A DNA stretch of 58,171 bases, counting the filler, from Sphacelaria rigidula (Eukaryota), in assembly GCA_964200075.2 (NCBI GenBank). It is 5 parts of 5 records of this genome, joined end to end, with 100 filler letters (N's around TTAATTAATTAA, not from the genome) between each part and the next. Parts side by side here need not be neighbours in the genome. Positions count along the whole stretch, not along the records: positions 1 to 11,555 come from CAXNAA020004790.1; 4 more parts are not named here. One strand, 5' to 3'. Below, one piece after another: positions 1 through 58,171 of this stretch (its first letter is position 1; the number at the start of each line of letters is the position of its first letter). The position numbers were made by a program, and so were the translations under genes. Under the pieces are notes generated by a model. The model searched no databases, had not been told where the DNA came from, and worked only from the letters and a program-made list of their open reading frames with translations.

Positions 1-456
1 CCCCCCCCCCCATCCCCCCTCCCCAAAGGGATGCGGGGTCAATGGCAAAACCACAAAAGAAAACAAAAAAAGAGGCCCCCCCCCCCCCCCCCCCCCCATC
101 CCTCAGAAATGGCGACCGGCCTCTGCAAAATGGCTTCGGTATAATAGCGAATATACTATGATGAAAAAAAGTAAGTCAAGCACCGCACAAGGTGGTGTAC
201 AGAAAAACTCTCCTGTCCGCGTAACCTTTCCTCCTCTGTGCATACCGGGAGGCCATCGCCTAGAAGCAGATATCCCAAAATGACCTCACCCTCCTTGTTT
301 TTACACCACGTGGACTTAGCCTCAGAGCAATGCTACGGTAGGGGTGCACGTTTTGCGCAAAATATCGTTTAGTTCAGCGGCTCCTAATGGTTCTAGATAC
401 GCAAAAATGGAGATGAGGGCATCCCCGTTTGCAAATTCATTCGGGATATTATCTCT

Positions 457-790
457 TGCACGTCGGAATAAACAACGTTTTCGTGAGATTGAGAGTAAAG
501 TGCGAATTGAGAGTGGCTTTGGTCATTTGCTTTAACTTAGCCAATTTTTCAATTCCGTGTGTGCTCTTATTTGCCCATATCACTGCCGTGTGCTGACAGC
601 TATACGTCGATATCCTACTCAGGGATATCAAGGGCTTCAGTGGCAAGCTTCTACAGAAAGAATATCGGGCCTCGTGGAGAGGCATTTCGGAAGTGAAACG
701 ATCCATTCACTGATTGGCAGCTGGTCACTCTCGATTGTATGCTTTACTCTCAATCTCACGAAAGTACTGTTAATAGTGATTCCGGCACGC
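457..790. repeat. Inverted repeat with 22-bp perfect core (479-500 / 742-763) and ~205-bp spacer
   Basis: TTTCGTGAGATTGAGAGTAAAG pairs with CTTTACTCTCAATCTCACGAAA; imperfect pairing extends inward to ~517/723 and weakly outward. Confidence 0.75.
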
Positions 791-3700
791 TGTCACATAA
801 TTCATTAGTCGTGTTTTGGATGAGATAAAGGGCTCCTAACAATTCTAACCGCGGAAACTATTTATTATGCACCCCTACTGTAGCATCACTCCTCAGACAC
901 CTTTTAGCCGAAAAAGTGCACGTCTACGGTCGCATTATTACTCGCCATTAAAGTCGCGAGAACGTGCATGCAGTCAGTCGATGACCCTGTGTGTGTGTGC
1001 ATTTGTTTGGAGGGTCGAACGCAAATACTCGAATCTCCTTCCATATCAAACGGATTTGTCTCAAACAGTAGGGGTGTACCGTTATTAAAAAAGAATCAAA
1101 AGCCCGCACACGTCGGGCAGATCATGATCCGTCTGAAAATTGCTTCCTCTCAGCGTATTGATCCGGATCACTTGGCGCCCCCTATCTATGTTTGCTCCGA
1201 ACAGCGCCGGACGCTAAGCACGCCGAATAGCGCAAAGATTGCGCTTTCGCTTCTCTGACCCCGTGGTCACATATTTTGTAGAGAGCTCGGATATGGTACC
1301 AGTCATAACCGGCCATTGTCATTACAATGGCAATAATGGTATTGGTTATATGAAGATATTGAATAATGATTTCATATCATTATTTATCCCTGCCGACTTT
1401 ATAAGCCGCTACCGGCTACGTATGCTACATACAGCACACGGAATATAAATCACGGTCGATAACGACTTTTTTTAAGGGGGTGGTATCTCAGGGAAGAATC
1501 ATAGTAGAGTGTAAAATCAAAATGATTGCCTCGACGAATAAGATACGGCCTTGGTATGCAAGGAGCGTCGGAGCACACGTTAATGCTGTGTGCACATCAA
1601 GATCGCCGTACACACAGTAACTTCAGTGTACTTTCAGTGGGTGCTCGGAAGTGATGAAGGTTCGGTCGATCCGAGAAAATACACAAAACATGAGAACGTG
1701 CTACTCTCTGTACCGTATAGTCTATACCTCAACGTTTTTTCTTTTCAAAGTAAAAACAATAACGCAAAACCACATTTTTCAAGTAACAAGCTTTTTCGCC
1801 GCCAGGTTGAGTGTCTAGCATTTGTTTGAGGGTGGCGTCACTGCTCTATTATATTGATCGGTTTTTCATTCTCGCTGTATGTAGTTTGCCTGTGACGCTG
1901 TCTTGTTCCTACAGCTACACGTCGTCGTCCTACTTAGCTAGGGAGCTTGAGTGGCAAGCTACTATTTTAGAAAGCTTGCGACCTTCCCGAGCTGACTATC
2001 TCTCCCGCATTCACATCACAGCCCACTTGTTCCCACAACCATCGGGCGCTGTCTATCCACTCCGAAGCAAGACCTATTGTACTAGAGTTCGAATGGAGAG
2101 AGCCATGGCGTCTGTCTCCCCCGAGAGGGTCGATCCTCGGGGGCACATTAGCGATCTTGAAGGCTGTGTCTTTAAGATCTTTGGCTTCAACACATGGCAA
2201 AAGTCACTCTGATCTCAACATTCGATAAATTGCGCATACTAGTATATTATTAGTAAAATTGTTGGTCGAGTGAGATCCGGGCGCGGGGTGCATGGTGGCA
2301 CAGGGGACAAAAAAACAGTAGCCATCCCCGAGGGGTGGATTTTACTGTGAATTGGCGGTGGTATCCACCGTTTTGGCCTGTGGCGTGCGAATGGCAATAC
2401 TTTTGGATTATATGTAAGTGCTCTTGGGATATCACGCCCCCCTCTCCCCGCCCCGCCCGCCCCCTCTGGAACATGACTACACTCAGGTGGTATTGACCAT
2501 TTTGGCGTGTTTGACGCACGAACGGTGATGCATCTGAACACACAAACGCACCGATAGAACGCGTGAACAGCGATATTATATTTCTTCTAGACCCCTCATT
2601 CCCCCCCACCGGCGAGTGTTTTAATTTTCTCAAATAAACTGCTCAGGGCCCGTCGGTCCAAGTGCTGACACTTCATTTATTTGGCGTTTGCGAAGTCGGG
2701 TTTCACCCGACCGATGAGCCATGCCACGGTAGGGTTTGCACGTTTAGGCCCGGATCTTTATCACTGAGGGGTTTCTGAAGGTAGGAGTTACACATCAATA
2801 TCGGTCAGCACGTTCTTCTTCTAGAATTCATTCGAGATCTCACGACAACAGTGCGTATTGCACGTGTGGCTGCTAGTATGTGTCATCATCCACATTTCGT
2901 ATGACCCTAGGTAATGGACACATTGGCTTGCAAAACGGAGATTCCATGATGTAGACGGGTTTACAATGGTTACACAACGCCAGGTAAAGGCTGAAGACGC
3001 GCGCGTTCACAACCCCAGTTGTGTTATATACACAGGTTGGTCGACTTGTCCATGACCCACCATAACGTACACGAGAGGCGTGATGAATAATAATGGTTGA
3101 ATGTGTACCAGCGACGACACATTTGCAGGCTCTACGCGTCACCAATCAACTCCAACAGCAAAGAAGGGGGCGTGCCCTGGAAGTCTGGCACGCATATCAG
3201 AAGAAAACATGGAACGGAAAAGAGGTGGACACGATTGCACTTCCCATAGGTCGTCGTATGAACAGGGCGACGACATCTACCACAAACTCACACGTGTGAT
3301 TATGATACCAGAGATAACCCACGCCGAACCAACGCCATTGCCATTCTTGCAGCCGCCCGCGTCCCACACTCCCACCCCGCCAAAAACCGGCGAGGGACGC
3401 TGACATTACGACAACTCTGGAAAACGTTCGTTTTAAGGGAAGTCCAGCATGTACCAATGTACACTACCAATCCAAGGGGACACACACGTGAGAAGTGCTT
3501 AGACACTGATGTGCGTCTACGTCAATGCTATCCACCCAACGACATTAACAATGTAGAGGTGGACACTGGATACAAGAGCAACAGCCAAAAATTGGTTCAT
3601 TTAGGCCAAGACTGGCCCATTTACCGCGGATTCTATGAACATACCGTAACCCCTGCCCCTCCTCCCCTCGGGGGGCACACTGTGCTGATTTTCAAGCCAG

Positions 3701-4254
3701 CCAAAGATGGAATTTCTGTCCCTGGGCATGCGACATACTGCGTTCCAAACATGTTTCGAGATTTCGTGTTTGGGCTTCTTGCTTCTGCATCAATATTGTA
3801 TACTTCAATGCATCAAGCAAACCAGGAGGATTCCATCTGTGTCGAGCATTCCTGGTCCGGGGACCAGCCTCGGCCGTGGTCTGGAAGAAATCGAGACAGG
3901 CGATGTTTCTCTTTTCCTCCTTCGAAATGACGTGGGTCAATACTTCATATCATTCATGACCAGTCCTCACCCTTCCCATTACAGGATAAGTGTAGGGTAC
4001 ATGAGCAATGAAGCGAAACGCACCCTCCCCTCCCCAACCCCGCTCCCCCCTCTTGCCCCTTCCCGGCAAAAAACGATGAGGGAGAGAGAAAAGCAACGTG
4101 GAGAAACATGGAGAAAAATTCGCAGTGGATAACGTTGTGATTGGATCACCCGTAACACAAAACAGAACAAAACCCGGAGGGGGAAAACAAAGGGGGAAAC
4201 GTTTCACTATATATATAGTAGCACATGAACCTAATTCAAACGACTAAAACCCCG

Positions 4255-7200
4255 TTAGATCGGCGGTGGAGTCGGCGCGGGAAAGAAGGGCGAGTTGATA
4301 TAAACTTCCCAAGCCACTAACGCAACAACACAGCACCACGTGGCTGTCTTGAGCGCCTTAACGACCGGGCCTTCCTCAAACGTCTCTGCCTTCCTCTTCA
4401 AGGCCGCCTCTTTCTCCCTGTCTACTAACGGGGACAGCTTCGAGTCGATATTCTGGAGAGGCGAGGTTCTCTTCTCCGGGGAAACTTCTCCAATGGTTAA
4501 CCCGACCGCCGTTTTCTTCGTGCGCTGTTCAAACGTTTCGGCCTCTTCCCTTTGCTTGGGCACGTAATCTGCGAGATCTGGAAGATCCATCTGTTCATCG
4601 AAATTGGGGAATGCAGTGTCAACGTCGTACGTGGGTGAAACCACGGGCGGGGAGCAGAGGGGCGGTCAACACAAGATCCTAAACATGAATGAGCAGGACA
4701 AGTCCACCGAGTCATTCGGAAAAATGAGGACAGACAAACTTCAGTCCCGCACGCTAGTGGAGGAAGATGATGAATTATGAAAATACTACAAGGGCGCAGA
4801 ATTCGATTTGGATTTCAGCCCGTATCCAGGCTTGTGTAAAGCGACTACTTGGATACGTTCCGTCAGATACTTGCGGGAAGATAAAAAATGCTCCGCTATG
4901 AAGCTGCCCACTCTTCTTGCCCCTCGACTGCCCAGGTGTGGAGTTAAGCGCTGGAACCTTTGAATACGTGTTTTAGATCGATGCATGGAGTCTAGAATGG
5001 AAGGGCGCCAGTTCGGGGGAACCCCAGCACCTTCAAGCAAATGTGCATTACTCGTGTGTCACCGATTTGATCGAGTCCAATAATGCAGCGTTGGTCCCAT
5101 CCATGGAGAGTGGAGATCCAAGCTCCCCGCACTGACGAAGCGGAAGGGGCGTCTTTTGTGGCCGGTGTACGGTTCCGCACCTGCACATCTTTGGCGGCTC
5201 GAGTACGGTCGACAAAGGGGATTGCGTGCTGCCCGGGGGTCGTCCCTGACATGTTTTTGAAGGCGGCGGTCACGGAATGCCTGCGGTTGCAAGTCCACAG
5301 CTGGTGGAGGGATCCTAGGGCCGAGAGCAGGGGCTACGGCAACGCAGGGGATTGAATCTTCGTTTACACCGAGGACCGCAACCAGTTGCGAGGGTGATGT
5401 GTGTTGACTGATGTCGCTCAGGGTAAATAGACGTTTCGGTCCTACAGTGCGGTTTGCTTCCTTTGTTCGTCGTGCTCCTGTAGCGTTTCGAGTTGCAGGC
5501 AGTCAGGACTTTTACAAGATTCCTCGTGAAAGTTCTGACTGCCCGCAACCTGAAATACTACAAGAAGCCGAAGAACAACGTAAGTAAACCACACTGTAGG
5601 ACCGAATCGTCTATTTACCCTGAGCAACATCAGTCAACACACATCACCCTCGCAACTGGTTGCGGTCCTCGGTGAAAACGAAGATTCAACTCCCCGTGTT
5701 GCTGTAGCCCCTGCTCCCGGCCCTAGGATCCCACCACCAGCTGCCGACTTGCAACCGCAGGCAATCTGTGGCCGCCGCCTCCAACAACATGCCGGGGACG
5801 ACCCCCGGGCAGCACGCAGCCCGTTTGTCGATCGCCATGGAGCCGCCAAAGATTTGCAGGTGCGGGACCGTACACCGGCCGCAAAAGACGCCCCTTCCGC
5901 TCCGTCTCCTGCTGGAAGCTCGTCGAATGTCGAGCAGTCCGCACCCTCTCCTAAGGCGGACCGTGAGGTTGTGGTCGACTATCTCCGCAGAAACAAGATC
6001 GGCTTTGGGCACGCATTTACGGGAATCTGCCGCCAACGTGGCGGCACTCGCTGTCCCTAGACTCGCGACATCATCGCGCCGGCCCACTGCAGTCAAGTCC
6101 CGGCCTGCCGTTGAGTCGTCATTCCCTAAAAGCGACTCGCAGCCGTCACGGAGTCCTAGTACCTTGCCATGCTTGACATGGGGTTGATCGGAGAAAGCAG
6201 CGATGCTGAAGATCAAGAGGAGGCAGAGGGCTACGGTACCTCGTCTGCACCGTCCTTGGGCAACAGCCACGACGAATGAGGAGACGCCCCAGGTACGATC
6301 GACCTGGGGAACCCGCGAGAGACAATGACGGCAGCAGTCCAGCACCTGACACGTCTAGCGAGTCTTTCAGCCTATTTTGCCGATAGTAAACAAAGCACCA
6401 ACGCAATCTCTGGATCTTCGGAACTGCTCTTCAGAGGTCACTCTGGTCTTCGGCTTGAGTAAGCCTGTCTTGATTGCAGCAGACTCTGCCTTTAGGTACT
6501 TGCGTTTTGCATGTGCTGTGTTGGTACATTGCAGTACACGCATACAATCGGACTCGAACAGATCGGTTATACATGAGAGATGCACACTGGCTCGGTAGTG
6601 CCCGGGCGCCCATCAACTGGCGTCCTTTCATCCTAGAGTACATGCATCGATCTGAAACGTGAGTGTTGGTACCCATGGTGCAAACAACCGTGCTCGTTAC
6701 CTTTCCACTTTTATTCGGTGGGGTAGAAAAAATCGGGTATTTGGCGCTTCCCCATGTACAACTGGTCATTTTCGTGTGTAGCGAATCTTGATTTTTTATT
6801 ATTCCGATCCCCGTGAGACAAGATCAAGATCGGAGAGATAACAACGCATGGTTGATTGCACCATGGAAACCGAAAAGCGTTCGAAGATTTGAGCTCATAC
6901 TGTCAAGACCGGGATGGGGAAAATGTTGAGGGATTCCAGATTTTCTCGTCTGTTTTCCTTCCTAGCACCAGCTTGTGATAGGAAGAGAAAATAAAGAAGG
7001 CATGAAGGTGGATGAAACGTAGTTCCCAGGATTTAGAATCAGCAACAAAATATGTAACGACCCGTGTGCCGTCAAGTGTTGGGTGAGGTTTCCTCTCTCC
7101 CTTCGAAGAAAAAAAACAAAACGGCTACCCTGCATGCTGCATCCTCCTTGCTTCAAACGATTGATCATCCGCCAGCTGGCCCTCTGGAAAAGCCGCACCG

Positions 7201-7897
7201 GACGATTCCAACAGCGGCAACTCACTGTTGTACACAGCCCTAGTGTGGTGCACGTGCTTTTTGTAACCACTTGCCCTAACCCGTCAGTGATGGAGGGTAT
7301 TACGATACCGCAGCGCCGACCTACCTTGGACTTGACCATCCCATCGTTAGCCTGCATGCCGGACCAATCATCGGTGAAGAGATCCGTCACCGGCCTCATC
7401 CCCTGCTGCACCTCTACGAGCGCTCTCGTGGCCTCGCCCCTCTCCTTTGCCTTGCTTTCATCACCGCTCGCCGACTCCGGAGCTTCTCCCTCAGCCTTCG
7501 CGGAGGGCGTAACCGCTGCCGGTTCTGGGGGTGATGGAGCAGATTTGGCGCTCTCTTTGTTATTGTCAGAGGGTGGCGTTGAAGGTGTGTCCTTTCTTCG
7601 CCGTCGTTTTTTGGCGGCTGCAGCCATCACCACAAGACCCGAGTTTGTGCGGGTGTGCAGATGAGTGTGGCAAAGTCGGCGGGACAGGGAGGTTACTGCT
7701 GTTGTTGTTGTGCTGTCATGCTGTCCAGGCGCTGCTGTCCCTCTTGTTCTTGTGCACCTTCTGCTGCCAAGGCGGGTCGTATGTAGTTGTTGTTGGGAGG
7801 GGATTGTGTTGTACAGGGATACTAAGAAACCTTCGGCACCGTGTGTGAGGCAAGACGTGATTGAGGCCACTGCCAAAAGGGTCCTTGTGGAGTGCAT
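4255..7897 (-). CDS. Two-exon hypothetical protein (~302 aa), probably plastid-targeted, with a C-terminal transmembrane helix; exons 7897-7325 and 4590-4255
   Basis: Exon 1 (573 nt, phase 0) starts MHSTRTLLAVASITSCLTHGAEG-F (signal peptide plus Phe, then an R/T/S-rich transit-like segment) and ends KSK|gtagg. Acceptor gaacag|ATGGAT continues in frame as MDLPDLADYVPK...TATWCCVVALVAWEVYINSPFF to TAA at 4257-4255. Confidence 0.75.
4971..6657. mobile_element. Palindromic (foldback-type) insertion in the intron of the 4255-7897 gene
   Basis: Inner arms 5134-5519 and 5522-5906 are reverse complements (about 84% identical over a 118-nt segment aligned by hand) with essentially no spacer. Outer arms 4971-5082 and ~6546-6657 also pair (TTTTAGATCGATGCATG...CATGCATCGATCTGAAA). 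CGTG flanks both ends (4967-4970, 6658-6661). Confidence 0.75.
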
Positions 7898-8128
7898 CTT
7901 CCGTTGTCGCAGCAGCAGGCACCGTCGTACGGGAAGCTAGGATGTGCTTGCAAGTCGCTGAGGGAAAGGTTGGGCAATCATGATCCCTCTCATGAGCCGC
8001 AAGTCATGTTCCAAAGTGTACCGCATGAGATTTAGTCATCATCGCCGATAGAGTGTTGACCATCAAGATAGGTCGATCAAAAGTATGTAATGAATTCTCG
8101 TCGCGGTAGACACCGACTGGGTCCTACC
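7898..8128. promoter_or_regulatory. Short head-to-head intergenic region, probable bidirectional promoter
   Basis: Only ~190-230 bp separate the ATG at 7897 (-) from the ATG at 8090/8129 (+). Promoter function is inferred from geometry only. Confidence 0.5.
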
Positions 8129-8236
8129 ATGCCTTGCACATGTCGATGGAAGCGGTCTCTATTGTGCAATCTTGTCTCTCTTGTGGTTTTGCCAGAAACC
8201 GTGAAAATTGCCACAATAACAACAGCAAAATCAACA

Positions 8237-8267
<31 letters not shown>

Positions 8268-10934
8268 CAACCCATCACCACCACGCCGCGGCATTCCAGC
8301 TCTCCCCACAAGGTGGCGACCGCCGCCATCACTGGCCGCCTCGTCGACGACGCACGTACTCCTCTTACATTCATGGGATTTTTTTTCCAGGACAACCACT
8401 TTCATCATCATCATCAACACTAGTCTCAGTCTGGACATCCAGGCCAGCTGGTACGCAGCAGCTGAGGGCAGTCGAGCTGGGCAAGACAACTGGTGACGGA
8501 GCTGGAAGATGGGAAACGGGGGGACTACCGAATTTAGAAGGAGGCGCAGAAGAGGGGAATGATGTAGCAGTGCCGCTGCGTTCGATGATGGATGGTTTTG
8601 GGGGTGTGAAGCGGACGCAGAATTGCATAGATGTGGAGAGGGATCTTCGAAATGCGGAGCAAAAAAAAGGTGCCAGAAACGTGAAAGTGCCAACTGAAGG
8701 ACAATATCCAGTACTTTGTACTGTATTTCAGGAGGCAGGATCATACGTCGCACTGCACAGCCCCGGGGCAAAAAGGGCAGGCTCTACCTTATGCTACGTA
8801 TGCGATACCGGAAGGGCCGCTGCGGCATCATGCGCAACGGGACAGATGCAGCCAGTCTGTTCATTCCACTTTATAGCACAATACTGTATCCAAAACCGAA
8901 ACGTTCATGTACAAGGCTAAAGTACTCAAAGGTTGTTGACAGTCTACGCTGTTTTCTACACACATGAGCGGGTCATGGTTTACGATAGCACGGCTTCTGG
9001 GTGTTTGTTGAGCTTGAGCCTTTCACCGCGAGGAATTTTTCGGATATATTTCACATGCCGGGGCGTTAATTTTTGGTCACACCTCTATCATGACATAAAC
9101 ATGCATAAGGAATTCCAGCCCTTCGATTCCTTCTATGTGATTTACCAGGTCCAGCTTGCACTTTCCGCCACAGAAGCATCTTTGAACGGAGACCCGCGAC
9201 GAAGAACGACAACCACCAGCGAGGGAATTATTTTTCGGTCCAATTATCACCGTTCCTGCCGAATACCCTCCGCCCACCCCTACCCCTCTCTACACGGCTG
9301 GATGCCTGGGGGGTCAGTTAAAGTGCGACAATCAATAAAAAATGAAAAAATAAAACGCGATAAGTGATGCAGAGCACTTGCCTCCAAGCGTACTCGTGAA
9401 ACAAATATCCGACATCCTCACTTTTTTCTCATACCTTACCCGCCACCGCCCCCACTCACCCTAACAGAAAAAGAAGCGGGTGCCGTCGACCACCGGGCTA
9501 CAAGTGCATCTCGCCCCTCATGGCGTGCATGTGACCTCAGCAACACCTTGAGACCCGGCGGTAACGCTACTTCTACAAGTGGTAATGCAACTGCTACTGC
9601 GCAGCATGGTGAGCTTGTTTCCGACGATATTGTTGGGCGTTGGAAAGCACTTCCTGTGTTCAGCGAAGACGCGGCGACGGCGGCGGCAGCTGCGGCGGCG
9701 GTAGCCGCGGGGGCGGAGGCAGGGGACTCGAAGGAGAAGATGGGAACCTTCGATTTTGCCCCTCCGATGACGGTGCAAAAATACAAGACAATGCAGGAAA
9801 GACGGGTGCTTGTGGTTATCAAATGTGAGTTATGTCATGATGCGGAAGAGCGCGACAGCGACCGAATGCCACCTTGCAGCACGAAAATTAGTCGATTTCG
9901 TCCACGTTCAATCAACAACACAGTCTATTCTACACTGCGAACCCGCTTGTAGAATATACCACCTATAGCCCTGTCGCTCTGAGGCAAAGATTCTGCGCTT
10001 ATGTTGACTGTCCCGCGCCAACGCAGCGAAGTCTTGGCATTCTAGACTTCACCATTTATTCCTCCCCTCCTTATCGTCAGAGTTACGTGCAGTACACAAA
10101 AAAGTGAGGAAGGGGACAGGATCAATGTGCTAGTAGAGGTTTTTCGTAAAACCACCGCCCGTTTTTTCCAAGTGTTTGCGTATCAATTGTTATATTCGGG
10201 GTAATGTCTCAGATGCAGTGATTCGTGTGTTGTTCCCCCCCTCGCTCTGTTTTTGCTTCCTTTTCCCTGTTTTCTTGTAGATACCGGCGGGGGCGGTTTC
10301 AAGCGTTACTACGAGGAGATCGTCTGCGTCCTCAAGAAGCACTTCCCGGACGTGCGTATAGAGAGGGAAATCATAGAGGTAGGTGTCTTGTCACTAGCGC
10401 TGCCAAGGGTCCTTCGCTACTGTTGAGTTTCGTGGAGACTTTGTAGTCCGTTTTCTCATACATATTGTCATCTGGGAACAATTCGCCCGTGTCTTTTCCG
10501 TCGCGAAACCAACATTCTCGGGCAGCACCTATTTCGAGTACCCACTGCGTTCGACGGCATCTCTGCACACCCAAATTACTGTTCACTGATTGATTTTGGC
10601 TTGTTCCTTCAATCGTTGGGATGTGCCTGGTTGCGTTTTTTTTTTTTTTTTTTTTTTTTTTTCATCTTTTTTTCCACTCTTGCTTCGTGCTCGTGTGACT
10701 CTACCCAATGGCGAAGCCCCTGCATTTTTTTATTTCGTTCTTTATGGTCAAGGCAGTGGCTCATGAAGAAGTCGGGTAAATAATTCCTGAAGATAAGTTC
10801 CATGCCCGTTGATGCGCTCACAGGGTTCAACCCGAGAGGAAGAAGTATTCGAGATTTCAGTCGACGGAAAGCTGGTGTGCGCCAAGCGAAGAGGCAAGGC
10901 GGGAGTGTACCTGCGCATGGAAACTGTCGGCCAG
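8129..10934 (+). CDS. SelW/Rdx-family (thioredoxin-like fold) domain protein with a long N-terminal extension and no redox motif; exons 8129-8669, 9468-9824, 10281-10378, 10824-10934; last exon not identified
   Basis: All GT-AG junctions keep frame. The spliced C-terminus RVLVVIKYTGGGGFKRYYEEIVCVLKKHFPDVRIEREIIEGSTREEEVFEISVDGKLVCAK matches the SelW/Rdx pattern (V.V.YC..UGY...L...FP...FEV.V.GKL..SK). Alternative ATG at 8090. Confidence 0.75.
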
Positions 10935-11555
10935 GTGCGTGTCTATGTCTATGTCTCTGTGTTTATGACGGCCCTCTCACAGCACAGGATTAAGGTACCA
11001 GAGTTGTGTGATGCATTCGAATGCAAACCACTATCTCATGGTACCCCCCTTGCGCACCCAGTTCATCTTCAACATCATTTTCTCAAGCTGTGTCCGTCAT
11101 GACTAGTAGTCAACTTGGCTTGGTTAACATAAATATCCGTCGGAGACCTTCTTCATGTTTTGCCAGCCGTTGGCATATACCGTGAATGGCTCTGAATAGC
11201 ACGATAACTCATCACCCAGGGGTTGTATTCAGGACGGGGTAGGGGAGACGTACTCATTTGTCGCTTGCCTTCGTCATTTGACTATTTACCACGCATCCCC
11301 TTTCGAGACGGAGCACCGTTCTTTTTCCTAATAGACACCTCCAACATTTGGGCACTTATTGCTGTTCTTCCCATGCACGATACAGTAACCTGTTACATAT
11401 CTTATCCTCTTCCTGCTTCGCCGTCTGTGGCCATCATCTTCCTCCTAGTATAGCGACCGTTTTCTTGCTACTATCTAATGGGGGGGGGGGGGGGGGGGGG
11501 GGGGGGGACCTCTAACCAAAAACCCGCCAGGGGCCCCCTTTGCCCGCGAACTTTT

Positions 11556-11655
11556 NNNNNNNNNNNNNNNNNNNNNNNNNNNNNNNNNNNNNNNNNNNNT
11601 TAATTAATTAANNNNNNNNNNNNNNNNNNNNNNNNNNNNNNNNNNNNNNNNNNNN
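11556..11655. other. Artificial contig linker (N-run, TTAATTAATTAA, N-run); identical linkers at 23210-23309, 34864-34963, 46518-46617
   Basis: Palindromic six-frame-stop 12-mer embedded in Ns; linker starts are exactly 11,654 bp apart. Confidence 0.98.
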
Positions 11656-11805
11656 GATTGATTCGTACGATTCGAATCAATTGTACTAAAATCAATTAAT
11701 TTCCAGACGACTCATTTTTTGTCCGACCCTTGAAATGTTGGCCCAGATGATGTGTCTTGCGTTGAGCATCTGCAGGCAGTCAGGGGGAAAATCATTAGCC
11801 TGACC

Positions 11806-12475
11806 AGCCAGTGTTTTCACGAAAATAAAATCGCTCTCCATGCTTTCGGCTGTATGCTGGAAGCATCTGACACTAAACAGCCGACTTTCATCTGTGATAT
11901 CGCTCCCTGCAACTTGAAGTGTGTAGAGCACTCGCTCTTCATACGCGAAATTGCCCTTTGTGCACGACGGCACTGAACAAAGCAACAGCTGGCGGCGTGC
12001 AAGGTGACACTAGACCGTCACAGATTTCTTGCTACAAGAAAAGGCATTTGGTCGGAAATGAAACACGGCGAGAAAGGCATGGTCTACATATTGTTTTTAG
12101 TACAGGCAGTCAGTCACGACGAACATCATCGGTGCTGTCACCAGCCGGTGAAAGCCAGTGAGTGCAACCACGAAAAGAGAAATCGCTGTCGACGCCCAGG
12201 GTTTTCGTGATGGAACCATCTGACACAAAACAGCCGACTTTCGTGTATGACTTCGCTCTCTGCTACTCAAAGGGTACAGCTTTTCCAATGCGAAATTGCC
12301 CCTTGTGTACAGCGGCGCGAAAGAAAGTGGCAGCTGACGGCGTGTGAGATGATGCAAGGCAGTAACAGATTTGTTGCTGTAAGCAAAGACATCTGCTCGT
12401 AAATGAAACACGGCGGGAATGGGATCATTGATATTTTGTTCTAGTACAGACAGTCAGTCACGAACATCGTCTCTG
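11806..12475. repeat. Diverged tandem duplication, two ~350-bp units
   Basis: CATCTGACAC.AAACAGCCGACTTTC at 11864 and 12217; GCGAAATTGCCC, AAATGAAACACGGCG and TAGTACAG.CAGTCAGTCACGA each occur twice in register. Confidence 0.85.
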
Positions 12476-13400
12476 TTGGTCCTCAACCTCCAAGGGCCGT
12501 CTTTCAACGCGGTTTTCTCGGCAACCAAGCGGAGGACTGGACTGCGGTTTGTTGCGTGCGCTTCCCATACATATATACACCAAAAGCTATACACCAAAAC
12601 TGGGTCAAACTTTTTGCGTTTTCCTGCACGCGTGACACAAAACCGCACCAAACGAAAATGTTTTTAAAATGTTTTTTTTTTCACCTATTGGGGCGTTTTT
12701 GGATTCACTGTGGCGAATTGAGCAAATCGCCAACGGTATTATCCCCTAGCTTTTGTGCGTGTGCGGGGGGTGCTTTGAAGTGCCACAGACCGGCTCGCTT
12801 CCTGTGTCAAGAAATGCGCGATGAAAAGGGCTACAGCTGTCGCATAGGAAACCAAGTTAATTATGGATGAAGCGTGTGTTCTGTTCGGCAGAGGTCCGGC
12901 CAGCTGATGACGTGTTCTTTCATTCCTCCGGGTTCTTGGTTATTTTTTTCGGGGTGTGGTTTTTGGTCGTTATGCCCCCCACTCACCCCTGCTTCGTCTC
13001 GAAAGGGATGCGTGGTCAATGGTCAAACGACTAAGGCAAGCAACAGATGAATCTCCCCCTCCCCCCCCCCACTCATCCCCATAACTATCAATAGTGTTGT
13101 GGAACGCTAAGACCAATCTGTGCAAAACCGGGGCGACTCATATATACGAAAGTGAGATTTTCGGGGGTTCCATGATGTCTTAACAGATTTGTTGAAATAG
13201 TCCTGTACACGGAGAGTCATTCTCTGCAGGGGTGATATCGCATGCACAATGAAGACGAAAAACAGGCAGGCGGTGAATCATTATTTGGGAGCAGCGCCGT
13301 ACCGTAGAGTGCAGTGTCGTTCATCAATCACCCTTCAAGTACAGCGGCAGCAGAGAGTAGGATAGTACAGTACCGTTCGCTGTGGCGATTCAGCAGCGCA

Positions 13401-16400
13401 ATGCAGCTTAATACATTATCATCGCCGCAGGGTGCGGCGTCAGCAGCTCTCACCCGCTTGACAAACCCCGTGCGAAGCTGCTCCAGCGGCTGGCATGGGC
13501 AGGCACGGCCTGTGCTGTCACGAGACTGTCTGCTGCTGCGGTTGCAAAGATATCAAACGCCTGTTGCCCCATCACCGAACGTCAATGTACGCACGTTACT
13601 TCCTATATTTTACACATTTTTTGTTGCTCCCAGAGTTATCTATAACTGGTATTCCCGAAGAGTGTTCAGGTATATCTGAACGTGAGCGTTTATGTATTGT
13701 TGTCCCTCCTTTACCAAGAGTTGTGTGTAGGTTTTCACTGAGCCATAGCCTGAATTCCTGACTTCGCCCAAAAACAGACGGATGGGGGAGGGGATGGAGG
13801 GGTTATTGCGTAAGTTACTATGCCATGCTTCACCATAGCACAGTTGTACGAAGTTGTGTTCGAAAACTAGAAGAACGCGCCGCTGGATTGTATGCATGGG
13901 TGATCTCAACCCCCCATGTTCGATGTAGGAGCTGCTCTCTCTTTCAACAGAAGCTGAGTAGGAACACAACAGCACCCTGCTTGACCTTATGGGCACAGAT
14001 GAAAGTAAAGTGCCCGGCCTCCTGGAAGAACTTGAATTACTTGAAAACAAACATCGACGAATCTGTAGCATGCGTCTACGAAGACTACCGTTCGGACGGG
14101 GAGTGGCAGGGTATTGGTTCTCTTCACTACTCTCGTACCTAGCCCTTATTCTGTAGATAGGATATGGCTCCTATGAGGACTGCCATACCTCCCCCCACGT
14201 TACAACAAAAACGAAACATTGAGAAAATGTGGCGATTATGCGATTAGCCCCCACCGTCGCCCCCACGCACACACTTATTTCGGTCTCATTGGTTTCTCTA
14301 AGCGACCGTGCCCCCTTCGATTCTCATTGCATGTCCTCCACACATGGCTTGGTTACAAGCCTGGACCGCAACGTACAAATACGTCAAACGATTGTATACC
14401 AGTGTTGATGCAGAGGGGCCCCACACGGTAAGCCCGCCAGCTGACATTCTCCGTACCGCAGCGTTCAGCCGTGGTGATGGAATGTCACGAGGTGACCGAC
14501 GCTGTTACAGACAGTGAAGTGGTGAGTGGAGAGATGACGAGGGAAGTGCACGATGGAGTGCACGTGGTGTGTCAGCTGTGCTTCCTGACCGTCTATGTGT
14601 GTCGCACTCCGTCGTCTACTCAACAGGCTGTTTCTCCTTGCCTGTATCGATTGTCAGCGATGGCCTGGATCCAGCCCACTGGCCTCGTCTCCTCGGTGTA
14701 TTGCTCGTTTCAAGTTCCACTCTCAGACTAGCTCGACAGCGTAGCCGAACCGTGGTTCAGTTTCTCACCCGTATTATGCAATGCTTCCCCGGCTCTTGCA
14801 GGAGCCCGTTGCAGAGCATGGTGCTGTTGTAGGGTGCTAGACTCCTCATATATACTATTCGATACTAGACTCATGGCATCACGGTGTTCGTGCTGTTCCT
14901 CCAAATGCTCTTGTCGCACATGTGCCGCAGTTGATCGAATATAGTGGTCCCACCTTTATCAAGGCTGCGCAATGGGTGAGCACGCGGAGAGACAGCTTCC
15001 CCGAAGAACTCTGCAATAGGTTAGTCTACCGATCTCGGATGCTGGAGCGGGTGTTTCGGGGTTCTGTACGAGCTGTGCCAGCCTAGAAACGGATTTGAGC
15101 TTGAAAGGATATTTAGTGAGGTTAGTGCAGTGTATTGAATTTAGTATGTAATGTTATCCGCACCACTTTTCTCGATAGAAAACGAACTGGGTCAAGGTGA
15201 GGGTGTCGACGGGTCTGCGCGACCCTGGCAAAAAAAGCAGCGCCATCCGCTGATTATATTGTGACAGGTTTTCGTGTAGACTTTAGTATCGAGATGTCTT
15301 CACTTGTCACGGGATTCACTCGACATGGCGTCTCATCAACGAAAAAGCATCTGACGGGGCTCTTTTGCAGATTAACATCTGCACCTTGATTATCCAAAGA
15401 CAAGATGTGCGGATCACGGCCAAGTTCGTCTGTGGCGATATGACGTGGCAGTCGTTTCGAGGCTGGCCCAGCTCGTTTTGATGCACAGTGGGCGTGAGCA
15501 TACGCATGTTTGACCACCTAATAAAGATGATTTCCTGCCAGGTTGGGGCAATTACATACGTTCACGAGGTCGAGGCCGAAGAGCTATGGGGAGGACGCAC
15601 TGGATGTGGCGTTTGGCTCTTCGTGGCGGGAGAGTCTTCTTCTCGAAGAAGAGGCATTAGGATCAGGCTGTGTCGCCCAGGTACAACCATTGCTACCCTT
15701 ACGAATTGATGTACGACCGACACGTGTGCATGAATCCATTGCTTACCGTAGGTGGGGCCCACAGCTGAGCCTTGATAACTCCGGTGCTACAGTACCGGAG
15801 TTTTGTCTCGCTCAAGTTTCATTGGTCTTTTTGAGGTGAATGTGCGTACAAGGGTCGACTTGCTGGAGGTGATGATTTCGTATGGCAGAATCACGTCCGA
15901 CAGTAGCTGTGTGAGCTTTACCGTGGTAGGGATGGATGATTGCACGTGATACAGAGACGATGCACAGCCCTACTACACTTCGGTCTGGTCGGAGCTGTGC
16001 CCTTGCACAAAAATGATGCTAGGCGTGACTTAACAAGCTTGGCTACATGACGGGTCGCAGGTTTACAAGGGCCGAATGATTGGAGGCTCAGAGGCGGGAA
16101 GGAGTATAGCGGTGAAAGTCGTGGATCCTCAGACAAGGATCGCCGTGGATTCTGATCTGACGTTGATGCGAGCTGTGGTTGCTGTTCTCGAGTCTATCCC
16201 GCGACTTCATTGGCTATCGCTATGCGAAACTGTCAACGAGTTTGCACACCTGATGGAAAGTCAGGTATGTTCGCTGACCCAACTGGTGCTCTTCTGGAAT
16301 GAAATCTGAAACCGAGAAATTCGTTCCGATACCATCATACTGCCCGTAGATGATACCCAACTGTCATCTTGCCAATCCCGACGTTCTTCTGTCAAATCGT

Positions 16401-17901
16401 TCCTCGCGACAGCTCGATTTGCGACAAGAGGCGCGAAATTTGGAACGCTTCCGAGAGGATTTCAGAGGCGATCCGTCACTGGTGTTCCCGCGTCCAGTTC
16501 ACCCTTGGGTTGCCGACAGCGTCTTGGTGGAAGACTTCAAGGTGAATCACTCAATCCCCCTGTAGGGTTACGGTTTTCCCGTCATGTCAAGATCTGCCGA
16601 TCGTCAACGAATGAGAACATGTAAGTGTCACTTGGCATGGATGGGCTCCTTACAAATCGATCTCTGCCCCTCATGTGCTGAAGGAAGGACAGCCCATTTC
16701 CATGTTCTTCGGAGGGGAGGAGAGCCGAAGGTTGGCCGGGATGGGCCTCAAAATGTTTCTCAAGATGGTGAGTCGCGAAACTTTCAAAAGTGATCAGTTG
16801 CTCATTGTGACGAGGCACATGAAGTGAAAGCGGCAATACAATCGTGCTCAACAAACCATTCCATAAACAGTTTGGCATACCAATGAAGTGATTAATAGGG
16901 CATGTTATGAACGCCGACGAGAGAAACATTTACAGCCGTACCCACCTGGTCTATTTCGTCCAACTAACTCACTCTGGGAACGTTTCCAACTGCCGTTCAA
17001 CTGTGCGAGGCGGAGTAGGTGTTCATCAATAACTTCGTTCATGGAGACCTTCATCCAGGGAATCTCTTGGTGGGTCGGCAAGATAACAGCGAGGAGCCAT
17101 GTCTTGTGATCCTTGACGCCGGCATCGTGAGCGAGCTGGATGAAGGCGACAGGAAAAACTTCGTGGATTTGTTCTACGCGATCGTTGTAGGAGATGGCAA
17201 ACTGGCCGGGCGCCTCATGATCGAACGGGTGAAGAGAAGGAGTAACTATCGATTCAAACTGTGCTGCGCTACAATATTTGGACACATTCACCCTTTCCTT
17301 TCCCACTCAGGATATGCACTGATGACTGTGCATGCGCTGGCCAAGGGCCAGAGAGTTGCCATGCCTGCGTCGCGTTATGATCCTGTATCGTTCGCGGACG
17401 ACTTCGTGGCTTCATATTGCATGCAGGCCCGGAACCAGCGTTGTAAGGACCCGGACAGATTCTGCACTGAGGTCGATTCACTTGTGCAAAGAGCGAGATC
17501 AAGCGGACTTCGTCTTGGGCAGATTCAGGCTGGACAGCTCCTCACGCGAATGTTTTCGTTGTGCTTGCATCATGAGGTGCGTGCGATTTGGCAATCGTCT
17601 GATAGAGTGTTCGCTGGCTTAAAGCACAGGATGTGAGGAGCTGTACCATGCGCATCTTGGTTCATGGTTCCTACAAAGTCAATAGGACGGTTGTAGCAAT
17701 TGCACCGGTCCTGAGCTTCGAATCTGTCCGGCATGAAATCCACAGGTGAAGCTGGAATCCAAGTTTTCGTCGGTGGTGCTCGCGATCGCTGTTCTGGAAG
17801 GCGTCGGCAGGAGCCTGGACCCTGACTGCAACATTCTTGAGGCATCCTTGCCAGTGGTTGCTCGAGCGAGTACCATGCAGATGGGATTCCACACTGGTTA
17901 G
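13401..17901 (+). CDS. ABC1/UbiB-family atypical kinase, ADCK2/Cqd1-like. Confident exons 14931-15019, 15542-15680, 16061-16264, 16413-16541, 16684-16767, 17019-17228, 17427-17576, 17746-17901; 5' exons (13401-14820) uncertain
   Basis: Spliced motifs in order: GPTFIKAAQWVSTRRD (KxxQ), LGSGCVAQVYKG, IAVKV, LDLRQEARNL, HGDLHPGN, LDAGI, VKLESKF, LEGVGRSLDP; TAG at 17899-17901. Confidence 0.92.
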
Positions 17902-18094
17902 GAATATTTCATTGCTTGTATGACAGATGCAACGTCAAGGTACACCAGTTGCGTTCTCAACATCTTACACCCACAAGGCGCGGGTCAACCAAGATGCGCT
18001 TGATGAGAAAACGATATTCATCCCCATTCCAGTGAACATGGTGTAGGGTGATTCGCCATCCGCGACCCTCCGTTCGTCGGCCTGACCACGTGCG

Positions 18095-21000
18095 CTACCA
18101 CGTGAAGCGATCGAGTTGGTCCTGAACTTCCTTCAAGTCGATTTGAACCTTCTTGCGCTTGTAGAAGATGGGGCAATCCCTGTTTGAGCACAGCACATCT
18201 TGGTGGAACGAGCCTTGGCAATCTTGACACTGCGTCCATAACCGGCTGAAAAGCATCTGCTGCTCGTTTACCTGCATCAAGAGATGTGCGGTGATTTTGA
18301 ACCGACGACCGAAGAAGAAATGAACGATCGAGGCCATGGGCACCACCATCTTATCTTGCACACAAATTCACCGAAAGAGGTTGTTACACCACTCGGCAAG
18401 GGTGGGAAATTTATCGGAAATTCGTGGTTTCGAATAAACTCTAACGATCGAAGGCATACCGAAAATCCTCGCGGAAGGGGGGTGCAAAGTGTTCCCTAGG
18501 CAAACTGTGCGTAGCCCGACCTCAAATTGGCGCCCCGGGCAAAACGCGTTCTGCGCACGCCAGGAACACAGCAACCCCATTCAAGATCCGCATTTCGGGA
18601 GGTTTTCCACACTAAAATCAAGTGACCACCACTACTGCATTGAAATGACGATACACCTGCACAGCACGAAAGTATGAAACATATCTGTGAGCTCACCTCT
18701 CGTAATTTTGCGGCGTAAATAACCCCCTCCTTGGGTCTGCAATGTGCGCATAACGTCTTCTCCTTCTCGCTGATGGGCGCCCTACACCCCATACACTGCG
18801 AATATTTCGAGCAAGGCAGTTGGGATATACGCTTCGACATTCAAGATAAATTTTTACGACAACTGGGCGAATCACCCATGCGCGTCATGCAGTATGTACC
18901 GTTGCACTCAAGCCACTGGTGCAATAACACGCGGAATACGTTCATAAACTTCCCTGAGAGAAGACCAAGAGCAACATCATGTACGACACGGATGCTCGGA
19001 CACAAGATACCAGGACATCCCGGAGGAGGCAATTATATTCGATTAATCGGGACATCCCGTGACGCATGTACTGAACGCCCAAGGAAAACAAAGGATGCAG
19101 GAAAATTCGAGTACTTCCGCCGCGTCGCTCACGATTCACACGGATAAATAAGCAGGAAACATAGTTGCAGTTGTCACCTTGAGCTTTTTGACAGCAAACA
19201 TCATGATGCCACCAGCCCTTGCAGTGGGTGTCTTCTTGACGATTGATCGAGTGTGTTCGCCGCGAAGTAGCGCGGACGGATTGTCGATGATGGGCTGCCG
19301 ACCAAAGCAAACATCAACGTGAAACATACAATGCCGATTGAAGACTCAGAGGGTATGCACGACGTTGGATATAGATTTACAGAAACGGTGCCCTGAGGTG
19401 ACAACAATCACCCATACGCCGGCCACTCAACAGCACCTACGACAAAAGAGTAGAAACAGTCCAGAATGAAGCGAGTTGACAGCTACGCACCCGTTATCTC
19501 AAAATGCCCCAGCCGCCAAAACCTTGGGGGCTGGCGCATGACGAGCGGCTGGGTTGCAGTCAAATTGTAATCCTAAGCGGCGCTTTCGACCCAACCCACT
19601 AGGTAAACAAGCCCAACAGCCATTCACCTCGAATAGACGGCCAAGCGGCTTGCTTAGCTGGTTTGTGAGATAGTACTCCGTGTCGATGGGCAGGTTGTTC
19701 TCCAAAACAAAGACCGGGTCTTCGCTTCGTTCGTAGGCGGCAGCTCCTTTAGCTGCCTGCTCAGTTACGACGAAACTCACGGGTGAGAACGTGCAGTAAT
19801 ACGCACAGCAGAGCTGTTTCGAGCTACAGGAGAACACGAGATTGTTGCTCCCGTGTAACACCTGGAGCTGACTGGCACTGAACTTTACTCTGTTTTTGAT
19901 CGCTCACAATATGCCCCACGATTTCCGCCGTATAAGAGGTGAATGTGCACCTGAATGATGACGTAAGCCACCCGATCCCCGACATTGGGAGCTGTTCCTG
20001 GGTCTCGCTTTCTCATACGCATCGCGAGCTCTACATGTGCTTGTTTGGCGCTGTAGCCCTCGCTGTCGGCGCTCTTCGCCAGAGCCTTCGTGATAACGAG
20101 AAGAGATATGTCCATCTTGTTTTGGAGGAGATCAGAGATTACCTGACGAGGGTATGGGGACACGGTAAATGATATTGCCGTCAGAATAAACAACTGCGAT
20201 TCCATGTGAACATCAGACACAGTATACCAGCTGCGTACTATCGGGTCATGGTCGACTCATACTCGAAGGGTGGATCGGTGAAAGAGCCGGAGTTCGTACA
20301 TGTCAAAAGGTTCACCTGCTTGGAGTAGCCGATCGCGCCTTGCACGTCCCTGTCGATCAGAATTTTTCGCAAGCACGTGTCGACAACCTGACGTTGTAGT
20401 CGACAAGGGCAACGGGAACATCGAGACGTCAACATGCGGGACATGATTTTTGGTCCGACTAGAACGTGCGATCGCTACCTTGCACCCGACCGAGCAGGCT
20501 CATTTGCCCTAGGCGGCCATCAGTGCATCACCTTGCGAACGAGTAGACAGTTGTCGCGTCGAACCGTTTCGAGTCCCTTGGTATCCATCTTGTCATACTT
20601 CTCCACCTTGGTCCACAGCAGACCCGCATATCGTTTCTTATTCATCAGAAGGTACGGCCAATATACCTGAAATATAGATGGGGAACAAAAATCTGATTCA
20701 TGAACGACATAAGACAGCTGTGCAATACAGGCTAGTTCACGTTCGTGTACCGAATTTTGTTCATCCGCGAATGCTCTTGCCGATTGGTGGCGTTGGACCC
20801 TCAGAAATTGCACACAAACACTACGGGGTACCATGATCGGGGGTCCCAGGATTTGGGGGGATTTGTGGGAATCGGGAAGACCCCCGGAAGCCGTTCAAAA
20901 GCGGAGAACCTCTGCAATGTCATTAATGTCACATTTTTTTCAATTATGTGAAGATTGTGTACAAATTCGACTGGGAATCCGTATTTTGCATTTCAGCACA

Positions 21001-22272
21001 ACAACTTGAAGGGCGCTGACGATAGTAGACACTGCGAAAGGAATTTGCTCGTGAGTGAGTTTTAGGTCAAAACGTGAACCAGCCTGCAAGCAAGTACTGT
21101 TCACCAGAGGGTACGGCCAGCACACCCGTAGGATGGTTTCGAACGCAAGATGGAAAATCTGATTGAACCAACAAAATGCATTGGTGCGGAATACAAGCAC
21201 TGTGCTCAGCACGGCAACAGCGCCAAGCGGTAGCAACAACAAGGCTTTTTCGCCACCCTTATCCGCACCAAGCAAGCCTCTATTTCAGCTTGGCATGCCT
21301 CATACCGAAATAATTGAGAGCAACCGTCAATACTGCAACTGACAGAATCCCGACTTCAAGAACCCGACGTCACCAAGTAGTTGGAGAACCAGACATGAGG
21401 AAATATTCAAATATACCTTCTCGAACTCTAGCTTGATAGGCTTCGGGAAAATCTTGGACACCTCATCGGCAGCCTTCTCCGCCAGCGGCATGGCCTCCTC
21501 CACCGTCTTGCTACCGAACTTCACCATCACAGAGTCCGTATCTCCGTACACCACGTCGGCATCGTGTTCGTATCCATTCTATTAACAGGTTGTTTGGCAA
21601 AGATGGTGTTCGTGCACACAACACACAAGAACAGGCAAAAACATCGTCAACCCGTCCGACTGCAATAACGACGTAGGATATGGAGCACCATCGTTGTATC
21701 AAGTGACAATCGTGACATCCGGCGAGAGTTCAACATCCGGTCAAGTATTGTTGCGCTCCCGAAAGGAATCAACGCGAACAAAATGGGCGCATGAACTCAC
21801 CGCGATTGTGTACGTTTCTTCCACATGCCTCCGAGTCTGGAAGAGAAGATCTCGCCCGTAGGAAGTGGTGCTAGACGCGATGGGGAGGCAAGGTAGCTGT
21901 CCCACCGTTGCTCCGGTAAAGCCGTAAACGGAGTTTGCAGAGACCTGGAGGGGAAAGAACGGGCACGTGAATTTCCGGCAACTGCGACGATAAACCAGAA
22001 GGCTAACGGCGCAAGAAACCGATTATATTACACAAGAATCATCTGTTGACTGTAAAATTGGCTACGCAGCGCTATTCTGGACAAGTGGCGTTGTCGCGAC
22101 GCAGAGCACGACGTAAAAAAGGTCAAAAGTATTTTGTCACCTTGAGAGCCAGCTGCCGCCCGTTTTGCACGGCTTTCTCCATCGGATCTGTGGCGATTGC
22201 CATGTCTTTCTTGGCCCGCTTTCTTGCAGTCAGAAGCTCCTCCAGGATGACTGGAAGCAGTCCCTTCCTCAC
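18095..22272 (-). CDS. POLD1: DNA polymerase delta catalytic subunit, 3' part (5' exons lie beyond the contig end). Exons 22272-22141, 21944-21801, 21578-21417, 20666-20532, 20387-20316, 20142-19951, 19756-19628, 19294-19178, 18795-18697, 18271-18095
   Basis: Family B motifs [58 protein letters not shown]-terminal CysA (CMGC...CAHC) and CysB (CQDC...CSNRDC) typical of Pol delta. Confidence 0.97.
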
Positions 22273-22384
22273 CTGTGAAATTTACACATCGGGTGGAACG
22301 ATGGTCTTTTACATCATCGTAGACAATCCCTTTTGCAGGTGACATGTAAACTGACACATCTAGCCACCCAACTATGAAAGGGTG

Positions 22385-23500
22385 GGACGGGGGCGGGGGG
22401 GGGGTACTCCTGGTCGTGCATTCCGTAGTCATATGACCATTGACTTCGCATCCCTACAAAGCCGGGACGGAGCACGCCGGGTTTTCGCCGGACAAGGCTC
22501 GCACTCAATCACCAGGCGAGAAGCGTTGTGATGTGTTCGGCGACTCGTACGAAGGGTGGGCTGCATCCTGCTAAGACTGTTCGGCCCGAAGCGTACTGAT
22601 AATCTTGCACATGGGTGACAGCCTACAATGAGCCGCTTCATTTTCTGATGTCGCCACTTCCAGAGACAGCCACGGCTTACACACTGCATCCCATTCAAAC
22701 ATTACATAGTATGATTGTCCTTCGCGCGGAATCGAGGTTTTCCCATTCCGCACAAAACGATCTAGATCGATCACCATCATGGTTACCGCAAAAAAACGCA
22801 AGCGCTCAAAAAAAAACCGGCAACCTGGTTGTCTAGCTTACGCAGTGAGTGGCGTGTTTTACGGTGTCATTGCCAACCGACGCCAAACCCATGCGGGGTT
22901 CGTCCCTACAAAGCCGGGAGGGACTACGCCGCGTTTCCTCCGGACCAGGGAGGGTGGGAGTACTCATATGTTGCTTATCTTAGTCATTCAACCATTGACC
23001 ACGCATCACCTTCGAGACGAAGCACCGCTCCTACTCCCAATAGAGGCACGTCCGAAATCTGAGCGCTCATTACGTTTATTTCACACATGATACACAAAAA
23101 ACCTTTCGCATGTCTCATCAGGGGGGGGGGGGGGGGTACTCATGATCTCGCACGTCGTAGTCGCCAGACCATTGAACATGTATCTTCACAAAATCCGGCC
23201 GGAGCACCCNNNNNNNNNNNNNNNNNNNNNNNNNNNNNNNNNNNNNNNNNNNNTTAATTAATTAANNNNNNNNNNNNNNNNNNNNNNNNNNNNNNNNNNN
23301 NNNNNNNNNAGCGTCATCGCCAACCGACGCCAACCCCACCGGGGGTCCGCCCCTACAAAGCCGGGACGGAGCACGCCGGGTTCTCGCCGGACCAGGCGGA
23401 GGGGGAGGGGGTGAGGGGCGGGGGGGAGGGTACTCATCCGTTGCTTGCCTTTGTTGTTTGACCACTGACCGCGCATCACCCTTCCGAGACGGAGCACCGT
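22385..23500 (+). repeat. Dispersed G-tract repeat family (copies 22385-22497, 22865-23030, 23120-23209 and, on the next contig, 23310-23500); other copies at 1-100(-), 11220-11320, 12985-13080(-), 46480-46517, 46618-46730
   Basis: Shared blocks CCCTACAAAGCCGGGACGGAGCACGCCGGGTT.TCGCCGGAC.AGG, (G)n-GTACTCAT, and TTGCTTGCCTT.GTC.TTTGACCA.TGACCACGCATC.CCTTCGAGACG.AGCACCG. Confidence 0.85.
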
Positions 23501-23717
23501 TCGTGGGGTGGGAGGGTGGGAGGGTCGACTCTGGCTATATGACAGCCGGAGAACGTTTTCCTTCCACGGGTAGACCCAGGCGAGGAACAATTAGCACATT
23601 CGCACAATTTCCTACTGGTATGTGAAAAGCACGTCATCTAGCTGAACCCCGTGCCGTTTTAGTCGTCGGCGTGATAATGCTTTTTGTCTCGTTCATCTTC
23701 ACCTCGTTCCTTGAAGA

Positions 23718-35568: not shown

Positions 35569-38500
35569 GCAGGAAAAGCTGGTGAAGAAAGCCCTCGGGA
35601 GCTCGTCTATCGACGCCCTGCTGGTGTGCTCTGGAACTCCCATGGTGGCCGAACCCGTGGTTCATCCTAAGGTAAGGTGACGGAGCCTAAGTACGCGCGC
35701 CTTTGCTGGACAATCTCGTCCAAGCGCCCGCGGAAACGTGTTTTTGTGGACCCTCACTCCCCCATGATAAAAGCGGCGCTAGCAAGGCACACACACACAT
35801 ATGTGTGTGTGTGTGTGACACGTTCTACGATAGCCCCCCCCCCCCCAGAAAGTGGCTGGTTTGGGGAGGCAAAATTCACACGTACATCGAAATGAACAAA
35901 GCCGAGCACAACGAGCAGCTGGGAATTCCCAGGCTTGGGTACGTTTCCGCCAATGTCGCCCATTCGAGACGCTTCATACAGTCTGAAACCATACATCAGG
36001 CACTTCATGACCATTTCTTCGTGGCAGTTTGGGCGTTTGTTTTGGGGGGGGCTATCGTACAAAGAATCGCGTGTGTGTAGTTGACATCCTGCTCACATTT
36101 ATTGTTCAACTTGTGCAAAGCTGTCATGGAACCACCGGCGCCGTGAGTTCCGTAGTGTTGACGGTGGACCAACATAGTGGCAGTACTTCAGGTGATTGCG
36201 TTCCCCCGTGTTAAACTGTGCTCGTGTTTTTGCCTGCTCTCTCGAAGAAAACATGGGTGTGTTCGACTCAACCGGTTGACAGGTAGCGCATCTCATCACG
36301 ATTGCAGCCCAGGTAGAGCCGGGATCGTGTGTTCATGTCATGTTCCACGAGATAGAACGGAACCAGACTACAATCTTCAATTTCGGGAGAAACGCGTTGG
36401 CGGAAGCTTCTCCAGTGTCTCCTGACTAGTCTGTCGTGCTCCTAGCGATTAACATTTCCAGCGTGGACCCCACGCCTTTTTGCTGCCTCCCTGATACTCG
36501 TCTACAATGCACATTCAGGCACCTCCGTTGAGCCAGGACGAACAGCGGGAGAGAAACAAGGCTCTTAGGGTGGCTAAGAAAGAGCTGAAGAAACTAGGCA
36601 AGGCTGGCAAAGCAGAGATCAAGCGAATGGAGGAGGAAGAAATGGTGAGAATGCGCAAAAGTTTCAGGAGCACCGGAAGTGCGGATCGTATGGTTTTCTC
36701 TGGTGGGGCGTCGAGAAACACAGTAGTGCTCCGTGGCAGACGGGACTGGTCCGCAACGTCTGAGATGAAAAGCTCAATTCCCAACATGAAACGACAAGAC
36801 CATGTTCTTCGGCTGGCTCCGTCTCCAAATTCACCGTTCCAAATGAAGCAACCGGTCTATATCTGCTCTGTGTCGTCGACAGTAAGGAGCCTCGCTCAGT
36901 GCTAATCGAGAAGTTGCTCAGGTCGTACTTGAATGGTGCTGGGCGTCACTGTTTGAACACGCATGCGAAAGAGGGGATATGAATCAGAATCAGATGTGCA
37001 GTGTCCCAGGCATAGGTTCGTTCCCTGCTCGAACTTCAGCCCTGGTTCCTGTTTGCCGCTGTTCCGTCCTGTCTTTGCCCTACTTGTAACAGCGACCGAA
37101 GATAGCCTTGCTGTCCCCCGAGGAAGTTGGGTTGATGGACGAGTTCTACGACGAAAAGAGGCCGTGTTTCCATTGGAGCTATCACTCGCAGTATCTCCAG
37201 GTCGTTACTTTCCTCAGGGGTTGAAGATGCAGATCGTTTTTGCTGTACCCGTGGATAGGCAATAGTTATTATGCTTGACTAGGGAATAATGATGAGCTAG
37301 AACAGACGTTAGTTTTCAAATGCTGTTGGTGTTGTCATCAATACTTTTGGTTGGTACTCACGTGTTTGCTGTCATCGCGTCAAGGGCAGGACATCGTCGC
37401 ATTGGGCACACGATCGGCAGCAGGTTAATAAAGGTAGCGACGGGTTTGAGTAAATCAATCAAACGCGCGACGAATATATTCCGTTTCGGTCGGGTAGCTG
37501 GACGACACGCCGTAGAAGTTCTCCGCTGGAAGAGTGCACAATCTCGGCCGGCATACAAGCCAAGAAGGCGAGGGTATCGGAATACGTGTACACCCCTTCA
37601 CATCCGCCAACTCCTACGGTAGTGTAGCAAAAACACTCTCCTATTTAAAAACTCTTACCCCGAGTCCTCCGCTCTGCAGGAAATGTTGGAGAAGCTGTTC
37701 GATTGGGCCGGCGCGCACATGTACTCCGAAAGAGGTCTCCCAAAGAGGAGGCGGGAGGTAGTTTTGCTCTGCAGTGGGACAGGGTAAGCTGCATCCACGT
37801 TGCCGTTTTCAATGAGCACAGCGGGGCCGAATTGAGCATATGATCTAGTTTTACCCAACCCGTCGACCCTCTTCAGCTGGATTATGCTGACCGCGTGCAC
37901 CCGGGCGGAAGTTCGGGCTATAGTTACGTAGTCTTGGTATTTCAAGCGGAGTATAGGTAACGTAATTCCGCACAGCAGTGCGGCACAGGAGGCTGACCTA
38001 TCACTGCGCAACTGCCCAGCCTTCATGTTTGCCATGGTTTATACGAGGTGTGGTCGAACGGACTAGCATCGAATCATATGGCAGGGTTAGTTCTGTGTGT
38101 GTATCCTCTGCGTTTTACTACCTGCAGTACAAGACACCCGTCGCAAGCACGGCATACATACGGACAAGTGAGATCGCAGGCCTTCCGCAACCAACGAATC
38201 GCCACTCCGGTTGAAAGCTAAGTGAAACTTGACCCAAACGAGATGTGAATCCGGTGCCGTGTAATGTCGGCTCTTTCCTGCAATTCAAGGTCTGCGGTGC
38301 GAACTGTCGTGCACGATCGTCGCACTGGGCTCTCTTTGACGCAAATCTGCGTCGGAAACATCGCCGACGCGACCAAACCCTGCACGTGGTCTACGACTAC
38401 CGGAGCTGTCGGCGACCGAATCGAGTATACCCATTACCCCGCAATGACTTCTTCGTCTTATATCAGTGATGATAGTACCAAATTAATTCAACGTGGTGGT

Positions 38501-41500
38501 GGGCGCGCGCGCGGCACTAGTAGCGGCGGCGGCGAAGGGTGGGATGGGGATCCACGCGACATCAGTTCCACGGAGGCTTCCATCGGTCGTATTGGGGTCA
38601 TGATAGGGACAGAAAAACAGCACCAACTTGTCGAAGTGGCACAACAAAATCGCCATCACGGAACGCCGACCACGCCCACTCCCCTCAGCACTGACAAGGG
38701 TGATCTGGCAGATAACGAGCTCGCAGAACAGCTGCAAGGTTTCCCGCCGTTTGATAGCTCTCCCAGCTACGGGGTAGTAACCGTCCTGTCGGAACCCCTG
38801 GTGTGCCAAGTTGAGGCACAGCTCGTGCAGCCTCGTGGTGCTTCTAGAGATGGTCGGATGCTGCAAATCGGTGGAAACTCTCGCGTAGAAGATAGGGCTG
38901 ATATCGAAGTGAAGCCGCCGATTGATGGTGCCATGGCCGCATCAACGCGTCGTGCATCAGAGCGCGCGTTTGCAACAGACGGCGCCGCGGCACCTAAAAT
39001 TTCGACCAAGCCCGGGCACGATCAGAATCACTTGAACCACGATAACGCCACGGCTGTCGTGGAAACACCGGAGGGTGGGCAATCACAACGGGGGACAGTT
39101 ATGGATTTAGATCCGCGCACAGTATCGGCAGTTCTTGGGCCTGTAGTGGGGAGAGCTGAAATCGTGAGGCAGGAGGGGGGTGCTCGCGAGAGCTGTCGCG
39201 TGGCTGTGATGCTTGAAGTGGACGGAGATGCTACAGTAACATGCCTGGTAAGCCCCTTCGTTGCGGAAGATTGTCGATGCTACTGAGGAGTCTCTCGTAT
39301 TTACATTCAGACGCGTAAATGGGGATGGAACGTTCATGCTGATTTCGCTCTCTCGTGCTCTATGTGACGTATGTCGTGGTTTGTTGCAACCGCCCCGTTA
39401 ATTTCAGATGCGAGACGTTGTCACCTCGGAGGCGTTTCAGGAGAAGCGCCGCATGAAAGGCAGGCGTCCCCGGGCCTTCTGGATGCAGGGACTTCGCGCA
39501 GCAAGGCGATATGCGATAGAGTTCGAGGGCATCAGCAACTGCGAAGACAGAGCAGGTGGTTGCGTGATTCCATGAAGCGGCTTACGTTAAACGGCTGATT
39601 TTCTCTCTTAATATTTTAGGAACATCAGCCATCGCGCACCGGTGATCTGACTCACACACCAATACCCAGCCAGAGGGAAATGTTGAGGGTTGAAATAGGT
39701 CAAAATGCGGAGGTTTTCTGGGAAGTGCCTGATTTCCGCCGTCGACAACGTGATAGTGTAAGTAGCAGAAATTTTCATTTGGTGGCAGTCGACGCGGTGC
39801 GTTGTAATGCTGATCGAATCACCGATGCTAAATATAGGACGTGTAACGGGCGAGAAATGACTTTATCCCTTGAACCTAGGGAGACCTCCCGAAAAAGGTA
39901 AGGGTAAAAACCGTGAAGAAAACAAAACGTCGCGAGGATACGGTATGTCGGAAGGACTCGCTGACGTAGAGGCACCGTCGACAGCCTTTAAACCAGCTCT
40001 GCCAGTAGCAGTAAATCCTGCATTACACAATATCCTGGTTCGTGTGCATATGCACCATTGATCATAGCAACCGAGACCACTACAAGAATAACACTCAGCA
40101 GCACGAGATCATGGAACAAGCGTACATACCCCAAAACGCCGAAATACTGTGGAGAATTTTAAGGCTAATGGAACTCTCATGCCTTGTCCCGCGTATTTGT
40201 CGGCAGGAGTTTGGACAACCCCTGACAGCTCTCAACCAGACTTGAACGTCGTTGTGATTTCTCACGATCAGCCCGGTGAGCTCCCGGCGACAAGAGGAGA
40301 GCAAAACCTGTGGCGCTCTCTGGCTGGTCGACTGTCCTCGCCATGGCAAGGGATTGAGGCCATCATTCACGTCGGCGGACAGGTGCGGCGGTGGGCGGAA
40401 CTGAGAGACTTGAGTAGTCACATACCTGGTATGTTTCTACAGAGTAAACGACTATTCCGGCGGAGACAAATGATAAACACGCGAGTGTTCCTCGACGTCG
40501 CTCCTCTGTCGTCGACATGAAATGCTGGACGTACAGGAAGACTGTGCTGTGGAACTGTTCGGGCGGTATATTTCATGGGAGAAACAGCAAGATGCTACAC
40601 ATTTCATCTCACCACTGCAGTATTTTTTTAGATTTCTGCAACGTGTGTGTCCTATCTTAGTCTATCGAATGAGATGTAACACGGCACTACCTGTGTGTTG
40701 GACCCGGACCACCGTTGTGCAGTGAGCAGAGAACGCTAGCGTGTCATCACGCTGATGCGTCTTGAGCTATCGAGAGGTGCAGTAGTGTTTCAGTGGAGAA
40801 TGACCGGTAGCGATATTTGTCGATCTCCGTTTTCTTTAGAGGGAAACCTCTGTACCCATAGCTCATGTTATGGTAAATATGCATACATATGTGTATTGAG
40901 TGTTTCTCGAAGGACTTGAGATCGGTGTCATTTGCACCTTGCATTAAGGGAAAACGGGGTGTAAAAACTATTCATCAGCGAGGTGTGTGCTACATGAAGT
41001 AACGTACCGAACGCGACTCCGCTATCCGGCAACGACGGACCACAGGTGGACTTATCCAACGCTTTCGAAGACGGGCGGGCGTTCCTGGAAAGCTTGCAAA
41101 CCGGCATCGAACAGGGTTTGGTTTCGATAGAAGACGAGAGCTTGGCCATGGATGAGCTCAAGGAGCGATTTAGGGACGAGTACAGAAAGGTGCGTGTGGA
41201 ACGTACGCTCAAACGGGGTGACATGTAGATACTGGGCCCTTGTGCATCCTAGATTCTCCTGTGATGTATCTTACAGAAGATCCAACCATTTTTGCGGCTC
41301 GTAGCACAGGGTCCCGCTGTTCTACTGGATTCGGTTTTGTTGAACAAAAGCATGCGCAGGTGACTATTGCTTTGTACTATTCAAGTCAAGACATTACGGT
41401 GGAATATGGTGATCGGGTGGCGTGTATATTGAGAACCGCCACCGCGGTGCAACCTGTGCACCGATATGCACGACAGAGCCCACCCCAAGCGCTCGTTTTG

Positions 41501-44500
41501 TTACTTTCTCGTCGGAGCTTTCGGAAGATGAAGCAAGCCTTCGGCATATGACTACAAGAACGATGATATTCAGTCGAAATTTGCCTTGACACCTCTTGTG
41601 GCCATCAGTTGTGGAATCAACCGTCGACACGCAAAGTGTTGTCATCATGCCAGCATGTGATGATGTGGGGCCAGAACGAATGCAGGGCGGGGTACGGAAG
41701 ACAGGGTCACGCAGCCGTCAAAGACTGGGCCGGCAAACGTCTGCTTCGCGTGGCTAAAGAGGTGAGTTTACCCATTCTACTTTATCGGACATTCTTTACG
41801 TGTGTTGATTGATTATTTTCCACGGCTTCGGCTTCAACTCCGGCATCCCTGTTGTTTGCTGGTAGAGGGCATCATGTTCGTCGGGAATGGGAAGTGCTGT
41901 GAAGTTACCGCGTTTTTGGATTTCCTTCAGCTTTGAGCTGTTGTTTGCCTCTTTTTAATGTGCGAGTCGGAATGTGCTCTAGGAATAGCTCCGGAAACAT
42001 GACTTGATACGAATGAGATACACGTGTGCATGATTGCTTCTCACAAGATCTAGACAGTTAGTCTTCGTCGTGCTCGTCCCCGAGCTTAGTTGTGGTCTAC
42101 CGCCGCACACTACCGTGCAATGACGCCTTCAGGCAGCGTTTTTAATCTCCCACAAGCATCACCTGGGGTCAAGCTCCTCCGATTATGCCCAACCAATTTC
42201 ACCGTTCCTTCGATTGTCTCCCACTGCTTCCCTCGCCGCAAGGTGTTTCGAGAATACCAAAGGCAACTGTGGGATCCCCGGTGGGGGGCAAGTTTCACGG
42301 TAAGCAAGGCGAATACGCCGCTAAGAATAAAGTGGCACGTTCATAGCACTCGCAATAAGTATCGAATTGACAACGTTGAAAGTATCTTGAACGCGCCAGA
42401 AATCGACAAATGTGCTCATTTGGGAAAACTCCCTATTGAAAACTGCTGCTTGCCTGCATTCGAAGGTTCAAGCAAGCTAGAGCTGCCTTGCCACACTGAT
42501 ACACGACCCCTACAATAAGCCGAGAAGTGCATTAGGGAGTGATCCACACCGTAATGAATAGTTAGTCGAGGAACATCCTAAGCGGAAGCTTTTCCATTCC
42601 AGTCTTGGGGTAGCCAAACTGGCTCCAATGTGGGTCGGGGTTTGGCCGTTGATGACTTCCAACACACTTTATGAAATATTCTCAGTTTTTTTTTCCGCCG
42701 TGGTACCGGCACAGGTTGGAGAGCACGAGGGATTTTTCACCAGCTTTCGGTGGGGCACAGTGGGGGTGATATCATTGGACACGCTAGAGCTGTCGCTTCT
42801 ACACGACGGACTTGCCGTCAAAGCGCACGACAGCGCTCGCGGGCTTGATGTGAAGAAACGCATGCAAGAACGGGGTAGGAACGAAGAAGATTTGATGCTC
42901 GGAGAGGCGCAATGGGAAATGTTGGATGGTGTCCTTGCAAACCAGGTGCGTGCTCGGGTGCGGATAAGGTATAAGCTGGAGGGGTATATTTCAGATATTT
43001 CTCTTGCAAGCGTGGCTCATTTCCGGACGAAGAAGGTCGCCCTTGAAGGGGTGATGTCGCGGCCTCCCGCCGTTTTTCACACGGTAGGGGTGAATGATGG
43101 AACTTGGATTTGAATTTCGACTGAACAGATACCGAAATCATTTGACACGAACCCGCTACCACAACCGACAATATTTTGCTTCGAGCAAAACTGATCCCAC
43201 CCCCCCCTCCCCCAGAAAAGTCAATGGTCTTATGACTGTGGCATGCATGATCATGAGTAGACCCCCACATAAAAGTGGCTGATGTGAGAAGGCAAAATTT
43301 ACATGTGAATGAACATGACAAAAGCCGAGCAGACAGACCAGCTTGGAAACTCACACCACTGTGGCTCATATGAGGCGCTTCGAGTAGTCTGAAACCAGCT
43401 ATTGTGCCCTGTGTGGTAATTTTCTTTTTGGCAGTTTGGGGGATGGTTTGGAGGAGGAAGGGGTATTGCAGTACCACTCAAAACATGTGTGACAACTGGT
43501 TGAGGTGGAGCTGCCTGTCGAATATTCGTAAATGATGCATTTCGTATACTTCTCGGCTTTACAAAAGAGTGCGAGCTGACAAGAAAGCCGACGCGAGATC
43601 CTTAAGAAAAGACTGGAAGATGGTGGTAGAGTCGGCCTGGTCGTGCTTCGTACACGGTACCAACTGGCGTATCCCCAAGTAAGTAGCAACCATGTTACCA
43701 TGTTGTATTCAAGAACACCGTGAATTTTCAAGTCATGCGCCGCGCGTTAACTGTGATATCGACTTTCGGCTTGAACGCACAGTTACTCAACCCATCACTG
43801 CGAACGATTTTGTAGTCCTTCCAAGGGTTTGCGACGACGCTTCGAGGACTGCTGCGCCAGTTCTTTTCCGGCCCTCTGATCGACTCCTTGACGGTTAAAA
43901 TTTGGTCTTCTCGGCGAACAGGATAAGCTGGCGACACTGTTGGTGGTGACAGAAGTGCCCGTTGCTTGGCATGATACGGAGACATTCTTCGCTAACAAAA
44001 AGGTAGCAACGATGTTCCACGAAACCCGTCTCCACACATGCACGTCGTGTCATAACGTCGATGCATTTTCGTGTCCGATGATGTAGCTACTGTAGGCTGA
44101 TTCCATAAAGCATACTGACACATTCCGTGACTACACAGTGCCCCCCGTATTCCCGTCAAGCCTGCTAGAGAAACGGTATCTGGTACAATGCTGGCCCAGG
44201 CCTCCAAGTGGGGAATATTTGCAGTTGTGACAAGCTCCAGGCAGCTGTAATCCCGCGTTCTCGGGATGATGTGATGCTGGAACCAGCTGTGGTTCAACTA
44301 ATATCGTAGATATGTCGCTAGCAAACTGATGCGCACATCCACCGACCGCGTGCCCCCTCCAGAACCAGCAGAGCAATGCACCTGCTAACCTAGAAGACTT
44401 CTGGAGCGGTAGACCAATCCAACAACGTGCTCTTCTGAAGCGCCTCCTCGAGTGGAAAGCCGAAGTGCAAGGCAGAGAGGTAACTTCCACGGAGTAGATG

Positions 44501-45782
44501 GACGAGTAATCCAAGCAGTGCACCTTGCTACGGCACCTTGCTACGGCACGACCGTGTTGGTCGCTGTGCCTCCGTCTGAAGATACGGTGAACACACGTAT
44601 CACCAACTAATGTATGGATAGCTATCTAGTATTTCTAAAGAGGAGTTCCACCTTTTCATAGATACTGACTGCAAACGATACAGGAGATGTACCACAGATA
44701 ATAAAAAAAGTGCCTTCACGTATATAGTTAGTGCCCCTCGTGCAGTAAACTCCAGGTTGACTTAACAGGTACTGCACCACGCGAAGAGTACAACTCGGGT
44801 GAAGAAGATTTTTCAACCGTGCGTTGCTCTGAGGGGTGAGTGATCATGATGCGATCACCTGTCCCCTCCGTGACAAAATGGTTCAGGTAACACTACTGGC
44901 TGGAGCTTGGGGCGCGGGAGGGTGCATTGCATCCGAAACCAGATTGGAATGTAAGATGCCTCCGGCACTACCATCATCTAATTCGGAAACATCACAGGAG
45001 ATTCGTGCCCCTAAGCGTGATAGCGAAGGGGCTGCTCTGGAAGAAGACGGGCTGAAGGAGCCCAAGTCTCGCCTTGTTGGAATCACACAGGTTCACTACC
45101 TTGCGCTTCGAGTACGAATACCATAGGGTGGAGGTTTTTCCTCCCTGTAGAGGTAGCAAGTACTGCTGAATTATTGAAATTGTTTTACATAAATACGATC
45201 CGGAATGCTCTCACTAAGGAATAGGTCATCGGCAGCGACGTACGGCTAAGAATTGGTGCCTCAAGGCCGACCTTAGGCCGTCATTTGCGCGCTGTTGCCC
45301 CAACCACACCTCATGTGTCACTTTTTTTACTCGAAAACAATAATTAGGCAGAGGCAAAAGCGCGAACTGTAGGACGGGGAATGGTGTAGTCGCGCATGTA
45401 TTGTTCCGTCGACTAAGACTCGCTTGGGAGGGGTAGCGGGTTGCATGTACCCGACTTCAATGTACAGCGTACCGTGTCCCCTATACCTTTTGCTCTTCGC
45501 TTGAAGGTCACGTGCGGACCTATAACGGCCGAGCCGTTAGACCTATCTATCAGCGACGCCAGACCCGCAACCAGGGGAAAGCTTCTGATACCCCTGACAG
45601 AGGCACAATCACAAGAAAAACGCCTTCGGCCGAAGAACAGCAACAGCAGCAGCATTGCCGTTGGCGGGGCTATGGGGGAAAACCAGGGTAGCGGCAGAGA
45701 TGTAGTGTCAAACGCGCAAGATGAGGACCCGGTGGAGTTCGTGCACATTACAAGACCGGGCAGGAACTATGTTGTACTGCAG
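35569..45782 (+). CDS. Protein with tandem degenerate PhoD-like (alkaline phosphatase D) domains, incomplete at both ends. Exons ~35569-35671, 36519-36644, 37093-37200, 37680-37783, 38290-39247, 39408-39555, 40207-40382, 41046-41189, 41609-41761, 42243-42299, 42715-42945, 43922-44002, 44363-44479, 44887-45090, 45507-45782
   Basis: All junctions keep frame. PhoD-like motifs in order: IIHVGGQVD, YRKLWNQP..RKVL...HVMMWGQNE, VFREYQ, F.WG.VGVISLDT, MLGEAQW, LLVVTEVP, DFW...LL..LLEW, VTLLAGAWG, TQVTCGPI, NYVVL. Confidence 0.78.
35826..36059. mobile_element. 230-bp MITE with TIRs CGATAGCCCCCCC / GGGGGGGCTATCG and TA target duplication (Tc1/mariner-type)
   Basis: TA|CGATAGCCCCCCCC (from 35826) ... 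GGGGGGGGCTATCG|TA (to 36059); non-coding interior; intronic. Confidence 0.8.
43258..43473. mobile_element. Diverged second copy of the 35826 MITE family
   Basis: Shares AAAGTGGCTG, AGGCAAAATT, AAAGCCGAGCA, AGTCTGAAACCA and TGGCAGTTTGGG in the same order; TIRs eroded. Confidence 0.7.
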
Positions 45783-46103
45783 GTCGGTACCCAACATGCA
45801 ATATGGTTAGTTTATTCAAAACCGTGTCGCTGAGTGGCAAAAACGGACAACTGAACACAAGCTTTGAGTCTTAACTCTGTGATAGCGTGGTTGTATACTG
45901 GCAGGCGCAAAGGCCTCAAGCAGGTATAACAGCAGATTTTGCCATGCACTTGCCTCCGCTTCAGCATCCTGCACCTTCGACAACTGGTTCGTATTCTGGC
46001 CTTGGCGTTGGGTCGACGGCAGCCCGCTAGTATTCAAGAAGTTATCGTATGTTGACTATCTGGCTGACTCACCCTGGGTATGTGATATCGAAATTGCTGC
46101 TGC

Positions 46104-46456
46104 TGCGCCCCAGTAGTCTAGATAGCACCTCTTATGACCGCTTGTGGAGCAGTCAAGAGTTCGAATCCTGACGCATGGGATCCTTTTTGAGGCATATCTA
46201 TTTTTAGTCTTTGAAACCGTGGGGATATCAGTAGCGCGGAAACCTCACGAAATTTCATGCGGTGCGGAAGTGCTGATCCATCCCGGATATCTCAATGTCG
46301 GGTATATCAGTTGACTCGATCTTTCTATGTTCTTCTCCCTCCCTCGATTATCCTTCAAGGAGTGTTTCTCTAGTATTCACCTGGGACATGTCTATCTCGT
46401 GGATAATGACCACTGCTGGATTTGTTGGGGATCAGTGAATGTGTGATAATCAATCT
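46104..46456 (+). mobile_element. Putative SINE: tRNA-like head with B-box plus a conserved 3' tail ending in AATC repeats
   Basis: Head GCGCCCCAGTAGTCTAG...; B-box GAGTTCGAATCC at 46157-46168; tail GTGGATAATGACCACTGCTGGAT...GATCAGTGAA...ATAATCAATC matches the reverse complement of the 24042 and 54508 elements. Confidence 0.5.
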
Positions 46457-47690
46457 ATCGACCGATCAATTAGAACAGGAGGGGGGGGGGGTGTACTCAT
46501 GATCATGCATGCCATAGNNNNNNNNNNNNNNNNNNNNNNNNNNNNNNNNNNNNNNNNNNNNTTAATTAATTAANNNNNNNNNNNNNNNNNNNNNNNNNNN
46601 NNNNNNNNNNNNNNNNNGCCCCTACAAAGCCGGAACGGAGCACGCCGGGTTCTCGCCGGACCAGGCTAGGAGGGGTGTACTCATGATCATGCATGCCATA
46701 GCCATCAGACCATTGACGGGGGGGGGGGTCTGTTGTGATACTCTGTTTGTACTGAGCGTTGAATATCCGTGTAACTACACCAGACACGCCGGTTTTTCTG
46801 TCCTCAAAACCCGCCCAAAAAATGAAAGAGCCTGAAAAACGCCCAGAACGCCACCCAACAAAGATCCATCCTCTATTTTGAACATACCCGTCGCAAACAA
46901 GGTAGGGTTTCTGATGTAGCAAATGACCGTTCACAACTGGGGCCGACAGCGTTCCTTTTGAACGTACAAGCACAAGTACACGAGTGGCGCGTGCTCCCTA
47001 CTGTGTCAATTGCTGCCGAATCCCTTAGCACCTAATGATGCACGCGGACGACAAGTCCGCGTCCGTTCGGAGTCTGCGGGACACCGAAACAGTATTGAGC
47101 CACCGCGCGCAAAATTAAGGCCTGACTCGTGCGGAAGAAGTGCGAACTAAGTTTTGGATGTTTATTTTATGGGGCATTGTCCGAAACCTCAATTTTCGCA
47201 ATTACGAGTGCTTTCGTGCTCCTGGCCTACGCTATTACGGTGGTATGCGCGGCGTTTTCTCGGTACGAGGTTTGAATTTGTAGTGTTTGCTTCGTACGCA
47301 TAAAATGTCACAGCGTTGCAGACGATAAGTGCAGCACATGTTTGCACTGCACACGCCATGTGTATGTATGTATGTGCACGCTCTTTGTTTTCCCTCACAC
47401 CTTTAAGTCCTCCCCTTCTTCGAGAGGAGCTCGTGGTCTCGAGGCCAACCGATCTTTCCCCCGGGTACACGCCTTGCAAATTGGTTTCACGGATTGAATC
47501 ATGACCAACACTGCTCCAGCATCGCGTTTGCTAAACACGTGCATTTCGACGTCCGACGGTGGGCGTACTTCGTGACGTACAAACGAGAGGGAGGGAGATA
47601 GCACGCGGGGTTCTCCTATTATCGACCAAGAACAATGTTTTTCATCCTTCTCTTGACTGCAATAACACATATACGCTCATTTCACATGGT

Positions 47691-49830
47691 TCAGCTGGAC
47701 GTGAGCTCCGACTGACCTATCGCATGATGTGTCGAGGCTACCAATCTCTTCGTCGGCGAAACGCTGCCCACGTAATCAGGGGGCTGCTGATGGCGGCCGG
47801 CAGAGCCATTCACGACAGCCTGGCACCGAAGCGAGCGGTACAGCGACCGTGGTGTGTCGCAATGAGTGTACCAGTATTCACACGCCTTCAAAGCAGGTAG
47901 AGCTCGGAAAACCGAAATTGCAGCAGCACTTGACGCCATCAATTGTTTGTGCGCTGCATCAATATGGCGAAAGCAAAGACTCCTTGGGATGTATTTCGAC
48001 AATGCGTTTAAATCACCTCCTTCTCGCCTACGAGTGGTACGACGTGTTGCCGACGCTTGTCACCTGTGTGTCGGCATGGTCAGACTCCAAGGCACCACCA
48101 TCGCCTCGATCGTCTCGCCCAGAATTCAAGCCGGCATCATTTGTCGCACTGTGAACCTCGACGTGAATGTTCTCTTCTCCCACCGGCGCACGTCTAGCAT
48201 CGTTACTGCTACCTTCGCCGGGAGGAATCCGAAGATTATCAGGGTGAGTTTTGCTCGGCTTATCATCACTAAGTGACACATGAGCCTCATCGTTTGGCGA
48301 TGACTCCCTTCCGTCCAGTTTTGTGTCCGCCGAGTGCCAGGCGACCCTTTCACCGCCTGAAACTTCTTCACGAGGTTGCTTCAAGTTATCCTCTCGGCGT
48401 TGGTCGTTCGATTTCGCTTCTCCAGAGCCCTCGAGAAGCGTGTGTTGGACTGGTTGGTCGGCGATATTTCGCTTTTGGTTATCATGTTCTGCGCTGCTTT
48501 TGCCTTGGCTGGAGCTGCCCACGACGCTACCGTTCACTCTCCTGCATGTGCCACAAGCGAATCCAAGGAGAATGCCGTCGAAGCTCTGTACTGCATTTTT
48601 TGCCGAGTTCGCGGGAGTGAAACATGACGATGTTTTGTGGTACAGACCTCTCCATGTGTTTACTCCAAAAACGAAACAACACAGCCCAGGTTGGTTGACT
48701 ATTGATGGCCGCCACCTCGCGTGAAGCCAACGGGCAACATAGTACGAAGAACTCGAATAACTGGCCGCCATTCTTGCGCAGGTTAGGTTCCCATCGAGCC
48801 GAAGATATCTTGCTACCTCCCAGAATACCTTGTGGATAATGACCAGGGCTGTATCTCTTGGGGATGAGCTTGTGTGCGACGATCAATAGCTAAATGCTGT
48901 GCACATTTCGATGAACGACGGGCCGACGTATCACCTGCGCTTTTCTGACTGAAAAGAGGAAGATGGTCCTTGCTGTGCCCATGCATGATCTTGTTCATTG
49001 TTCTTTTTTCCCCCTGGAATGCGTCGCTTGGAGTGCGCAGATCGCTGCTCCTGCTGTCTGCCGGGGAAGCTATCTCCACCAGTCTCCGCCGCCCCCCCTC
49101 GCTCTCTACTCGGGGAATGGGGCTTGACGCCAGGAAGAGATTGTTGCGCGACCTTTGCTGCCTTTGTCACCAAGGACGACGCTGGACCGTGCTCAGAGGC
49201 GGTTCTTTCCCTATCCGATTTGTGGGGTGAACAGGCAAACATGAAACGTTCAACAGGACAAAAGTGGGCGGGCACTGATTATCTGTGGCATTGCTCCCTT
49301 GCTTCCATTCCACCCGTGGGCAGCAGCTGGAGTAAAATACATCCGCCGAACATTATACAGTGCACGGGCGGCCACGCTCACCTCGCTGTACGCTTTCTAG
49401 GAGCTCCACGCCTTGCCCGAGACTGAGACAACGCTTCCCACCTCTCTTCTTTAGCTTGCTCTATCAAGGCTGCCCATGTCTGCAAAGTACCGCGAGAGTG
49501 TTCCAAGTTGATTGGCATTAGCAGTGAGAGCCGTGCGATACCGACAGGGGAGCCGAACTTGAGGGTGCCTCCCCGACACACAAGGCCGTTTGATGAACGC
49601 GCCAAACGTACGGAACATTGTTCGTACGATGCGCTCTCGTCCGAGTATTAGCGTTTCTTACCTCGTCCGTGGTACCGGTGATGCCGCCCCATCCACCACT
49701 ACTCCCAGCTGGGCGGAAAGCGGAAATCTTGTTGTTCTTGTTCGGGGAAAGGGGTGACAAGTGACTGCTGCTCTTTTTCCCGCCATTTATTCCTTCCTCC
49801 CGACTGCTCGAATTTCGCCCCTTCCTCTGC
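47691..49830 (-). CDS. Probable further minus-strand exons (continuation of the 55695 gene or a separate gene); structure unresolved
   Basis: Stacked minus-strand ORFs 49518-49937, 48931-49275, 48028-48771 and 47691-48002, several with similar S/R/G/E-rich composition; splice chain not established. Confidence 0.35.
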
Positions 49831-49999
49831 TGCTTCAACGGGGGCACAAAACGATCGGGTGATTTACAGAACGATTGCAACGTATACACGGGTATTTCTG
49901 AAATGATACGTCTATCTTCAATCACCATGAACCTCACCTAATGAAAACCGACAGTCACGGAAACTGCCCCTGCAACACGACCTGTCTTGATACCCATAG

Positions 50000-52900
50000 C
50001 TAGGACCATTTACGTGGAACGACTTCGCGCTGCAATGGATATCGTTCATTGTTTTGATATCGTCCACAATCTATTTCGCGTGGTGAGCGCGACACAACGC
50101 CTTCCCGTTGTGCACTTCTCAGCTGCTGATCAAAAGAGTGAGCTACACTTGAAGTTTCCTCATTGAACCTCCCATTGACCCGATTTCGTTCAGTTCGTAC
50201 CTCAGTGCGTGACCGAAGGCCTGTCGTACAGTGATGATCGTCACTGCCTCCTGCTTTCCCACCTCGCTCCACATTGCTGGGTGCACCTTTTCCAGTCCCT
50301 TCTCGACTTTTGCCCGCTCCCGCCGCCTGCTCTCCGTCTTCGTCCTCTGGCAGTGTCACCATACAGCCTCCGCTCCCGCGGCCCTCAACCTCTCGAACAC
50401 TACTGTCTCCTGCTTTGCCCTCTTGCTTCATACTGCTGGATGTATTATTTCCGGTCCGTTTTCGATTCTTGCCCACCCCCGCCGCCCAACCTCTGTCTGT
50501 GTCCTCGGACAGTGCCGCTATACAACCTCCGCTCCCGCGGCTCTCAACCTCTCGAACATTGCTGTCTCCAGCCTTCCCATCTCGCTCCACACTACTGGAT
50601 TCATTATGTCTGGTTTCTTCCCGGTTCTTACCCACCCTTGCGGCCCGCTCTCTGCCTGTGTCCTCGGACAGTGCCGCTATACCATGTCCGCTCCCGCGGC
50701 TCTCAACCTCTCGAACATTACTGTCTCCAGCCTTCCCATCTCGCTCCACACTGCTGGATGCATTATTTCCGGTGTCTTCCCGGTTCTTACCCACCCTCGC
50801 CGCCCGCTCTCTGTCTGCGTCCTCGGGCAGTTCCGCCATACAACTTCTGCTCTCGCCGCTCTCAACCTTTCGACCACAACTGTCTCCTGCCTTCCCAATT
50901 TGGTCCAAACTGCTGGGTGTGCCATTTCCGGACCCTTCTCGATTTTTGCCCACCCCCGCCACTCGTTTTCCGACTTCGTCTTGGGCCTGTTTCGCCATAC
51001 AACCTTTGCTGCCGCTGCTCTCAACCTCTCGACCACTACTATGTCCCGCCTTCCCATCTCGCTTCACACTGTTGGGTGCACCGCTTCCGGTCCATTCTCG
51101 GTGCTTGTCCGCACCCGCCGCCTGCCCTCTGTCTTCGTTCTCGATCTGTTTCGTCTTCCGATCTCTGGGCCCGCTGCTCTTGAGCTCTCGATCGTCATTG
51201 TTCCCTGCTTTCCCATCTCGCTTTACACTGTTGGATGTACTATTTACGGCCCCTTCTTGACTTCTGCGCATTCCCTCCGCTCGCTCTCTGTCTTCGTTCC
51301 CGCTCGGTGTCTCCATACCATACTTGCTCCCATTGCTCTCGACCCCCCGACCACCACTATCTCCCGCTTTCTTAGCTCGGTTCACACCGCTGGGTGTGCC
51401 ATTTCCGGCCCCTTCTCGACTTTTCCCCAACCTCGTCGCCCGCTCTTTGTCTGCGTCTTCAATCTGGTTTGCAACACGAGTTCTTCTCTCACCGCTCTCA
51501 GCCTCACGACCACGACTATCTGCTGTTCTTTCACCAGGTCGGTTCACACTTTTGGGTGTGCCATTCCCGGTCCCTTCTCGACGTTTACCGACCCCCGCCG
51601 ACAGCCCCCTATCTTCGTCCTTGGTCAGTTTCGCCATACAATCGCCGCTCCCGCCGGTTCCAATCTCTCGACCACAAACATCTGCTGCTTCCTCATGTCG
51701 CTTCACAGCGCCAGGTGTACCGTTTTCACCCCCATCTCGCCGTGTGCAAACCTCCACCTCGCGCTCTCTGTATTCCTCATCGGTGAGTTTGGACATACAG
51801 TCTTCGCTCACATCACTGTTGACCCCACGACCACAGCTACCTCCTACGTTCGATGTTCGGCTTACAGTGCCAGGTGTGTCATTTCTCACCCCTGTTCGAC
51901 CTGCGTCCGAGCCCGTTGCTCGCTCTCCATCCTCCTTCTCGGTCAGTTCCGTCATTCGATCTCTGTTCACTCCACTCTCAACCGAGCTGAAGGCGTCGGC
52001 GCCGACGTGCTCTGACGCCACCATGAGTGCACCGGAAGGTATATGTCTAATCATGGTTGTTTTCCCTCGTTCCCTCTGTTTTCGGGCAGGTTCTACTTCC
52101 TGCGACTCAGCGACGGCTCTACCCCCGCCACTGAGATCGTCAGAGCTTTCTCGATCGTAACTACCCTCAATACGTGTCAATTCAACATCAATACTACCTC
52201 CACCACCTGCACCACCCCTACCGCTACCTTCACTACCACTACCTTCACTACCACTGCCAATGCTGCCACCATCACCAGCATGTGTACTACCTGCGACCCT
52301 AGGCAGCATTGAAGAAGATGCCGAAACAGGGGCCAGGTCGACCGAACCCACCAATGCCCCTTCCCGCTGGGTTTCTCTAGCCCCGCTGCTACCGTCTCCA
52401 TGGTGTCGTCGGTGAGCGCCGCGAGGTCCAGTCGCCCCGCTGCCGAAGTCCAAGTCCGCGTACTTGCCCTCCGCTCTGTGACTGTCAGACGCCGTTCGTA
52501 AAGTAGTGTCTGCTTCATCGTTTATATCGCCGCTGATCGCGGCACCCCCCATGGCTCGGGGTGTGATCACACCGCTGACCGTTCCGCTGACATCGACAGG
52601 GCGAGGAAGTGATATGGAAACTTCCCCTCCATTTGTTGGTGCGGCGATCTTGTTGCTGTCGCTCGATTTTGTCTTGTATCCCGTGGCATCCGCCAAGAGT
52701 GGGGTTGACTCGCCCTCCCAAACCATGTCATTGTCCCCAAGCGCTTCTTCCACCGGCGGGCCACGCCCGTCACTCACGCCCTCTCTTGTGTCATGCCAAG
52801 GCATCTCAGTTCTTTTCCCGCGAGAATGCGGTGTTCTTGTCACAGTATGGACACTTTCCCGGCTTGTCAGGTCCACTTGCGAGGTCTCGGGCGCTGCATC

Positions 52901-55695
52901 CGTCGGAATCATCCCGCTACCACCGCGAAGCCGAGTCGGCCTTGGTTTTTGGTTTCTCTTCTCTTCATCGGAGTTCTGGGCATTTCCTTCAGCTATACCA
53001 ACGTCTTCTCCGTATCTGTTACCACCACCTTCACCACGGATCATCTCTTGTCGATCTAATTGGGGGGACGAGTGGACCCCGTCGCCCGCGTGGAGGTCGG
53101 GTGCTGACGCTTCACTGCTGTGGCGATGTCGTCTATCCGACACATGCCGATCAGGCATCGGTCTGTTCTCCAATATTGTAGCACGATGGGCAGGCTCCGT
53201 CGCCGATTTTCGGGGAATTGTTTCCGGGTCTTTACTTTCGGATTCAACGTTGTACCGACTACCATCTGTATCCCGGGTTGTATACGCGTCACCATCGCCT
53301 GACTGCGGGTCGTCCCTCAAAGATTCAGAGCGTTCCGTTGTGATGATCAAGCGCTCAGATTCGTCGGAATCTTCGCCGCTGAGATGATAAGGCGCTTCCA
53401 TCACCTGGGAAGTTTCGAATGCATCCATTGTGTTACCATCCCCATCCACGCTTCCGTATATCCCCTCGTTACCTACTAGATCTGCCTCTGTCAACGACCC
53501 GGTGCGCAATTGCTTGAGCGCTTGAAGGCGTTGTCGTAGGGCCCTCAATCGGTCAACGTGTTTTTCCTTGAGCTGAGGAGACAGATTGTTTGTCGTCATA
53601 CCCCCTCCGTTTGCTGCAATGACAGCGTTGATGGCGTCAATGTCCAGCGGGAGAAACATGTTCCGCCTGCTGTCCCTATCCCAATCAATGTTCAGGTTTC
53701 CAGGAGAACGCCGCGTTTGAGTTAGTTAGGGCTACACGGGTAAAGAGCTATCATACCTGAGAGATATATAACATATGATTTTATTATGGCTAAATCCCCC
53801 CGAGGCACTTGATTTTCTTCAGAGGTTTTGCGTATCTACACGATGATGCCTCGACCTATCAAGATTTGAAACGCGCTTCGCGAGGTTGTGTGCTCCCGCA
53901 TGGTGCTACCTGATAGGGTTTTCGGCCACCACCAAACGGTGTAGATACCGAAATGAACTTATTCGGCAAAGCCGATGCGCCATGGGCCTCTCACCCTTCA
54001 CCGATATCGGGTAATGCAGCACGAACCCGCGAAGCATGTTTGAAGATATCCTCGTCGACGATGCACTCGATATCTTGGTCCGACTTGAAGCTCGGGGGTA
54101 CGACGTTGGTGTCGGTGATAGTCTCGAGCAGCAGCCACAGGAAAGCCGTGTACTGCGGTGCCGTATTGGTCGTTTGTCGTGCCAGTGTCGACAAAGCATA
54201 GTGTTCGAGGTAGGCAGGGTCAGCCATGGGTTCGGGGAGGAAGTGAACCTATTCAGCGTTGCGGACAGGTATTTCTGCCTCAAGGCGCAGCCCAGGCTAC
54301 TTGCGTGCTCATCAGCTCCAAACGCAATGCCTTCAACGGGAAAGCCGCGTAGCGCCACATAGCCCTCAGTTCTCGTTTTATACCCACACCGCGATACGCA
54401 TTGATTTCTCATATACATCCCCCCACCTTCCTTTACCGAGCCCCACGCCGCGTATCAGGTTTCAAAGCCAAACTGAACAAGCAATATGGCACTGTACCCC
54501 TAACTGCCATTGATTGATTGTTGTGATTGATTGATTGATTGCCGAACGTTAACTCATCCCCTAGGATTCATGATCCAGCCATGATCATTATCCACGGGAT
54601 AAACGTACCCCAGGTGAACGAAGGGGAAACACTCGCTCAAGGAAACTCGACGAAAGGAGAAGACAAAAGAAAGAAGCATGTGTACGTAAAAATATTGGAC
54701 TCCGCTAATGATACCTCCTCCTCATCGATGTTCTCGGTCCATATATCAGCGAGCTCAAACATGCTTGAAAAAAACGCCTCCTTCGGCATCTTGCCCCCCC
54801 ACCTCCTGGTATCCCTGAGCCAATCTACTTCCGCCGAACGGCAAGTCTCTTCATCAGTAGTGTCTGGAATCTTATAGAGGACGACGTGTTGGAACAGGAG
54901 CGGGCACAGAGAGAAGTCTGTCAGAGCGGGGAAACACGAACACGAAGTGTACAAAGGCAGATTTTCTTCGCTATCCTCTCAGCCGACAACACACTCCACG
55001 GTACGGGCGCAGTACATTGGAACGCTCACCAAAGCCAGGTGCAGCTTGCGGTTAAGCTGAACATAAGATTCCTTCTTCATTTCCCCAGCACCGTCCGGGT
55101 TAAGCCCGGGGAAGCACCAGTACTCGTTACTTATTTCCTGTGTTTTCATGGTGAGAGCGATATGAGCAAGAGAATAACAAAAGGCGTGCGGAGTAAAGAA
55201 ATGTTGCGACATTACCACGGAGGGTGTAACTTACAGTGTTGCGTTTAGGCAGGATGGAGGGTTGGTGTTAATCCAACACCGATCGGTTCCAGACGGTAGC
55301 GCACAGAACCAACCAAGACTAATGCTCTACGCTTCCACAATACTCGCATAGGCCGCACTCATGGCAGGCGCAATTGCAGGGAAGAAAGATTGCGTTGCCC
55401 CAGCCATCCCCTTCCCACCCCCTGTGACAATATTTCAAGTGAGAGTTTTTGTTCACGTGACCTGTATCAACGGCTTTTTCCTCAAAGCATGCCGTAGCCT
55501 GATGCATTGCGGGGTGTTGACGGCGGGGTTTCCCTGGCGCTTGTACGGTACGGGATCATCCCCAGGTCTCACAACAGTCACCACACCTTCGCGCTGGAGG
55601 TTCCACATCACCTCCCGCTGTGCACGAGTAAGCTCTCTGCGTTCTTCCACCGTCATCCCTGCGTCTACTGACCGCCGACTGGTATTCGCTGGCAT
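50000..55695 (-). CDS. Hypothetical protein with an N-terminal EF-hand-like helical domain and a long disordered repeat region; exons 55695-55462, 55137-55030, 54870-54715, 54152-53995, 53666-~50000
   Basis: Frame-preserving GT-AG junctions give ...NPDGAGEMKKESYVQLNRKLHLALIPD...EVDWLRD...FFSSMFELADIWTENIDEEEYTAFLWLLLETI..., then the 1219-aa ORF. The first in-frame stop is at 50002-50000 unless spliced earlier. Confidence 0.78.
50240..51990 (-). repeat. Coding tandem repeat, 159-bp unit (53 aa), about 11 copies
   Basis: CTCAACC recurs at 50384, 50543, 50702, 50861, 51020 (period 159). Unit example GKAGDSNVREVESRGSGHGIAALSEDTGRERAARVGKNREETRHNESSSVERD. Confidence 0.95.
54508..54677 (-). mobile_element. 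Same retroelement-like 3' end with (AATC)n tail
   Basis: (GATT)n at 54510-54540, then GATCCAGCCATGATCATTATCCACGGGATAAACGTACCCCAGGTGAA. Confidence 0.55.
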
Positions 55696-56436
55696 GGTGG
55701 AACTTCAATTTTTTTCATAAAAAAAACGCGAATTCGGGCGATAGGGATTACGTGTTGATGGCAACATATTCAAGTGGTGGCCACACGTAGGAAAACCGGA
55801 CCGATTTCAAAACCAAGAGGAGGGTGAGAGGGGAGATAGTGAACCCTTTGTTCGTGCCCTTTACATTGGGTGACCCGGAACTCGCCCTCGTTCAACGCGT
55901 AGCACCAGCTCGACGGCTTTATTGTTCAAGACGCATTATAGAAGGTGTATGGCGTTCATAAAAATCCAGGTGAGGAACAGACACTCGTGTTACGTTTTAA
56001 TGCATAATAATGCCTCCAAAAAAAGTGCCCAGAATCCTGCCAGCATACACGCAATGAAGAGAACAAGGACCAGCATCCGATATAGCTCGATACTGAGTAA
56101 AAATGCAACTAGAGTGCATGGGCCTAGGGTACAACGGCCTCCGCGCCTCAGCACCTCCCCCTGTACATAATATCTCTGTGGCTACCGGGTGGGCAAGCTC
56201 CAGCCGGAATAATGTGTCATGGCTTTCAGGTGGATGACGGCCCCGTGGGGAACCTCGAGGGTTGCTAGAGAGGGGTGCGATACTGCATGAGAATGCGCAA
56301 TATATGTTCTGTATGCGACAGTTCGTAAAGTGGGGTGCAGGCCGACTGAAGATGAATGGATACCACCACAAAGTACGCCAAAAGACCCAAACCTTCTTGA
56401 AATAGGGAAAACGACGTAGTAAGAATCGTCACTCAC

Positions 56437-56777
56437 AATTGGCTCTAGAACAAATAGGTGAGTCTCGTGAAGCAGCCGCTCATTGGTAGATTGCTGTTCT
56501 ACGCGCTGCCTACGCTTCGGTCCTGAACATGCGCACTGCAATATGCTTGGGATAGAGAGAGGAGCTTGCGTGCATTCCACAACGAGTGACGATCGACCAG
56601 TAAGGACCAAGAAATGCGCTACTGTTGTGAGAGTGCGTACTCTCACCGATGGCTACTGCGCCGAAGATTCTTCGCCATCACAGTCGCGTACTTGACATGC
56701 CGGGGCTCTGGTACCTGCACTGCTTCTAGCGCATCGTCCTCCTGAGTCAATTCTATCTCCACCAGCTCTTGCTCGAG
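56437..56777 (-). CDS. Two tentative phase-0 internal exons of an unidentified gene (56777-56715 LEQELVEIELTQEDDALEAVQ; 56493-56437 QSTNERLLHETHLFVLEPI)
   Basis: Both are AG/GT bounded, multiples of 3 and protein-like; no homology recognised. Confidence 0.35.
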
Positions 56778-58171
56778 CTTTGCGAAAGAGCAAGCGCGGT
56801 AATGTAGACGTCCCGAAATGCACTCGTCAAGTAGCGTTAGCTCAGTCGTCTGTACGCATAATACGAGCCCCTTTTCAGAGTAGCCTCCATATGCCACAGT
56901 TGCATTGTGGCTTGGTTGAAACTAATTTATTTTCGAGAGTCAATCATAACGAAAGTATACAAACGATCCTGGAGATACAAACATCTAGTGAACATTAAAA
57001 ACACAAAATGCCACGACACAACGATGATGGGGAGCCAAAAGGCGGCTCGTGCCCGCCTGGGCACCCGCATAATGGATTCTAACCTCAAAACCTTACAAGC
57101 GAAATTTCACGGGTCGGACAAATCATCGCCGGTTCGAATCACCATATCCACGATTTTTCAGGCCTGATTGCTCGAAAGATAGAAAAAAGTCGACCGATGG
57201 TCAAAAAGGTTCCCACGCAACTTTTGCGTCATTCCGCGTGCCTGGGCTGCGCGTACCTGGATTGCAACGCTGAAAAGAAAGCCCAAGGATTGATTTGTAC
57301 GGTACGAATCAACGACACTAAAATCAAGTAATTTCCAGACGAATCATTTACTCGTCCAACCCGTGCAAAATTTGAAGGGTAGTCACTTGTAGCAGCCACG
57401 GTTTGATGAGGGTCGTCTCTAGCAGTCAATTCTTCCTATGCACAAATTACAATCCGTATGCATAATTACAGCAGGTTGACTCACATCCATTTTCTATACT
57501 ACCGTGGACGAGATAGGTATCGATGTGCAAAGCACACCGCGCTCGGCACATCTCACCCACTAGCGCGACGACCGTGAAATGCCCTACATGGATGTAATGC
57601 AAGTATCGATCTCAAGCCCTGAAGCATTGTGATTGTGTTCGGGCGGATGTTTGCGTCGCCTGAACAATCTGGGAACCCACCGAACATTTCCAACAGTTTT
57701 GGGCAGTGCGACTGCGGGTACCGAAACGCACCACCAAACACGAATACGACGCTTTTGAGGGGACGTACTGCCAGCGCGGCACTCCTTCGACAGGTAAAAG
57801 GCACGGTGGTGGAGCTCTTGCTGTGGTGGTTGACGTGGGCTGGACACAGTGCATTTGATGTACTGAAGCACTACCTGAACATTATCCATGCATACAAACT
57901 CACCCCGCAACGGGAAACACGCATTTGAACCGCGGGATTGTTGGCACAGTGCTCACAAAATAGCCGTAGGGCATGCCACAGCTCGATATTAGTGGGATCT
58001 CCGTGACCGGCACCTGTGGGGGGTGCGGCCATGCTCTGTCTTCTAAGTTGCACGGCCTCCTGATTTTTACCGGGCCCCACATGGCATTATTGTGAAGAGA
58101 GTCATCCTACGATAGGGGGGGGGTATTTCGTTGCACGAAAAAAGAGGCTCATAAGTGTGTCAGACATCATT

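Follow-up and report, generated by a model that had tools for sequence, protein, structure and literature searches.

Foldback transposons, among them FB, Galileo and Tetris of Drosophila, FARE of Arabidopsis and Tm1 of nematodes, are built for the most part of inverted sequence; they have almost no middle domain, are non-coding and carry a duplication of the target at their flanks, which in Galileo is 7 bp long. MITEs and other non-autonomous TIR elements have terminal inverted repeats and a short target duplication, hold no ORF and occur in introns, with MITEs usually staying under ~800 bp. Among the TIR superfamilies, Sola and Ginger1 duplicate 4 bp of target, Academ duplicates 3-4 bp, and piggyBac and Kolobok duplicate TTAA, while the termini of Ginger start with TGT...ACA. 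Palindromes also result from fold-back or template-switch copying, as in the programmed rDNA palindromes of ciliates and in palindromic amplification in yeast and mammalian cells. In the part of PMC4079207 that treats foldbacks, a target duplication of 8-10 bp is given for Tetris and for Mutator-type elements, and tandem sub-repeats are described in the arms of FB, Galileo and Tetris. The Repbase rule for non-autonomous elements, as worded in the relevant section of PMC4455052, calls for the same TSD length and for terminal positions 1-11 that can be aligned.

In this study, we describe an element of 1,687 nt (4971..6657) in the window, by which we mean the whole 58-kb stretch of DNA analysed. 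Its terminal inverted repeats, short flank repeat, intronic location and absence of a coding ORF agree with a MITE or another non-autonomous TIR element, whereas its size is well above that usual for MITEs and it contains a large internal palindrome. The candidate duplication is, at 4 bp, of the length made by some TIR superfamilies; its sequence, CGTG instead of TTAA, speaks against piggyBac and Kolobok, and the termini do not have the TGT...ACA of Ginger. With the palindromes left by fold-back or template-switch copying the element shares an inverted duplication with few unpaired bases at the axis, as well as a decayed centre that would be stabilizing, but those palindromes are chromosome-scale or terminal, whereas the present one measures 0.8 kb, is interstitial and lies inside an element with termini of its own. 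Introner elements are likewise non-autonomous elements tied to the introns of intron-rich eukaryotes; this assignment was rejected because the ends of the element, 6657 and 4971, lie apart from the donor at 7324 and the acceptor at 4591 and supply no splice sites. The likeness to foldback transposons extends to the share of inverted sequence, 2 x (114 + ~400) of 1,687 nt, to the near absence of a middle domain, to the non-coding content and to the repeated flank. The element differs from them in its flank repeat of 4-5 bp, as against the 8-10 bp of Tetris and Mutator-type foldbacks, and in its arms free of tandem sub-repeats (0 arrays in 4800-6850, Tandem Repeats Finder, minimum score 30), both as far as the foldback section of PMC4079207 describes these families, and also in that the best pairing is interior rather than at the tips, with 624 unpaired nt parting the arm from the terminus on the right.

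Architecture and genomic setting of the element

The palindrome is real and far beyond chance. A repeat search detects three inverted pairs, namely 5223-5518/5523-5818 (296 nt, 88%, with 4 nt between the arms), 5134-5220/5820-5906 (87 nt, 89%) and 4970-5081/6547-6658 (112 nt, 76%). Searching the element against the window with blastn merges the two inner pairs into a single match of 774 columns (5134-5906, 87.1%), and a global alignment of the left half with the reverse complement of the right half carries the arms out to 5121-5520 and 5521-5919. The pairing of arms and termini proposed in the initial annotation is confirmed, and ~1,028 of the 1,687 nt lie in inverted pairs. Its fold-back axis at 5520/5521, with almost no loop, is confirmed by the repeat search, the identity profile and the fold, which leave 4 bases unpaired at the symmetry centre (5519..5522). 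Local inverted repeats of comparable size occur nowhere else in the five segments of the window.

Read from left to right, the element begins with a left terminal inverted repeat (4971..5084, + strand), whose first 17 nt, TTTTAGATCGATGCATG, agree with the right end in all but one position (16 of 17), followed by ~36 nt of left-specific filler (5085..5120), in which alignment with the right half gives scattered short matches only. The inner palindrome comes next, with its left arm at 5121..5520 (+) and its right arm at 5521..5919 (-); beyond it lie a right-specific, non-coding internal region of ~624 nt (5920..6543), whose ORFs belong to no Pfam family, and the right terminal inverted repeat (6544..6657, -), which ends in ...CATGCATCGATCTGAAA and was also recognized in the motif scan. 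The asymmetry of ~624 against ~36 nt is close to the 640 and 50 first estimated. Over their ungapped columns the arms are 88.1% complementary (349 matches, 47 mismatches, 7 gap columns), and as their differences are mostly substitutions, with so few gap columns, these differences can be taken as real; 29 are transitions and 18 transversions. The termini agree at 85 of 114 positions (74.6%), distributed over blocks of 16/17, 21/26, 15/28 and 33/43. Identity along the two halves climbs centre-wards, from 80, 68 and 78% in the termini to 84 to 98% in the arms, but is only 76% in the ~50 alignment columns of the arms that lie nearest the axis. When the 841-nt core is folded as the sense strand of the surrounding gene, a free energy of -724.8 kcal/mol is obtained, compared with -316.2 +/- 6.6 for 20 shuffles (z = -61.7), and the predicted structure is a nearly continuous hairpin of ~400 bp with a 4-nt loop.

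The tetranucleotide CGTG flanks the element on both sides (4967..4970 and 6658..6661), as had been claimed, and is a candidate target-site duplication; among 200,000 random position pairs in the window, 0.41% show a 4-bp match of this kind. Five repeated bases (ACGTG, 4966-4970 and 6657-6661) are an alternative reading, and since the inverted repeat gains one base from the G/C of CGTG, the position of the element boundary is uncertain by 1 nt. For this single insertion, then, the flank repeat is 4 bp, 5 bp or, if the inverted repeat is extended, only GT. The flanks repeat over 4-5 bp alone, with no repeat at 8 or 9 bp, in contrast to the 7-10 bp typical of Mutator-type or P-type foldbacks, and there is no direct repeat at the inner candidate boundaries 5121/5919. 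Base composition also changes at the borders, the element having a GC content of 56.4% and the intron on its two sides 49.7% and 47.6%.

The location within an intron, part of the initial description, is very probably correct. Exon 1 of the minus-strand host gene (7325..7897), delimited from sequence and homologues, starts with an ATG at 7897 and comprises 191 codons, ending in AAG before GTAGGT. The predicted intron (4591..7324, minus strand, 2,734 nt) has a consensus donor, GTAGGT at 7324-7319, and a putative acceptor, cAG, ending at 4591; the link to the candidate exon 2 (4255..4590, minus strand, 111 codons and a stop codon, continuing the phase of exon 1) is likewise putative. The ends of the element are 380 nt and 667 nt inside the predicted ends of this intron. 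The exon-1 ORF is present, near-identical, on an independent contig (P0001) and has a 34%-identical relative (P0002); the host protein belongs to no Pfam family, and candidate exon 2 gives a weak lead to PsbR in the Atlas (0.82, under the evidence level of the tool). The host gene is expressed-looking, and its pre-mRNA would carry the ~400-bp hairpin.

A diverged homologue and the search for further copies

A 158-aa ORF at 5584-6060 has one match, termed P0003 (E 2e-24, 51% identity), the single one among 1.84 billion representatives at a threshold of E <= 0.001. P0003 has one member, on one contig of 2,299 nt. When it is compared with the window by tblastn, 88 of 172 residues are identical, with stops in the frame of the window, and it also matches the left arm, with a frameshift; because the alignment passes through stops and needs a frameshift, the likeness is one of DNA and not of protein. 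This homology covers 5644..6153 (+); it runs through in-frame stops and passes from the right arm into the right-specific region. As P0003 and the right half stay colinear over 5906-5920, the element has no boundary where the arm ends on its outer side, and of the two halves the right one represents the fuller unit. Over the 41 residues of shared frame, the two arms agree with each other at 35 positions, and P0003 agrees with either of them at 23-25. In the larger protein database the exon-1 ORF has one near-identical and one 34%-identical match and none at an intermediate distance, which makes it unlikely that P0003 comes from the orthologous intron; it is rather a paralogue-like, diverged homologue at the DNA level. 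A profile built from P0003 and both arm ORFs returned P0003 itself only, among 8,000 scored candidates, and the Atlas contained no usable match for it.

The BLASTN search for other copies suggested in the initial annotation, run on the 58-kb window (word size 7, E <= 1), gave no second copy, only one 14-nt chance match besides the element itself. When up to 3 mismatches are allowed, the whole window contains the terminal motif at the two element termini only, where 0.41 occurrences are expected; 5 of 100 shuffles reached two. The statement that no transposase is recognizable holds on the Pfam scans of the element ORFs, which gave nothing at cut-off either for 2 ORFs or for 14 ORFs together with P0003, the latter scan yielding three matches at E 0.046-0.13, all under the curated cut-offs. 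Nor was a TE-related Pfam domain found in the 106 scanned ORFs of the 119 in the window with at least 110 aa, and a 222-aa ORF over the right-specific region (5689-6354, minus strand) had 0 matches among 1,461 candidates. Phage and plasmid collections had no match to the element. In a collection of prokaryotic genomes, which holds no eukaryotes, 546 pattern stretches were retrieved and 0 confirmed, and no exact match was obtained for a 27-nt stretch that the two arms have in common. Scans of the window for tRNAs and against Rfam gave 0 matches each. Among the papers listed in literature searches on diatom foldback or TIR/MITE transposons, none treats such an element; those on foldbacks concern microRNA foldbacks or unrelated topics.

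Origin of the palindrome

The reading that we favour, with moderate confidence, is that of a decayed, dead non-autonomous class II (TIR) transposon that has the shape of a foldback element and underwent a secondary fold-back duplication in its interior. The element is best read as an ordinary kind of genome debris, non-coding and of an unclassified family. Terminal inverted repeats, the 4-bp flank repeat and the GC step at both borders support a transposon; against it stand the one copy in 58 kb, the one homologue found anywhere, a candidate target-site duplication known from one insertion and ambiguous in its boundary, the lack of matches to the 222-aa ORF, a profile search that led back to P0003 alone and the failure to find a transposase. 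The termini differ at 29 of 114 positions (25.4%) and the arms at 47 of 396 (11.9%; Fisher p = 0.00086). Because divergence is greater in the termini than in the arms, and because P0003 is less similar to either arm than one arm is to the other, the inner palindrome appears to be of more recent origin than the termini. On the same sequence comparisons, this palindrome may be private to the present copy and may have arisen when an ordinary TIR element was rearranged later, possibly in situ. Both arms stop at one point, 4 nt apart, which indicates a single copying event.

According to this proposal, insertion into the intron of the minus-strand gene would have duplicated 4 bp of target, CGTG, which would have stood once in the uninterrupted ...GAATACGTGAGTGTTGG... 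before insertion. Mobility would have depended on a transposase acting in trans, which probably recognized the ~17 conserved nt at the tips (TTTYAGATCGATGCATG), perhaps together with conserved sub-terminal blocks. The right half, with its terminus, ~620 nt and ~400 nt, would keep the ancestral order of the unit. Its innermost part was probably copied in inverted orientation, through a single fold-back or template switch in the course of repair or replication, and this copy, the left arm of ~400 nt, would have replaced most of the left interior. This event would postdate the split from the P0003 lineage and could have taken place before or after the insertion here. At present the element is most likely inert, except for its transcription within the intron, where the sense strand is predicted to fold into an imperfect RNA hairpin of ~400 bp and might serve as a source of small RNAs. 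A palindromic element nested in an older TIR element was considered and rejected, as no flank repeat accompanies the borders of the arms and the alignment with P0003 remains colinear from the arm into the right-specific region.

We regard it as rather unlikely, though less so than the other alternatives, that the element is a head-to-head dimer of a ~1.15-kb unit, formed in one event before insertion, moved as one palindromic piece of a true foldback family whose two ends are the same terminus, and later deprived of ~590 nt on the left. Symmetry from tip to centre, with a common block order and one large indel, would be expected of such a dimer, as would termini of 114 nt each that start and end symmetrically; the CGTG flanks imply that both tips were inserted jointly, and the centre-wards climb in identity is as for homogenized neighbouring arms. 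A single-event dimer predicts uniform divergence unless its arms were homogenized, but termini and arms have diverged to different degrees, and the contrast between 15/28 in the 28-nt block and 16/17 at the tip points to conserved binding blocks rather than to uniform decay. Moreover, with P0003 further from the arms than the arms are mutually, the palindrome need not be a trait of the family, and nothing in the right-specific region significantly resembles the left filler at 5085-5120. The rise in identity towards the centre, on the other hand, also fits distance-dependent gene conversion in a whole-unit dimer made in a single event, and to that extent weakens the case for a secondary palindrome. 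The dimer inserted as a single piece, as put forward in the initial annotation, is thus not established by these data; the idea that one half is internally deleted does gain support from P0003, whose colinearity over the border marks the right half as the fuller version. For the integrated hairpin-replication junction mentioned as another possibility we found nothing in favour, with no viral or plasmid genes nearby and no match in the phage and plasmid collections. A viral or plasmid junction was rejected, there being no such domains in the ORFs of the element or its neighbours and host-gene sequence directly on both sides.

An improbable explanation is a local inverted duplication, made in the intron by template switching or fold-back repair, with no mobile element involved, the similarity of the termini stemming from that one event and CGTG repeated by chance. 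It would account for the single copy in the window and the missing transposase; the spacer-less centre is a signature of fold-back copying, and the flank repeat is short and seen in one instance. A diverged homologue elsewhere, found while the neighbouring exon has no homologue at intermediate distance, is however difficult to reconcile with a local origin, as are the GC step at both borders and a flank match of 4-5 bp that abuts the inverted repeat precisely on both sides (p ~0.004 per boundary choice). Template switching also usually leaves direct duplications, whereas the repeat search found 0 direct-repeat families in 4500-7200.

More doubtful still is an unrecognized family of near spacer-less palindromic transposons, which would be dimers of a single-ended unit, with a snap-back (hairpin) intermediate in their movement, a 4-bp duplication and intronic copies whose long hairpin RNAs would enter the small-RNA pathway of the host. 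At the same slight probability, this duplication would match no classical foldback lineage and the host would be an intron-rich, probably photosynthetic protist.

We consider it very unlikely that the locus has been retained as a functional intronic hairpin RNA whose transcript yields small RNAs, for example against family members. The nearly continuous ~400-bp hairpin of the sense strand would suit such a role, and with 29 of the 47 arm differences being transitions, some are held as G-U pairs in the fold; silencing by inverted-repeat constructs is reported for a diatom (PMC2724275). The 12% divergence of the arms and the decayed centre, however, look neutral. Finally, although spacer-less palindromes are a known artefact shape and pieces of the assembly end in gaps and poly-G runs, an artefact of assembly or amplification, for instance through an inverted chimeric read or an overlooked hairpin adapter, is hardly credible, because one molecule would give near-identical arms instead of 47 substitutions with a transition excess and 7 gap columns, unique host-gene sequence continues on both sides, and an asymmetry of 624 against 36 nt is atypical of a read chimera.

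Implications for palindromic elements

The locus would be a matter of more weight only if palindromic copies with variable 4-bp duplications were numerous in the genome. If the favoured reading of a decayed TIR transposon is true, the element is one more decayed non-autonomous transposon, useful for the repeat annotation of the host genome, and it would illustrate how a TIR element can acquire a foldback shape secondarily. A palindrome of 0.8 kb with 4 unpaired bases has here persisted to 12% divergence and is most decayed in its centre, which fits the idea that central asymmetry stabilizes palindromes.

Structure and borders of the palindromic element

The palindrome reported by the initial annotation at 4971-6657 (1,687 nt), with its axis at 5520/5521, is present essentially as described, as judged by repeat search, global alignment and folding. 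The repeat search recovered three inverted pairs, namely 5223-5518/5523-5818 (296 nt, 88% complementary, 4 nt separating the arms), 5134-5220/5820-5906 (87 nt, 89%) and the outer pair, 4970-5081/6547-6658 (112 nt, 76%). The two inner pairs fuse into a single 774-column match (87.1%) in a blastn comparison of the element with the window. Global alignment of the left half with the reverse-complemented right half placed the arms (5121-5520/5521-5919) at 88.1% (349 matches against 47 mismatches, with 7 gap columns) and the termini (4971-5084/6544-6657) at 74.6% (85/114 matches), leaving 624 right-specific nucleotides (5920-6543) versus 36 left-specific ones (5085-5120). The hairpin potential is considerable: the folding energy of the 841-nt core is -724.8 kcal/mol versus -316.2 ± 6.6 for 20 shuffles (z = -61.7), and no comparable local inverted repeat was found in any of the window's five pieces. 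A short inverted pair lies at 468-774 (33-nt arms, 85% complementary, 241 nt between). As the 47 substitutions between the arms (29 transitions, 18 transversions) are accompanied by just 7 gap columns, they represent true divergence rather than read error, and an assembly artefact is rejected on the same grounds.

The element is flanked by CGTG at 4967-4970 and 6658-6661, which can alternatively be read as the direct repeat ACGTG. Because CGTG also contributes a G and a C that pair and lengthen the inverted repeat by one base, the boundary has an uncertainty of 1 nt. Among random position pairs within the window, 0.41% show such a 4-bp match. The element has a GC content of 56.4%, and the intron sequence next to it 49.7% on one side and 47.6% on the other, with a step at each border.

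The element is non-coding. Pfam scans of two of its ORFs, and then of 14 together with P0003, a related database ORF, reached no cut-off, with three hits at E 0.046-0.13, all far under the curated scores. A 222-aa ORF over the right-specific region had no match among 1,461 candidates, and the element contains no tandem sub-repeats.

The predicted host intron and the rest of the window

The element lies within a gene on the minus strand, whose exon 1 (191 codons) runs from the ATG at 7897 to 7325, ending in AAG followed by GTAGGT. A second, independent contig carries the exon-1 ORF as P0001 (311 aa, 100% identity as listed), one residue differing in the stretch where the frame continues into the intron, and the ORF also has a distant relative, P0002 (34% identity); these are the only proteins at E ≤ 0.001 among 3,109 candidates. 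The P0002 alignment reaches nine residues beyond the proposed donor, and its ORF stops eight residues after that, so that the donor is called from its consensus sequence rather than from where conservation precisely stops. In the presequence a phenylalanine comes after a hydrophobic stretch, an arrangement that is also found in P0002 and is reminiscent of plastid targeting in algae with red-derived plastids. Candidate exon 2, a minus-strand ORF of 111 codons at 4590-4258 (stop at 4257-4255), begins after the first AG that succeeds an in-frame stop; it is in phase with exon 1, to which we infer that it is joined. It matches no Pfam family and has a weak Atlas lead only (PsbR at 0.82). On this model the predicted intron spans 4591-7324 (minus strand, 2,734 nt), and 380 nt separate the element from the acceptor and 667 nt from the donor. 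The element is therefore embedded in an intron rather than forming one, and the Introner reading is rejected, as the splice sites are not supplied by the element. The same intron holds a small MITE-like structure at 6668-6871, separated by 10 nt from the element's right end, with 26-nt inverted arms (85% complementary, 152 nt apart); no clear flank duplication was seen there.

The window (58,171 nt) is not continuous, being made of five pieces of 11,554-11,555 nt, with the element in the first, joined by linkers N44-TTAATTAATTAA-N44 (11556-11655, 23210-23309, 34864-34963 and 46518-46617). Repeats run on across at least two joins, and pieces that neighbour each other here may therefore be contiguous in the genome. 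The DNA is eukaryotic. Its richness in introns is shown by a family-B DNA polymerase gene of several exons, extending over at least three adjacent minus-strand ORFs (19502-20894) that cover successive stretches of PF00136, together with an ABC1 atypical-kinase exon (17019-17633, plus strand). ARAGORN and Rfam scans of the window gave no matches.

A dispersed, locally tandem repeat family with a spacing of ~447-452 nt (22387-23207, 23313-23407, 43218-43266, 46476-46517 and 46618-46716) is concentrated at piece ends, its unit comprising a poly-G run, then TACTCATGATCATGCATGCC..., plus a CCCTACAAAGCCGGGACGGAGCAC block. Its GATC-ATGCATG core superficially recalls the element tip; blastn between the two gave no significant likeness. 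Poly-G/poly-C runs of up to ~28 nt, frequently beside the motif AGTCATCCTACGATAGGGGGGG (1-120, 11480-11538, 28991-29237, 34800-34830 and 58090-58115), may represent a repeat family or else an artefact of sequencing. Flanking a linker, 34744-34786 and 34978-35020 are inverted copies (91% complementary) with a tRNA-like sequence, …GGTGGCTCAGTTGGTAACC…, in which ARAGORN calls no tRNA, and which may thus be a tRNA-derived SINE. A minus-strand open frame of 1,241 codons (50003-53725) matches no Pfam family, lies in a region of strong GC and AT skew, and contains at least eight 159-nt (53-codon) tandem repeats (50243-51817). Finally, the start of piece 2 (11656-11717) and the end of piece 5 (57288-57349) share a 62-nt direct repeat, 85% identical.

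Relatives of the element and the order of events

No further copy was found in the window by blastn and terminal-motif search, and copies beyond it were sought indirectly, through predicted ORFs. Searched against 1.84 billion representatives, the 158-aa ORF at 5584-6060 retrieved a single relative, P0003 (183 aa; 51% identity, E 2e-24). In tblastn against the window, P0003 matches 5644-6153 (88/172 identities), crossing in-frame stops, and the left arm in two frames (28/48 and 23/41), so that the likeness is at the DNA level and not that of a conserved protein. P0003, a single sequence from a contig of 2,299 nt, probably represents a further member of a repeat family; its divergence is too great for the same locus in the same species, and it is unlikely to be the orthologous intron because the exon that lies 1 kb off lacks a homologue at comparable distance.

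A viral junction is rejected, viral or plasmid genes not being found nearby. P0003 runs colinearly past the outer limit of the right arm (5906-5920), which is therefore not an element boundary, and this, with the absence of a flank repeat there, dismisses the insertion of a separate palindromic element into an older element. The right half is the fuller unit, ~620 nt having been lost from, or never present in, the left.

The initial annotation had proposed a head-to-head dimer of one unit, internally deleted in one half and inserted as a single piece. Such a single step predicts equal divergence throughout, whereas mismatches are more frequent in the termini (29/114) than in the arms (47/396; Fisher p = 0.00086). 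From the tip inward, the terminus blocks match at 16/17, 21/26, 15/28 and 33/43 positions, which looks like conserved blocks rather than uniform decay. Moreover, the arms are much closer to each other, agreeing at 35/41 residues in a shared frame (110/123 nt), than either is to P0003 (23-25/41). If there has been no homogenisation, the arm duplication then postdates the terminal repeats and also the separation from the P0003 copy. Arm identity climbs centreward from 84 to 98% and drops to 76% over the final ~50 columns, a profile that could come about in a single-event dimer through gene conversion between neighbouring arms, combined with stabilising decay at the axis. We nevertheless prefer two steps, in which the arms were duplicated after the terminal repeats arose and after the separation from the P0003 copy, and consider the single-event dimer less favoured. 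Under both readings, the halting of the arms at one point, 4 nt apart, indicates one fold-back copying event and not two independent insertions. What stands of the earlier interpretation is that the element is probably a transposon of foldback shape with one half reduced.

Affinities and a proposed mechanism

According to passages in PMC4079207, foldback elements have very long TIRs, commonly with internal tandem repeats, and most are Mutator elements, Tetris duplications being 8-10 bp. The present element shares the shape of the classical lineages, but its arms are without sub-repeats, its candidate duplication is 4-5 bp and its best-paired part is the interior, and it thus fails two classical foldback features; by its working it is like a foldback-type non-autonomous TIR element. 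A 4-bp duplication other than TTAA suggests Sola, Ginger1 or Academ. According to PMC4455052, Repbase places non-autonomous elements by whether the TSD has the same length and the ends can be aligned across terminal positions 1-11.

In the model that we propose, the element would have been mobilised in trans by a transposase binding the conserved ~17-nt tips and making a 4-bp staggered cut, and the left arm would have been made by template switching or fold-back priming in the course of repair. The element is presumably inactive today, since its termini are 25% diverged. The pre-mRNA of the host gene would carry an imperfect hairpin of ~400 bp, which may possibly be processed into small RNAs.
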